Below, one piece after another: positions 1 through 64,000 of a stretch of DNA of 64,000 nt. The DNA is from Candidatus Bathyarchaeia archaeon (GTDB taxonomy: Archaea; Thermoproteota; Bathyarchaeia; Bathyarchaeales; Bathycorpusculaceae). The stretch is from contig JAVZLH010000002.1 of the NCBI GenBank assembly GCA_038883855.1, positions 1-64,000 on the forward strand. Direction: 5' to 3'. Every line of letters begins with the position of its first letter. Position 1 is the stretch's first letter. The notes beneath the pieces were generated by a model. That model saw only the letters and a list, made by a program, of their open reading frames with translations, was not told where the DNA came from and did no database searches. A program made the translations under genes and the position numbers.

Positions 1-1
1 A

Positions 2-679
2 GCATACACCACAGCTGCTGCCATGGTCGCTAAGGTTGAGGACGCAATTGCAAATTCAAAGCTTGGGAATCTTAAAGACAAACGCTGCGCAATTTTCGGA
101 ACCGGTGCAGTTGGGAGAGTTGCTGCAATCCTGTTGGCTAGGCTTGGATGCGAAGTCACAATAGTTAGCCCAAACCCTGAGCGCACAAATGGGGAAGAAT
201 ACGTTGCAAACCTATCGAATCTGCTTCGCACTAAATACGGCGTGAACGTAGAGGGAGTCTTCGCCCCAACACCAGAAAAGAAGGCTGAAGTCATGGAAAA
301 AGCAGACGTTATCTTCTGTGCTGCCGGAGCAGGATTTCGCGTAATCAGCAAAGACATATTGGACAAAATGAAGCATGTCAAGGTCATAGCAGACGTAAAC
401 GCTGTTCCGCCATTGGGGGTTGAGGGAATAAAACTCGAAGACAACATGAGAGAAATAGCGCCAGGAATATTCACTATAGGCGCGTTGACCATCGGCAGGT
501 TGAAGTATAAACTTGAGCAAGAGATTCTGAAAGATGCACGTAGAAACGGCAAAGCAACAGTTTACAATTATAACTATGCATTTCAATTGGCGAGGAAAAT
601 CTTGAAGGGAGAAATATCCGCCGTCAAACTGGCAGTGACGGTAACCTATCCTTCCAAAGAAAAGAAAAGCTCAAGCTAA
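2..679 (+). CDS. NAD(P)-dependent methylene-tetrahydromethanopterin dehydrogenase (MtdB/MtdA family), 5'-truncated by the window edge
   Basis: The frame is open from the window edge (AYTTAAAMVAKVE). Motifs TTAAAMVA, IFGTGAVG, ADVNAVPPLGVEG and IGALTIGRLKY match the MtdA/MtdB family. Confidence 0.8.
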   Translation, partial: AYTTAAAMVAKVEDAIANSKLGNLKDKRCAIFGTGAVGRVAAILLARLGCEVTIVSPNPERTNGEEYVANLSNLLRTKYGVNVEGVFAPTPEKKAEVMEKADVIFCAAGAGFRVISKDILDKMKHVKVIADVNAVPPLGVEGIKLEDNMREIAPGIFTIGALTIGRLKYKLEQEILKDARRNGKATVYNYNYAFQLARKILKGEISAVKLAVTVTYPSKEKKSSS

Positions 680-681
680 AG

Positions 682-1698
682 TTACGTTGGCGGTCTGTAA
701 GAGCGGAGCACAATAATCTCTGCGATGTCCGCTGAGTTCTCCGCTATACGCAGTATGCTGTCGCGAATAGAACAGCAGGCGCATATTACCTCCGTACTTT
801 TCTCTTTTAAAAAGGCTAATGAGGCTATTTCCTGATCCAATTTTTCCATTTTGGCTTGACTTTCAATTATTTCGTCTGAGTATTTAACGTCATTAGAGAG
901 CATAGCATTTACAGCCTTATCGAAGTTGGCGAGTGCATCACAGCCAGCAGCATACATCTTTTCTCTCAGAACTTCAGAAATTTGTTTTTGTCTTCCATCA
1001 AGCATTATTATGTGTTTGGCTATGTTAGCTGCTTGATCTGCAACCTGCTCTATTAAGTAAACGAGAGTTTCGTAGTCGAGGCAGTCGAGCGCTTCAAGTC
1101 CAAGCTTATTGGCTAAAGCTGGGTCAACGGATGCTCCTCGAATTAACCGCAAAAGGAAAAATGAGAAGTGGTCAACTTCGTCATCAAGGGAGTAAACGGA
1201 TTTAGCCAATGCTGCATCCTGATTTTTGAGGGCTGTGAAGACGTCGCGGCACATGAAACTTGATATTTTATACATTCTGTTTATTCCAGTTTGAATCGAA
1301 GCTTTGGATTCGTCTATTAGAGTTGCGATCTGGATTTCTTTTGTGTCAGCTTCCATTATGCGCATGTAAAGTGTTTGAACTATTCTGCGGATGGCTTTCT
1401 GTTGAGATACTGTGAAGAACTTCTTTGAGATCAGCTTGATGTCTGAATACCCATTTAAATAACACGCGATTATTTTGCGAACCAAGGACATATCTTTATC
1501 ATCAGGATCTACATAAAGAGTTATTTTATTTGTCTCCTTCTCCTTTTTTAACCCTGGAAAAATTACTAGGGAGCGGTCGCGGTTTATAGCTAGTGAAACG
1601 GTGTCTCCTTGTTTTAGTTCGGTCAGTTGAGTCCAGTGTTTCGGAAGGGAAATTACCAGTGAGGAACGTCCCAGAGACATTATTTTTCGTTGTTCCAT
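682..1698 (-). CDS. Archaeal phosphate uptake regulator (AbrB-like N-terminus plus tandem PhoU domains)
   Basis: MEQRKIMSLGRSSLVISLPKHW is an AbrB-type start. IIACYLNGY, DDEVD and E-x-x-AD-x-A-x-x-IA are PhoU motifs. Start placed at ATG 1698 rather than 1737. Confidence 0.85.
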   Translation of the reverse strand: MEQRKIMSLGRSSLVISLPKHWTQLTELKQGDTVSLAINRDRSLVIFPGLKKEKETNKITLYVDPDDKDMSLVRKIIACYLNGYSDIKLISKKFFTVSQQKAIRRIVQTLYMRIMEADTKEIQIATLIDESKASIQTGINRMYKISSFMCRDVFTALKNQDAALAKSVYSLDDEVDHFSFFLLRLIRGASVDPALANKLGLEALDCLDYETLVYLIEQVADQAANIAKHIIMLDGRQKQISEVLREKMYAAGCDALANFDKAVNAMLSNDVKYSDEIIESQAKMEKLDQEIASLAFLKEKSTEVICACCSIRDSILRIAENSADIAEIIVLRSYRPPT

Positions 1699-1898
1699 AC
1701 GTTTTCCCACATAGATTAATACACGCTGGATAGTCATATATATTTTTATATATGATATAGCCTGATAAATCTATTCAAGCTGCAACGAACTCTCAGCTTC
1801 AAACTCTAATGACATCTTTATCATTTTTCGCTTTCGAATAGTTTAAATATTGACCTATATACCTACGGAATCTATAAATGTAGGCGAGAGTGTTTGAA

Positions 1899-2116
1899 AT
1901 GACAGAAGTCGTTGAGAAAGGATTAAAAAAATCGGTATAACGGTCTCAAAGCCTGTCCTAGCGATACTATGCATAATATTTGGATTGCTAGTGATAATTA
2001 TACCAGAGCTTGTAGGAATCATAATCGGCATTTTTCTCATAATCGAAGGCGTTCTATTACTTACAGAGTATCTGGAGCTCCAAAGACAACAATCTAAGCA
2101 AGCATCTCAACCTTAA
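1899..2116 (+). pseudogene. Small two-TM membrane protein (DUF3096-like), frameshifted in an A7 run
   Basis: MTEVVEKGLK, then a shift at A7 (~1925-1931) into KIGITVSKPVLAILCIIFGLLVIIIPELVGIIIGIFLIIEGVLLLTEYLEL...*. Not in the ORF track. Confidence 0.6.
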
Positions 2117-2159
2117 ACACACCTTTTTTATTTTTCAATATAACACTTTGAGCATATAA

Positions 2160-3388
2160 ATGACGGATTTGGAGCAGTTGAAGAAAACTGGAATTCAGAA
2201 ACTATTAGTAAGTGGAGTCGATACGGTTTTCGTTGCTGCATCCGCAAAAAGAGCAGGCTACGATGTGTATGTAGCGGACTATTTCGGCGACAGCGACCTT
2301 AAAAGATTTTGTTCCGATTTCAAAGCTATAATCAAACAGAAAAATGGAAGAGTTGTGGAAGAACGCGACTTAATTTTAAACCGAAAGCTTTTCTGGAAAT
2401 GGCTAAAGCATTAAGCAAAAAGCATAAAATAGATGTGATACTGCTTTCTTCAGGTCTTGACGATTATTTCGACGTTCTTTGCGAGTTAAACCGTTTAATT
2501 CCGATCCTAGGCAACTCTCCAGAAGTTATAAGGAGCGTCCGCGAAAAACCACGTTTTTTATGAACTCGAACTGTTAAGCATTCCCCATCCCAAAACAAAG
2601 CTTGCAAGCGACGTCTTTGAGGCGAAGGCATCCGCTGCCAAGATTGGATACCCAGTTATTATAAAACCAACCAGCGGTTTTGGAGGTGCAGGTACAAGAC
2701 TTGCATTAAACGATAAGGAGATTGAAAAAATATTTTGTGAAGTTTCTCAAGAGAGCGGAAGTATCCTAATTCAAAAATTTATTGAAGGCGTTCATGCAAG
2801 CATGTCAATTTTAGCCGGAGACAAAGACGCTAAAGTTGTATCCGTAAACGAGCAGTTGTTGGGGTTACCCTCAGTTTTTCAGAATGAACCTTTCGGATAT
2901 TGTGGCAACATTGTCCCTTTACATGTAAATAGTTCAGTCTTCGAAAAATGCGAATCCGTTGCCAAGAAAATCGCCTTACATTTCGGTCTCAAGGGTTCTA
3001 ATGGCATTGATATGGTGATTTCGGGGATGGAGCACCTTATGTTGTGGAGGTGAACCCGAGGTTTCAGGGAACTTTGGGATGCATTGAAAGGGTTTTTGGA
3101 ATAAACTTGGTAGACGCCCACATTAAGGCTTGTCTTTATGGTGATGTCCCAACGCTAAGAAGAAGTTCAAAGTTTTGTACTCGTTTAATCTTATACGCTC
3201 CTAAACGTGTTATCGCTCCAGAACTAACAGTTTTTGAAGATTTGTGGGACATCCCATTGCCAAACAGCATAATTGAAGAAGGTGAACCTCTATGCTCGGT
3301 CTTAACAGAAGGAAAAAGCCGTGACACCTCTCTTCAAAAGGCTGAGGGAAAAGCTAAGTTAATTTATTGTAGGCTTCGCCCAATCTAG
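2160..3388 (+). pseudogene. ATP-grasp protein (COG2232-like) broken by three frameshifts
   Basis: Fragments join as SAKRAGYDVYVADYFGD / ILGNSPE / GYPVIIKPTSGFGGAG...QKFIEG...GYCGNI..GSNGIDM / EVNPRFQGT..GEPLCSV. Shifts lie near 2347, 2555 (T6) and 3025 (G4). Confidence 0.8.
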
Positions 3389-4120
3389 ACATGCAAACCC
3401 ATTTTTCTGGCAACATTAATTATTGGTGGACCCGTTAGGGCTGTTACGAGCGTGGATAACCCAGCCTTTATTGGAGTTTCAACAGCACCTTCAGCCCATA
3501 TTAATTGGATGTAGCTTACATCATAACCATAAAACAAACTGTATGTTTGGCATGGCACAAAAATGAAGATGCGGAAAAGAACATCGGCTTCTAAGCCTAT
3601 GAAAACACTTAGTGCAAGAATGTAAACGAGACGGGCGCTTGATTCAGTGCTCCATAGACTTTTCCATTTTATCACCATCATAGATACAACTATGAGGATG
3701 GCAAATGCAAGATAGACATCCCACATGCCCCACAGAGGAAGTTGCCAAGTGACAGGCGAAGCAAAATATCCGGCAAACAAAAGCGAATAATATGCTAAGG
3801 GAATCTTCCACTTTCCACGAAAAATAAGGGCGGAAATCGCGGCTCCGATTGGAGCGCCGAGAGTAAATAGAAACTCGTAAACATCTCCGAAATAATTGAT
3901 GGAGTGACAAATCATTACTCCTATTAGGTTTGCAAAGAACCAGCCAATGGACCAAGTATTACTCCTGTAATTGGTTCGGATATAAAAACTCCACTGTACC
4001 AAACCCAGAATAGGGTAGAAACGGAGTCACTACCAGATAGTCGCAAACAATAGTGAAGGCTGCGAAAATAGTTACTAACGGAATAAAAGTTGATTTGTTT
4101 AACTTTTCAATATTTACCAT
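3385..4120 (-). pseudogene. Membrane protein resembling an ECF transporter S component, two frameshifts
   Basis: ATG at 4120 gives MVNIEKLNKSTFIPLVTIFAAFTIVCD. A shift near 4003 gives ISEPITGVILGPLAG, and a shift near 3938 gives FFANLIGVMI. The G-x-x-LGP-x-x-G pattern is typical of S components. Confidence 0.6.
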
Positions 4121-4214
4121 GCCTATTGCCGCTCCTTTCCGTTTTAAGTTTTTGAAAATACCATAATAGTTAATATAAAGTTTCAGAAATTGCTAATTCT
4201 CAAGAGGGATTATT

Positions 4215-5258
4215 GTGAAGTTGGCTGAAACTTTAGAAAAGCTTTCAAATGTAATGGGAGTTGCTGGCAGAGAGGAAGAGGTCAGAGTTTTGATGAAAAA
4301 ATTCTTAAAACCCTATGTTGACGAGGTAAAAGAGGACAAGCTTGGTAACGTTATTGGAATAAAGAAGGGAGCGAAAAACGCTCCGAAAGTAATGCTTGCC
4401 GCCCACATGGACGAAATAGGCTTGCTGGTGAAAACAATTTTGAAAGAAGGCTTTCTGCAGTTCACCAAAATAGGCGGAATAGACGACCGCATCCTCTTAG
4501 CCCAAAAAGTCATCGTTTACACAGAGAAGGGGCCGCTCCACGGCATAGTAGGTTCAAAACCTCTACACATACAGAAAGAAGAAGAACGTAAAAAGGTTCC
4601 AACTTATGATGAATTATTTATAGACATCGGCGCAGAAAACCAAGAAGAAGCAAAGGAGATGGGAGTAAAAATTGGAGACCCCGTCGTCTTCGACATAAAA
4701 TTCGCGAAAGTTGGAAAAAACATAGTGATCGGCAAAGCTTTCGACGACCGCGTTGGATGCGCCGTCATGGTTGAGACAATGAAGCTTTTGGAGAAAACAG
4801 ATTGCACCGTTTATGCTGTCGGAACAGTCCAGGAAGAAGTTGGCTTAAGAGGGGCAACAACAGCTGCTTTCGGCATATATCCAGACGTTGGAATAGCCCT
4901 TGACGTCACCGTGGCTGGTGATGTCCCAGGAGTAAAGGAGGTTGAAGCTCCAATAAAGCTCAGGAAGGGGCCTTCTATAACCGTTGCCGATTATGGTTTG
5001 ATTACCCATCCAAAGGTTTTGCGGTTGCTTGTTGATGTTGCTGAAGAAAATAAGATTCCATATCAACTTGAGACTGGTTTGCCTGGCTCAACAGACGCCG
5101 CACGGATATCCCTTACAAGGGAGGGGGTGCCAAGCGGCGTAATTTCCATACCAACACGTTACATTCATAGTCCGGCCGCTTTACTAAGCCTTGAGGACGC
5201 AGAAAACGCGGCGAAACTGACAGCAGTTGCTATTCAGAAATTTCCAAAATATTTCTGA
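4215..5258 (+). CDS. M42 family (TET) aminopeptidase
   Basis: AAHMDEIG, KAFDDRVG, QEEVGLRGA, LDVT and RYIHSP motifs. Confidence 0.95.
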   Translation: MKLAETLEKLSNVMGVAGREEEVRVLMKKFLKPYVDEVKEDKLGNVIGIKKGAKNAPKVMLAAHMDEIGLLVKTILKEGFLQFTKIGGIDDRILLAQKVIVYTEKGPLHGIVGSKPLHIQKEEERKKVPTYDELFIDIGAENQEEAKEMGVKIGDPVVFDIKFAKVGKNIVIGKAFDDRVGCAVMVETMKLLEKTDCTVYAVGTVQEEVGLRGATTAAFGIYPDVGIALDVTVAGDVPGVKEVEAPIKLRKGPSITVADYGLITHPKVLRLLVDVAEENKIPYQLETGLPGSTDAARISLTREGVPSGVISIPTRYIHSPAALLSLEDAENAAKLTAVAIQKFPKYF

Positions 5259-5423
5259 CAAATTCGTATCGCCATTTGGTGTTGGAAACGGAGTCACAAT
5301 TCTTGCTTTGCGAAAAGGCGGTTAAACGTTCCTTGAAGAATACAATTGCGCTTAAAGCGGTTTATCAACGATGTGTGAGTATTAGAACACTAAACATTTT
5401 AAGAACGCACTCCAATCAGTTAT

Positions 5424-5870
5424 TTGGCTGAGTTCATGCAAAAGAAAAAATTTGAGACTCTTGAACACACCGCGGACGCCTACATCGCCGCTTACGGAAA
5501 GGACTTGGCTGAAGCTTTTGAAAACGCAGCGTTAGCAATGTTTGAAGTCATGACAAATGTGGAGGATGTTAAAGCTGAAGTTGAGGATTACGTTGAGGTT
5601 GAAGCAGAAGACGAGCATGCACTCCTTTATAGTTGGCTTGAAGAACTGCTTATAAAATTTGAAACGAAAGAGATGCTTTACTCAAAGTTTAAAATCTTAA
5701 ACATAGAGAAAACCCCAAGTGGTTTCAGGCTTAAAGCAAAAGTTTTAGGAGAAAAATTCGACCCGAAGAAGCATTTGCAGAAGGTTGGTGTGAAAGCCGT
5801 TACATATCATCGCATGGAAATAATTAAAAAACCGGAAAAAGTCACACTAAAATTTATCCTCGATATTTAA
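5424..5870 (+). CDS. Archease (RtcB cofactor)
   Basis: EHTAD at the N-terminus, VKAVTYH, and C-terminal ILDI. Confidence 0.95.
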   Translation: MAEFMQKKKFETLEHTADAYIAAYGKDLAEAFENAALAMFEVMTNVEDVKAEVEDYVEVEAEDEHALLYSWLEELLIKFETKEMLYSKFKILNIEKTPSGFRLKAKVLGEKFDPKKHLQKVGVKAVTYHRMEIIKKPEKVTLKFILDI

Positions 5871-5888
5871 AAAGAAAACGGAAACTTT

Positions 5889-6554
5889 TCAAATCAGCTT
5901 AAGTTTTTTTAAGCCCTTTTTGATTTCTTCCACAGCGACTTCAGGTGGAACATCCAACTGTTCACATTTAAACTCTACAAAGGGAACACCTTTCTCTCTG
6001 TAATAATTCAGAATCGGCTGGGTTTGCCGTTCATATACTTGAATTCTCTCCTTTATGACTTCTGGAGTGTCGTCTGAACGCTGGTAAAGCTGTCCTCCGC
6101 ACTCGTCGCATATCATGTCTACTTTTGGTTTTAAGTAACGTATATTGTATACTTGCCCACAGTTTTTGCAGATTCGCCTTGTAGATAAGCGTTCAATGAT
6201 TATCCACTCAGGCACTATCAAGTGAATTATTACGTCTATTTTGGCGATTTTCTCCAAAGCCTTGGCTTGCTCAATCGTGCGCGGATACCCATCCAAAATG
6301 AAGCCTTTGCCGCTTGTTTTGGCTAAACTTTGCTTAAGAACTTCTATCACAACATCGTCTGGAACAAGCAAACCCTTCTCCACAAAGCCTTTCACCTTTC
6401 TTCCTAAAGGCGTTTCTTCTTTCATGATTTGGCGGAAAATGTCGCCTGTTGCAATTACATCCAAACCAAGCTGAGACTGAAGCCTTGAAGCATAAGTGCC
6501 CTTCCCCGAGCCGGGAGCGCCGAAAATGACGGCGTTTACCATGCATTTCACCAT
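5889..6554 (-). CDS. adk: Adenylate kinase with a Zn-binding LID
   Basis: GAPGSGKGT P-loop, GFILDGYPRT, CKNC...CDEC LID, QRSDD. Confidence 0.92.
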   Translation of the reverse strand: MVKCMVNAVIFGAPGSGKGTYASRLQSQLGLDVIATGDIFRQIMKEETPLGRKVKGFVEKGLLVPDDVVIEVLKQSLAKTSGKGFILDGYPRTIEQAKALEKIAKIDVIIHLIVPEWIIIERLSTRRICKNCGQVYNIRYLKPKVDMICDECGGQLYQRSDDTPEVIKERIQVYERQTQPILNYYREKGVPFVEFKCEQLDVPPEVAVEEIKKGLKKLKLI

Positions 6555-6701
6555 TTTACTGTTTTCCTATAGAAATTAAGGTTTATAATTAACGTTGCCA
6601 TCTTGCAAAGTTGTTTATACAAATAAATTTCTGGATGGAAACGTTTAAAGCTGTTGACGGAAACTTTAAGGCTCTGTTAAAAATCGCGGTGCGTACTCTA
6701 A

Positions 6702-7619
6702 ATGCGTGTGACAAAGATTGAAGAACACCTTTACTTGGTTGATGTTGAACCTGCTGGAATAGAAGGTTTCATTGCCAGCTACATTTTAAAAGGCAATTCT
6801 GTTGCCATTGTTGAAACAGGTCCCTCCTCCTCAATTCCCAATTTGTTGTTAGGGTTAGAAAGACTGAAAATTAACCCGAGTGAAGTGGCGTACGTCGCTG
6901 TTTCGCACATTCACTTAGACCACGGCGGAGGAGTGGGAACACTTCTGAAGTATCTACCTAAAGCTAAGCTTATTGTTCATCCAAGAGGCGCGCCACATTT
7001 GGTAAACACGGAGAAACTTTGGCAACAGTCGAGACAAGTTTTAAAAGATCTGGCTGAAATATATGGCAAGCCAGAACCAATTCCGGAAGATAAGATTATC
7101 ACGGCGGGAGATGGTATGGTTTTTGACATTGGAAATGGTGTCCAGCTAAAAGTTGTGGAAACTCTCGGTCACGCCTCGCATCACTTAAGCTACTATGAAC
7201 CGTTAAGCGGTGGCATTTTCTGCGGAGATGCTGCTGGATTTTACTTGAGCGAGTTTGATATTCACATACCTACAACTCCTCCGCCATTTCGTTTAGACAT
7301 CGCACTTTCTTCCTTAGCAAAGCTTGTAAACTTAAAGCCTAGGGTTTTGTATTACAGTCACTTTGGTGAAGCATTCGATGGTGTGTGTAAGCTTCAAACT
7401 TATGGAGAGCAACTTAAGCTTTGGGCGAAAGTTGTAAAACAAGGGTTGGAGAAACGAGAGAATCTTGAAACTATAGTGAGTAGGATAGTTGCGGAAGATG
7501 AACTTTTGAAGAAGGCTGAAGGCTTCATTAGAGCTCATCCAATTTTAAGTCATGCAGTTTTTAACGAAAGCGTTCTGGGCATAGTTGATTTTGTTGAAAA
7601 ACAAAATAGCTTACTATAA
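6702..7619 (+). CDS. MBL-fold metallo-hydrolase
   Basis: SHIHLDHGGG, GHASHH, GDAAG and SHFG motifs. Confidence 0.9.
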   Translation: MRVTKIEEHLYLVDVEPAGIEGFIASYILKGNSVAIVETGPSSSIPNLLLGLERLKINPSEVAYVAVSHIHLDHGGGVGTLLKYLPKAKLIVHPRGAPHLVNTEKLWQQSRQVLKDLAEIYGKPEPIPEDKIITAGDGMVFDIGNGVQLKVVETLGHASHHLSYYEPLSGGIFCGDAAGFYLSEFDIHIPTTPPPFRLDIALSSLAKLVNLKPRVLYYSHFGEAFDGVCKLQTYGEQLKLWAKVVKQGLEKRENLETIVSRIVAEDELLKKAEGFIRAHPILSHAVFNESVLGIVDFVEKQNSLL

Positions 7620-7676
7620 TGCTCTGTCATACGCACCAATATCATTTTATATTTGACCTTCAAACCTTAGCAGTAG

Positions 7677-9164
7677 GTGAAATTTATGGAAGAAGGAGAG
7701 AGTCGTCCACCATCTGAAAAAGTCCCCCTTGAGAAAATAGATAATTATACTTGGCGCATTCCACAGTATAAGCCTGGAATGCGCGTTCCAGGCATAATTT
7801 TTGCTAATGAAGACTTGTTGGAGAAAATGCAGACGGATAGAACTCTTGAGCAATGCGCGAATGTTGCCCATTTGCCGGGAATTTATAAACATGCAATTAC
7901 GCTGCCCGACGGACATGAAGGATATGGCTTTCCAATAGGGGGTGTGGCTGCAACAGATTATGAGGAAGGTGTAATAAGCCCCGGAGGCGTTGGTTATGAC
8001 ATAAACTGTGGCGTTCGCTTGTTAACAACAAATCTTTCTGAAGAAGACATTAGACCGAAGCTTGCCCAACTTGCGAACGCAATTTTTGAAAACGTTCCAT
8101 GCGGGCTTGGAAGTCGCAGAAAAGACTTTAAGGTTACTGCTACTGACTTGGATAGGCTTGTTATTGAGGGTGTTCAGTGGGTTATAGACCAAGGCTTGGG
8201 ATGGTCTGAGGATGCAGAACACTGCGAAGAAAGAGGGTGCATGAAAAGCGCAAACCCAGATAAGGTTTCAACAACTGCGAAGAATAGAGGTTTAACTCAA
8301 ATAGGCACTTTGGGTTCAGGAAATCACTTCCTAGAGATACAGAAAGTTGATAAAATTTACGATTCGAGAACGGCTAAAGCTTTTGGAATAGACCATGAGT
8401 GGCAAGTAACCATAATGATACATTGCGGTTCCAGAGGATTTGGACACCAAATATGCTCAGACTACTTGAGAGTTATGGAGAGAGCTGTTCACAAGTATAA
8501 AATTGTTTTGCCAGACCGTGAGCTGGCATGTGCCCCTGGAAACAGCAACGAGGCAGAGGATTACTATCAAGCAATGGCGTGTGCGGTGAATTATGCTTTC
8601 GCCAATCGCCAAGCAATAATGCATTGGGTTAGGCAGAGTTTTCAGCAAGTTTACAAGGAAGACCCAGAGAAGTTCGGTTTAAAACTTGTATATGATGTCG
8701 CCCATAACATCGCAAAAATAGAAACTCACAACGTAAATGGACAGCAGAAGAAAGTGTGGGTTCACAGAAAAGGTGCAACCAGAGCCTTTCCACCAGAGCA
8801 TCCAGAAATCCCAGCAGACTATCGTTCACATGGTCAACCGGTGCTAATTCCTGGAAGTATGGGAACAAGTTCGTGGCTTTTGGTCGGTACGGAAAAAGCT
8901 ATGCAAATAAGCTTTGGCTCCACAGCCCACGGTGCTGGAAGAATGATGAGTAGAAACGCTGCTAAGCGAAGATTTTGGGGTGGAGACATAAAGAAGGCGT
9001 TAGAGCAGCGGGGCATTTACGTTAGGGCTGCTAGCGCGGTTGTTTTGGCTGAGGAGGCGGATCCAGCCTATAAAAACGTTGACATTGTTGCAGAAGTAAG
9101 CGATAAGGTTGGAATAGCTACGAAAGTTGCGAGAATGATTCCCTTGGCTGTTGTTAAAGGCTAA
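7677..9164 (+). CDS. rtcB: RNA-splicing ligase RtcB
   Basis: LPDGHEGYGFPIGG, GYDINCG, GSGNHFLE, HCGSRG, HNIAK, HRKGAT, PGSMG and HGAGR motifs. Confidence 0.97.
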   Translation: MKFMEEGESRPPSEKVPLEKIDNYTWRIPQYKPGMRVPGIIFANEDLLEKMQTDRTLEQCANVAHLPGIYKHAITLPDGHEGYGFPIGGVAATDYEEGVISPGGVGYDINCGVRLLTTNLSEEDIRPKLAQLANAIFENVPCGLGSRRKDFKVTATDLDRLVIEGVQWVIDQGLGWSEDAEHCEERGCMKSANPDKVSTTAKNRGLTQIGTLGSGNHFLEIQKVDKIYDSRTAKAFGIDHEWQVTIMIHCGSRGFGHQICSDYLRVMERAVHKYKIVLPDRELACAPGNSNEAEDYYQAMACAVNYAFANRQAIMHWVRQSFQQVYKEDPEKFGLKLVYDVAHNIAKIETHNVNGQQKKVWVHRKGATRAFPPEHPEIPADYRSHGQPVLIPGSMGTSSWLLVGTEKAMQISFGSTAHGAGRMMSRNAAKRRFWGGDIKKALEQRGIYVRAASAVVLAEEADPAYKNVDIVAEVSDKVGIATKVARMIPLAVVKG

Positions 9165-9338
9165 TGTCACCTGTAAAGGGTTAATTTTATCTGCGGTTTT
9201 CTTCTTTTAAGACTAAACCTTTTTATAGGCGTGTTGTGTTTGGTGTTGCTGGCACATTAATTCATGTAGTCGACGAGGCTTTTTGAAAAGCTCTCTTGAA
9301 AAATGCATGAAAAGTTTTGTGGCAGGAGTAATGAAAAT

Positions 9339-10463
9339 ATGCAAATACAACAGTTTAAAGATATACCACTAAGTATGGAAGTTATGAGAAGCATCGAAGA
9401 TCTTGGATTCGATAATCTTTTTCCAATTCAAGCTCAAGCCATAACGCCATTACTTGAAGGAAAAGACGTTATTGGACAGGCACAAACTGGAACGGGAAAA
9501 ACCGCGGCTTTCGGCATTCCGATGATTGAAAGGCTAAACCCGGAAGTAAAGGGTGTTCAAGGCTTGGTGTTGGTGCCAACTCGCGAACTCGCCGTTCAAG
9601 TTGCAGAACACATCAGCCAACTTGCAAAATACACGAAACTGAAAGTTTTACCAGTTTACGGAGGAGAACCAATTGAAAAACAAATATATGCGCTTGAAAA
9701 AGGCGGTCACATTATCGTTGGCACACCAGGACGCGTAATTGATTTGCTTGATAGACTTATCCTAAATTTGGCGTTGGTAAAGGTTGTTGTTTTAGACGAG
9801 GCGGATAGAATGTTGGACATGGGTTTCAGAGGTGACATTGAATACATACTTTCAAAAGTGTCATCCAGTAGGCAGACAAGCCTTTTCTCGGCAACAATAG
9901 ACCAGACAGTGATGAAATTATGTAACAAATACATGAAGAATCCGAAGAAGATACTTGTTAGCAAGGACGAAATAGCTCTTTCACAAATAAGCCAGTATTA
10001 CGTGGTTGTAAACTCTCACAGCAAATTCGAAGTTTTATGCAACATTCTGGACGAGAACCATATAGAGCGAGCCATAATATTCTGCAAAACCCGATCGGAG
10101 ACAAGCATAATTGCAGATAAACTGAGAAAAAGGGGATGTGATGCAAAACCGTTGCATGCTGGTTTAACTCAACCGCAAAGAGACTTCGTTACAGACTCTT
10201 TCAGAAAAGGCAAGTTAAAGTTGCTTGTTGCAACAGACGTTGCCGCACGGGGTTTAGACATTCAAGGAGTAACACACATAATAAACTATGATGTTCCCCA
10301 AGACGCCTTAGTCTATTTTCATAGGATAGGGCGAACCGCCAGAAAGGGGCAGAGTGGAACAGCCATAACGCTTGTAGGTTACGGAGAAATTGCGGAATTA
10401 AACACTATAAAAGCTCTAACCAAAACGCACATAGAAGAGATAACCGATTCATTCATCCACTAA
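9339..10463 (+). CDS. DEAD-box RNA helicase (core only)
   Basis: Q motif, AQTGTGKT, PTRELA, DEAD, SAT, ARGLD and HRIGRTAR. An SD-like AGGAGT precedes ATG 9339. Confidence 0.95.
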   Translation: MQIQQFKDIPLSMEVMRSIEDLGFDNLFPIQAQAITPLLEGKDVIGQAQTGTGKTAAFGIPMIERLNPEVKGVQGLVLVPTRELAVQVAEHISQLAKYTKLKVLPVYGGEPIEKQIYALEKGGHIIVGTPGRVIDLLDRLILNLALVKVVVLDEADRMLDMGFRGDIEYILSKVSSSRQTSLFSATIDQTVMKLCNKYMKNPKKILVSKDEIALSQISQYYVVVNSHSKFEVLCNILDENHIERAIIFCKTRSETSIIADKLRKRGCDAKPLHAGLTQPQRDFVTDSFRKGKLKLLVATDVAARGLDIQGVTHIINYDVPQDALVYFHRIGRTARKGQSGTAITLVGYGEIAELNTIKALTKTHIEEITDSFIH

Positions 10464-10508
10464 GCATAATAGGTAGAGAGTACACTTTTAAATGAGGTTA
10501 AAACTAAA

Positions 10509-10652
10509 ATGCCTAAAGACCCGGTCTGTGGAATAATTCTCGACGAAAAGACAGCCAAGTTCAAAATCACTTATGAAGGCGAAACCTACTATTTTTGCTC
10601 ATTAATTTGCAGGAAAAAGTTCAAAAAGCACCCAACGAAGTTTGTTAAGTAA
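10509..10652 (+). CDS. YHS/TRASH-domain small metal-binding protein (47 aa)
   Basis: MPKDPVCGIILDEKTAKFKITYEGETYYFCSLICRKKFKKHPTKFVK* carries DPVCG and YYFCS..C, with GAGGT upstream. Below the ORF-track cutoff. Confidence 0.9.
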   Translation: MPKDPVCGIILDEKTAKFKITYEGETYYFCSLICRKKFKKHPTKFVK

Positions 10653-10792
10653 TATAACGCTCATTATCTACTAAATTTTTTCCATGCGTCCTTATAAGCA
10701 AGATTAAGCACTGTATATCAGTAACGTTCTGTCATTCACAGACGCGCAGACACAGCAACGTTACATAAAAACATAAAAGGAGTGAAAAAGGG

Positions 10793-11080
10793 ATGACAGA
10801 AAATAAAGATGTTATCTTCATTGGAAGCAAACCACCGATGGCATATGTTCTAGCAATAATAACAAGCCTTTCAGCAAGCAACGACAAAGAAATAACGTTG
10901 AAAGCACGCGGACAAGCAATTACAACAGCGGTCGACGTAGCCGAAATAGCCCGAAGGCGATTCCTAAAAGACTTGCAAATAAGCAAAATATCCATAGGCA
11001 CAGCGGAAATGCCGCCGAGAGAAGGCGAAAACAAGGCAAGGATGGTTTCAACAATGGAAATAACACTCTCAAAAAAGTAG
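10793..11080 (+). CDS. albA: Alba DNA/RNA-binding protein
   Basis: VIFIGSKP, ITLKARGQAITTAVDVAE and VSTMEITL. Confidence 0.92.
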   Translation: MTENKDVIFIGSKPPMAYVLAIITSLSASNDKEITLKARGQAITTAVDVAEIARRRFLKDLQISKISIGTAEMPPREGENKARMVSTMEITLSKK

Positions 11081-11087
11081 GAAAACA

Positions 11088-11696
11088 ATGCGAAACAAAG
11101 TGTCACACGGCGAATACCTCGCTTTTCTTTCTGTAAAGTATGAAGTTGACCCCGACAGGTTTTTCTACGCGCTAATCTCAGCGAGCGAAAACAAGAAATC
11201 CAAATGTGGAAGCCTTTCAATTGAGTGCCGCGACAAACAAAAGAACAAGGTCACCATTTTGATAACCAAAGGTGCGAAGGTTGTTGCCCAGTTCCCAATA
11301 CCTGAAGAATTTCTATCAAAACAAGGTAATCCAATAAAGGAGTTCAAAAGGAATGTGATACTCCAAAAACACTTAATTCAAAAAAATAATCGACCACGTT
11401 CTTTCCAAATTAGAGACTTGCGAGTAGGGATGAAAAAAATTAATTTAAAGGCTAAGGTTGTTGAAATTGCGAAACCGACGATTGTTTTTACAAAGTTTGG
11501 AAATTATGCCAGCGTAGCCAACGCTTTGATAGCAGACGAGACAGGGACGATTAAGCTATGCTTATGGAACAAACAAATTGACGCTATATCCGTAGGGGAC
11601 GTTGTCCAAATTGAAAACGCGAGCACATCAACATTTAGAGGCGAGAGACAATTAAGAATCGGAAAGAACGGTATTCTGCGTAATATAATACAATGA
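11088..11696 (+). CDS. Single-OB-fold ssDNA-binding protein (SSB/RPA-like) with an extra N-terminal domain
   Basis: C-terminal IRDLRVGMKKINLKAKVVEI...VANALIADETGTIKLCLW...GDVVQIENA..FRGERQL. About 100 aa at the N-terminus are unassigned. Confidence 0.85.
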   Translation: MRNKVSHGEYLAFLSVKYEVDPDRFFYALISASENKKSKCGSLSIECRDKQKNKVTILITKGAKVVAQFPIPEEFLSKQGNPIKEFKRNVILQKHLIQKNNRPRSFQIRDLRVGMKKINLKAKVVEIAKPTIVFTKFGNYASVANALIADETGTIKLCLWNKQIDAISVGDVVQIENASTSTFRGERQLRIGKNGILRNIIQ

Positions 11697-11885
11697 TTTG
11701 CGCTTCCAAACTCGCTCAAAAATAATTATTACTATACTAAACATCAAGTAAGAGTAGGACACCTTTAAATCCGGAGATGGAAAGAAGTAAATTATGACTT
11801 ATGGACTTTTATTGTAAAAAATATTTCGTTGAAAATAAGAAATTAAATAACGGTGAATGTTTAGGTGAGCGGAGGATGTTGCAAA

Positions 11886-13109
11886 ATGGATTTTGAGTTT
11901 ACGCAAGAAGAAAAAATGTTCAGAGACAGTCTTCGAGAACTCTTACAGAAAGAGTTCGCGCCGATTGCGGACGAACGGGACAAAAAAGGTCCCTTTACGA
12001 AGGCGGAAGCAATAGACATAATGAAGAAGTTCAAAAAAGTTGGCGTTGGACTAGACCCTGAAAGCGCAAAGACAGTTTTCGCTGAAGATCCAATAATGTT
12101 TGGAATAATAGCCGAAGAAGTTGGAAAGGTTTGGGTGAGCATACTGCCACTATTGGTAATAAGCAGCATACCAGCAACGTTTATCCCTTTAGCATCTGAG
12201 GAAACACAAGACAGACTACTACCAAAACTTGAACGCGCAGAATTTATTGGGTGCTTTGCCGAAACAGAGCCAGAAGCTGGATGCGACACTTCAAACCTTA
12301 AAACCACGGCAAAATTGGAAGGCGACTACTACATAATTAACGGTAACAAAACATGGATAAGTAACGCATCAATTGCAGATGCAGCCTTAGTCGGCGCCAA
12401 AGACCTAACCACCGGAGCAAATTCCTTCTTCCTCGTAGACCGAGAAGTCTCGCCTTTCGAAACAAATGCACTGCATAAAATAGGCTGGAGGGCATCCCCT
12501 ACAGACGAAATGTTCTTGGTTGACTGCAAAGCTCCAAAAGAAAATGAAATGAATACTATGATGGCTAAGGCCATGTCGGACCCTAAACTGACGGAGCTTC
12601 TGCCACTTTCAAAAGGGATGTTGCGGCTTTTTAGACAGATGTCGCCTTTCACCGCATTTATGACTTTGCCAAGAGCTGGCATGGGCTTAGCGTCGATAGG
12701 AATAGCTGAAGCTGCTTTCGAGGCTTCTGTAAAGTATTCAAAGGAGAGAGTGCAGTTTGGCAAGCCCATCGGCAAATTCCAACTCATCCAAGAAATGCTC
12801 TACAACATGAGTGTTTTAATAGAGACTGGCAGGCTTTTAGGCTACAAAGCCATAGATGCTATTGCAAAGGGCATTCCAGAGGCTAGAAGGCTTTCTTCGA
12901 TGGCTAAAGTGTATGGTGGAGAAGCTGCTGTCAAGGTGACATATGATGCAATACAAATTCACGGTGGCTTAGGGCTTTCAGACGAAATGCCATTGGAAAG
13001 GTACTACAGAGACGCGAGGATGATGACGATTCCAGATGGCACAAGTGAAATAATGAAGTTAATAACAGGCTACACGATATTGGGCAAAGGATTCGCAGCC
13101 TACGCTTAA
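11886..13109 (+). CDS. Acyl-CoA dehydrogenase family protein
   Basis: MDFEFTQEE, ETEPEAGCD, NGNKTWISN, RVQFGKPIGKFQLIQ, QIHGGLG and ERYYRDAR. Confidence 0.93.
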   Translation: MDFEFTQEEKMFRDSLRELLQKEFAPIADERDKKGPFTKAEAIDIMKKFKKVGVGLDPESAKTVFAEDPIMFGIIAEEVGKVWVSILPLLVISSIPATFIPLASEETQDRLLPKLERAEFIGCFAETEPEAGCDTSNLKTTAKLEGDYYIINGNKTWISNASIADAALVGAKDLTTGANSFFLVDREVSPFETNALHKIGWRASPTDEMFLVDCKAPKENEMNTMMAKAMSDPKLTELLPLSKGMLRLFRQMSPFTAFMTLPRAGMGLASIGIAEAAFEASVKYSKERVQFGKPIGKFQLIQEMLYNMSVLIETGRLLGYKAIDAIAKGIPEARRLSSMAKVYGGEAAVKVTYDAIQIHGGLGLSDEMPLERYYRDARMMTIPDGTSEIMKLITGYTILGKGFAAYA

Positions 13110-13117
13110 ACCCTTAA

Positions 13118-13669
13118 TTATCTAAAGATTTTCTTTGCTGCATCTTTGTAAATTTCCAAGTCGCGGCTTGAAAACAACACAAAAACCACTCTTTCAAGTT
13201 TATCCTCTTTTTCCAAAAACTCCTTAACGGTTGATATGGCTACTTGACTTGCTTTTTCAATGGGATATCCATAAGCGCCAGTGCTTATAGATGGAAAGGC
13301 TATGGTCTTTAAACCTTTAGAAACCGCCAATTTTAAGGAGTTACGGTAGGCATCTGCCAACAGTTCTGGTTCGCCGCTTCCACCGCCTCGCCACACTGGT
13401 CCAACAGTGTGAATAACGTATCTCGCCTTTAAGTTGCCTCCAGAAGTAATGACGGCTTTTCCGGTTGGAAGACCGTCGGGATATTCGGTCGCTCTTATTT
13501 TTTTGCATTCTTCGAGGATTTTTGGTCCGCCTTTGCGGTGAATTGCACCATCCACACCTCCTCCACCCATCAAGGTTGGGTTGGCAGCGTTAACTATGAC
13601 GTCTGTTTCTTGTTCTGTTATGTCTCCTTGAACCAGAACAACCTTTGCTTTGCCAACTTGAAACTCCAT
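13118..13669 (-). CDS. Macro-domain O-acetyl-ADP-ribose deacetylase (YmdB-like)
   Basis: GDIT, NAAN..LMGGGGVDGAIH, HTVGP and FPSISTGAYGYP. Confidence 0.93.
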   Translation of the reverse strand: MEFQVGKAKVVLVQGDITEQETDVIVNAANPTLMGGGGVDGAIHRKGGPKILEECKKIRATEYPDGLPTGKAVITSGGNLKARYVIHTVGPVWRGGGSGEPELLADAYRNSLKLAVSKGLKTIAFPSISTGAYGYPIEKASQVAISTVKEFLEKEDKLERVVFVLFSSRDLEIYKDAAKKIFR

Positions 13670-13723
13670 AAGATTTTCCCTTCCTTCCTTTTGTTAAAGA
13701 GGTTTTTCACGTTTAAAATTTTC

Positions 13724-14365
13724 TTAAAGCAAAGCTGAAATAACGAACCAAGCACCGAACCCGATGAAGGTGACGGCGCAAAAGCCAAGTATTATTGCAT
13801 GCACTTTTTCGTTCCAAAACCGTTTAGACTTGAAAACTGTTACGGAGACAACGGTATTCCAAGAGAAGTCGCATAACCAATGTACTATGGCAAATATTGA
13901 AAAACCTATAAAGCCAAATGCGGCAGCGTTCATCACTAAGTCGGTGCCAATTGTTGCCCACCATAAGAGAAAATATGGGTTGCTGCCGGTTGTAATAATT
14001 CCCGCAGCAAGCGAACCATATTTTAGATAAGAACTTTCATTATTGTTTTTTTTCCGAGTTCTGAATAACTGAATACCCATAAATATCAAGATTAAACCTC
14101 CGAAAAAACCAATAATTCTCTGAATCCCCGTTCTCTGCATCTCATCTGAAACAAGAAACTGTGTAAAGCCAAAATAAATCAGAAACATCAAGGGAAACTC
14201 CACAACTCCATGTCCAAGAGATATCAAAACCCCAGCCATCTTATCCCTTAAGGATCGTGCAATTGTCGCAGCGAACAATGGACCTGGAGACATTACTCCG
14301 GACAAAGATAATAAAATCGCCGAGAAAACGAACGTGTAAAAGTCCACGGTTGCTTCCATTTTCAT
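13724..14365 (-). CDS. LysE family transporter
   Basis: SPGP, GHGVVE and NPYFLLWW; about six TM segments. Confidence 0.88.
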   Translation of the reverse strand: MKMEATVDFYTFVFSAILLSLSGVMSPGPLFAATIARSLRDKMAGVLISLGHGVVEFPLMFLIYFGFTQFLVSDEMQRTGIQRIIGFFGGLILIFMGIQLFRTRKKNNNESSYLKYGSLAAGIITTGSNPYFLLWWATIGTDLVMNAAAFGFIGFSIFAIVHWLCDFSWNTVVSVTVFKSKRFWNEKVHAIILGFCAVTFIGFGAWFVISALL

Positions 14366-14826
14366 TCACTTATATCTTTAACTTCGCCGTTCGTTCGTCC
14401 TCTTATTCCGATCGGATTAATCTCAAAAGGCATGTTAATTTGTCCGCCGCCACCGATAACCTTTTCGTATGCCATACTTCTCTCGTCAATGAAAGTTCTA
14501 ATACGCGTTTTATGGGCAACAGGTGGAACAGCACCAGCATCATAACCGGTGAAAACCTTCACTCCAATAGGATTAGCACTTCTAACACTCTTAACTCCGG
14601 CGGCATTAGCAAGCTTTTCTTCACTTACCCTTTTATCACCGGTGACGATTGCAAGTAAAGGCGAACCAGCATCATCCATAAAGATTATGCTCTTTATTAT
14701 CCCTTCAGGAGGCGCGCCAAACTGCTTGACGGCAACGTCAATAGTCACAGTGTGTCCCTTAAACTCGAAAAATTCGATGTCAACTTTCATCCTTTTAAGG
14801 TATTTCTTTAGCTCCTCAGAAAACAT
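14362..14826 (-). CDS. YbaK/EbsC aminoacyl-tRNA deacylase
   Basis: IIKSI, TGYDAGAVPP and GGG motifs. Confidence 0.85.
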   Translation of the reverse strand: MFSEELKKYLKRMKVDIEFFEFKGHTVTIDVAVKQFGAPPEGIIKSIIFMDDAGSPLLAIVTGDKRVSEEKLANAAGVKSVRSANPIGVKVFTGYDAGAVPPVAHKTRIRTFIDERSMAYEKVIGGGGQINMPFEINPIGIRGRTNGEVKDISE

Positions 14827-14849
14827 TTAGCATCAAACACTGATCAGAT

Positions 14850-16001
14850 TCATAGGAGAAGAATTTTATCCTGAGCTGCTTTTAATCCAGCGCCATAAGT
14901 AAATTCGTAGCCAAGCTTTCTCAACGTTGCCTCTATGGCAGCCACTGTTGACATTATATCGTTTTGACCTACATTCCCTACATGGCCAACTCTAAACCCT
15001 TTCCCTTTTATTGGGCCAAGAGTTGACGCAACGATTACTCCCCGATTTTTCATTTCGTTACGGAATTTGTCATCTTCGATTTTTTCCGGATAGTAAACGG
15101 CTGTTACCGTGTCAGAAGCGTATTCTTGGTCTGCCACAAGTTTGAGGTTTAATGCGTTCATGGCTGCCCTTAGAGCTTCGGCTAAAATGTGGTGCCTTTT
15201 AAACCGTTTCTCTAACCCTTCATCAAGCAGCATTTTCAAAGCTTCGTTAAGAGCGTAAATCATGTTCACGGGTGGAGTTGCGAAATACTTTGTTGGGTCT
15301 CTCATAACTGGCAGCCAATTTTTAAGGTTTCCATACCAAAATCCCACTGAACTTTTTCTTTTTTCCAAAAAGTCCAAGACTTTTGGACTTACAGAAAGTA
15401 AAGCCAAGCCCGGTGGAACACCCAAGCATTTTTGCGATCCAGAAGCGCAGATGTCTATGTTCCACTCGTCAACTCGAACTTCTATTCCGCCAAGCGAACA
15501 AACGGTGTCAACTATGTAAATGGCGTCACTATACTTTTTGACGACTTCACCGATTTCCCTGATGGGATTCATTACGCCAGTTGAAGTTTCCACATGTGTA
15601 ACTGTCACGGCCTTAAAATCGCCTTCTTTCAAAGCATCTCTCACTTGTTCGGGTTTTATGGCTTTACCCCAGGGAACTTCTAAAACCCTCGGCTTTGCTC
15701 CATGAATCTTTGCTATTTCAACGAAATAATGCCCGAAAAACCCGGAAACTGTGTTTAAAATTTTGTCTCCTCTCTCGATTATGTTGGCAATGGCCATCTC
15801 CAAAGCCAAAGTTCCAGATCCAGCAATTACAAAAACTTCTCCATTGGTCATAAAAACTTCTTTCAGATTATTCAGAGCTTCTTTAAAGATGTGGGCAAAT
15901 TCTTGACTTGTATGAGAAAGCGACGGTTTACTCAGGGCTCGTAGTACTGATGGGTCTACGTTCGTTGGGCCAGGAATCATGAGAAGTTCTCTTTCTCGCA
16001 T
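14850..16001 (-). CDS. Class V PLP aminotransferase (alanine-glyoxylate/serine-pyruvate type)
   Basis: LLMIPGPT, HVETSTG, VDTVCSLG, SGSQKCLGVPPG and FRVGHVG. Confidence 0.93.
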   Translation of the reverse strand: MRERELLMIPGPTNVDPSVLRALSKPSLSHTSQEFAHIFKEALNNLKEVFMTNGEVFVIAGSGTLALEMAIANIIERGDKILNTVSGFFGHYFVEIAKIHGAKPRVLEVPWGKAIKPEQVRDALKEGDFKAVTVTHVETSTGVMNPIREIGEVVKKYSDAIYIVDTVCSLGGIEVRVDEWNIDICASGSQKCLGVPPGLALLSVSPKVLDFLEKRKSSVGFWYGNLKNWLPVMRDPTKYFATPPVNMIYALNEALKMLLDEGLEKRFKRHHILAEALRAAMNALNLKLVADQEYASDTVTAVYYPEKIEDDKFRNEMKNRGVIVASTLGPIKGKGFRVGHVGNVGQNDIMSTVAAIEATLRKLGYEFTYGAGLKAAQDKILLL

Positions 16002-16129
16002 TTTCTCACACAACCTCGCAGATACAAACAACAAAGTTATATGTTGTTCCCTTTAAATCTTAGGAAGATTACATAGTAAAAAAGCGTCGAAAATTCGGGT
16101 TGTAATGATTACAGAGATGGCAAAAGATG

Positions 16130-16642
16130 CTACATGAACTGTTTTTGCAATTCTATCATGGCTTTGCTGTCATTTGCCTTTGAGTAGCTTTCAAGTCTTT
16201 CTTTGTTAAGTTCTAGAAATGTGTGCCCCCATTTAAAGACCGAAAGAAGCTTACAAGCTTCTTCTTTAAACCCAGCAATGTAGAGAGCTGCTGCTAAAGC
16301 TTCAGCTGTGCTGAGCTTTGTTGGTTTCCCGAAGTTGACCGGGTTTCCAGCTATCAAGTATGGTAAGCATCGTGATGTTCCACGAACACTTTTAAGCAAC
16401 ACCTTTTCAGCATGTTCCCAGCTGAAGTCTAAGGCGGCTAACCCAAATTTCTCTATACGCTGTCTGTCAGCGGGTGAAAAAGTTATTTTAGAAAGGGGGT
16501 TAAGCACTACAGCCCTTCTTGGAATAAACTTGATTTGATGAACCAATCTGACTAAACTGTGACGCTTAAGTTTTAAAGCCGTGCATTTTTTAGGGTCGCA
16601 TTGTCCAGCATGATAGACAACTATGCTAACTGTTTTTTGCAA
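16130..16642 (-). CDS. tsr3: 16S rRNA aminocarboxypropyltransferase Tsr3
   Basis: QCDPKKCTALKL, LPYLIAGNPVNFGKP.KLSTAEA and FKWGHTFLELN. Confidence 0.93.
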   Translation of the reverse strand: MQKTVSIVVYHAGQCDPKKCTALKLKRHSLVRLVHQIKFIPRRAVVLNPLSKITFSPADRQRIEKFGLAALDFSWEHAEKVLLKSVRGTSRCLPYLIAGNPVNFGKPTKLSTAEALAAALYIAGFKEEACKLLSVFKWGHTFLELNKERLESYSKANDSKAMIELQKQFM

Positions 16643-18182
16643 TAGTTTTTCGCACCTTTAAATGGCTCATCGGATCATTCAAAACGTGTGGAATCCATTC
16701 CAAAAGGTCTGTTGCAATCATGTGATAACCTTTTTCCTCCAAAACAAAGTCTCCAGCGGCGCCATTAACAAAAGCGCCAGCAACAGCAGCCTCAAATGGG
16801 TCTGCGCCTTGAGCGAGAAAAGCGCCAACAATTCCCGAGAGCACATCTCCAGTCCCACCAACAGTCATGCCTGGATTTCCAGTGAAGTTAAGTTTGAAGC
16901 GTTTTCCATTAGAAATAATGTCAATTGAGCCCTTTAGCAGTATTGTAGCGCCTAATTCAGCGGCTGTTTTCTGCACCTCCAAAACTTTCTCTTTAAAATT
17001 TTCTGGAAGTCCCTTTCCAGCCAGTATAGCGTATTCCCCCGCGTGAGGAGTTAAAACCGCCGGTACATTCAATTTCCTTTTGAATTCCGCAAAAGCCTTT
17101 AAGCCGTCTGCGTCCAAAAGCAATGGTTTACCAGCGCCTTCGATGATCTCAACTATGGCTTTAACCGCCTCCTTCGTTTCTGTATGCAATCCTAATCCCG
17201 GACCTAGAACCACAGCGCTTACCTTTCCCACATAAGCCTTTAAAATCGGTATATTGCCTGGATTCAAGTGTTCGCCCCAAAGCTTTATGGTGATAAGGTC
17301 AGGCGACATGGCCGAAATGGTGTGGGCAGTTTTTACGGGCGCAGCAACATAAGCCAAATCAGCACCCGTACGGAGGGCTGCCAACGCCACCATAGCTGGA
17401 GCTCCAGAAAAGGTTTCGCTTCCTCCTATAACTAGTAAGCGTCCAAAGTCTCCTTTACGGGATTCGCGAGGACGGGGTTTATTAACAAGTAGAACGTCGC
17501 CTGGTCCGGCGTAATTTTCAAGCTCTTTGGGCAAACCTATGCTTTTTACGACAAGTTCGCCGACGTAGTCCTTAGCTTTTTCAAGTCCCTTTTTTGGTTT
17601 GTGAAATGTTATTGTCAAGTGAGCTTTTACGGCGTTTCCCAAAACTTCTCCAGTGTCTGAGTCTATGCCTGTTGGCACATCTACAGCCACCCGAAAAGCT
17701 CCGAGAGAGTTTATTTTCTCAACTAGATTGGAAATTGGTGGTTTAAGCATCCCTCTAGTGCCTGTTCCAAGAAGGGCATCTACAACTATTTCTGCGTTTA
17801 CCTGTGGTATTAGCGAACTGTCTGAAACCTCGTGGATAACTATACTTTCTTTTAGAGATTGCAGAGCGTTCCAGTTTTCCAAAGCCGCCTTGTGAGAAAT
17901 GTCCTTTCCCTTTCCAGCTAAGATGACGGTTACTTTGAAGTCTAGGGAGGACAGATGTCTTGCAATGACGAAGCCGTCGCCGCCGTTTCCGCCTAAGCCG
18001 CAGAAAATGGCAACTGATTTCTCGGGTTTGAATCTTGAAGCGATTTCTAGGGCTACGTTGTGTCCTGCGTTCTCCATGAGTTGAAGGGGGGAAACTCCAA
18101 AATATTCGGCGTTAATTTCTAAGGCGCGCATTTCTCTGCTTAAAATAAAATCATCTTCACGTTTTTCGCTCAACATACCCAA
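16626..18182 (-). CDS. nnr: Bifunctional NAD(P)H-hydrate epimerase/dehydratase
   Basis: LMENAG, GGNGGDG, VDALLGTG and DVPTG (NnrE part). KGDFG, DADG, TPHAGE and GGTGDVLSG (NnrD part). Confidence 0.93.
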   Translation of the reverse strand: MGMLSEKREDDFILSREMRALEINAEYFGVSPLQLMENAGHNVALEIASRFKPEKSVAIFCGLGGNGGDGFVIARHLSSLDFKVTVILAGKGKDISHKAALENWNALQSLKESIVIHEVSDSSLIPQVNAEIVVDALLGTGTRGMLKPPISNLVEKINSLGAFRVAVDVPTGIDSDTGEVLGNAVKAHLTITFHKPKKGLEKAKDYVGELVVKSIGLPKELENYAGPGDVLLVNKPRPRESRKGDFGRLLVIGGSETFSGAPAMVALAALRTGADLAYVAAPVKTAHTISAMSPDLITIKLWGEHLNPGNIPILKAYVGKVSAVVLGPGLGLHTETKEAVKAIVEIIEGAGKPLLLDADGLKAFAEFKRKLNVPAVLTPHAGEYAILAGKGLPENFKEKVLEVQKTAAELGATILLKGSIDIISNGKRFKLNFTGNPGMTVGGTGDVLSGIVGAFLAQGADPFEAAVAGAFVNGAAGDFVLEEKGYHMIATDLLEWIPHVLNDPMSHLKVRKTIAKNS

Positions 18183-18231
18183 ACCTAAATAAGTATTATC
18201 GGCGAATAAAAGATAAGATTATCCTTCTCTT

Positions 18232-19287
18232 TCACCTAATTAATATCGCGGCCCCGCAGTATTCGCATTGTACAGAAGTCTGTCCCCTGTAAATTTCGCG
18301 TGTATATGGAGCGCCACAGTTAGGACATCGAACAATCGCGATAGAAGGGGTTTCTTTGACCGTTATACCCTTTATTGTGGCGATATCTCTGTCAGCTTCT
18401 CCGCCAATTATGTAGTTAAAGAATCTTGTAATCACGTCAGCTTCCCAGTCCTTCACGTCAAAAGGTGTCTCCTCTATGCTGCGTTCAGGCTTAAAGCGAA
18501 TGTATATTCCGGTCCAGGCGATTAATCCGACTCTTCCCTTGGATATCTCTTGCAATGCGCCGATGGGTTGCTCTATAAGGACTACGCGCTCAAGTTTCTT
18601 TTTTGTGGCTATGAAAAGTTTCTTTTCTAAAATAACTTCTCGTTTCCCTTCAAAAATGAAACGCTGATTAGTGAAATACAGGGTTCCCTCATTTTTTTCA
18701 CCTATCATAATTTTTCCTTCTATAGCTAGGACTGGGTTTTCATTGGGCTTTAATGGGAAGGAGGCTTGAGAAAAGAGTTCAACAGTTTTTTCAGCTATTT
18801 TCAAGTCTCTGTCTATAGCATTGATGCTTAATGTTAATTCGGTTATGGGTGCGCTTACCTTGCTTGCTTCAGAAATCGCTCTCATCTTCAAAGAGGAAGC
18901 GTCAGCTTGAAGGCGGGCTGCCAAAGACTGAGAGTAAAGGATGTTGCCGCGGTCTATTTCAGCGCGTAGTTTTCTTGCTTCCGACTCTAATATGTGAATT
19001 TGCGCTGTTAATGGTTGAACGTTACTAAGAAAAGCTTGCTTAAGAAGCGGGGCGGATTCCATCCACTTCTTTGTTAACAGTTCTATGCTTTTCTCCAAAT
19101 GCCCCATGGCAGCGTACCCGCGTCCACGAACTGTTGTAAGTCTACTTGGAAGCGAACCCATAGCTCCTTCAATATGTGCCAGCTTACTTTCAACATCAGT
19201 TATCGCTGCTAATGCACTTGAAAGCTCAGACTCGATTGAACGAAGTTGAGAATATACAATGTCTCTTTTCCGATTGGTATATGCCAT
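18232..19287 (-). CDS. Hypothetical protein: helical/coiled-coil N-terminus, PH/GRAM-like beta domain and C-terminal zinc ribbon
   Basis: Heptad-rich first ~170 aa, EGTLYFTNQRFIFE, and CPNCGA...CEYCG. Confidence 0.7.
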   Translation of the reverse strand: MAYTNRKRDIVYSQLRSIESELSSALAAITDVESKLAHIEGAMGSLPSRLTTVRGRGYAAMGHLEKSIELLTKKWMESAPLLKQAFLSNVQPLTAQIHILESEARKLRAEIDRGNILYSQSLAARLQADASSLKMRAISEASKVSAPITELTLSINAIDRDLKIAEKTVELFSQASFPLKPNENPVLAIEGKIMIGEKNEGTLYFTNQRFIFEGKREVILEKKLFIATKKKLERVVLIEQPIGALQEISKGRVGLIAWTGIYIRFKPERSIEETPFDVKDWEADVITRFFNYIIGGEADRDIATIKGITVKETPSIAIVRCPNCGAPYTREIYRGQTSVQCEYCGAAILIR

Positions 19288-19439
19288 TATCTAACCTCGA
19301 AACTTTTACATTAAAGTAAAAATCAGTAAACTCAAAGTATTTAAATAAAGTTGCTGGGTAAAAATGTGGAACAAGTCATGGTTTTAGAGTAGCAAAATAT
19401 TTTAACCCATAAGAGTAAACATTAAGTGAGGAGGTTTAT

Positions 19440-19685
19440 ATGCCGACAGCCTTTGTGTTGATTAATACAGAGATAGGTTCAGAAAACGATGTGCTGAAAG
19501 AGTTGAAGAAAGTTGAGGGGGTAGATGAGGCTTTCGCCGTTTACGGCGTTTATGACATCGTTGCCAGAGTTAAAGCGAGCACCATGGATAAGCTTAAAGA
19601 AATTGTGACTTGGCGCATAAGAAGGCTTGACAAGGTTAGGTCAACATTAACAATGATAGTTATTGAGGAAGGAGCCAGCAAATAA
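19440..19685 (+). CDS. Stand-alone Lrp/AsnC ligand-binding (RAM) domain protein
   Basis: AFVLINTE, VYGVYDIVARV and VRSTLTMIV; GAGGAGG SD. Confidence 0.9.
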   Translation: MPTAFVLINTEIGSENDVLKELKKVEGVDEAFAVYGVYDIVARVKASTMDKLKEIVTWRIRRLDKVRSTLTMIVIEEGASK

Positions 19686-19715
19686 AATCCACTCACTTTT
19701 TTAACCTTTACAAGG

Positions 19716-20928
19716 CTACCTGCGAAAAACAATTAATCCTATGATGGCAAATTCTGAAATGGCAACAGTGAAGAAAACTGCTAAAGCCATCAAATAATCA
19801 GCTAGGAGATATGCTATTAAAGCAACCATTGTGGGAATTAACACCATAATAAGCCCAGGGACAAGGACGAGAATGAAAGTGCTTAGTCTCGCATAGACAT
19901 TGTCCAAAGCGAAAGCCTCGCTCCAAAATTTGTCCATCAAAATTTTAAGCTCCAGCATGCTTGCGGATGCAACTGAAAGCGTGTGGATTGCCCCAAAAGT
20001 TAGGATAAAAACAAAATTCTTTTTCAAAAATGCTGCTGGAGCAAAAAGAACAACTAAAGAAAACGTGTATATGACCGTTGTTAATGCCACTTTAGCAAGT
20101 ATTAGTGTCCTCTTTTTAAGTGGGAGGCTCCGTGTGTAGATGGAGGCTAAGCCTTCTATAGAAAGCAGTGTTGGCGGGAGCAAAAGAGGAAAACGCTTGA
20201 GCTATTGAGGCGAATGTTTGGGCGATTTGCACGGCGAAGTTAACTACAAGATAGGCCCCGAACGATGGGAGGATCCAGATAATCAAGAAGATGAATCGTA
20301 AGAGCGCCTTCCACATGGACCTTCCGCCTAAACTGAGAATTCTGGAGTAGAAAAATCTGGCTAGACTTATGGTAAGGGCTAAGGCGAAAATTTCCGTTAC
20401 ACCAACGCTGAGGAAAGAAACTAACCCGCCCAGAAACGAGCCGCTGGAAGCAGCGTATATGATAGGAAAAATTGTTAGCGCGACAATGAGCGGTATGTCA
20501 AATATTCTTATGAAAGAAAGGAAAACCAATTGCGAAATGTCACGTTTTGAAAGGGGAAGAGTGCTTAAAATCTCGGCGATTTTTGAGGAAACAAAGGATG
20601 TTGCAACTTGAAGCCCCATAAAAGCTATTAGAAACAGCAATATGGCGAGAAAGGCTGTGACGCCGCCGGCTACTACCAGTTCCTTAGAGGTTTCTGTTGG
20701 TCCCGTTATAGTAGTTGTGGAAAGAAAAAACGAAAAGCCAAAAGCGGCTATGAAAATTGTTGTTAGAATTTTGCTGATTAAAGTGTTCACTTCAGCGTTT
20801 TTAACAAGGCGTTCAATGTCGCTTTCTTTTCGGGGAAGAATTGCGCCAGTGCGGAGAGAGAAAATTGACTGAAAAGAAACTTCCTTATATACTGTGTGAG
20901 ATAGTCGCCACAACTCGGTAATCTTCAC
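19716..20928 (-). pseudogene. ABC transporter permease, split by a frameshift or deletion near 20180
   Basis: Two overlapping hydrophobic ORFs (20116-20928 and 19716-20183), each with an L-x-x-LPL motif, coupled to the upstream ABC ATPase. Confidence 0.7.
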
Positions 20929-21725
20929 AGGTATTGCTCCTCTTCTAAAGCCCTTATTATTTCCCGCATATCCGCCTCTTGTTCAGTCACTTTAAGGAAA
21001 ATGTCTTCCAAAGAACCCTCGGCGCTTTCGACGATTTTGCGCAGTCCTTCAACAGTTCCTTCACCCACAAGCCGCCCCTTGTTTATTATTCCGCCCCTCG
21101 TGTATAATTTCTCTGCAACTTCCATTATGTGCGTTGAAAATATGACGGCTCCGCCCTTTTTAGCATGGAATGTTATCATTTCCTTTAATATTTTTGAAGA
21201 GCGAGCGTCTAAACCTATTAGTGGTTCGTCTAGAATCAAAAGCTTCGGCTCATGTAGTAAAGCTGCAGTTACAGCCACTTTCTGCTTGTTTCCTCTTGAT
21301 AAGGCAGCAATTGGAGTATCAAAATATTGTTTAATGTCTAAGGCATAGGCTAACTTTTCAAGTCTAGGATTAACAACCTCCGCCTTTAAACGCCTCACTG
21401 AAGCTATAAACTCGAAAAATTCTCTCGGAGTAAGCGAGTCAAACAAAACAACTTCTTCAGGAACATAACCAATCTGATTTTTCACAGCCCCCTCGTCTGA
21501 AAGTGGCATACCAAAAATCTCAATCTTACCAAATCGCGGCTGCAAAACACCGACCAAAGCCTTTATTGTGCTGGTTTTGCCAGCCCCGTTGGGACCAAGC
21601 AAACCGTAAATTTCTCCTGATTGGACGGTGAAAGATAGGTTGTCAACAGCCACAAAAGAGCCATAAGCAACTACAAGCCCTTCAACCCTCACAACTGCTT
21701 GTTGCGCCATTAGGTTCCTCCCCAA
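20925..21725 (-). CDS. ABC transporter ATP-binding protein
   Basis: GPNGAGKTS, LSRGNKQK, LILDEP and STH. Confidence 0.93.
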   Translation of the reverse strand: MGRNLMAQQAVVRVEGLVVAYGSFVAVDNLSFTVQSGEIYGLLGPNGAGKTSTIKALVGVLQPRFGKIEIFGMPLSDEGAVKNQIGYVPEEVVLFDSLTPREFFEFIASVRRLKAEVVNPRLEKLAYALDIKQYFDTPIAALSRGNKQKVAVTAALLHEPKLLILDEPLIGLDARSSKILKEMITFHAKKGGAVIFSTHIMEVAEKLYTRGGIINKGRLVGEGTVEGLRKIVESAEGSLEDIFLKVTEQEADMREIIRALEEEQYL

Positions 21726-21834
21726 TAGTTTATAGTTTAACTAATTTCTACATTAGCTAACCTTGAAATAAATTTATTTAAAATTCCAGATTTAGACCAA
21801 GTTTTAAACATAACCGCACTTTTATAGAAGCGAA

Positions 21835-22249
21835 TTACGGAACGCGTACTCGTCTTCTGAGAAAAGTCCAATAACTGTAAAATGAAATCCATACTATAGT
21901 TGTAAGCAATACTATTGGACTTGCTTGATTAACTAGTAAAAAATATGTATTTATTAGAATGCATGCCGTGAGGTTCAGGTAGAAAGCCCTCTTTTGCCAG
22001 CAAATTTTTGATGCGACCTCCACTGCTTGAAGCGCGGCAAACCCCTTTTCGGTTAAAAATATAGCGTCCCTCTGCATCCAAATTCACCAGGTCGCCTAAC
22101 TTCTTTAGGTGAAAATCTAGAAGACCACTACTATTTATCTTAAGCATTCGCTTGATATCAGCGAAACGGTGAGGCTTCTTAGCTAATATTTTAAGAATAT
22201 CAATCCGTAACGGGTGTGAAATCGCCTCAAATAAGTCATTCGAACTCAT
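21835..22249 (-). pseudogene. ArsR-type winged-helix protein with a C-terminal TM hairpin, frameshifted near 22055
   Basis: DLFEAISHPLRIDIL...LDFHLKKL...GRYI, then a shift in a T run to LTEKGFAALQAV followed by two TM segments. Confidence 0.7.
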
Positions 22250-22379
22250 CGTTATCACATGAATAAACAATTCAGGCTAAATAATATAATTCTATTAGTC
22301 TTGACTAACAAGTCAATAACCGTTGACACGCTCAACTCAGCAATACCCTAAAAGTTTGGAGGGAAAATCCTTTAACAAG

Positions 22380-23720
22380 ATGGTTACTGAAACTATGCAT
22401 GTAGGGTTTGACGACACAGATTCAACGCGGAAAGGATGTACAACATATATCGCCGCCCTTTTGGTGGAAAAACTGCAACAGCTCAGAGTAGAATTCATTG
22501 ACTACCCGAATTTAATTAGGCTTAATCCCAATGTGCCGTGGAAAACCAGAGGAAATGGAGCTTTATGTCTAAGAATAAAATACAACAGAGACGTTGAAGA
22601 CAAAATTAAAGAAACGGTCATAAGCACAGTAGAAGAACATTCTGACCTAGATTTTAAGGGAACAGAACCAGGCATAGTCTTTTTTGAAAGGACAAAAATT
22701 CCAAAAGAAGTTAAAAATTTCTCCAAAAAAGCCATAACTGGTGTTGTAAGCCTAAAAGAAGCTTTGAAACTTGTAAAGAAGTTTAGGGCTGAAGCCGTGG
22801 GCTTCAAAAATGGTAGAGGGATTATTGGCGGTCTGGCAGCTGTCGGCGAAACCCTCCAAGGCGACCACACATACGAAATTATCGCTTACCGCATTCCAGA
22901 GAACTATGGCTTAAAGAGGATGGTTGACGAGGATTCCATATTCAAAATGGACGAGGCAACACAGCCTTACACCTTCAACAATGTGGACTTGGAAAAGAAA
23001 AGAGTGATTATTACGCCCCGAGGTCCGGATCCCATCCTCTTTGGCATCAGAGGAGAAACGCCAGAAATTGTCAAAAAAGCCTTTAGCATGGTTAAGCCCT
23101 TGGAGCCAATAGAAAGATGGGTTATATTCCGCACGAATCAGGGAACAGACGCTCACCTAAAGCGAGTTGAAAAACTCAGCCAAATAAAGCCTTACAGCCC
23201 TGTTATTGCTATAGGTTTTGTGGCTTCTGAGCCGAAAATCATCCCAAGAAGACATGTTATTTTTTCAATTAAAGATGATAGTGGACTGGTTGACTGCGCA
23301 GCCTACGAGCCAACTGGCGCTTTACGCAGGATTGCGAGCAAACTGATTGTGGGAGATTATGTTGAAGTTTATGGTGGTGTTCGCAAATCCTCACAGAAGA
23401 ACCCATTAACAATAAACCTTGAAAAAATTCGCTTATTGAAGCTTGCGCCAAAAGTTGTTTATCAGAATCCCCTTTGTCCAACGTGTGGCAAAAGACTGAA
23501 GTCTATGGGAAAAGGGAAAGGTTTCAGATGTGAAAAATGTGGCTCAAAATACAGTGGGCTCGGAAAGGTTGAGGTTAAAATTAAACGTGAGATAAAAAGA
23601 GGTCTTTACATAACCTCGCCCCGCTCTCAGAGGCATTTGACTAAACCCTTTAGGCGTTATGGTTTAGAGAAACGGCAAGCAAAAGTTGAAAAATTGATTG
23701 ACGAATGGCATTTTCCTTAG
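22380..23720 (+). CDS. tiaS: tRNA(Ile2) agmatinylcytidine synthase
   Basis: GFDDTDS..GCTT, RLNPNVPWKTRGNG, GRGIIG, TNQGTD, AYEPT, and a CPTC...CEKC zinc ribbon. Confidence 0.96.
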   Translation: MVTETMHVGFDDTDSTRKGCTTYIAALLVEKLQQLRVEFIDYPNLIRLNPNVPWKTRGNGALCLRIKYNRDVEDKIKETVISTVEEHSDLDFKGTEPGIVFFERTKIPKEVKNFSKKAITGVVSLKEALKLVKKFRAEAVGFKNGRGIIGGLAAVGETLQGDHTYEIIAYRIPENYGLKRMVDEDSIFKMDEATQPYTFNNVDLEKKRVIITPRGPDPILFGIRGETPEIVKKAFSMVKPLEPIERWVIFRTNQGTDAHLKRVEKLSQIKPYSPVIAIGFVASEPKIIPRRHVIFSIKDDSGLVDCAAYEPTGALRRIASKLIVGDYVEVYGGVRKSSQKNPLTINLEKIRLLKLAPKVVYQNPLCPTCGKRLKSMGKGKGFRCEKCGSKYSGLGKVEVKIKREIKRGLYITSPRSQRHLTKPFRRYGLEKRQAKVEKLIDEWHFP

Positions 23721-24036
23721 GTTTTCCTTCGTCGACTTTGAAGATTTCGCAAAGCATTTGGTAAAGCTCCTCTCCGCCTTCCACTCTTGTGAAAAGGTCT
23801 CTTTCCGCCCGTAGTAAATGCCCCCATTGTTCTGTAGGTTTACCACCATTCAAGCTCCCTTCACATCATACGGTAATGTTTCTGTTCAATCCAAGCTCTG
23901 AAAATCAAAACAACAAACATGTTCTAAAGCAACTGCGAGAATTCGCCTCTGCTTGCAAATGCTTTTAAAGTTATTTAATACAAACATATTTAAATCAAAT
24001 TTGCGACAGCCAATGTAAAGAAAGGAGAGATCTGAC

Positions 24037-24345
24037 TTGAGTGAAATAGTTTCGCCACTTGTCTATCAACTCGGCTTAGGTGGAATAGGCGGTTTTATAG
24101 TTGGTTTTGCATTCAAGAAGATAAGCAAACTAGTATTAGTGGTGATAGGCTCGTTTATAATAGCGCTTCTCTACATGGGGGTAAGCGGAATAATAAACAT
24201 AAATTACGAGAGACTATGGGATTCCTTAGCCGGTTTGCTAAAGTTTGCTGGTGAAGCGGCTGGGTGGTTGATTGGTCTGATATCTATAATTCCTTTCTTC
24301 GGAAGCTTCTTCGCCGGCTTCTTACTCGGCTTCAAAATTGGTTGA
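24037..24345 (+). CDS. FUN14 family membrane protein
   Basis: QLGLGGIGGFIVGFAFKK, GIININY and GFLLGFK. Confidence 0.88.
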   Translation: MSEIVSPLVYQLGLGGIGGFIVGFAFKKISKLVLVVIGSFIIALLYMGVSGIININYERLWDSLAGLLKFAGEAAGWLIGLISIIPFFGSFFAGFLLGFKIG

Positions 24346-24472
24346 TTGAATTTGCAGCTAATGACATAGTTAACTACTGGCAAGAAGAATGTGAAGAATC
24401 ACAAATAGTTTAAATGTTTGAACTCGTTAATCCATTGAAATCCAAATTAATGCTCATTGGAGTTTGGGTTAA

Positions 24473-27271
24473 TTGAAAAAGAAGTTTCCAGAAGAGGAAT
24501 ATAGCCTTCCATTCTTTAAAGAAGCTGGCTACGTTAGGAAGCTTTGCCCAAAATGTGGAGAATATTTTTGGACGCAGAACCCAGACCAAGAAACTTGTGG
24601 AGAGGCAACTTCAGAGGGCTGCGCTTACTACTCTTTTATAGATAACCCGCCGACTAAGAGAAGCTACACTTTCTCTGAAATGCGTGAGGCTTTTCTCTCA
24701 TTTTTTGAAAAGCACGGACATATGCGAATAAAACCTTATCCAGTTGTGGCCCGGTGGCGAGACGACATTTACTTAACCCACGCAAGCATAATCGACTTTC
24801 AACCATACGTAACAGAAGGAATAGCGCCGCCTCCAGCAAACCCGCTTGTGGTTTCTCAGCCGTGCATCCGCCTTGTGGACATAGCCAACACTGGTCCAAC
24901 CTTTGGCAGACATTTAACAATTTTCGAGATGGGTGGAGCCCACGCCTTCAATTACCCGGACAAGGACGTTTACTGGAAAGACCAGACGGTTCGGTATCAC
25001 CATCAGTGGGTTACAGAAGACTTGGGCGTGAAATCTGAAGAAATAGTTTACAAGGAGGATGTATGGGTTGGCGGAGGAAACGCTGGTCCAGATGTCGAAT
25101 GCATTATTAGGGGGCTTGAAGTCGCAACCTTAGTTTTTATGCAGTATAAGGTTGTTAACGACGAGTTTGTGAAGTTGCCTATAAGAACTGTTGACACTGG
25201 TTATGGAATAGACCGTTATGCGTGGCTTTCTCAAGGTGCGCCGAGTTGTTTCCACACGGTTTATGGCGGTTTGCTTGATAAAATCTTCAAGATGGCTGGA
25301 ATAAAAGTTGATAATAAATTGTTGGTTGAAGCAGCCAAATTCTCCGGATTAGTGAGTTTGGATAAAACGGCGAGTAGGCTTGAAGCTAGGAAGCGAATGG
25401 CGGAGCTTGTAGGCGTAGACATCGATTATTTGGACAAGCATCTTACGCCAATTGAAAACGCCTTCGCTGTTGCGGACCACACTAAATGTTTAAGCTTCAT
25501 CCTTTCCGAAGGCGTTGTTCCCTCAAACATTCATGAAGGGTATTTAGCTCGGTTGCTTTTCCGCAGAGTCTACCGCCTACTGAAGATGCTGGGGATAACT
25601 GAGAGGCTTTATGACATAGTGAACATGCAAATTGAGCTTTGGTCAAAGGATTACCCACACCTCAAGGAAATGCGAAACGAAATAATGGAAATGCTCAAGG
25701 TGGAAGAGGAAAAATTCGAGGAAACAATCAAAAGAGGTGAAGGACTCGTAAAAAGAATTTCTGGCGAACTTAAAGCGAAAAAAGCCAAAGAAATTCCTAT
25801 TGAGACTTTGACGAAGCTTTATGATTCTCATGGGCTTCCTCCAGAAATCGTTAAGCAGATAGCGGAAAACGAAGGTTTGAATGTTGAAGTTCCAGAAAAC
25901 TTCTATGCGCTGATTGCTCAGAGGCACATGCAAGCCCCAAAACCAAGGGAGGAAGAAGAAACTAAAGCAGAGAAGTGGCTTGAAAACGCTGTTGCCAACC
26001 TTCCAGAAACCGAACCGCTTTATTACAAAGACCAGTACATGAAGGAGTTTGAGGCAACCGTTCTAAAGGTGGTAGACGGAGAATACGTGGTTTTAGACAA
26101 GACGTGTTTTTACCCAGAGGGCGGGGGGCAACCAGCAGACAACGGCTATTTCATGTTTGACAGCGACAAAGTTGCTGTTGTTGACGTTAAAAAAGTTGGC
26201 AAAGTTGTAGTTCACAAAATAACGGGAAAAGCCCCGATGGAAGGCACTAAGGTTAAAGGCTTTATTGACTGGGATAGGCGCTACAGCTTCATGAAAAGCC
26301 ACACGGTTACGCACGTTGTTAACGGGGCTGCACGCCGTGTTTTGGGGCAGCATGTTTGGCAGTTTGGAACTCAGAAAGGCATAGAAAGCTCTAGGCTTGA
26401 CATCTCGCATTACCGCAGATTAACACCAGAAGAAGTTCATATGATAGAAACTTTGGCAAACCAAGCCGTTTTGCAGAACATTCCAGTTGAAACCCTCTGG
26501 ATGCCAAGAAGCGAAGCAGAAAGCCGATACGGTTTTAGACTTTATCAGGGCGGGGCAGTTCCAGGCAAGGAAATCAGGGTTGTGAAGGTTGGAGAATGGG
26601 ATGTCGAGGCTTGCGGCGGAACACACTTGAAAAACACTGGTGAAATAGGTTTTATCAAAATAATTCACACTGAAAGAGTTCAAGATGGGGTGGAAAGACT
26701 GGTTTATTCCTTTGGGATTCCAGCCCTTAAAGTTGTGCAACAAAACGAGAGGTTATTGTGGAAACTTTCAGAAATCCTCAATGCTCCACTGGAGAAACTG
26801 GACAAAACTGCGGAAAAACTTGTCAATGAACTGAAAGAGGCAAAAGCGGAGAAAAGAAAGCTTATTAAAGAAATAGCGAAGCAAGCAAGTGTCAGCGTAG
26901 GCGCAAAGGCAGAGGTAGAAGTTATCCGCGAAATAAACGACATTAGGTTAGTGATGCGTGATTTTAAAGAAGACATCGACGTTGACCGCATGGTGCAAAC
27001 TGCAAACGAAATAATCAAAAAAGACGAGGCAACAGTCACCCTATTTTACGGATCTGATGGTAAAACTGCACGGATAATGGTTATGGCTGGGAAAAAGGCG
27101 CTGGAAAAAGGCATTAACGCTGGCGAAATTGTAAGACAAGCGTCAGCGCTTCTAGGCGGTGGAGGAGGTGGAAGACCCAACTTTGCCCAAGGCGGAGGAA
27201 CAAAAGTCGATAAACTGCAAGAGGCAGTTGAAAAAGCAGAAGAAACATTGAAGAAACAATTAAAACTATAA
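24473..27271 (+). CDS. alaS: Alanine-tRNA ligase
   Basis: YPVVARWRDD, QPCIR, DTGYG, YDSHG, editing HTVTH/CGGTH and C-Ala GGGGGRPNFAQGG. Confidence 0.97.
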   Translation: MKKKFPEEEYSLPFFKEAGYVRKLCPKCGEYFWTQNPDQETCGEATSEGCAYYSFIDNPPTKRSYTFSEMREAFLSFFEKHGHMRIKPYPVVARWRDDIYLTHASIIDFQPYVTEGIAPPPANPLVVSQPCIRLVDIANTGPTFGRHLTIFEMGGAHAFNYPDKDVYWKDQTVRYHHQWVTEDLGVKSEEIVYKEDVWVGGGNAGPDVECIIRGLEVATLVFMQYKVVNDEFVKLPIRTVDTGYGIDRYAWLSQGAPSCFHTVYGGLLDKIFKMAGIKVDNKLLVEAAKFSGLVSLDKTASRLEARKRMAELVGVDIDYLDKHLTPIENAFAVADHTKCLSFILSEGVVPSNIHEGYLARLLFRRVYRLLKMLGITERLYDIVNMQIELWSKDYPHLKEMRNEIMEMLKVEEEKFEETIKRGEGLVKRISGELKAKKAKEIPIETLTKLYDSHGLPPEIVKQIAENEGLNVEVPENFYALIAQRHMQAPKPREEEETKAEKWLENAVANLPETEPLYYKDQYMKEFEATVLKVVDGEYVVLDKTCFYPEGGGQPADNGYFMFDSDKVAVVDVKKVGKVVVHKITGKAPMEGTKVKGFIDWDRRYSFMKSHTVTHVVNGAARRVLGQHVWQFGTQKGIESSRLDISHYRRLTPEEVHMIETLANQAVLQNIPVETLWMPRSEAESRYGFRLYQGGAVPGKEIRVVKVGEWDVEACGGTHLKNTGEIGFIKIIHTERVQDGVERLVYSFGIPALKVVQQNERLLWKLSEILNAPLEKLDKTAEKLVNELKEAKAEKRKLIKEIAKQASVSVGAKAEVEVIREINDIRLVMRDFKEDIDVDRMVQTANEIIKKDEATVTLFYGSDGKTARIMVMAGKKALEKGINAGEIVRQASALLGGGGGGRPNFAQGGGTKVDKLQEAVEKAEETLKKQLKL

Positions 27272-27736
27272 TTTTGCAAGATCCTTTTCGTAGTCAACAA
27301 CCACATAATTTTTGCCCCTTCTCACCACTTTATGTCCTTCTGCTTCCAGAAGCGCCTTTTGGACTTCTGCTCCACCCGGATACTTCTTATTTATTACTCC
27401 TCCTGTTTTAAGTGTGCGCCAGTATGGCGTAATGTTCTTTTCACCTTTCCTTCTCTGTTCTTCTGCGGCGTTTGCGGCAACCCAAGCGAAAATGCCGGTT
27501 GTCATGGGACAGCCTATTGTTGCCTTATGTTTCTTGGCTAGTGTGCTGCGAATCTCGTTGATGGTTATGAGTTTTCCTTTTGGCACTTTCTTCATGATTT
27601 CATCAACTTCCATGGGTGCTGGAATTACAACGGTGCCTGAACTCCATCTTTTGCTCATTTTTTCAATTATTTTCTCAACTTTTGGTAAGCCCTTGCTGTC
27701 TTTCAATTTTTCAGACCAACTTTTTTGCTTTGACAT
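27266..27736 (-). CDS. MGMT-family DNA-binding protein (alkyltransferase-like, no PCHR cysteine)
   Basis: VPKGKLIT, TPYWRTL at the PCHRV position, and QKALLEAEG. Confidence 0.8.
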   Translation of the reverse strand: MSKQKSWSEKLKDSKGLPKVEKIIEKMSKRWSSGTVVIPAPMEVDEIMKKVPKGKLITINEIRSTLAKKHKATIGCPMTTGIFAWVAANAAEEQRRKGEKNITPYWRTLKTGGVINKKYPGGAEVQKALLEAEGHKVVRRGKNYVVVDYEKDLAKL

Positions 27737-27921
27737 AAATTATTCCTCAAATCAAAGTTTTCGAAGCTGTTAATAACACTTGTTGGAATATGCGAAGGTT
27801 TAGTAAAAGATTAATGCGCCTTTGTATAGATTAGTTAATGGTGTTATCGAAATGAGGGACATAGTTCTCTGCCTCTGAAAACAAAACCTTTAATACTTCT
27901 CAAACCAGTTCAGAAAGTTTT

Positions 27922-30828
27922 ATGGAAGTTTTAAAAGAAATCGAGGAAAAATGGCAGAAGCGCTGGGAAGAGGCAAAAATTTTCGAGACGAACCCAGACC
28001 CATCGAAGCCAAAGTTCTTTATAACCGTCGCCTATCCATACCCAAACTCTCCGCAGCATATAGGACATGCTAGAACATACACTTTGGCAGATGTTTACGC
28101 CAGATACATGCGGATGCGCGGCTACAATGTGCTTCTGCCAATGGCTTTCCACTATACTGGAACTCCAGTCTTAGCCATGTCTAGGCGTCTCGCGGAAAAC
28201 GACGAGGAACTAATCAAGGACTTCACGAAGGTCTACAAGGTTCCAAAGGAGAAACTTAAAGACTTAACAGACCCTCTTGCCATGGCTCGTTACTTCCATG
28301 AAGAGATAAAAGAGGGAATGAAGCGAATAGGCTATTCCATAGATTGGAGACGTGAATTCACAACAATAGACCCGCAATACAACCGCTTCATCGAATGGCA
28401 GTTCCGCAAACTACACCAAGCAGGATACATAAAACGCGGAAGTCACCCAGTGGGTTGGTGTCCAAAATGCGGAAATCCCGTAGGGCAGCATGACACGGTG
28501 GGCGATGTTGAACCCGAAATAGACGAGTTCACATTAATAAAGTTCAAGTTTGGAGAGTGGGTTCTCCCGACGGCTACATTACGTCCAGAAACAGTCTTCG
28601 GCGTTACAAACATTTGGCTGAATCCAAAAGCCAAATACGTGAAAGCTGCGGTTAACGATGAAAAGTGGATAATGAGCCAAGAATGCGCAGAAAAACTGGC
28701 ATATCAAAACCGTAAAGTCACAATATTAGAAAGCTTTGAAGGAAAAGAGCTTATAGGGAAAAAGGCTGTAAACCCCGTCACGAGCGACGAAATTTTAATT
28801 CTTCCAGCAGACTTCGTTGACCCCAAAAACGCAACGGGCGTAGTAATGTCCGTTCCTGGACATGCCCCCTACGATTATGTCGCGCTGGAAAACATCAAAA
28901 GAGACTTGCCTAAATTGAAAGAATACGGGTTAACCGCGGAAGACGTGAACTCCATAAAACCCGTTTCCCTAATTGAAATTCCCTCATATTCGGAAATTCC
29001 AGCAGGCGACGTAGTTAAAAGAATGGGCATAAAAGAGCAAACAGACCCGAAACTCGAAGAAGCCACAAAAGAAGTCTACAGACATGAATTCCACAATGGC
29101 AAGATGAAGCAAATCACCGGAAAATATTTTGGGCTGCCAGTGGCTGAAGCAAAAGAAAAAGTAAAACAAGACCTATTAGCCGAAGGCAAAGTTACAGTGA
29201 TGTATGAGCTTTTGAATAGACCTGTTCGATGCCGTTGCGGAACAGAATGCATCGTAAAAATCTTTGAAGACCAGTGGTTCATAGACTACGGAAACCCAGA
29301 ATGGAAAGCCTTAGCCCACAAATGCCTAGAAAAAATGAAGATTTTACCCGAAGAACTCCGCGCAGAATACAAGTACGTGATAGATTGGCTTCGTGAAAAG
29401 GCATGTGCGAGAAAATCTGGTTTAGGCACAAGATTGCCATGGGACCAGGATTGGATTATTGAATCTCTTTCAGACTCAACAATTTACATGGCTTATTACA
29501 CCATAGCGAGGCACATAAAAGAACACGAAATCAAACCAGACCAACTAACGGATGATGTTTTTGATTATATTTTCCTAGGGATTGGAAACGTTAAAAAAAT
29601 TGCGGAAAAAGCAAAGTTGAGCATAGAAATTTTAGAGAAGATGCGCCAAGAGTTCCTGTACTTTTATCCTCTTGATAGTAGGCACTCAGCCCACGAACTA
29701 ATCCCAAACCACTTAACCTTCATGATATTCAACCACACAGCCATATTCCCAGAAAATCACTGGCCACGCCAAATAGTGACAAACGGTCATGTGACCATGG
29801 AGGGCGCAAAGATGAGCAAATCCTTTGGAAACATAATACCGTTGCGAGAAGGCCTCGCCATGTTTGGCGCAGACCCCGTAAGGCTGGGTGTTCTGGCAAC
29901 GGCTGAACTGTTGCAAGACGCTGATTTTAGCCCGTCAGTGGCGAAATCAATGCGCGATAGAATTGAGCGTCTTCATAGGCTTGTCTTGGAAGTAGCTAAA
30001 AACCCGAAGACTGAGGTTTCGGAAAAGACATTTGCAACACTGGACAAGTGGATGCTTAGCAGGTTACAAGAATATATCAAAAAGGCGACGGAAGCCATGG
30101 AAAAATTAGCTGTGCGAAAGGCCATCCACAGCATCCTATTTGAATTGGAACAAGACGTTCAATGGTATCAGAAACGCGCAAAGGCCACGCAAGAAAACGC
30201 GATGCCCTACATACTCCGTGAGGTATTAGATGTTCAAATACGGATGCTGGCTCCATTTGCGCCGCATATATGCGAAGAAATGTGGGAGATGATGGGTGGG
30301 CAAGGCTTTGTTTCATTAAGCACGTGGCCAGCGCCGGATGAAACAAAGACGGATGTCAAAGCAGAGGAAAATGAAACATTAATCATGAATTTGTTGGAGG
30401 ATACACAAAACATAGTTAAGGCAACAAGCATAAAACCTAAAAGGATATGCTATTACACGGCTTCCTCTTGGAAGTGGAAAACCTACCTAAAAATAATCGA
30501 AAAATCTGTTTCACCAGATGCTCTCCAAAGCGGCATAATAAAGGAATTGTTGCAAGACCCGGAATTAAAAGCCAAAGCAAATGAAGTTGCAGAATTCACA
30601 AACAAGGTCATCGAAGAAGTAAAGCGTATGTCCATGGAGAGAAAGCAAAAACTGTTGAAAATCGGAGTTTTCGACGAAAACAAAGCCCTAAAAGAGGCAA
30701 AAGAATTTTTGAAGCAAGAATTAAACGCTGAAATCCAAATTTTTTGCGAAGAAGAACCGCAACGCTATGACCCGAAAAACAGAGCCAAAGCAGCCAAACC
30801 ATATCGCCCCGCAATCTACATTGAATAA
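27922..30828 (+). CDS. leuS: Leucine-tRNA ligase (archaeal type)
   Basis: YPYPNSPQHIGH, ATLRPET, ATGVVMSVPGHAP (CP1), ESLSDSTIY, KMSKS and KPYRPAIYIE. Confidence 0.97.
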   Translation: MEVLKEIEEKWQKRWEEAKIFETNPDPSKPKFFITVAYPYPNSPQHIGHARTYTLADVYARYMRMRGYNVLLPMAFHYTGTPVLAMSRRLAENDEELIKDFTKVYKVPKEKLKDLTDPLAMARYFHEEIKEGMKRIGYSIDWRREFTTIDPQYNRFIEWQFRKLHQAGYIKRGSHPVGWCPKCGNPVGQHDTVGDVEPEIDEFTLIKFKFGEWVLPTATLRPETVFGVTNIWLNPKAKYVKAAVNDEKWIMSQECAEKLAYQNRKVTILESFEGKELIGKKAVNPVTSDEILILPADFVDPKNATGVVMSVPGHAPYDYVALENIKRDLPKLKEYGLTAEDVNSIKPVSLIEIPSYSEIPAGDVVKRMGIKEQTDPKLEEATKEVYRHEFHNGKMKQITGKYFGLPVAEAKEKVKQDLLAEGKVTVMYELLNRPVRCRCGTECIVKIFEDQWFIDYGNPEWKALAHKCLEKMKILPEELRAEYKYVIDWLREKACARKSGLGTRLPWDQDWIIESLSDSTIYMAYYTIARHIKEHEIKPDQLTDDVFDYIFLGIGNVKKIAEKAKLSIEILEKMRQEFLYFYPLDSRHSAHELIPNHLTFMIFNHTAIFPENHWPRQIVTNGHVTMEGAKMSKSFGNIIPLREGLAMFGADPVRLGVLATAELLQDADFSPSVAKSMRDRIERLHRLVLEVAKNPKTEVSEKTFATLDKWMLSRLQEYIKKATEAMEKLAVRKAIHSILFELEQDVQWYQKRAKATQENAMPYILREVLDVQIRMLAPFAPHICEEMWEMMGGQGFVSLSTWPAPDETKTDVKAEENETLIMNLLEDTQNIVKATSIKPKRICYYTASSWKWKTYLKIIEKSVSPDALQSGIIKELLQDPELKAKANEVAEFTNKVIEEVKRMSMERKQKLLKIGVFDENKALKEAKEFLKQELNAEIQIFCEEEPQRYDPKNRAKAAKPYRPAIYIE

Positions 30829-30915
30829 AACTGAAGTTCACTATTTTTCCATAAGCCCGCACAATTCCAAAGAGATAAAACTATATTCAGCACCTCCTAT
30901 GAAATCCATAAGGAA

Positions 30916-31007
30916 GGGTCCGTGGCGCAGCTTGGATTGGCTTAGCTTCCAAAAAGCGCGTCGGCCTTCTAAGCCGGAGATCCTGGGTTCAAATCCCAGC
31001 GGACCCG
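30916..31007 (+). tRNA. tRNA-Arg(UCU) with a 17-nt D-loop intron (30938-30954)
   Basis: Acceptor stem GGGTCCG/CGGACCC, D stem GCGC/GCGC, anticodon arm TCGGC-CTTCTAA-GCCGG, T arm CTGGG-TTCAAAT-CCCAG. Removing the intron restores the D loop AGCTTGGATA. Confidence 0.93.
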
Positions 31008-31118
31008 CTACTATTGAAGGCTTTGCACTGTTATTTTTAGAGGGAAATTTTAAATCTGCGTTGCAATAATAAATGGAAATGCTTTAATGTTTGACTTGTA
31101 GGTGTATAAGGGATTGTT

Positions 31119-31877
31119 ATGAGCACCCATGCGGAGGACTTAAAACTTCGGTTGATGACAATTGAACTGCTTAGAACTGCGAAGTATAAGCGGAATATTA
31201 CATATCGCGAGTTAGCGTCCAAAACGGGTTTGCCAGTTACGGTTTTAAGCAGATATGCCAAAGGGCATGTTTTGCCAAACACTTCTAGGGCGAAGCAGCT
31301 TTGGAAGGTTTTGTCGAAAATTGTTGGTTTGGAAGCGGAGCTTCGCAGTAGAATAAAGTTTGATGAGGATGGGTATTTTGATAACACCGAGATTATTGGT
31401 GATTTCAACATTCTTCAGCAAGCAGCTAACCATGCTTTAGCGAACTTTGCTGGGAAACGTGTAACCAAAGTTTTGTCAGCGGCCGTTGACGGAATTCCAT
31501 TGGCCACTATGGTTGCTAACGCCTTGGGAGTGAACCTTGTAATTGCCAAGAAAAGTAAAGAGGTTGGTGTTAAGGCTTTCCTAGAAGAAACTTACGTTTT
31601 GGGAAAGGACTCGGGGGTGACCGTGACACTTTATGTTCCGAAGGACGCCATTAAACGGAGAGACAGCGTGCTTATTGTTGACGATATGATCAAGACGGGA
31701 GAAACGCAAGCTGCTATGGTTAATTTGGTTAAAAAGGCAAAGGCTGAAATCTCCGGGATTTTCTCACTTATAGCTGTTGGAGACGAATGGAAGAAAAAGT
31801 TGAAAAATGCTGGAGAATACCCAATCGAGGTTATCACCTACATTAATGCACCTCAAGAATCAAGCACTCAGCCTTAA
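31119..31877 (+). CDS. HTH-phosphoribosyltransferase fusion (purine PRTase/PurR-like regulator)
   Basis: N-terminal TYRELASKTGLPVTVLSRYAKG HTH, DGIPLA, and the VLIVDDMIKTGET PRPP motif. Confidence 0.88.
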   Translation: MSTHAEDLKLRLMTIELLRTAKYKRNITYRELASKTGLPVTVLSRYAKGHVLPNTSRAKQLWKVLSKIVGLEAELRSRIKFDEDGYFDNTEIIGDFNILQQAANHALANFAGKRVTKVLSAAVDGIPLATMVANALGVNLVIAKKSKEVGVKAFLEETYVLGKDSGVTVTLYVPKDAIKRRDSVLIVDDMIKTGETQAAMVNLVKKAKAEISGIFSLIAVGDEWKKKLKNAGEYPIEVITYINAPQESSTQP

Positions 31878-32556
31878 CAGGGCAAACAGCGCATCTTCTT
31901 TTTCTGCAAAAATCTTTTCCAATTCTAAGGAGAGCTGTTTCAAAATTCGCAAAAGATTTTCCTTCAATCTTATTTTTTAGCCAGAAGCGTTTTAATTGTG
32001 TCAAAGCATCTTCGCCCGTTTCCTTTACTATTCCAAGTTTTTTGGCGGCAAGAACCACAATGTTTGTTGAAGTTGGGTCGGCTTTATCCCAGACGTCGCG
32101 CATTTCTCTTAGAAAAATGCTTACTGTTACATTGCCTATACCTTTTCCTAAATCCTTAAGCTTTTTTTCTAAATCACGCTGGTCTAAAGCTTCTTTATGG
32201 ATGCGGCAGAGGCTTCCATTATACTTTGCCATTAGATTTTGCATGACTTCTAAGAGTTTATCAGCGGTTTTAAAATCATAACGCGTGTAGCTGCCTTCAT
32301 CTAAAATTCTGACAAGCCCATCCCATCCAGTTTCGATTATTCGTTTTGGACTTAAGACGTTATACTTTTTGAAGCAGTTGTAAGTTTTAATGACCGAAGT
32401 TTCTGTTATTGGCGCTCCGAAAAGCACGGATGCCAAAAACCATTTGAAAACATCTTCATCTTTTCCTTCTGAGAGGTCTATACCTAAAACTTCTGGATAT
32501 CGGCGTCCAAACTTTTCGACCAAGCCTATTAGAGCTTCCCGTTTCACGTTCTTCAC
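31843..32556 (-). CDS. HhH-GPD/endonuclease III-related protein with a C-terminal Fe-S motif
   Basis: FKWFLASVLFG, YTRYD, KGIGNVTVSIFLRE (HhH) and CRKRRCAVCPVKAEC. Confidence 0.7.
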   Translation of the reverse strand: MKNVKREALIGLVEKFGRRYPEVLGIDLSEGKDEDVFKWFLASVLFGAPITETSVIKTYNCFKKYNVLSPKRIIETGWDGLVRILDEGSYTRYDFKTADKLLEVMQNLMAKYNGSLCRIHKEALDQRDLEKKLKDLGKGIGNVTVSIFLREMRDVWDKADPTSTNIVVLAAKKLGIVKETGEDALTQLKRFWLKNKIEGKSFANFETALLRIGKDFCRKRRCAVCPVKAECLILEVH

Positions 32557-32614
32557 TTGCCCTTAACAAAATTTTATACTGCCAACTGCATAAACGGTTT
32601 ACTGGTTAGGCATA

Positions 32615-33643
32615 ATGCAAGCACGGACGATAGAGTGGCGAAATGGAAAAGTCGTAACAATAGACCAGACGAGGCTTCCGCATGAAACCGTTTTCTTAGA
32701 ACTAAAAACATGCGAAGCGGTTGCTAAAGCCATAAAAACCATGAAAATAAGGGGTGCCCCTCTGCTGGGCGCTGCCGCAGCCTTCGCGTTGGCTTTAACT
32801 GCTTACAATTCAAAAGCAAAAACAAAGGGTAAACTAATAAAGGAAATGGAGAAAGCAGCGGAAACTCTTAAGGGGACGCGCCCAACGGCCTTTAACCTCT
32901 TTTGGGCTATAGACAGAATTCTTGAAAAAGCAAAAGTTTTTGATGGAAATGTTGAGAATTTGGCGGCTTTTGTTGTCCGAGAAGCGCAAAAAATAGCTGA
33001 TGAAGATGTTGAAGCGAATCGTTCCATTGGTAAGTATGGTGCCAACCTCATAGCGGACGGTGATGTAATCTTAACACATTGCAATGCTGGAGCCTTAGCA
33101 ACCGTTGGTTATGGCACAGCTTTAGGTATAATAAGAGCTGCATGGGAAGATGGAAAACGCATAAGGGTTATAGCCACCGAAACCCGCCCAAAACTGCAGG
33201 GAGCTAGACTCACAACATACGAGCTTAAGAGGGACGGCATACCAGTAACTTTGATAACCGACAACATGGTTGGCTATGTGATGCGAAAGAAGCTGGTTAA
33301 CAAGGTTGTGGTTGGCGCTGACAGGATAGTTAAGGATGCTGTCATCAACAAGATTGGGACATTCACCATTGCGGTTTTAGCCAAAGAACACAACATACCC
33401 TTTTATGTTGCCGCTCCAAAATCCACCTTCAACTTAACACAGAAATCTGCAGACGTGGTCATTGAAGAAAGAAGCCCTGAAGAGGTTCTATATATCGGTT
33501 CGCAGCGGATTGCTGTTGAAGGTATAGATGTTCTCAACCCTGCCTTTGATGTAACTCCTCTGGAATATGTGACAGCTATTATCTGCGAAAGCGGAATCTT
33601 ATATAAGCAGGACTTTGACAAGTTTAGAGCCGACTGTAAGTGA
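32615..33643 (+). CDS. mtnA: S-methyl-5-thioribose-1-phosphate isomerase (eIF2B-like family)
   Basis: DQTRLP, IRGAP, RPTAFNL, THCNAGALAT, ETRP.LQGARLT and NPAFDVTP. Confidence 0.88.
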   Translation: MQARTIEWRNGKVVTIDQTRLPHETVFLELKTCEAVAKAIKTMKIRGAPLLGAAAAFALALTAYNSKAKTKGKLIKEMEKAAETLKGTRPTAFNLFWAIDRILEKAKVFDGNVENLAAFVVREAQKIADEDVEANRSIGKYGANLIADGDVILTHCNAGALATVGYGTALGIIRAAWEDGKRIRVIATETRPKLQGARLTTYELKRDGIPVTLITDNMVGYVMRKKLVNKVVVGADRIVKDAVINKIGTFTIAVLAKEHNIPFYVAAPKSTFNLTQKSADVVIEERSPEEVLYIGSQRIAVEGIDVLNPAFDVTPLEYVTAIICESGILYKQDFDKFRADCK

Positions 33644-33670
33644 AGAAACTTACACCTTTGGTGGCGTTAC

Positions 33671-34228
33671 ATGAATAAAAATGAGGCGGAAAAGCAAATT
33701 CGGCAAGAAGTTAAGATTAGAGGCGTTATTGCGGGAAAGGGTGTTAGAATTTCCGAGAAGGATGCTATAAAAGAACTTTCTTCCAGGGGCTATGGTACGG
33801 AAGAAAACAATGACCTTTTACTCACATTCTATGAGGCGCTTTACCTAATGGATAAAGGAATACTAGAGGTTGAAGATGAAAAAGAAGGAAACGTGGATTT
33901 CCGAAATCTTCTGCAACACTATGAGAGTATAGATGAAAATGCTTGGGCTAAATACCTAGTTTATCGCGACCTAAGAAATCGTGGATACGTTGTCAGAGAA
34001 GGCTTTGGCTTAGGCGTGGACTTCAGAGTTTATGAAAGGGGTGAGTACGGCAAAGACGCTGCCAAATATCTAATTTTAAGTGTTCAAGAAGGAAAACCAA
34101 TTTCATTAGAAGACTTAACAAACACTCTAAAGAACTGCCAAAGCCTGAAAAAAGAGCTTATTTTAGCTGTAATGAACCGCAGAGGAGAAACTGTTTACTA
34201 TTCGGTTTCACAGTTGACATTAAAGTAA
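33671..34228 (+). CDS. endA: tRNA-splicing endonuclease subunit, probably the structural (non-catalytic) one
   Basis: LTFYEALYL, YLVYRDLRNRGYVV and DFRVYERG. The catalytic His position reads KDAAKY. Confidence 0.85.
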   Translation: MNKNEAEKQIRQEVKIRGVIAGKGVRISEKDAIKELSSRGYGTEENNDLLLTFYEALYLMDKGILEVEDEKEGNVDFRNLLQHYESIDENAWAKYLVYRDLRNRGYVVREGFGLGVDFRVYERGEYGKDAAKYLILSVQEGKPISLEDLTNTLKNCQSLKKELILAVMNRRGETVYYSVSQLTLK

Positions 34229-34229
34229 T

Positions 34230-35537
34230 GTGGGAGAACGGATGAAAGCCTTTAAGCCAGTTCGTGGAATGCGAGATTTCCTAGCAGAAGAAGCGGGATT
34301 AATGCGTTTCATCGAGGAAAAAGCGAGAAAAATAGCCAAAATTTACGGTTATAAAGAAGTTATAACACCGGTTGTCGAATCCTACGAGCTTTTAGCAGCG
34401 AAAATCGGTGAGGAAATGCGGTCGCGAATGTTTGTGTTCAAAGACCTCGGTGGGAGAGATATCGCTTTACGACCTGAGTTTACAGCATCTGTTGCAAGGC
34501 TTATTGCAACAACTCTGAGGACAGAACCCAGGCCGCTTAGAACGTTTTCGTTTGGAAGCGTCTACCGCTACGATGAGCCGCAGAAAGGTCGATACAGAGA
34601 GTTTTGGCAATCAAATTATGAGTTAATGGGCTCAAACACGCCCGAAGCAGATGTTGAAATTTTAATGTTAACCAACAGCTTAATGGAGTCTGTTGGACTG
34701 AAAGATTATGTCTTCAAAATAGGGCATATTGGAGTTTTGAGGGGAATATTTAACCAAGAAGGCCTGGAAGAGAGAACTCAAAACGCTGTTATGCAATTGC
34801 TGGACAAGAAGCAGTACGAGGAAGCGCTTAAAATTGTGGAAGATGCTGGTGTATCGAAAGGCTGTCTAAATATAATGCAAGAACTTGTGAAGCTTAAAGG
34901 CAGAGAAGTTTTTGTCATAGCAGAAAATTTGAGAAAACTTGTAGATGGATACGAAGAAGCCGTTAAAGCCGTAGAAAACTTCTATGAAATTTTAAAGCTC
35001 ATCCAAGAAAGCGAATGTAAAATGGATATTATTGTTGACGCTGGGTTTGCACGGGGACTTGAATACTATACGGGGATCATTTTTGAGGTGTACGTGCCAG
35101 AGTTTGACATAGCCCTAGGCGGAGGCGGAAGATACGACCACCTTGTCGAATTGTTTGGAGGAGAACCAACGCCTGCTGTGGGTGTCGCCCACGGAATAGA
35201 TAGGATAATGTTAGCCATGCAAATGCAAAAAGTCATTGTCGAAAAGACAGAGAGAACCATCATGGTAATACCGGTGGAAAGCAGCTTGAAAGGCGAAGCC
35301 TTGCAGATTGCGCAGATGCTCAGAGCTGCTGATATACCCGTGGAAGTTGAGGTCATGGGGCGTAAGGTGACCAAAGCTTTGGAAGACGCTGATAGAAGAA
35401 AAATGGAGTATGCAATAATAGTTGGAGGAAAAGAGCTAAAGGAAGGGGCGGTTGTTCTTAGGAACTTGAAAAGAAGGGAGCAGAAAACTGTGAAGCTTGA
35501 AGAAATAGTAAAGGAGTTAAAAGGGCATGGCGACTAG
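34230..35537 (+). CDS. hisS: Histidine-tRNA ligase
   Basis: RGMRD, LRPEFTA, YRYDEPQKGRYREF, RGLEYYTG and GGGRYD. Confidence 0.97.
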   Translation: MGERMKAFKPVRGMRDFLAEEAGLMRFIEEKARKIAKIYGYKEVITPVVESYELLAAKIGEEMRSRMFVFKDLGGRDIALRPEFTASVARLIATTLRTEPRPLRTFSFGSVYRYDEPQKGRYREFWQSNYELMGSNTPEADVEILMLTNSLMESVGLKDYVFKIGHIGVLRGIFNQEGLEERTQNAVMQLLDKKQYEEALKIVEDAGVSKGCLNIMQELVKLKGREVFVIAENLRKLVDGYEEAVKAVENFYEILKLIQESECKMDIIVDAGFARGLEYYTGIIFEVYVPEFDIALGGGGRYDHLVELFGGEPTPAVGVAHGIDRIMLAMQMQKVIVEKTERTIMVIPVESSLKGEALQIAQMLRAADIPVEVEVMGRKVTKALEDADRRKMEYAIIVGGKELKEGAVVLRNLKRREQKTVKLEEIVKELKGHGD

Positions 35538-36016
35538 GACTCTCGCTTTTCTCTTCTCAAAAAGTCTCCTATGTCAAAAATGTTTTTAACATAAACTCCT
35601 CTTCCCTCCTCGTCGAGGTTCCGTGCGATTTCGCCGAATCCCAGACATTCTCCTCGCATATTCAGCACTAAGGTGAAGTCTCCCTTTCTTTTCGAACCAT
35701 CCGCCCTAATTATTCCTTGTCTAAAAATGTCTCTCCCACATATGAAAAGCCACTCGGTTTTCCCATCAACAACTATTTTGTTTGCCGCCCTTTCCGCAAT
35801 CATCTTCAACAAACTTATGCTTGGAAAGAAGCCCTCATTTCTAACTTCTCCAAGATAAATTCCAGCATGTAAGAAGCCTCCTCTAACAAAATTTTTCAAT
35901 TCCTCATTTAAGAGGAAGCATCTTTTTCCCTTTTTCACAATCAAATTTTCGTCAAGGCTCAGTTCCGCATCAAACCGCTTCACAAAATCCATTATGGACT
36001 TTATCATTCCAATCAT
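35534..36016 (-). CDS. NIP7-like PUA-domain ribosome biogenesis protein
   Basis: AGIYLG, FFPS, EWLFICGRDIF, ECLGFG and DIGDFLRRE. Coupled to the Nop2-like gene. Confidence 0.85.
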   Translation of the reverse strand: MIGMIKSIMDFVKRFDAELSLDENLIVKKGKRCFLLNEELKNFVRGGFLHAGIYLGEVRNEGFFPSISLLKMIAERAANKIVVDGKTEWLFICGRDIFRQGIIRADGSKRKGDFTLVLNMRGECLGFGEIARNLDEEGRGVYVKNIFDIGDFLRREKRES

Positions 36017-36936
36017 ACTCCCTTTTTAAGTTTACAAACAAAAAATCCCTGAGTTTGACCCGGCCATATTCTCCTGCAGTTTTCCACGGAACTGTCCAGT
36101 TGTTTTCCGAAAATTTTAGTGGGAGCTTTTTCTCCGTAGCAGCTAATTTTTTCGGTTTTGAGGTTTAAGTTCCTTACTGCCCACTCTATGTTGAATTCGT
36201 TTTCTTCTGGTTCCAGGGAACATGTTGCATATACTATTTCGCCGTTGTCTTTTAGGACTTTAACCGCCTCCATCAATATTTCTCTTTGAAGCGCCGCATT
36301 CCTTTCAACATCCCTAATTGTTCTTCTATTGAACCATCCATCATCTGTCGCGAAGTTTCCTGAACACGGGACATCAAGAAGAATTCTGTCAAACTTGATT
36401 TTAAGCTGCGAAACTTTTCGAGCATCCAAACAGTAAACCACAGTGTTTTTGACGCTGCATCGCTCAAGCTGATTTGACAAGGCTTTTAACCTTTCCCTTT
36501 TAACGTCTAAGGCAACTATTACCCCGGTATTCCCCATCAAATCAGCCAACTGGACGGTTTTTCCTCCAGGCGCTGCGCATGCATCCAACACAATTTTACC
36601 TTTCAAATCCGAGAATAGTGTTGCTGGAATTTGGGCAGCTGCCTCCTGAATTGAATACAAGCCCAAAAGATATTCGGTTGTCGACCCTACGGAAAATTTT
36701 GATTCACAAACCCAGTAGGCATTGTTTAAGAAGGGGATTTTTTCAAGCACAACTCCTAAAGACTTCAGCCTGTCTATGACATCTTCTTCACGGGCATTCA
36801 TGGAATTTATCCTTATGGCTTGTCTTGGCTTAACATCCCTAAATTCCCAACCCAACTCAACGTAGCGCCTTAAGAAAAATTTCTTATTTGACATCAACTT
36901 TAAGTCCGCTTTTTCGTCATAAAAACTTGGCGCCAT
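36013..36936 (-). CDS. RsmB/NOP2 family RNA m5C methyltransferase
   Basis: IQEAAA, DACAAPGGKT, DVPCSG, YATCS and GFFVCKL. Confidence 0.93.
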   Translation of the reverse strand: MAPSFYDEKADLKLMSNKKFFLRRYVELGWEFRDVKPRQAIRINSMNAREEDVIDRLKSLGVVLEKIPFLNNAYWVCESKFSVGSTTEYLLGLYSIQEAAAQIPATLFSDLKGKIVLDACAAPGGKTVQLADLMGNTGVIVALDVKRERLKALSNQLERCSVKNTVVYCLDARKVSQLKIKFDRILLDVPCSGNFATDDGWFNRRTIRDVERNAALQREILMEAVKVLKDNGEIVYATCSLEPEENEFNIEWAVRNLNLKTEKISCYGEKAPTKIFGKQLDSSVENCRRIWPGQTQGFFVCKLKKGV

Positions 36937-37103
36937 TACGAAGTTGACCGCGGCAACAAAAAGTTAATAGGTCGCCATTTTTACATCCATGTAGCCTACA
37001 TTTAAAGAGCGAAGCTGAAAATGTTTAAACAACTTGAGGGTGAAGCTTTCAGAAAGGCGGCAATCAACAACGAGCCTTTTGTTAGTCGGGGGTCTGCTTA
37101 ATT

Positions 37104-39323
37104 ATGGGACGTTATAGGCAAATTGAAGAAATAATCAAACTGATGAATAATCCTGAAGTTATAAGAAACACGAGCATCATAGCCCATGTAGACCATGGAA
37201 AAACAACCCTCTCCGACAGCCTGCTGGCTGCCGCTGGAATAATCAGCGAGCAGGTTGCAGGACAAAAACTCTTTCTAGACTCTTGGGAGCTTGAGCAGAA
37301 AAGGCAGATGACAGTATTCGCCTCAAACATAAGCCTAGCCCACGTATACAAGGGAAAAGAATACCTCATAAACCTCATAGACACACCAGGTCACATAGAC
37401 TTCAGCGGAGCAGTTACAAGAAGCCTACGCGCCGTTGACGGCGCACTAGTGGTTGTAGACGCTGTGGAAGGTCCCATGACCCAGACAGAAACTGTCTTAA
37501 TGCAGGCACTTCGTGAAAGAGTCAAGCCAATCCTTTACATAAACAAGGTTGACAGGCTCATAAAGGAGCTGAAGCTTACTCCAGAGGAGGTCCAGCGAAA
37601 ATTCGCGAAAATCATAGTTAGGATAAACACTCTCATAGAGAAATATGCTCCGCCGGAGCACAAGAAGGATTGGCAGGTGAAGGTTGAGGATGGGCGTGTG
37701 GCTTTCGGTTCAGCTCTTCACAAGTGGGGATTAAACCTGCCCTACATGAAAGCAAAGGGCATAACCTTCAAAGACATCGTCGACGCCTACACGGGAGAAC
37801 CGGAAGAAGTTGCAAAGAAAGTTGATGCCTTAAGCAAAAAGGCTCCGTTACATGAACCAATACTTGACATGTTTTGCGAACATTTGCCTAATCCGCTGGA
37901 AGCACAACCATATAGACAGAGCCAAATCTGGCCCGGAGACCCGAACACGCCTGTTGGAAAGGCCATGGCTAAAGTTGACCCTAATGGGCCTCTTCTTATG
38001 TGTGTGACGACGATAGAGGTTGATCCGCACAGCGGAGTTGTTGCTATTGGCAGAGTTTTCAGCGGCACCGTTGAAAAAGGGAAAACCGTTTACCTGGTGG
38101 GTAGCCGACAGAAAGGCACTATTCAGCAAGTTTACATGAGTATGGCAGCAGACAGGGTGATTGTGGACAAGGTTCCCGCCGGAAACATAGCGGCACTTTC
38201 CGGTTTACCCTCAATTCATGTAGGCGAGACAATAGCCGAAGAAGGTGTGGAAACACAGCCTTTTGAAGGCTTAAAGTATGTGTCTGACCCTGTGGTTACG
38301 GTGGCAGTTGAGCCTGAAGACGTGAAAGATTTGCCGCTTTTCGACAAAGTAATACATAAGCTCACTCTTGAAGACCCGAACTTGCACTTCAAAATAAACA
38401 AGGAAAGCGGAGAGTTTCTCTTAAGCGGCATGGGTGAACTTCACTTAGAGGTTACTGCCTACCGAATGCAAGAGGCTGGATTAAAAGTTAAGATTAGCAA
38501 GCCAATCGTGATTTACCGCGAAACCATCAGCCGCGACTATAAAGGTCCGCCCATAATGGGCAAAAGCCCCAACAAGCACAACAGACTTTGGGTTACATTG
38601 GAAAAACTTTCTGACGAGGTTATAGAGGCAATAAAGGCTGGAAAGATTTCGGAGATGCAAACTCGTGACGAAAGGCAGAAAATCCTTACGAAGCAGTTTG
38701 GTTGGTCAACGGAAGACGCGCGTAATGTGATAGCAATTGAAGACACTAACATCCTTGTTAACAGGATAAAGGGAAGGCAGTATGTTGAAGAAGTGTTAGA
38801 CCATATTAAGTCTGGTTTCCGCGAAGCTGTACATGCATGTGTTTTGGCAAAAGAGCCAGCTTACGGGTTGAAAGTGAACCTTGAAGACATATTGATTCAT
38901 GAAGATCCAGTGCATAGGGGTCCAGCCCAAATTCTTCCCATGACTTGGCGTCCAATATGGTGCTGTTTTCTCTTGAGTGACCCTAAACTTTTGGAGCCTA
39001 TTCTAAACTTTGATTGTAAAGTGCCGAACGAGTTTGTGAGCTCAGTCATATCGATAGTTCAGAAGCGCAGAGGCAAAATTTTGGACATGGTGAACGAGGA
39101 GGACATGGTTATAGTCAAGGCTGAAATGCCAGTTGCCGAATCCTTTGGGCTAGCGGATGAGCTACGGTCTTCAACGCAGGGCAGAGCCTTTTGGGCAACG
39201 CAATTCAGTCGATGGGCGCCTGTCCCAGAGTCCATGCAGATGGATATTATAAGGCACATTCGTGAGCGTAGAGGCTTGAGTCCGACGCCGCCAAGGGTAG
39301 AAGAATTCTATGAAGAAGCGTAA
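37104..39323 (+). CDS. Elongation factor 2 family GTPase, probably the aEF-2 paralogue
   Basis: AHVDHGKTT, DTPGHIDF, NKVD, GMGELHLE, SPNKHN and HEDPVHRGPAQ. Switch I reads RQMT instead of RGIT, and no ribosomal-protein genes are adjacent. Confidence 0.9.
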   Translation: MGRYRQIEEIIKLMNNPEVIRNTSIIAHVDHGKTTLSDSLLAAAGIISEQVAGQKLFLDSWELEQKRQMTVFASNISLAHVYKGKEYLINLIDTPGHIDFSGAVTRSLRAVDGALVVVDAVEGPMTQTETVLMQALRERVKPILYINKVDRLIKELKLTPEEVQRKFAKIIVRINTLIEKYAPPEHKKDWQVKVEDGRVAFGSALHKWGLNLPYMKAKGITFKDIVDAYTGEPEEVAKKVDALSKKAPLHEPILDMFCEHLPNPLEAQPYRQSQIWPGDPNTPVGKAMAKVDPNGPLLMCVTTIEVDPHSGVVAIGRVFSGTVEKGKTVYLVGSRQKGTIQQVYMSMAADRVIVDKVPAGNIAALSGLPSIHVGETIAEEGVETQPFEGLKYVSDPVVTVAVEPEDVKDLPLFDKVIHKLTLEDPNLHFKINKESGEFLLSGMGELHLEVTAYRMQEAGLKVKISKPIVIYRETISRDYKGPPIMGKSPNKHNRLWVTLEKLSDEVIEAIKAGKISEMQTRDERQKILTKQFGWSTEDARNVIAIEDTNILVNRIKGRQYVEEVLDHIKSGFREAVHACVLAKEPAYGLKVNLEDILIHEDPVHRGPAQILPMTWRPIWCCFLLSDPKLLEPILNFDCKVPNEFVSSVISIVQKRRGKILDMVNEEDMVIVKAEMPVAESFGLADELRSSTQGRAFWATQFSRWAPVPESMQMDIIRHIRERRGLSPTPPRVEEFYEEA

Positions 39324-39399
39324 CTAAGACTAATCCCTACTTTTATTACTATTAACCGGAAAAGGTTAAAGTTACAGATGTATCTGTTTTTAGGCAAGG

Positions 39400-39693
39400 T
39401 TGGTGCTGGTTATGTTTAATCCTATGAGTATGTTGGCTTTAGTTGTCGTGCTTGTTGTTGGAATAGCATCGGGTTTCGCATTTCGCAACAGAAAGCGCGT
39501 TAACCTCGAAAAAGTCAATTTGTTGACTATTTTAACATTGATTTTCTCCTTAGGATTTATCATAGGCTCAGACAAGGAGCTTTTGGCTTCTATGCCAAAA
39601 GTAGGCATAAACGCCTTTATCATCTCGCTGCTGGCCATTGTTTTTAGTGTTACTTTTTTGGAAATAGCCAGAAAGGTTGCGAAGATAAAATGA
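39400..39693 (+). CDS. LysO/DUF340 family small subunit
   Basis: Three TM segments with LIFSLGFIIG; overlaps the start of the next gene (ATGA-like coupling). Confidence 0.75.
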   Translation: MVLVMFNPMSMLALVVVLVVGIASGFAFRNRKRVNLEKVNLLTILTLIFSLGFIIGSDKELLASMPKVGINAFIISLLAIVFSVTFLEIARKVAKIK

Positions 39694-40313
39694 TAAAATA
39701 CATTTTAGTAGCCCTAGCCTTCGGTATTATTGCTGGCTATGTGAACAACAATTATGGACCAGCTTTTCCAAACAGTTGGGTATACGATTACCTATTCAAT
39801 TTTTCCCTCCTTCTACTATTGTTTGTGATGGGTTTCGCGTTCGGGGCGGATAAACAGACTGCAGCAAACCTTAGAAAAACTGGTTGGAAAATTTTCATCG
39901 TCCCTTTATCCATAGCCGTGGGAAGCATTCTTGGCGGTTTGGTTGGCGGATACATTTTGGGCATAAATCTTGCGGGTTCAATGGCTGTTAGCGCAGGCTT
40001 CGGATGGTACACTTTGGCTGGGCCTCTTGTAGGGCAGTTTTTTGGAGCGGAATTTGGGGCATTGAGTTTTGCAGCGAACTTCTTGAGAGAGTTGTTTACA
40101 ATTTTGGCGGTTCCTCTTTTGGTTAAGGCTGGAAAGTATGCGCCGATAGCCTCCGGAGGAGCCACGGCCATGGACACAACATTGCCCGTCATAGTGCGAT
40201 ATTGCGGTTCAGAATCCTTGATAATCGCGTTCTTAAGCGGTTTTATGCTCAGCTTAATTGCACCTTTCATAATAACTGCAATAGCATCATTGCCTAATGC
40301 GCTGGGTTTCTGA
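39690..40313 (+). CDS. LysO (DUF340) family exporter
   Basis: GFGWYTL, NFLREL and GGATAMDTTLP. Confidence 0.9.
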   Translation: MIKYILVALAFGIIAGYVNNNYGPAFPNSWVYDYLFNFSLLLLLFVMGFAFGADKQTAANLRKTGWKIFIVPLSIAVGSILGGLVGGYILGINLAGSMAVSAGFGWYTLAGPLVGQFFGAEFGALSFAANFLRELFTILAVPLLVKAGKYAPIASGGATAMDTTLPVIVRYCGSESLIIAFLSGFMLSLIAPFIITAIASLPNALGF

Positions 40314-40406
40314 TGCTAACTATTGGCGCAATCCTATTTTTGGTTTAGAAAACAGCCAATAGGAGACTACCCCCTCTAGATTTTCCACGTCTAAAAGGCT
40401 TGTTAT

Positions 40407-40504
40407 TGGTGCGGTCGCCGGGATTTGAACCCGGGATCGCAGGCTTGGAAGGCTTCCACAGCCTTTTGGCTTCTGTGTCCTAAACCAGACTAGACGACGA
40501 CCGC
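40407..40504 (-). tRNA. tRNA-Gly(UCC) with a 19-nt intron at 29/30 (40454-40472) and encoded CCA
   Basis: The minus strand reads GCGGTCG-TC-GTCT-AGTCTGGTTTA-GGAC-A-CAG[AAGCCAAAAGGCTGTGGAA]GC-CTTCCAA-GCCTG-CGATC-CCGGG-TTCAAAT-CCCGG-CGACCGC-A-CCA. Confidence 0.93.
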
Positions 40505-40572
40505 TCACCCGTTAATATTACAATTATTTTATTCTTAAAATGGTTATAGATAAAATTTCTTTTTGTTTCTTA

Positions 40573-41235
40573 TTACGGTTTCTCGTTTGGTTTGAATAGT
40601 TCCTTCTCATGTCTCGGTTTTGGCTTGAAGCTTCCGCGATATTGGGGCATGGAAGCTCTCTGGCGCTCCAAATTCTTTATTCTAGCATAAAGCTTTGAAA
40701 TTTTTGTTTTTGATGGTTTTCTAGGTTTTGGAAGTCGCGCTGGAACTGGAGTGAAGGGCTTTTTAACCTCAGCATATGAAGCTTTTTTCCGTCTCGACTC
40801 AGTTACGCTTTTGACTTTTCTGAAAACCACATAGCCCTCCTTCAAATTTACTTCTTGCGTCTCCCAACCTGCTTCCAGCCAAGCCCGCGCATGCATGTTG
40901 TTCGGCGAGTTACTCCACCATGCTTCACTTCGGTATGCGCTCATGGGAAGGTTGTCTCCTATTATTCCATCAATTTTGGCAAATGAAAGCTTAACCATAC
41001 TGGTGAACGCAGCCCTAAACTTCAAGTAACTTCCGAGCCTGTCATATTTTGAAACGGTCTTTGGCGAAACAATTTTTCGAGCGCAGTTTAGACATAACAT
41101 CCTTGTCGGGTCGCCTGTGGCAACATCTGGAACCATGCAATCAAAACAATATAGCCGTCCACACCTCTGGCATCGCCTAAGGTATCTAAGCGATAAAACT
41201 CTACCGCAAATTCCGCATTCATCCTTAAGCGGCAT
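40573..41235 (-). CDS. Hypothetical protein: 8-Cys zinc finger, a 'KY..L..YL/LSF..I/WWSN/AW..AGW' domain and a basic tail
   Basis: CGIC, CQRC-x4-CFDC and CLNC; SKYDRLGSYL...SEAWWSN...HARAWLEAGW; Lys/Pro-rich C-terminus. Confidence 0.75.
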   Translation of the reverse strand: MPLKDECGICGRVLSLRYLRRCQRCGRLYCFDCMVPDVATGDPTRMLCLNCARKIVSPKTVSKYDRLGSYLKFRAAFTSMVKLSFAKIDGIIGDNLPMSAYRSEAWWSNSPNNMHARAWLEAGWETQEVNLKEGYVVFRKVKSVTESRRKKASYAEVKKPFTPVPARLPKPRKPSKTKISKLYARIKNLERQRASMPQYRGSFKPKPRHEKELFKPNEKP

Positions 41236-41359
41236 CTAAACCACTAAGCCATAAATGCGAAATCTCAATATAAACTTCGCTGGCTTAAAACCTATTCATT
41301 ATTCGAAAGCTACAATAAAACTTATACATGACCGAAACCTTGCTCCAAATGTGAGATTA

Positions 41360-41729
41360 ATGCTTTTTTAGCGAGTACCTTCATGAAAAAGCGGAGGAAT
41401 CAAGGCACAACGAAACTGTTAGATATGTTATAACCATAGTGGGCGCCATATTCTTCGTGGGAGGACTGCTTGAAATCGTAATAACAGTTGAAAATCCGGA
41501 ATGGTTTCTGATAATTCCCTATCACATCACTCCACACCCTTACAGCTTGCTTGGCTTAACACTAATATTGCTGGGCATTGTTCTTTTATGCGCAGGCATG
41601 CTTATTAGCGTCCACTACGCGCGTGAACGAGGATGGTACATGAAGGAGTTGCATAAAGCTCACGCAACTGAAGAGAAAAAATTGAGAACGTCGAGGATTA
41701 GAGAAACCCAACAAAAGTCTACGGATTAA
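41360..41729 (+). CDS. Two-TM membrane protein; N-terminus offset by a one-base frameshift in a T6 run
   Basis: ATG 41360 (ML), then after the T run FSEYLHEKAEESRHNETVRYVITIVGAIFFVGG, in frame with ORF 41439-41729. Confidence 0.65.
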
Positions 41730-41916
41730 CCCTTGACAACAGCAATATACTCAATACTCTCTAGACGCAATTATATCCAGAATAATCGATGCACGCAAGC
41801 AAAATCGAAATTTAAAACAGGCTAATTTTAGTGAAGAAACCTTTACTTTTTATTAGTAAAAAATTTTTTACGGAAAGAGTTTAATCTTTTTCCACTTAGG
41901 TATTTCATGATGAGTT

Positions 41917-42267
41917 ATGTCTGATTTCGAAGAGGACACCTATTCGGTTATCTTTTCTTCTTTGAAGCATCCGATTAGGCGCCGCATTCTTAGGATGCTG
42001 ACTAAGGGCCCATGTAGTTTTTCAGAATTACAGGAGGAGTTACGTATTGAGAGCAGCCATTTGACCTATCATTTAGAAAGTCTTAGGCATTTAATTATCA
42101 AAAATGATGATGGACGGTATACACTGTCTTCTTTTGGCGAAGCGGCAGTTTCCATGATGCATGATGTGGAGGAAGGCCCGATAAAAATTCCATTTCATGT
42201 CGCATTCAGTTATCGTGCTTTGCTTTCATTGGTGATGCTTGGTGGTTTTTGTATTTTCAGTTCATAG
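41917..42267 (+). CDS. ArsR-type winged-helix protein, probably C-terminally decayed
   Basis: EEDTYSVIFSSLKHPIRRRIL, SSHLTYHLESL and GRYTLSSFGEAA. Confidence 0.8.
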   Translation: MSDFEEDTYSVIFSSLKHPIRRRILRMLTKGPCSFSELQEELRIESSHLTYHLESLRHLIIKNDDGRYTLSSFGEAAVSMMHDVEEGPIKIPFHVAFSYRALLSLVMLGGFCIFSS

Positions 42268-42449
42268 CCATTGATCATCAATTTTTTCTTTTCTTCATGT
42301 TTTCATCTTTCATTTTTCTATTCTTTGGAGCAGTTTTTGTTGTTTCAGGCGGCTTCTGAAGCTCATGCGCGAAGGCGCAAGATATCCTGAACAGCGTTGC
42401 TCTCTTTTGCATAGCCGCCATATCAGTTGCTGCTTATTCACTTGCAACC

Positions 42450-43208
42450 TTGCCTAGAGGAGGTGTTAGACAGACCCATTATTGGGAACCGAAGAGTTTT
42501 TCGATAATCGCCACCAGATTTACTGGACCTGGCACTTATATGGGGAGCAATTATCCCCCTGAACAGATATATTCATCTGATTACGCAGTTGGGTACGTGG
42601 CTGCTTTTGCCAACTGGGATCCTAGTGGCTTATTGGTAATTTCTACCGATGAGCCTGTGAACTTGAACGGAACTTTGTATGCAGCTCTCGAATTTACCGC
42701 TGCGCCTGGAACTTTCAGGGAAATTAGATTTGCGCCTATCACATTCGTTAATAGCTCAACGGCTTTGGTGGATCTTAGCAGTTTATATTTCTGGGGCTGG
42801 GGCAGTGAGTTTGCGTACGGTGGACACCGAGTTAGGGTTGATTGGTATAAGATCGAGTTGTTGATTAGTTTGTGGCTTAACGGTGACGATTATGGAAGTG
42901 CCATTAACTTCACTTTAAAGCCAACTACTGGAATACTTGTGTATGATTTTATAGTGGATTCTACACTGCAGAATACGGCAGCTATTCTTCTATGCGGAAT
43001 TTTCGCCACCATTTACGGCTACGTACCTGCAAAAGCTTTGAAGCCTAGTTTTGACAGGAAAGTTATGCCTAAGCTGAACCGATTTTTACTTCGCGTATTT
43101 AAAGGGCAAGAGACCCGAAGAAGTTTTCTTAAGAAATGTGTTAATTGTGGCAAGAACATTCCGATTGCTTCTGAACAGTGTCCATACTGCAATGCAGAAC
43201 AGAAATGA
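42450..43208 (+). CDS. Membrane-anchored hypothetical protein with a C-terminal zinc ribbon (N-terminus uncertain)
   Basis: A beta-rich domain, a TM segment and KCVNCGKNIPIASEQCPYC. Hydrophobic codons continue upstream of the TTG. Confidence 0.6.
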   Translation: MPRGGVRQTHYWEPKSFSIIATRFTGPGTYMGSNYPPEQIYSSDYAVGYVAAFANWDPSGLLVISTDEPVNLNGTLYAALEFTAAPGTFREIRFAPITFVNSSTALVDLSSLYFWGWGSEFAYGGHRVRVDWYKIELLISLWLNGDDYGSAINFTLKPTTGILVYDFIVDSTLQNTAAILLCGIFATIYGYVPAKALKPSFDRKVMPKLNRFLLRVFKGQETRRSFLKKCVNCGKNIPIASEQCPYCNAEQK

Positions 43209-43414
43209 ACACCTAAAACCTTTACTTAAATAAGGGCTGGCGTATTGGCTGTACCCCAAAACAACGTAGCGAATTCTCCCATCAAATCCAATGAGTTTGT
43301 CGAGGACACGAGCATATTTTCGTTGTGATAACCCAACGTGATATATCTCTCGATGCAGCCCATAAAATATTAATTCATGTATGATTGATGGAAGGGTGAA
43401 GGATTGTGTTGACA

Positions 43415-44238
43415 ATGATTGATAAGTCTGAGGATAGGAATTTGGTGTTGTTCTTCTTGGTTGCTTTTGCATGGTCGTGGTTTTTCTGAACACCGCAGAT
43501 ATTGGGTTTTAACTTTTATGTGGCTCCATTTGGTCCATGTATGGCTGCTTTTCTACTTACCCATCTTCAAGAGTGTTATAGAGGAGTTAAGAGGTTGTTG
43601 GTAAAAGGGTTCGACCCAAGGATAAGAAAAGTCTGATATGTTCCTGCCTTTTTGTTATGGCCCATTATTGCAGGCTTTTCCATTTTGGGAGCGTCGTTGA
43701 CTGGGGGTCTACTCCTGAGCTGGTCACCCTGTTTCAGCCATGGCTAATTCTTTGGAATTTTATCTACATATTCTTTCTCGGCGGTCCTTTTCAAGAGGAG
43801 TTCGGATGGAGTGGTTACGCGCTTCCACGTCTCCAGGCGCGCTACTCGGCCCTTATCTCCAGCGTGGTTTTAGGAGTGATATGGGCTATTTGGCATCTAC
43901 CTTTGAACCTAATGTATTTTGCGGGTCCCCAATACCAAGTTGGACTTGCATGGCTGTCTAGCACAGTTATTCTGTTCATTTTCGTATCAATACCCTTCAC
44001 TTGGATATACAACAATACTGGCGGCAGCATCTTAACCGCTTTAATATTCCACACAATGCTTAACCTTTCAACCTATGTTATCTTCCCAGTCTTTGAAACA
44101 GAAAACGGCCCAGCCTACTACTTCTTCTTAATAATCTTTGTTGCCATAATTATTTTAGCGATCTTTGGAACAAAAAGAATGGTTCGAGATAAAAACCAAG
44201 TTAAAACTGAAATCAATAGTCGTGATAATTTTGGATAG
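43415..44238 (+). pseudogene. CPBP (CAAX protease-like) intramembrane metalloprotease pseudogene
   Basis: MIDKSEDRNLVLFFLVAFAWSWFF*...RKV*YVP has in-frame TGA at 43487 and 43634. A shift near 43705 leads into QEEFGWSGYALP, WAIWHLP and IFHTMLN. Confidence 0.85.
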
Positions 44239-44787
44239 GTTCATTATTTACTATTTCAGCTTGGTTTTGTTAATTGGCGGTTTGGCCTACGCTCCGTGGG
44301 TTTTGGCTTCGTATGGCATGTTTCCTTCCGAGCCCGTTTTTGTTTTTGTGATTGTTGGTGGTGTCTCTCCAACGATTGCCGGCTTATAATGGCCAAACTT
44401 GAATTTGGGGGAGGAGCAGCAGAATATTTGTTCGGTCAGTTTGGTCGTAAGGGCTTTTCAAAATTATGGTTTTTAGTGGCTGTTTTTGTTCCTTTGGTTC
44501 TTGCAGTCTTTGTAGTCTTGTTACGGTCTATAGTTGGAGGAACATATGCTCTGGACTTGATGAAGCTGATTGAGTTTCCGCCGATTCTAATTGTAAGCTT
44601 CTTGACGAACATGTGGGAAGAAATAGGATGGAGAGGCTATGCTTTACCTGCACTGCAAAAGAAACACGATGCGCTAATTTCGAGCCTAATTGTTGGGGTG
44701 TTTTGGGCATTCTGGCACTGGCCACATTTTGCAGTCAAAGATAGCGCCATGGCAGTTAACTATCATAATAATTATTTTTGCATTTAA
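44231..44787 (+). pseudogene. Second CPBP family protease, frameshifted and truncated
   Basis: LDRFIIYYF...GGVSPTIAGL, a shift near 44386, then WEEIGWRGYALP and WAFWHWP. The C-terminal H..N motif is missing. Confidence 0.8.
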
Positions 44788-44967
44788 ATCGGATTCTCTA
44801 TCCAGGAAAAAGAGCAATACTCCACTAACGGCTAAACTGGCACGATACTTAAATTTCATGATGCAAGTGAATTTTAAAAGTTCTTTTAACGATGAATAAA
44901 AAGAAGCAATAAACTCGTGAGGATATGGCAAAGCTAAAATGAACTTAGTTTAAGGAAACAACACAGA

Positions 44968-44998
44968 TTGAAAAAAGTAAAAAGGAAAGAAATAGGAA
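44968..44998 (-). terminator. Pyrimidine/oligo-T tract after the small ORF
   Basis: The minus strand reads TCCTATTTCTTTCCTTTTTACTTTTTTCAA, typical of archaeal oligo-T terminators. Confidence 0.5.
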
Positions 44999-45015
44999 TG
45001 GTAAGGGTGGATTAC

Positions 45016-45069
45016 TTACGGTGGTCCTCGATCGGTTATTTTGTATCTGAGCACTTTTTCCATTATCAT
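45016..45069 (-). CDS. Unannotated 17-aa peptide MIMEKVLRYKITDRGPP
   Basis: GGAGGTGA SD (45075-45082) lies 5 nt before the ATG, with a TATA box upstream (45122-45129) and an oligo-T tract downstream. Confidence 0.65.
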   Translation of the reverse strand: MIMEKVLRYKITDRGPP

Positions 45070-45086
45070 ACAGATCACCTCCATTA

Positions 45087-45175
45087 TTCTCGTTTTTTCA
45101 TTTTTATAATGTGAGAAAAAGATATATAAGTTTTTCGCATTGTAACAAAATTTTAAAACGAGAAAAATTTATAAA
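45087..45175. promoter_or_regulatory. Palindromic bidirectional promoter/operator
   Basis: TTCTCGTTTT (45087-96) and AAAACGAGAA (45155-64) form a perfect inverted repeat centred on TATATA (45123-28). There is an inner inverted repeat at 45105-45118/45131-45144 (11/14 match) and a second TATA, TTTATAAA, at 45168-45175. Confidence 0.65.
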
Positions 45176-45215
45176 CCACACCTACAAGTAGCATAATAAA
45201 GTGTGGTGATTAAAA

Positions 45216-45599
45216 ATGATCAACAAGGGATATTCGATCGAGATCAAATCTGAGAGTAAAACAGTTGAAGTTAACTTCACTTCAGCCATTAGCTTTGATA
45301 TGGTAGAGGAGGCACTAAACCAGTTAAGAAAGTATATTGCAGAGGATTATCGAATTAAGTTGATAGGCTACATTAATAGGGAATACAACTATCTTAGAGC
45401 CTTCATGCTGGCTCTTTCACTTTTTGGTAATGAGAGTCGTGTAATTTTTGTGAATAAAGCAAGATTCAATAGGGCTGAAAGAAGGCTAAAAAAGAGACAA
45501 ATGCAAGAGCTGAGGAGCAAGGGCTATAATGTTAAACAAATATCCGAGGAATTGGGTGTACCTTTGAAAACAATCTATAGATGGCTTATGGAGAGATGA
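45216..45599 (+). CDS. Protein with a C-terminal helix-turn-helix (resolvase/HTH_23-like) and an unassigned N-terminal alpha/beta domain
   Basis: LRSKGYNVKQISEELGVPLKTIYRWL; GGTGA SD before the ATG. Confidence 0.8.
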   Translation: MINKGYSIEIKSESKTVEVNFTSAISFDMVEEALNQLRKYIAEDYRIKLIGYINREYNYLRAFMLALSLFGNESRVIFVNKARFNRAERRLKKRQMQELRSKGYNVKQISEELGVPLKTIYRWLMER

Positions 45600-45617
45600 C
45601 GATAATGTCAAAAGTTG

Positions 45618-45907
45618 CTAAACAAGGAGAACTGATATTATTCCACTTAGGAAAATACCGTCAAAGTTCCGGTTCCGCCCGATACTTGCTATTCTAGCAC
45701 CTATCTCCGGAATTTTGTGCAAGTTTGATATATCTGCGCCGATTAAAGTGCCGAATACTCCAGAAGCGTATGCTATAATTGCTGGTGCGCCTGAAGGTAA
45801 AAGGTACGCCATATAAGCCGCTGTTAACGGCGGGACAAAGGCTGGTGTAACAATTCCTAAACCCTTAACAGGTTTGGCAACAAGGTGCGTAACTAATGCC
45901 AAAATCC
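45618..45907 (-). pseudogene. DUF1614 family membrane protein, C-terminal fragment
   Basis: AKPVKGLGIVTPAFVPP, AYASGVFGTLIGADI and ASIG..FDGIFLSGI. The N-terminal half is absent and the Gly-rich motif is garbled. Confidence 0.75.
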
Positions 45908-46095
45908 TCAAAGAACCAGCTTCTGAAGAACGGAAAACGTCTCCTCCTAAACCATTCAGGGAACTCCTCATCAAAAGACATCTTTCTAATTCCTTAATAT
46001 AAAAAGGAGCCCTACCTTATAAAATTTTGTACTAAGGAAGAAAATATGGAAACTTTTAACAGCAGAACCAATAGGGTTAAATCGCATAAAATTAA

Positions 46096-48330
<2,235 letters not shown>

Positions 48331-48555
48331 AACGCGATAATCCTTCAAAAATTTAAAAATAATGCTGATTTGTGATTAAGCGCTTTACACGAAAATTTCA
48401 GCGAGTTTTTCTTTATAGATTTCGGCTTCTTTATCAAAACTCTTTTAATTGCAGAGCGAATTTTGGTCCATATTATTTTGTCCCGTTTTTGTCTAAAAAA
48501 TGCTAAGTGACTTATTGCTGCTTTTCGGCTGGACTACTTTTAATCCAATCCTCTC

Positions 48556-48938
48556 AGGCTGTTGCATGTCCACAGTGCGGCTCAACTAAAATCATATATG
48601 ATGGAAAAAGGTATTATAAGCAAACAATTATTCAGCGCTACCTTTGCAAAAACTGTTACCCAAAACTAAAACAAATTCATTTGCACATGTTTCACCATTG
48701 GAAAGCCACAATGGAATATCACCGCGCAAAAACATAAAATGGGCCCAACAACTTCTGGGACACAAGAAACTTGAAAACACAGACTTTTACACGCAGCTAA
48801 TAAACTTTGAAAGCGACGAATGGCACGTGGCCACAGCCCACAATCATATAAGAAGAAAAGAAGCTAATTGAGGCATGTTTTAAATTTGTCCGTTACAGTG
48901 AAAAAGACGAAGTGGCTATATACTGCAAAAGAAAATAA
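48556..48938 (+). mobile_element. Tyrosine recombinase/integrase remnant (internal deletion, frameshifts) abutting tRNA-Val
   Basis: An N-terminal CPQCGS...QRYLCKNC zinc ribbon joins directly to IHLHMFHHWKATMEYH / QQLLGHKKLENTDFYTQL (degenerate H-x-x-R, LGH, catalytic Y) and a KRK* end. Confidence 0.8.
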
Positions 48939-48970
48939 AATATTCAAGCTCCGCAGTAGACTAGTTCAGT

Positions 48971-49045
48971 GGGCCGGTAGTCTAGCTCGGTTAGGACATC
49001 CGCTTGACGTGCGGAAGGTCACCGGTTCAAATCCGGTCCGGCCCA
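48971..49045 (+). tRNA. tRNA-Val(GAC), no intron
   Basis: GGGCCGG-TA-GTCT-AGCTCGGTTA-GGAC-A-TCCGC-TTGACGT-GCGGA-AGGTC-ACCGG-TTCAAAT-CCGGT-CCGGCCC-A. Confidence 0.96.
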
Positions 49046-49693
49046 CTTAAATTTTTAAGTGAATCCTTAAAGAAGCCAAAGTGGAAGCCTTTAAAAGCAT
49101 GGCTAAAAGCCTCCTGTAAGGTATTAATACTTCAAATACTTCTCTTTAAAATGCTTAAGCATGCTCTAGCTCTGCTTGTAAAACATCCATAGGCGGAGCG
49201 TTGCTTGAAACGGAGACTTGGTCTCAACAGAGAAGTCAATTACATCGCGAACATCGCCAACGCTTCGCTTGCCGAAACTACTTCATAGGGTATGAGCGCT
49301 TTTCTACTAATCGAGAAAGAAGCCAAAATTAACAATTTTCATGAAAAGCAGATTCCAAAACTAGTTTCTGCGCGTGGGTAAATTAGCACAATGCGCTCGA
49401 AAAACACATGCACACTACAGTGCGGGAGAAGCAAAGCATACACTTAAACAATTACATGTAAAACCTCCAAGAAATCAATCCGCAAAAACAGGAAAAAGGG
49501 AAAATGGAAAGTCCCAGCTAAAAGTATAGGTTACCGCTTGGGCAATGTTTTCTCCTTTGTTACCCTAATCCATCTGGTTAACGATGTCTAAGAGAAGAAC
49601 TATATGTTGTAAACGTATTGGTTAAAGGCTAAACTTTGGTTTGAGGATTAAAAGGTTTTATAAGTCATTGGGAGAATTCTCTTGTGATGGCGT

Positions 49694-50677
49694 ATGACTA
49701 AGTCTGTTGAGATTTCTAGGTTGGAGATTGAGATATTGAGGATTTTGAGCGAGTCAGCTGAGCCCATCGGGTCGAGGTTGCTTCAGCGGGAATTGGAGAA
49801 GAGGGGCTTCTTTCTGAGCGAGAGGACTGTGAGGTATCATCTTCAATTGTTGGAGTTGAAGGGTTTGGTTGCTGGGCATGAGCGAAGCGGGAGAACTCTG
49901 ACTAGTCAGGGGTTGGAGGAGCTTAGCGGAGCTTTGGTTTCTCAAAGGGTCGGCTTTGTTATCACCCGTTTCTTGTCGATGGCTTGTTCCGTTACTTATG
50001 ATTATATCGCTGATTCTGGGATGGTTGTTGCGAATGTTTCCATCGTAGATAAGTCTTTTCATGAGAAAATGATGAATATAGTAAAGGATTTGCATGTTGC
50101 GAATTTGCTTTTGGCTCCTTGCATTAAGATTTTAGATGAGAATGAAGAGTATCAGAACATTGTTGTTCCAGAGGGAAAGATTGCTCTTTTCACAATTTGC
50201 GATCTAACCGTGGACGGGGTGCTTATCCGCTCTGGGATCCCTTTATTTTTTAAGTATGGTGGTTTGGTTCAGATGGTGAATGGTAAACCTTTACGTTTTG
50301 TTGATATGATATCCTATGAGGGGACAACGATTTCTCCGCTTGAGCTTTTCGTTAGAAGCAATCTAACTTCGGTTTTGAAGGTTATTAAAACCGGATCAGG
50401 GGTTTTGCCTGTAGGTATGAGGGAGATTGTGAATGAAGCCAGGGAGAGAACATTTAAAATTGTTTCAACGTTGAAGGATAGGAAGTGGGGAGGCGTTTTG
50501 GCTTTGGGCGTTCCAAACGAGCCTGTGCTCGGCGTGCCAGTATCCATGGACAGGTTTGGGTTATGTATGGTTGGCGGCCTTGCTCTGGCAGCAGCTCTCT
50601 TGGAGGGGGGAGCGGACATTGAAACTTTTGCTTCTTACTGTTTAGTTCCCATCGAGGAAATGAAAAGGATAGGCTGA
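49694..50677 (+). CDS. nrpR: NrpR-family nitrogen repressor (wHTH plus a single NRD)
   Basis: EILRIL..S.EPIGS, LSERTVRYHL, RVGFV, TICDLTVDGVL, ISYEGTTISPLELF and VGGL. Sits at the edge of a GS/GOGAT cluster. Confidence 0.88.
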   Translation: MTKSVEISRLEIEILRILSESAEPIGSRLLQRELEKRGFFLSERTVRYHLQLLELKGLVAGHERSGRTLTSQGLEELSGALVSQRVGFVITRFLSMACSVTYDYIADSGMVVANVSIVDKSFHEKMMNIVKDLHVANLLLAPCIKILDENEEYQNIVVPEGKIALFTICDLTVDGVLIRSGIPLFFKYGGLVQMVNGKPLRFVDMISYEGTTISPLELFVRSNLTSVLKVIKTGSGVLPVGMREIVNEARERTFKIVSTLKDRKWGGVLALGVPNEPVLGVPVSMDRFGLCMVGGLALAAALLEGGADIETFASYCLVPIEEMKRIG

Positions 50678-50712
50678 TTAATTATAAAAATAAGAATGAA
50701 ACTGGGCTATGT

Positions 50713-52098
50713 TTAATGTCTTAAAATGTATGCATTTATTGATTGTGCTGCTCTTTTTCCTGCTTCTATGGCTTTTATGACCGATGCTGCCCCGCTTACC
50801 ACGTCGCCGCCTGCGAAAATTCCGTTTGACACTTCTAGGGTTTCTTGGTTTACGGTTATTGTTTTGCTCTTTTCTGCAATTTTAATGCTCCGCGTGGTGT
50901 TTGCTGCTGCGATTGTGTTAGGTATATGTTCCGTTGCAATGATGACTGTTTCTGCGCTGTAGAGGAATTCTGAGCCTGGTTCTGGAATTAGCTTTGGTTT
51001 ACCTGTTCTGTCTGGTTGTCCCGGCTTTAACTTTACGAGTTCTACGAGTTTTACCCATTGTTTCTCATCGCCTATAAGCCTGACAGGCTTTGTGGATTGT
51101 TGCAGTTTTACGCCCTCTTCTAACCCTCGCCTTATGTCGTCGGCCCTACCGACAACTTTCCTCTGGTAGAATATACAAGCTTCCTCGGCTCCAAGCCTGA
51201 GAGCAGACCTTGCAGCATCCATCCCCCTTGCGCCCAGTATTGCAACTCTACCTCTAACCTTTATTGGAGTTTTACTTTTGTGGGGGAATAGGCCTGCTTT
51301 CATTAGATTTATTCTCAGTAGGAATTCGTTTAGGGAGTAGACACCGCATAAGTTCTCTCCTGGAATGCCTAAAAGCTTAGGTAAGCCTGCTCCAGTGCCT
51401 AGGAAAACAGCTTTGAAGCCCTCGTCGAAGAGGTCATCTATTGTGAGCGTCTTGCCCACAATAACGTTTGTTTTTATTTCAACTCCAAGCTTTTTAACAT
51501 AATCAATTTCTTTTTTAACAACTTTCTTTGGAAGGCGAAACTCAGGTATGCCGTAGATTAGGACGCCGCCTGGCTCATGCAGTGCCTCAAAAACGACTAC
51601 ATGGTGTCCCTTTTTCGCCAATTCTGTAGCCACGCTTAAACCTGCAGGTCCGCTTCCCACAACAGCCACGCTTTTCCCTGTTGACGGCGATGTTTCAGGA
51701 AGAGCCGCTCCAGTTTCTAATTCCCGATCGGCAACGAACCTTTCGAGGGCTCCTATGTTTATTGGGTCGCCTATGGTGTTTTTGCATCCCATGGCACATA
51801 AGGCTTCTTGTGGGCATACCCTTCCGCAGACTGATGGCATACAGTTTCTCTGCCGGATTTTTTCAGCTGCTTCCCGATAATTGCCTAGTCTGATGAGTTT
51901 TATAAATTCTGGTATGTCAACGTGTAGTGGACACATTTCCACACATAGGGGGCGTGTGCATTGGAGGCATCTTGCAGCTTCGGCTAAAGCCTGCTCTTCA
52001 GAGTACCCTAAAGCCACTTCATCAAAAGTTTTCAAACGCTCTTCAACTGGCAGCTCCGGCATCCTAACTTGTTTTAGTCTAAATTCTAGCTTTTGCAT
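50713..52098 (-). CDS. SudA/NfnB (GltD-like) FAD/Fe-S oxidoreductase
   Basis: RCLQC..LCVEMCP, CGRVCPQE..C...C, GSGPAGL, YGIPEFRLP and FAGGDVVSG. Confidence 0.9.
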   Translation of the reverse strand: MQKLEFRLKQVRMPELPVEERLKTFDEVALGYSEEQALAEAARCLQCTRPLCVEMCPLHVDIPEFIKLIRLGNYREAAEKIRQRNCMPSVCGRVCPQEALCAMGCKNTIGDPINIGALERFVADRELETGAALPETSPSTGKSVAVVGSGPAGLSVATELAKKGHHVVVFEALHEPGGVLIYGIPEFRLPKKVVKKEIDYVKKLGVEIKTNVIVGKTLTIDDLFDEGFKAVFLGTGAGLPKLLGIPGENLCGVYSLNEFLLRINLMKAGLFPHKSKTPIKVRGRVAILGARGMDAARSALRLGAEEACIFYQRKVVGRADDIRRGLEEGVKLQQSTKPVRLIGDEKQWVKLVELVKLKPGQPDRTGKPKLIPEPGSEFLYSAETVIIATEHIPNTIAAANTTRSIKIAEKSKTITVNQETLEVSNGIFAGGDVVSGAASVIKAIEAGKRAAQSINAYILRH

Positions 52099-52925
52099 CT
52101 ACATTCACCTGTTATTTTTAGGGCGACTCTTTCTTCCTCGTCATACATGTGGATTCTGGCTCTGAACTCCTCAAAGTCCACTAGATGAGCGTCAAAGTCT
52201 GGGCCGTCGACGCATGCAAACATGGGTTTACCGCCAACTGTTACACGGCAACATCCACACATCCCTGTTCCGTCGACCATTAAGGCGTTTAGGCTGACGA
52301 TTGTTTTAATCTTATAGGGTTTAGTTGTCTCTGAAATTGACCTCATTAGAGTTGCCGCCCCCACGGCATAAACTAAATCAAACTTTTCCCCAGATTCCAG
52401 TAGGCTTTTTAGAACATCGCTAGCATAGCCCTTCACCCCTTCCGAGCCGTCATCGGTGACAACGTAGAGTTTGTCGCTTACCCCTTTAAGCTGGTCTTTG
52501 AAGATTAACTGTTTAGCTGTTCTGGCGCTGATTATGGCTGTCACGTTGTTGCCTACCTCCTTCATTTTCTTAGCCCTCTCGTAGGCTGCTGCAATGGCAA
52601 CTCCTCTACCGATTACACACGCTTTGCTGTGGATGGTGATTTCGCTTGGTTTTCCCAATGGTCCCACCAGATCGTGGATGACGTCTCCAACTTCTAGTTT
52701 TCCAAGCTCCTTCGTGGACGCCCCAGCCTCCTTAAACACTAGGGTTATTATGCCTTCCTTAGGATCCCAGTCTATCAGGGTTAAGGGGATTCTTTCACCA
52801 TCCTCATCCACCCTTAAAATTACGAATTGCCCTGATCTTGCCTTTCTCGCGATCAATGGCGCCCGCACTTTTATGAGCTTAACCTCTGGAGCCAACTCTT
52901 CCTTAAAGACTATTTCATTCGCCAT
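52086..52925 (-). CDS. SudB/NfnA FAD/[2Fe-2S] subunit
   Basis: GQFVILR...ERIPLT, GPLG, TDDGS, MVDGTGMCGCCRV and CVDGPDFD. Confidence 0.92.
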   Translation of the reverse strand: MANEIVFKEELAPEVKLIKVRAPLIARKARSGQFVILRVDEDGERIPLTLIDWDPKEGIITLVFKEAGASTKELGKLEVGDVIHDLVGPLGKPSEITIHSKACVIGRGVAIAAAYERAKKMKEVGNNVTAIISARTAKQLIFKDQLKGVSDKLYVVTDDGSEGVKGYASDVLKSLLESGEKFDLVYAVGAATLMRSISETTKPYKIKTIVSLNALMVDGTGMCGCCRVTVGGKPMFACVDGPDFDAHLVDFEEFRARIHMYDEEERVALKITGECRCKS

Positions 52926-53575
52926 GATTGATCACTCCAACCTTTATAAAAGCCCCTAGAAATCTCAACGACAACATCCCTTAGGAATTTTCCTGCATAA
53001 AGCAGGTCTGAGAAAACCCTTTTCAAATCTGTTCTTTCACCAAACAAGTTGTGCCTTTCCAGCGCTGCATCTAGAATTTCCTGAACAACCGGCATTTTCT
53101 GTCCATAAACTTTTCTTGCAACATTCCAACACCTGATAAAGTCGGAGTGGTCTAAACCTAGACTGAAATATTCCATTAGGACGGCATATGCCAGTTCTTG
53201 AGGTGAAAGCTTCCTTGAAAGCTTCGCCTCCCAGTAAGCCTTACCTTCATCAACCTTACCGGTGCTGTAAAGGTAGCTCCAGTAAATATATGAATAGAAG
53301 ATATCCACGGTTCTGTCTTGAAACTCTGGACAACTAACTCCAGGGTAATGTCCCCTCGCACATACAGCAACCCCGTCTATGTCTGTTCGATCCTCAAAAT
53401 TTTTACATTCTATGCAAAACCTTGTCTTTGACGCTGTAGCTTTAGCGCCTTCAAACCGGTCTTGAAATTCTTGGCAGGCAACACCCGGGCAATGTCCTCT
53501 GGCACATAAGACCACGCCGTCTATCTCCATCCTATCCTCAAAATTTTTGCATTCAACACAAAATCTGGAAACCAT
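52910..53575 (-). CDS. Hypothetical protein with two tandem 37-aa Cys/His repeats
   Basis: The motif CxxC-x14-C-x3-H-x5-C occurs twice, followed by a helical C-terminal domain. Coupled within the operon. Confidence 0.8.
   Translation of the reverse strand: MVSRFCVECKNFEDRMEIDGVVLCARGHCPGVACQEFQDRFEGAKATASKTRFCIECKNFEDRTDIDGVAVCARGHYPGVSCPEFQDRTVDIFYSYIYWSYLYSTGKVDEGKAYWEAKLSRKLSPQELAYAVLMEYFSLGLDHSDFIRCWNVARKVYGQKMPVVQEILDAALERHNLFGERTDLKRVFSDLLYAGKFLRDVVVEISRGFYKGWSDQSWRMK
53312..53566 (-). repeat. Intragenic tandem duplication (2 x 111 bp, 33-bp spacer)
   Basis: RFCVECKNFEDRMEIDGVVLCARGHCPGVACQEFQDR versus RFCIECKNFEDRTDIDGVAVCARGHYPGVSCPEFQDR, 29/37 identical. Confidence 0.9.
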
Positions 53576-53584
53576 ATTTATCGC

Positions 53585-55189
53585 CTAAGCCAATATGCTT
53601 TCCAGAACTCCGTTGGACGCTTCCTCAGGCAATGGTATGCCAGTAACCTTTGAGGCCCTTTCCGATAACGAAACTAAATCGCTTCTATCCAGTAGATTGA
53701 GTTTCCATTTCCTTGCCCCGGCCATTAGCTGCTGCAGGCCAACCTTTATCCTATCCAGATAAGTGTAGAGTCCAACTGCGCCCCATGGCACCTCTTTAAA
53801 CTTGTCGCCCAGCATGTTTTGCAGGTCTGGAACACCTATAAAAAATTTCTCAGGCATACTGCCAAAAAGTTCTTCGAAATACCTTGGTAACAGCCCTTTC
53901 TGAGCCAAATCAGCAAAGTGGGATGATTTCATAACCGCAGTTAAGGGTGCCCTGCCCATTAATATTGCCTTCACATACGGTCCATCGCCAAAGTTGCTCA
54001 TCGCAATAGCTTTAAATATTTGAGTCTCGTCTATGAAGCCTCCCGCCATAACTATGTCAGGAACAAACCTCCCCTTCTTACTGAGAATTTCTGCACATTT
54101 CAAAACCTGTGCCTCTAGATAAACTGTTGGCGTGCCCATTTCGTTCATCATTGGAACAGGGCTCATCCCTGTGCCTCCGCTGGCACCGTCAAAGACCACG
54201 TAGTCGATTTTAGCTTCGGAAGCCACTTTCATGGTAAAGGCAACAGCTTCTGGACTGTAGGCTCCTGTTTTTAAACTTACCTTCTTAGCACCTTGCTCTC
54301 TTAGCCATTCGACATCTTCAACGAAGCCTTTCTCTGTTGGCATGCCGACGCGACTGTGCCTTTCAAAGGTTTTAAAGACTCCTTGTTTGAAGGCTTCCTG
54401 AACTTCGGGATCTTCAGGGTCAGGTATGACTATGTATCCTCTTTTTTTCAGCATTATAGCCTTTTGCAGATCGCCAACTCTAACTTCGCCTCCAATTGCT
54501 TTGGCTCCTTGACCCCACTTCCGCTCGATGATGTTTACCTCAAGCTTTGAAATCGCGTAGACATCAACGCCAAGCCTCTGATCCTCAACGTTGGTTTGCA
54601 CCGCAATATCACCATATTTCCCATCCCAAAACCTTCTGAAAGCCTCAACTCTCCTTTTAAGCTCGTGTGAAAAGACAACTTTGCCGCTTTCAATTCGGGC
54701 CTCCGGATCCATTCCACAAACGTTCTCTCCAATGGTCACTATTATTCCTGACAAAGCTCCGCCCACCGCTAACCCATCCCAGTTTAGCCTAGCTACATCT
54801 GTTGAACCGTAGGCGCCTATTATTAGAGGGATCTTAAGCGGTACACCTCCAACTTTTGTTTCAATTTCAACGTTTGGAAATATCGCCACATCAGAGTTTT
54901 CATCTATGCCGTTAGCACCCAAAAGCCTCGATTGAATATTAAAATGAGACCAGTCTAAGCCGTAGTCCTTCAAAGCCCCAGCCGTGCTATTTCCAAACAT
55001 GTTGGGATCGGGATAAAGGGCTTCCCTACCTCTAAACGCCGACAATGAAACTTCGCATAGAACTGGGCATTCTTTAACGCATATCGGACACAAACCGCTG
55101 GTTGGGCAGACATCTTCAACCCTAGCCCTAGTTCTAGTTGTCGACATGGAGTTCAAATACGAGGAGTTTCTATGAATTGGGAACGGCAC
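53585..55189 (-). CDS. FMN-binding glutamate synthase family protein (stand-alone, N-terminal Cys cluster)
   Basis: SGLCPICVKECPVLCE, GENVCGMDP, KWGQGAKAIGGE, LKTGAY, DGASGGTGMSP, AGGF and GLQQLMAGARK. Confidence 0.88.
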   Translation of the reverse strand: MPFPIHRNSSYLNSMSTTRTRARVEDVCPTSGLCPICVKECPVLCEVSLSAFRGREALYPDPNMFGNSTAGALKDYGLDWSHFNIQSRLLGANGIDENSDVAIFPNVEIETKVGGVPLKIPLIIGAYGSTDVARLNWDGLAVGGALSGIIVTIGENVCGMDPEARIESGKVVFSHELKRRVEAFRRFWDGKYGDIAVQTNVEDQRLGVDVYAISKLEVNIIERKWGQGAKAIGGEVRVGDLQKAIMLKKRGYIVIPDPEDPEVQEAFKQGVFKTFERHSRVGMPTEKGFVEDVEWLREQGAKKVSLKTGAYSPEAVAFTMKVASEAKIDYVVFDGASGGTGMSPVPMMNEMGTPTVYLEAQVLKCAEILSKKGRFVPDIVMAGGFIDETQIFKAIAMSNFGDGPYVKAILMGRAPLTAVMKSSHFADLAQKGLLPRYFEELFGSMPEKFFIGVPDLQNMLGDKFKEVPWGAVGLYTYLDRIKVGLQQLMAGARKWKLNLLDRSDLVSLSERASKVTGIPLPEEASNGVLESILA

Positions 55190-55224
55190 ATTTCAACCCT
55201 CACACCATTCGATCAATTGCCATC

Positions 55225-55238
55225 GGTAACCTATTGCC
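55225..55238 (-). promoter_or_regulatory. Candidate NrpR operator GGCAATAGGTTACC
   Basis: A 14-bp palindrome (GGYAA-N4-TTRCC) between the TATA box (CTTAAATC, 55247-55254) and the operon start. Confidence 0.55.
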
Positions 55239-55431
55239 GACATAAAGATTTAAGCGTTTCTGAAACCAAGCCTTAACATTAAATTTTTCACTCAAACGTT
55301 TGATTTCTTCAACTTTTATGTCATAGAGGGACAATCTCTTTTTTGAAAATAAAAGATTCTTCTCTTTTAGCTCAAAAGGGCTTTTTAAGAAGTTACAGCA
55401 AAAAGGGATGTCAAACAGGTTAGGGTGTGTT

Positions 55432-55698
55432 TTAAGGCGGATGGAAAATGGATATTAGAGTTTCTGTATGAACGACATTTGGGTGCTGCTCTACCATTTC
55501 ATAAATTATTTTCTTGAGTTCTTCAAGACTTTCAGCTTCGATGACGATTACGGCGTCAAACCTTCCCAAGACCGAATTAGCCATTTTAACACCCTTTATC
55601 CGTCTAGACCGCACAATCTCTTCGGATGTGCCAGGCTTCATAGTGACCATGACAAAGGCCCTTAAAGCTTTCTTGCGCAAATCTTTACTCGAAGCCAT
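55432..55698 (-). CDS. Stand-alone Lrp/AsnC ligand-binding domain protein
   Basis: RAFVMVTMKPG, GRFDAVIVIEA and HTETLI. Confidence 0.88.
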   Translation of the reverse strand: MASSKDLRKKALRAFVMVTMKPGTSEEIVRSRRIKGVKMANSVLGRFDAVIVIEAESLEELKKIIYEMVEQHPNVVHTETLISIFHPP

Positions 55699-55724
55699 AT
55701 ACTTTCTCCTCGTATACGCTAAGT

Positions 55725-55952
55725 TTAAAGGGCTAGCGAGGTTTCTGTATGGATTATGTTTGGGTCTTTCTCGATGACCTTGTAGACTATTTCGTTTATG
55801 TCTTCAAGCTTCGGTGCCTCTATGATTACTATGGCGTCGAATCTTCCGTAGATTGAGTCGGCTTGAGCAACTTCTTTAACGTTGTTTTTTATTCGTTTGA
55901 CAACTTCCTCTGAAGTTCCTGGCTTCGTTTTTATGAATATGTAGGCTTTCAT
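55725..55952 (-). CDS. Stand-alone Lrp/AsnC ligand-binding domain protein (paralogue of its neighbour)
   Basis: KAYIFIKTKPG, YGRFDAIVIIEA and HTETS. Confidence 0.88.
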   Translation of the reverse strand: MKAYIFIKTKPGTSEEVVKRIKNNVKEVAQADSIYGRFDAIVIIEAPKLEDINEIVYKVIEKDPNIIHTETSLAL

Positions 55953-55984
55953 TTTCTCTTATTCCCTCCATTTCCTTTTCTTTT

Positions 55985-57448
55985 TTAATAATCCAAATAT
56001 TTCATTATCTCCCAAGGTGTTACATAGAGACAGTACTGGTTCCAGTCGTTCATTTTATATTCTATAAATGCATCGAATATATGGCTTCCTAAGGTTTGAT
56101 GTATTACTTCGTCGCTTTTCATTTCTTCCAGCGCATCTCTTAGTGTCGTTGGCAGCTCTCTTATTCCAAGGGCTCTCCGCCTTTCCACTGACATTCTATA
56201 TACATCTTCGTCCACGGGGTCGCCGGGGTCAATTTTCTTTTTGACTCCATCAAGTCCTGCGGTTAATAGACACGCGAAAGCCAGATATGGATTGCATGAT
56301 GGATCGACACCACGATATTCCAATCTCTTTTGGTAGGCGAACTCCGGCCCCTTATAATAGACCGGGATGCGCACTAGGGCTGACCTATTGCGGCGGGACC
56401 ACATTATATAAATTGGCGCTTCAAATCCTGGAACCAAACGCTTGTAGGAGTTAACTGTTGGACAGCATACGGCGCTCAAGGCTCTAGCATGCTCCAAAAG
56501 ACCGCCAATGAAGTACCTGCCGGTTTGGCTAAGCTCCGCATATTCATCGTTCTCGTCGTACATCACATTTCCACCGTCTTTCCATAGGGAGACATGCGTA
56601 TGCATTCCGCTAGCGTTGTCAAGGTAAACGGGTTTCGGCATAAAAGTAGCTACTAAACCGTATTTCTTGGCAACATTCTTAGCCACAAACTTGTAATATA
56701 TGGCTCGGTCAGCAGTCTCGACAAGAGGCCCGTATTGAAAGTCTATTTCTATTTGTCCAGCTGTGGCAACTTCATGGTGATGCTTTTCAATTTTGAAGCC
56801 GAAATAATCTTCCAGAATTGAAGATACCTCATTTCGGTATTGTATCGTTGTGTCTTCAGGAGGCGGCCTATAATAAGCTTCTTTCGGTCTTAACACAAAG
56901 TTTCCAGGGGTTATTTCAGGAGACTGTGGCACAACTCTTGGAGGACCCCAAGAATCGCCTTCGCCGCCTTTTGGGCTTACCCAAAGATCCCAAACAAGTT
57001 TTGTCGGATCTATAGATGCGAACACAAAGTATTCAAGTTCGGGGGCCATGAATACTTCGAAGCCCATTTCCTCAGCAGCTTTCACAGCTCTTTTTGCAAC
57101 ATAGCTTCTTGGACACACTTCTGAAGGGCCGCCGCCGTAGGCTTCATGCACATCGCCTAAAATTATGGTGCTTTTCTGGTTTTCATCGGTTTCCCATGGC
57201 AGTATGGCCAGAGTTTTAGGGTCAGGCATGTAGGTCATGTCTGATTCATCTATGGATTTGAATCCTCTCACAGAAGAGCCGTCAAATCCTAAACCTGACT
57301 TAAAGGCGTTCCCTTCAAGGTACTCCCTTGCAGGCACAATCATGTCCTGTAAAAGCCCTCGTATGTCGACGAAAGCTGAATGAACCCAACGTACCTTATG
57401 TTTTTTCAAAAGCTCTAACGCTCTCTTGACATCTTCATCCTCTATCAT
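55985..57448 (-). CDS. glnA: Glutamine synthetase type I
   Basis: FDGSSVRGF, PELEY, HHEVATAGQ.EI, TFMPKP, SGMHTHVSL, NSYKRLVPGFEAP, NRSALVRIP and RLEYR. Confidence 0.96.
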   Translation of the reverse strand: MIEDEDVKRALELLKKHKVRWVHSAFVDIRGLLQDMIVPAREYLEGNAFKSGLGFDGSSVRGFKSIDESDMTYMPDPKTLAILPWETDENQKSTIILGDVHEAYGGGPSEVCPRSYVAKRAVKAAEEMGFEVFMAPELEYFVFASIDPTKLVWDLWVSPKGGEGDSWGPPRVVPQSPEITPGNFVLRPKEAYYRPPPEDTTIQYRNEVSSILEDYFGFKIEKHHHEVATAGQIEIDFQYGPLVETADRAIYYKFVAKNVAKKYGLVATFMPKPVYLDNASGMHTHVSLWKDGGNVMYDENDEYAELSQTGRYFIGGLLEHARALSAVCCPTVNSYKRLVPGFEAPIYIMWSRRNRSALVRIPVYYKGPEFAYQKRLEYRGVDPSCNPYLAFACLLTAGLDGVKKKIDPGDPVDEDVYRMSVERRRALGIRELPTTLRDALEEMKSDEVIHQTLGSHIFDAFIEYKMNDWNQYCLYVTPWEIMKYLDY

Positions 57449-57588
57449 GCTAATACACCATTTAGAATCCCGTATATTTTATTTCACAAACATATAAATG
57501 TTTTCCTAATTGATGGAAAAAATTTATATATTTTTTTAATTTAATGAATAAATGTTCAATTACAACACTTAGAAGCGAGTGAAATAGC

Positions 57589-58053
57589 ATGCCCGAGAAA
57601 CTGGATGATGTGGATTTTAAGATTCTTAATTTGTTACAGGAAGATTCAAGGCTTTCCTATAACAAAATTGCAGACAAACTTGGAATATCCGTTGGCACTG
57701 CGTACAACCGAATTAAAAGTCTGGAGGAAAAAAGAGTGCTAAAAGGATACACGATTCTAGTCGATCCAAACAAAATCGGTTATAACTTAACGGCGCTCAT
57801 ACTAATTCAGGCTGAAGGAAAACATCTTGTGGACGTTGAAAACGAAATTGCAAAAATGGGCAACATAATATCCGTTTACGATATAACCGGAGATTTCGAT
57901 ATCGCTGTAATCGCAAGATTCAAGGACAGAGATGGCCTAAACCAGTTCATAAAAAGTTTGCTAAGCTTACCATACGTGAAAAGAACTGTAACTAATGTGG
58001 TTCTGAACGTGGTTAAAGAAGACTTCAGGCTGAAAATTTACAACTTTATATAG
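57589..58053 (+). CDS. Lrp/AsnC family transcriptional regulator (full length), divergent from glnA
   Basis: LDDVDFKILNLLQEDSR HTH and ITGDFD. Confidence 0.93.
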   Translation: MPEKLDDVDFKILNLLQEDSRLSYNKIADKLGISVGTAYNRIKSLEEKRVLKGYTILVDPNKIGYNLTALILIQAEGKHLVDVENEIAKMGNIISVYDITGDFDIAVIARFKDRDGLNQFIKSLLSLPYVKRTVTNVVLNVVKEDFRLKIYNFI

Positions 58054-58585
58054 ACTTTGTAAGCTCAAGCTAAGAGCTTAGGGATTTCTATAAATAGCCA
58101 GTCATAATCCCTTCAGGAAGAGGTGTCAAAAATAGGGGGACTCATACATTGTATCTTTTCTATACCCATCTTCGGCCCATTTTGAGGTTTTAGCATGTTT
58201 ACGTTCGTTTCAAGGCTTTTTTAATTCTTCTATTTCTAGATATACTTCTCCTACACTTTTTCATCTAACATTTTTTGCGTCATGGGATCATCCTTTTTAC
58301 TTTATGGAAATTCTGTATAGGCGTACTAACACTCGGCCAACTTTTTAGATATTTGTTTATTAAAAGTAATTGTTAATATAAATATTTCCGATTATCGAAG
58401 GAATAATTTACAAAATTTATAATAATGCTTCGCAATTTTGAATGAATATTCAATAAAAACCTAGCGGTGTTAATTGAAGTTGTTAAAAATGATGATAATT
58501 CCTATTTTTCGATTAGGGACACAGCCGAGAATAAAATACTTTTTTCTTCAGCTTAAGTCGCCAGTCATGTAGAACGGTTGAAATG

Positions 58586-58619
58586 TTTATATACCGGAAA
58601 AATTAGGTAATAGGCAACC
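58586..58619 (+). promoter_or_regulatory. TATA box (TTTATATA) with a downstream candidate operator GGTAATAGGCAACC (58606-58619)
   Basis: Matches the 55225-55238 site at 11/14 positions and lies in a similar position relative to TATA. Confidence 0.5.
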
Positions 58620-58640
58620 ATATGCCTACAAATTGGGTGA

Positions 58641-59087
58641 ATGGATACGAAACGAGTTTACGTCCATGAAGAACTTTGTATGGGCTGCGGGTTGTGCGAA
58701 GTCTACTGTGCAGTTCAGCATTCAGAATCCAAAGATCTTATCAAGGCTTTCAGGAGAGAAACTCCCAAACCAGTCACTCGCATTAAACTACTTCAAGAAA
58801 AGCCTGTATCGTTTCCAGTTCAATGTAAAAACTGCAGCGACCCTTTATGCGTTTCTGCATGCCTATCGGGTGCCATGCGCGTTGACGAGGAAACAGGGTT
58901 AATAATACACGATGAAGAAAGATGCATTGGATGTTTGACGTGCGTCATAGTTTGTCCCGTAGGCGCCGTTAGAATCAACCCAAACAACAGCAAAGTTGTA
59001 ATCAAATGTGACCTGTGCCAAGAAGCTGAAACACCTGCTTGTGTAAAGTTCTGTCCTAATGAGGCGCTAACCCTTGGGGAGGTATAG
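58641..59087 (+). CDS. 4Fe-4S dicluster protein (CooF/HydN-like)
   Basis: CMGCGLCEVYC, CKNCSDPLCVSAC, CIGCLTCVIVCP and KCDLC...CVKFCP. Confidence 0.92.
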   Translation: MDTKRVYVHEELCMGCGLCEVYCAVQHSESKDLIKAFRRETPKPVTRIKLLQEKPVSFPVQCKNCSDPLCVSACLSGAMRVDEETGLIIHDEERCIGCLTCVIVCPVGAVRINPNNSKVVIKCDLCQEAETPACVKFCPNEALTLGEV

Positions 59088-59091
59088 TGTG

Positions 59092-60378
59092 ATGACCGAG
59101 TATGTGATCATAGGTTGCTCAGCCGGAGCGGTAGGAGCTGTTGAAGCCATAAGAGAATTAGACCCAGTGGGTGGTATTGCTGTAATAAGTGAAGAACCAG
59201 TTCCCGCTTATTCGCGTCCAATGATAGGCAAATACCTCAGCGAAGAAGTAAACGTAGAAAGTATGATTTTTCCATCAAAGAATTTCTGGGAAAAGCAAAA
59301 AGTTAAGCTATTCCTCAGGAAGAAGGCGGTTAAACTTGACTTGACCCGGAAAAAGGTTGAGCTTGAAGGGGCTGAAAAAATCGGTTTTGACAAACTTCTG
59401 ATAGCAACAGGAAGCAAGCCAATCATACCAAACATCGAAGGCGTAACAAAAAAGGGAGTACACACCTTTACTAGAATAGCTGATGCCGAGCATATAAAAG
59501 AAACTATTCATGTTGTCAAAGCGCAAAAAGCAGTTGTCGTAGGCGTAGGCCTCGTCGGTATAACCGTCACAGAAGCGTTAGACAAGCTTGGATTAAAGGT
59601 CACCATTGTTGGGCGCAGAGACCGTGTTCTCAATCAAGTCCTTGATCAAAAGGCAGCGAAAATCCTTGAGGAAGCAATGCAAAAAGAAGGGGTATGCATC
59701 GTGAAAGGTCGTACAGTTCAACGTGTTTTAGGGAGAAAAGATGACGATGACATTGTTGGCGGCGTCCTTCTTGACGATGGGAGCTCGATAGAATGTGACT
59801 TAGTTGTGTTTGCCGTTGGTGTTGTTCCAAGAACGGAGCTTGTTGTCAACACTGAATTGAAAATCAACAATGGGATTCTGACCGATAGGTTTATGCAAAC
59901 CAGCATTCCCGACATCTACGCTTGCGGGGATGTAGCTGAAACATACGACTTCGTCAGCGGGAAACAGCGAGTTCTTGCACTATGGCCCTTGGCCAGAATA
60001 AGCGGTAGAGTTGCAGGCTATAACATGGCTGGGCTAAAATTTGAATACCAAGGTGGGACATCTATGATCGCCATCAACCATTTTGGAGTTCCAATAATTT
60101 CTGTTGGCTTAACTACCCAAAACGGAGATTTCGAAGGTTATGAAACGCTGGTTTTCCATGATCAAGAAAGAAGGATTTACAGGAAAATTATACTAAAAAG
60201 CGGAAAAATTATGGGTATGACGCTTATTGGAGACGTTGAAAAAGCTGGCGTAATTTTCCACATTATGAAAAACAAAGTTAATGTTGAGGATTTCAAACAC
60301 AAACTCAGAGCCGACAATTTCAGTTTGGCGTCTCTACCTGAAACTTTAAGAAAACAACTTATCTCGGGGGTTTTGTAA
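59092..60378 (+). CDS. NAD(P)/FAD-dependent oxidoreductase (NirB/rubredoxin-reductase-like)
   Basis: YVIIGCSAGA, AYSRP, LLIATGS, VVVGVGLVG and IYACGDVAE; GGAGGT SD before the start. Confidence 0.9.
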   Translation: MTEYVIIGCSAGAVGAVEAIRELDPVGGIAVISEEPVPAYSRPMIGKYLSEEVNVESMIFPSKNFWEKQKVKLFLRKKAVKLDLTRKKVELEGAEKIGFDKLLIATGSKPIIPNIEGVTKKGVHTFTRIADAEHIKETIHVVKAQKAVVVGVGLVGITVTEALDKLGLKVTIVGRRDRVLNQVLDQKAAKILEEAMQKEGVCIVKGRTVQRVLGRKDDDDIVGGVLLDDGSSIECDLVVFAVGVVPRTELVVNTELKINNGILTDRFMQTSIPDIYACGDVAETYDFVSGKQRVLALWPLARISGRVAGYNMAGLKFEYQGGTSMIAINHFGVPIISVGLTTQNGDFEGYETLVFHDQERRIYRKIILKSGKIMGMTLIGDVEKAGVIFHIMKNKVNVEDFKHKLRADNFSLASLPETLRKQLISGVL

Positions 60379-61526
60379 TGAATATCACCACTCTCCTAAA
60401 CAATCCTTACAAGGACGACAAAGTCATCGATGCTTGTGGGCTCTTCGGTATGATGGACCTTACTGGGAGACGTTTTGGGTCAAAGGACCCTGTTAAAGCC
60501 ATCTCAAACATGCGTGAAAGGGGAAATGGCCTTGGAGGAGGCTTTGCCATCTACGGGCTTTACCCCGAACACAGGGATGACTACGCATTCCACATAACGT
60601 ATTTGAATACAGAAGCAAAAGAAAAAGTTGAAAGGCTTTTATCACAAAACTTTGACGTTGTCGAAGCCGAAGAAATACCCGTCAATCCAAAAGCGAACGT
60701 TTGGAATCCTCCTCTAATTTGGCGATATTTCCTCCAGCCAAAGAAGGGTGCTGTCAAATGTCAACAAGACGATGAATATGTGTTCTATAACGTTATGAAG
60801 ATCAATACCGAGTCAAGTGGCGCCTTTGTATTTTCCAGCGGAAAAAACATGGGCGTATTCAAGGGTGTAGGCTTTCCAGAGGATATCGCCGAGTACTTCT
60901 GCCTAGACGAATACGAAGGTTACATGTGGATCTGTCACGGGAGGTTTCCGACAAATACTCCAGGCTGGTGGGGCGGTGCTCACCCATTTAGCATCCTCGA
61001 CTGGGTGGTCGTGCATAACGGAGAACTGTCAAGCTATGGAGCCAACCGAAGATTCCTCGAAATGTACGGTTACCACTGCACAATGCAGACCGACACGGAA
61101 GTCATGGTTTACGCATTAGACTTGCTCGTGAGGAAACAGAAGTTGCCAATGGAAGTTGCCGTAAAAATATTGGCTCCGCCTCTATGGATCGAAATCGACG
61201 CCATGGAACCAGGCAAAAGAGAGTTATATACGGCGTTACGCCAAAGCTATGGCAGCTTACTAATGAATGGGCCCTTTACCATAATCGCAGCCCGTACAGG
61301 AGAAATGATTGGCTTAACGGACCGCATAAAGTTAAGACCGCTTACAGCGGGCATTAGGGGAGATTTGCTCTTTTTGTCTTCCGAAGAATCCGCCATGCGG
61401 GCAGTTGCACCCAATTTGGATAAAGTTTGGGGCCCTCGTGGAGGCGAACTCGTAATTGGGAGACTTAAAGAGATGAGAGCTCCAGAAATTGTGGCTCCTG
61501 AGGTGGGAAGATCAAGAGCTATATAG
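60378..61526 (+). CDS. Class II glutamine amidotransferase subunit of a split glutamate synthase (GltB1/GlxB-like)
   Basis: DACGLFG, ERGNGLGGG, HGRFPTNT, HPF, HNGELS, TDTEV, LMNGPF and DRIKLRP. Confidence 0.92.
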   Translation: MNITTLLNNPYKDDKVIDACGLFGMMDLTGRRFGSKDPVKAISNMRERGNGLGGGFAIYGLYPEHRDDYAFHITYLNTEAKEKVERLLSQNFDVVEAEEIPVNPKANVWNPPLIWRYFLQPKKGAVKCQQDDEYVFYNVMKINTESSGAFVFSSGKNMGVFKGVGFPEDIAEYFCLDEYEGYMWICHGRFPTNTPGWWGGAHPFSILDWVVVHNGELSSYGANRRFLEMYGYHCTMQTDTEVMVYALDLLVRKQKLPMEVAVKILAPPLWIEIDAMEPGKRELYTALRQSYGSLLMNGPFTIIAARTGEMIGLTDRIKLRPLTAGIRGDLLFLSSEESAMRAVAPNLDKVWGPRGGELVIGRLKEMRAPEIVAPEVGRSRAI

Positions 61527-63022
61527 AGCCAGAATTTATTGTCGAGCGAGACGACCAGAAGTGTATACGATGTAAGGTTTGCATAAACCAGTGTACCTAC
61601 GATGTACACTATTATGATCCCGAAGACGACGTTATCAAAAGCCTTAACGAAAATTGTGTAAACTGCCATCGTTGTGTGGTGTTCTGCCCCACGAAAGCGA
61701 TAACGATAAAGAGGAACCCGACGCGGTACACTGAGAACTGGCATTGGACCCAAGAAGTCATAACAGCAATTAAGAAACAGGCTGAAAGTGGTGGAGTAAT
61801 CTTAACAGGTATGGGATGTGACAAGCCCCATTACACTTACTGGGATAAAATTCTTCTCAATGCCAGCCAAGTGACTAATCCATCAATAGACCCGCTAAGA
61901 GAACCGATGGAGCTTAGAACATTTTTAGGCTCAAAACCTGATAAGCTTGAACTTGAATTGGAAAGCGGTGATTTAGTATTAAAAACGAAGTTGTCGCCCC
62001 AACTGTGCGTTGAAACTCCGATTCTCTTTGCAGGAATGTCCTATGGAGCTGTAAGTTTCAACGTTCACCTAGCATTGGCTCGAGCCGCTGCGCAATTCGG
62101 CACTTTAATGAATACTGGCGAAGGTGGTTTAGACAAGCGACTATACAAATATGGAGACCACGTAATTGTTCAGGTGGCTTCAGGACGCTTCGGTGTCAGC
62201 CCAGACTATTTAAATGTGGGTGCAGCAATAGAAATTAAAATTGGGCAAGGAGCCAAGCCAGGAATAGGCGGCCATCTTCCGGGAGAGAAAGTCACAGAAG
62301 ACATATCCAAAACACGCATGATTCCGGTCGGAACGGATGCTTTATCGCCAGCACCCCAACATGATATATACTCAATTGAAGATTTGCGTCAACTAATCTA
62401 TGCCTTGAAAGAGGCTACAGATTATACCAAGCCTGTTGGCGTCAAGATAGCCGCTGTACATAACTCTGCCGCCATCGCAAGTGGCATGGTTCGAGCCGGA
62501 GCCGACATAATCGTTCTTGATGGAGTTAGAGGTTCAACCGGCGCGGCACCTAAACTCATTCGGGATAATGTCGGCATCCCCATAGAGTTGGCTTTAGCTT
62601 CGGTGGATCAACGCTTAAGGGAGGAAGGCATTCGCAACAAGGCATCCATAATAGTGTCAGGGGGCATAAGAAGCAGCGCCGACGTTGTAAAGGCAATTGC
62701 CTTAGGAGCAGATGCTGTGTACATTGGCACAGCTGCCTTGGTAGCTATTGGCTGTACTTTGTGCCAGAAATGTTACACAGGGAAATGTCCATGGGGCATA
62801 GCAACTACGGATCCATGGATTTCTAAGCGTGTTAATCCAGACATCGCTACAAGGAGACTTGTTAACCTTCTGCAATCGTGGAGTCTCGAGATCAAAGAAA
62901 TGATGGGCGGCATGGGCATAAACTCCATTGAAAGCCTCCGCGGCAACCGTTCACAACTTCGTGGCGTGGGATTAACAGACATCGAACTTAAGATTCTAGG
63001 AATAAAAATGGCTGGTGAATGA
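61511..63022 (+). CDS. Glutamate synthase FMN subunit with N-terminal 2x[4Fe-4S] (GltB2/GlxD-like), apparent ATC start
   Basis: The frame is open from TGA 61499: IKSYIEPEFIVERDDQKCIRCKVCINQC...CVNCHRCVVFCP, then MSYGA, NTGEGG, QVASGRFGV, KIGQGAKPGIGGHLPG.KV and CTLCQKCYTGKCPWGI. Confidence 0.9.
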   Translation: MKSYIEPEFIVERDDQKCIRCKVCINQCTYDVHYYDPEDDVIKSLNENCVNCHRCVVFCPTKAITIKRNPTRYTENWHWTQEVITAIKKQAESGGVILTGMGCDKPHYTYWDKILLNASQVTNPSIDPLREPMELRTFLGSKPDKLELELESGDLVLKTKLSPQLCVETPILFAGMSYGAVSFNVHLALARAAAQFGTLMNTGEGGLDKRLYKYGDHVIVQVASGRFGVSPDYLNVGAAIEIKIGQGAKPGIGGHLPGEKVTEDISKTRMIPVGTDALSPAPQHDIYSIEDLRQLIYALKEATDYTKPVGVKIAAVHNSAAIASGMVRAGADIIVLDGVRGSTGAAPKLIRDNVGIPIELALASVDQRLREEGIRNKASIIVSGGIRSSADVVKAIALGADAVYIGTAALVAIGCTLCQKCYTGKCPWGIATTDPWISKRVNPDIATRRLVNLLQSWSLEIKEMMGGMGINSIESLRGNRSQLRGVGLTDIELKILGIKMAGE

Positions 63023-63025
63023 AAA

Positions 63026-63799
63026 ATGAAACCCGCTAAACGTTCAGGGCAAGACTCCATCAGGGATGATGTTGCAATCATAAACGCTGAAGGTATGCAT
63101 TACCAAGACTTGCACTTTCTAATAAAATCCCACAGTAACTCTTCTAGGAGGATAGACATCTACAACGTTAACGGACAAAGATACATAGGCACCAGCCTCA
63201 AAAATAACGTTGAACTTCACCTGTACGGAACACCCGGCAACGACCTCGCAGCCTTTATGGACGGTCCCACAATTTACGTCCATGGCAACGCACAGGATGG
63301 CGTTGGAAACACCATGAGCAATGGAAAAGTTGTTGTTTATGGACGCGCAGGAGACATAGTCGGGTATTCCATGCGAGGTGGCAAAATCTTCATTCGTGAT
63401 GACGCAGGATACAGGGTTGGCATACACATGAAAGAGTATGGCAACCAAAAACCCATCCTCGTAGTCGGGGGCACTGCTCAAGACTTTTTAGGAGAGTATA
63501 TGGCTGGAGGAATCTTAGTCATTTTAGGACTAACATTGAAAGATGGAGAAACTCACAAAGCTAAATTTGTAGGCACCGGGATGCATGGCGGCGTAATGTA
63601 TATCAGAGGTCAACCGGCACATACAGGAAAAGAGGTAAAGATCACAGAGCTTGAAAAAGATGACGAGGCCGTGCTTAGACCCATCATTGAGGAGTTTTGC
63701 AACTACTTCAACTTCGACGTTGACACCATACCCCTAAGAGAATTTAAAAAACTGATTCCGCTTTCAACTAGACCATACGGAAAACTTTACGCCTACTAA
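63026..63799 (+). CDS. GXGXG-domain subunit of a split glutamate synthase (GltB3/GlxC-like)
   Basis: GQRYIG, GTPGNDLAAFM, GNAQDGVGNTM, FLGEYMAGG and GTGMHGG. Confidence 0.92.
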   Translation: MKPAKRSGQDSIRDDVAIINAEGMHYQDLHFLIKSHSNSSRRIDIYNVNGQRYIGTSLKNNVELHLYGTPGNDLAAFMDGPTIYVHGNAQDGVGNTMSNGKVVVYGRAGDIVGYSMRGGKIFIRDDAGYRVGIHMKEYGNQKPILVVGGTAQDFLGEYMAGGILVILGLTLKDGETHKAKFVGTGMHGGVMYIRGQPAHTGKEVKITELEKDDEAVLRPIIEEFCNYFNFDVDTIPLREFKKLIPLSTRPYGKLYAY

Positions 63800-63957
63800 A
63801 CACCGCAGGCCGCGCCGTATTGTTCTCTGGGCTGCTTCAAGCTTCTCATAACCAGCCTTCTCCTTAACCTCCCGTGCATGGTGACAGCCAAAGTTTCAAC
63901 GTTTGCAAAGCCTGTGTCCCTAAGCTTTTTGGCTACTGATTTGCCAGCTATATTCAT
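63796..63957 (-). pseudogene. Fragment resembling the RadA N-terminal HhH domain
   Basis: GKSVAKKLRDTGFANVETLAVT, then after a one-base shift AREVKEKAGYEKLEAAQR. No ATPase domain follows. Confidence 0.4.
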
Positions 63958-64000
63958 AGCCTGTAAACTTGCTCCAATAGTGGAGAAAAGCCAAAAAGCC

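Follow-up and report, generated by a model that had tools for sequence, protein, structure and literature searches.

A conserved RGPP micropeptide divergently paired with a helix-turn-helix gene in Thermoproteota: a candidate archaeal ribosome-arrest peptide

Much work has been done on regulatory arrest peptides in bacteria and eukaryotes. The window we analysed, a stretch of 64,000 nucleotides from a Candidatus Bathyarchaeia archaeon, holds a minus-strand open reading frame (ORF) of only 17 codons that ends in Arg-Gly-Pro-Pro and faces away from a helix-turn-helix (HTH) gene. A preliminary description had suggested that the pair may be an archaeal ribosome-stalling micropeptide with a dedicated regulator. 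The locus raises two questions: whether so short a reading frame is a gene at all and, if it is, whether its product would work as a nascent chain on the ribosome, as a finished peptide or in some other way.

The ORF runs from 45069 to 45016 on the minus strand (ATG at 45069-45067, TAA at 45018-45016) and encodes the 17-aa peptide MIMEKVLRYKITDRGPP*, with the core ITDRGPP at 45039-45019 on the same strand. The ORF listing starts it at an in-frame upstream ATG at 45084, which gives 22 aa. A Shine-Dalgarno (SD) sequence, GGAGGTGA (45075..45082, minus strand), stands 5 nt before the ATG, and AT-rich TATA-like boxes lie further upstream, at 45100-45109 and 45121-45130. Two oligo-T tracts follow on the minus strand (44971..44984; T5 at 44984-44980 and T6 at 44976-44971), 35-48 nt past the second Pro codon. 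They probably serve as an archaeal terminator, a function that we infer, for a message of about 120 nt with a single cistron. Our reading of the ORF, of the SD at 5 nt, of the TATA-like boxes and of the oligo-T agrees with the preliminary description, and so does the finding that no same-strand gene follows closely in the window.

The HTH gene begins 146 nt from the micropeptide ATG, on the opposite strand (45216..45599, plus strand). It is intact, as had been reported, and its 127-aa product carries a C-terminal match to Pfam HTH_23 at residues 89-124 (30.4 bits, cut-off 24.6, E 3.2e-7). The module as a whole sits amid gene remnants. Both flanks had been described as decayed. This holds for the DUF1614 ORF (45618-45974, minus strand), which covers only profile positions 76-171 of 171 and aligns with residues 144-233 of a 238-aa homologue from a same-genus genome. 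On the CPBP side there are two Rce1-like/CPBP ORFs, and it holds for the second only, which spans profile positions 5-56 of 93. The host genome is 1.1 Mb in 24 contigs and is 85% complete.

Seen in this one window, a 17-codon ORF that ends in RGPP is not beyond chance, because R[GA]PP occurs 30 times in the six frames of its own genome. What lifts the micropeptide beyond chance is that it has been kept in all of the loci in which it can be assessed. We scanned one genome per prokaryotic species with the HTH protein, which gave 39 loci. Left out before any counts were made were L039-L042, which match through the HTH motif only (three of them are Streptomyces), and L023, which has only 40 nt of upstream sequence; the remaining 34 loci and the window form the assessable set of 35, with HTH protein identities of 41-83%. 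The sources are Bathyarchaeia, Methanomethylicota, Culexmicrobium, Thermofilaceae and further MAGs of Thermoprotei. In 35 of 35 loci the HTH start has upstream of it, at 172-225 nt, a divergent short ORF that contains the core [IV][TAN][DK][RC]GPP; the core reads RGPP in 32 of them and CGPP in three (L007, L018 and L037). In 34 of the 35 loci, the chosen in-frame start is preceded at 4-8 nt by an SD resembling GGAGGTGA; the start of L013 is doubtful, and L025 has no such SD under the same rule.

Searches that started from the peptide led to the same pairing. A degenerate DNA pattern for ITDRGPP matched 12 of 401 genomes of the class, with 1 match in the control. The HTH gene adjoins 11 of these 12 matches; the twelfth has neither a start codon nor an HTH gene and looks like the expected chance match. 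By family, the pattern is present in none of the 103 other genomes of the window's own family and in 4 of 25, 2 of 3 and 4 of 71 genomes of three others. A profile of the peptide run against a collection of 5.8 billion proteins returned 31 further small ORFs of 25-72 aa, of which those with a name are called 'hypothetical protein' and all 29 complete ones contain the RGPP motif. The HTH protein has 73 homologues in the protein database, and their names put the window's genome with Bathyarchaeia-like Thermoproteota.

The codons of the core tell us what has been conserved. Across the 35 loci, six of the seven core codons vary synonymously: Ile is written ATA, ATC or ATT, Thr and Gly each use all four of their codons, Asp uses GAT and GAC, Arg uses CGA (7), CGC (2), CGT (3), AGA (19) and AGG (1), and the second Pro uses CCA, CCG and CCT. 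Non-synonymous departures amount to 7 of 245 codons, three of them Arg to Cys. Because six of seven codons vary in this way, with both CGN and AGR for Arg, the codon record shows selection on the amino acids of the peptide and not on the DNA or RNA. For homologues of the HTH gene, the preliminary description had proposed to look for an opposed short ORF with a conserved SD and a synonymously varying RGPP, and this is what the comparison of 35/35 assessable loci brought out. The best explanation is that the short ORF is a genuine translated gene.

The two prolines depart from this free choice of codons. The first is CCT in 33 of 35 loci and the second is CCA or CCG in 34 of 35. As a control, the invariant Pro of the neighbouring HTH gene in the same loci is CCT 13 times, CCA 11 times, CCG 5 times and CCC 6 times, and CCT makes up 28% of the Pro codons in the long ORFs of these loci. 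By this comparison, the constraint on the two Pro codons acts at the nucleotide or tRNA level. A gene for tRNA-Pro(GGG) is present. Pairing with the SD is another purpose that the CCUCC bias could serve.

The geometry of the peptide is steady up to the prolines and loose after them. From Met to the second Pro there are 21-22 residues in 28 of 34 loci, while total length ranges from 15 to 53 residues. The stretch ahead of the core has only 10-15 residues and is amphipathic and charged, with Leu at -7 in 27 of 34 loci, Met or Ile at -5, Ile or Leu at -4 and Lys or Ile at -1. A stop codon follows PP directly in 5 of 35 loci (the window and four others) and a sense codon in the other 30. The tail past PP is 0-31 residues long and has no family-wide conservation; its commonest first residue is Ile, in about half of the loci. 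A variable tail behind a steady distance from Met to PP would fit a function that is completed by the decoding of PP. One metagenomic subgroup, P0247-P0251, has a conserved Lys-rich tail after PP; this and the frequent Ile at +1 indicate that the complete peptide is made and may matter. In 29 of 35 loci, the Pro codons are followed within 40 nt (median 20 nt) by a tract of five or more T, compared to 9.7% of 1750 positions drawn at random from these loci; in five loci the tract comes ahead of the in-frame stop.

Against this background the window copy is an atypical member of the family. Its chain to PP is the shortest, at 17 residues (22 if the ATG at 45084 is used), position -7 is Glu instead of the usual Leu, the first Pro codon is CCA and not CCT, and the stop comes directly after PP. 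It may be somewhat degenerate, though nothing is broken in its ORF, SD, control region or partner gene.

Between the two genes lies what appears to be a shared control region, an 86-nt imperfect palindrome (45083..45168) with 43-nt arms that are 72% complementary and a TATA-like centre, ATATAT. Four half-sites of the ATGAGAA type can be read in it: TTCTCG (45087-45092), GTGAGAA (45111-45117), TTTTCGCAT (about 45132-45140) and CGAGAA (45159-45164). BRE/TATA-like boxes point leftward at 45121-45138 on the minus strand (GCGAAAAA and TATA) and rightward at 45159-45175 (CGAGAAAAA and TTTATAAA). The same layout recurs in a MAFFT alignment of the 35 intergenic regions: all loci have four ATGAGAA/TTCTCAT half-sites, which form two inverted repeats around TATA-like boxes, and BRE/TATA-like elements point both ways. 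We read these elements as a putative operator and putative promoters. A scan of the window's own genome for TTCTC[AG]...[CT]GAGAA inverted repeats found 8, compared to 6 in the reversed control, which is no excess. The earlier idea of a dedicated regulator fits the strict pairing of the two genes and a conserved palindromic region that has no genome-wide excess of look-alikes.

Beyond the module, conservation stops. No conserved gene lies downstream of the micropeptide in any locus group, and the HTH gene cluster is the only one conserved. The next gene past the micropeptide is convergent in about half of the loci and is otherwise an unrelated housekeeping gene (such as aldolase, DtxR/FeoB, KaiC, DHDPS or HMG-CoA reductase). 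The 31 neighbouring ORFs that we scanned belong to unrelated housekeeping families and are ordinary chromosomal genes, with no islands among them. In two same-genus genomes, the DNA is about 68% identical at the locus region and the genes lie on different contigs. It had been suggested that the peptide might have lost a target in cis, for which we see no support, given that no locus group keeps a downstream gene and that an oligo-T tract follows the Pro codons.

The partner protein consists of a family-specific alpha/beta domain (residues 1-80), a linker helix (86-101) and a three-helix HTH (106-125). AF2 modelled the protein with confidence, the pLDDT being 83.8 overall and 86.4 for the N-domain. 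The HTH is of the resolvase/Tc3/TrpR type and belongs with the Homeodomain-like/resolvase-type HTH proteins (Pfam HTH_23, HTH_7); it matches the DNA-binding domains found in serine recombinases, Tc3 transposase, TrpR and DeoR with Z of 6-6.8 over 42-46 residues. As to a serine recombinase catalytic domain, no resolvase domain is matched in Pfam, the first 20 residues contain no invariant Ser (alignment A1), and the fold search with the N-domain listed no recombinase catalytic domain. For the N-domain itself we found no convincing relative in structure. A Foldseek search of the PDB turned up no match at E <= 1e-3 and only weak STAS matches, and the ESM Atlas gave no usable match. In a wide structure search with the whole protein and the N-domain, the best match was an Rpb5-like jaw domain (Z 6.2, 77 residues, rmsd 3.1) and STAS domains scored Z 4.4-4.8, all N-domain matches being below the level that goes beyond a common arrangement. 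A profile search found about six full-length clusters among 1.84 billion representatives, the other matches being to the HTH alone. A search of viral contigs found no member of the HTH family, and PADLOC, NCBIfam and PHROGs returned only generic or sub-threshold HTH matches, for example Csa3/CasR at E 0.004-0.006. To judge from these searches and from the loci above, the family is small, specific and tied to the peptide.

How might such a pair work? An invariant R-G-P-P, a fixed chain length, indifference to the tail and a constraint on exactly two Pro codons lead us to favour programmed elongation arrest. We tentatively read the micropeptide as a stand-alone nascent arrest peptide of the RGPP type under a dedicated repressor, a reading to which we give a little short of an even chance. 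The conserved part of the peptide would act as a nascent chain while the Pro-Pro codons are decoded, with the CCT and CCA/CCG codons at the proposed P and A sites. The divergent HTH protein would bind the intergenic palindrome and, as a repressor, set the transcription of both genes. The message seems to stop some 20 nt beyond the Pro codons, and the arrest would act on its own message and ribosome without opening a downstream cistron. Because the message seems to end there and no target gene is conserved, the output would have to be in trans, through gated release of the peptide or by keeping ribosomes or tRNA-Pro(GGG) occupied. What is shown here is the gene pair, the selection on the peptide, its fixed length, the bias of its Pro codons, the palindrome and the T tract, whereas arrest itself, the binding of the operator, termination and any physiological output are steps that we infer. 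It is tempting to speculate that this is the first programmed archaeal ribosome-arrest peptide, with its own promoter and terminator, a dedicated divergent repressor, and the arrested ribosome, the gated release or the capture of tRNA-Pro(GGG) as itself the output; we regard this fuller proposal as doubtful.

The obvious comparison is with the bacterial RAPP/RGPP arrest peptides, which include ApdA, ApdP, the SecM-type RAGP peptides and RGPP peptides of Streptomyces lividans (PMC12992588, PMC10951233). Similar to these, the micropeptide has an R-G-P-P core near the C-terminal end of a small ORF that has its own SD, and the sequence past the second Pro appears unimportant. Unlike these, it is archaeal, has about 22 residues to PP, and lacks a signal peptide or membrane segment for force-dependent release; because a chain of about 22 residues would be wholly inside the tunnel, no pulling force could release it. 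It also does not stand upstream of a regulated cistron, being followed by an oligo-T tract, and a divergent HTH gene always accompanies it. In addition, I-T-D is invariant in the micropeptide, which suggests archaeal contacts of its own if arrest occurs.

The ribosome at the other end of these contacts calls for some care. In bacteria, RGPP is the most robust arrest core and Arg-to-Ala abolishes arrest, and RAPP peptides cause no arrest in rabbit reticulocyte lysate. The key Arg stacks on psi2504 in bacteria (PMC10951233). In archaeal (H. marismortui) and eukaryotic ribosomes, U2504 stacks on A2055 and points away, and the bacterial contact between Arg and psi2504 may not exist in archaea (PMC5154188). 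The inactivity of RAPP on rabbit ribosomes and the position of U2504 in archaea caution against carrying over the bacterial mechanism. A preprint describes variation of the peptidyl-transferase centre (PTC), including U2504C, in Thermoprotei and Methanomethylicia (10.1101/2024.11.12.623245). A search for a 15-nt PTC motif in 30 genomes of the class found the canonical U2500/U2504 form exactly in 8, among them one same-genus genome and one that bears the module; allowing one mismatch made the search noisy and gave no link with the presence of the module. The window's own genome assembly has no 23S rRNA.

Further points speak against arrest. Cys replaces Arg in L007, L018 and L037, though bacterial arrest needs the Arg, the Lys-rich tail of P0247-P0251 and the frequent Ile after PP point to a complete peptide, and the purpose of an arrest is hard to see when no downstream target exists. 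The ORFs of the window's own genome contain RGPP once (2.0 expected) and RAPP three times (2.3 expected), so that no avoidance is visible in counts that are too small for power.

On TnaC, SpeFL and CMV gp48 uORF2, all of them short regulatory ORFs, the ribosome stalls while its tunnel still encloses the entire peptide; gp48 uORF2 has 22 codons and ends in PP-stop. The micropeptide resembles them in its length class of about 22-34 residues, in C-terminal prolines that appear critical and, in the window copy, in its PP-stop ending. However, TnaC, SpeFL and gp48 uORF2 are leader ORFs of a downstream gene, whereas the micropeptide has no conserved gene downstream, and TnaC and gp48 stall at termination. 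The preliminary description had pointed to Pro-stop and Pro-Pro-stop endings. A stop right after PP does not characterise the family, since so few loci have it, and a termination stall of the TnaC/gp48 type is unlikely as the general mechanism.

The main rival to nascent-chain arrest is that the finished micropeptide is a ligand or partner of the N-domain of the HTH protein, acting as a co-repressor or anti-repressor with ITDRGPP as its binding epitope. Rgg/SHP are peptide-regulator pairs of Gram-positive bacteria, and the two archaeal genes would form a switch of this kind or be antitoxin-like. Strict co-occurrence of peptide and HTH gene and their divergent arrangement both speak for it, as do an N-domain that is restricted to a small family and has no other recognisable ligand-binding identity and the signs, in the subgroup tail and the frequent Ile at +1, that the full-length peptide is made. 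Similar to Rgg/SHP, the peptide gene has about 20-25 codons and diverges from the gene of its HTH regulator. The regulator, however, differs from the RRNPP class in having a C-terminal HTH, an 80-residue alpha/beta domain and no TPR (Pfam finds HTH families only), and the micropeptide, unlike SHP, is not hydrophobic and lacks a secretion signal or any other signal sequence. This reading also leaves the CCU-CCR codon constraint and the distance of 21-22 residues from Met to PP unexplained, and it would place the epitope at the C-terminus in five loci and ahead of up to 31 unrelated residues elsewhere. A complex prediction for the pair from L006 (the 127-aa protein and a 35-aa ORF, with alignments) gave no answer, with a score of 0.00 that favours neither side on binding. 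We consider a ligand role fairly unlikely.

Another possibility is that the pair is a toxin-like or an addiction or stress module, in which the derepressed peptide harms translation in trans, either by binding in the tunnel or by depleting tRNA-Pro(GGG). Both routes have precedents: proline-rich antimicrobial peptides bind the ribosome tunnel, and the bar minigenes of phage lambda deplete tRNA as peptidyl-tRNA. The unit is self-contained, looks autoregulated, has no excess of operator-like sites elsewhere in the genome, and is scattered patchily over the class (its motif is in none of the 103 other genomes of its own family) in unrelated housekeeping neighbourhoods. The CCU bias would suit the sequestering of one tRNA, for which, as noted, the gene is there. 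However, unlike the genes of type II toxin-antitoxin systems, the two are divergent and form no operon, and PADLOC gave only sub-threshold HTH-type matches. There are no phage-family matches beyond generic HTH either, the family was not seen on viral contigs, and the neighbours are ordinary chromosomal genes and not islands. The deep cross-class conservation of the pair is more like that of a housekeeping regulator than of a selfish element, and we regard this reading as improbable.

That the conserved stretch is non-coding, a DNA operator or a structured or antisense RNA with an incidental ORF, is hardly credible: CCUCC is nearly invariant and RNAalifold does find one consensus pairing, in which GAGG in the SD meets CCUC in the Pro codons over 4 pairs, but the third positions vary synonymously, with CGN as well as AGR for Arg, the frame, start codon and SD are kept down to 41% HTH identity, the consensus fold is worth only -0.9 kcal/mol and no pair in it covaries, shuffled sequences fold as well as the window RNA (z 0.29) and nothing in Rfam matches at the gathering score, so that by synonymous pattern, fold and Rfam a non-coding element is essentially excluded.

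In the full texts that we searched, we found no archaeal arrest peptide and no ITDRGPP or TDRGPP; DRGPP occurs there in three unrelated papers only. A 2025 survey of RAPP/RGPP peptides covers bacteria only, and the word 'archaea' occurs 0 times in its text. What would be new here is that a nascent-peptide core of the RGPP type extends to another domain of life, in a new stand-alone architecture paired with a putative repressor. If true, the weakness of the peptidyl-transferase centre towards RGPP would be exploited in both prokaryotic domains.

Whatever its output, the module is a short, sharply defined and deeply conserved candidate that makes mutational predictions for R, D, each P and the synonymous CCU, and with the partner regulator and its compact control region it makes archaeal nascent-peptide arrest directly testable. 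Should arrest work at high temperature, stalled archaeal ribosome complexes could conveniently be prepared with the peptide. Microproteins of about 22 codons are rarely conserved, as this one is, across Thermoproteota classes, and annotation pipelines mostly miss genes of this kind. The sequencing runs that contain the stretch are all labelled hot-spring metagenomes. Among four hot-spring runs, one labelled metatranscriptomic but 'probably DNA' yielded a 151-nt contig that lies within the HTH gene.

The Pro-Pro codons that end the conserved ITDRGPP core of the peptide ORF (window positions 45019-45024, and the same codons in loci L004-L038, which carry an HTH homologue in other genomes) read CCUCC in 33 of the 35 assessable loci, a total that counts the window. 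This pentamer is complementary to the GGAGG Shine-Dalgarno sequence of the same ORF, which lies about 70 nt upstream, and the CCUCC-GGAGG pairing is the sole one suggested by RNAalifold. The use of CCUCC could reflect masking of the Shine-Dalgarno sequence, a stall that depends on a specific tRNA, or both.

On the side of the ribosome, we searched 30 genomes of the class for a 15-nt 23S rRNA motif around U2500/U2504 in the peptidyl transferase center, a search that is noisy at one mismatch. Two genomes of genus g52 (G222 and G054) returned ATCTCGACGTCGGCT in place of the canonical motif. If these matches lie within 23S rRNA, the variant would be a U2504C-type change.

The module is bordered by decayed genes. 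Two Rce1-like/CPBP ORFs lie in tandem on one side of it (43406-44787); the first codons of one seem to carry a frameshift, and the other ORF is truncated. On the opposite side is a C-terminal remnant of a DUF1614 gene (45618-45974) that lacks about 140 N-terminal residues compared to a 238-aa homologue. CDC48, encoded downstream of the HTH gene (46135-48330), shares 93% and 91% identity with the CDC48 proteins in the same position at L012 and L005, respectively. In the two genomes from the same genus as the window, the top CDC48 match is 62.6%. At L004 and L027, only fragments of CDC48 are present; together with the CPBP and DUF1614 remnants in the window, these indicate that gene remnants surround the module in several genomes.

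Farther along, two short ORFs precede a tRNA-Val(GAC) gene (48971-49046). The first (48507-48737) has weak zinc-ribbon/InsA-like Pfam matches (E 2e-4, below the cut-off), and the second (48644-48871), which has no Pfam match, ends in what we take to resemble a tyrosine recombinase C-terminal box. The pair as a whole may be the leftover of an element inserted at tRNA-Val(GAC).

Elsewhere in the window, ARAGORN called a 93-nt tRNA-Phe with an unusual AAA anticodon (30916-31008), which barely passes the Rfam tRNA threshold (30.6 versus 29 bits). It could be a degenerate or intron-bearing tRNA; a normal tRNA-Phe(GAA) is also present in this genome.
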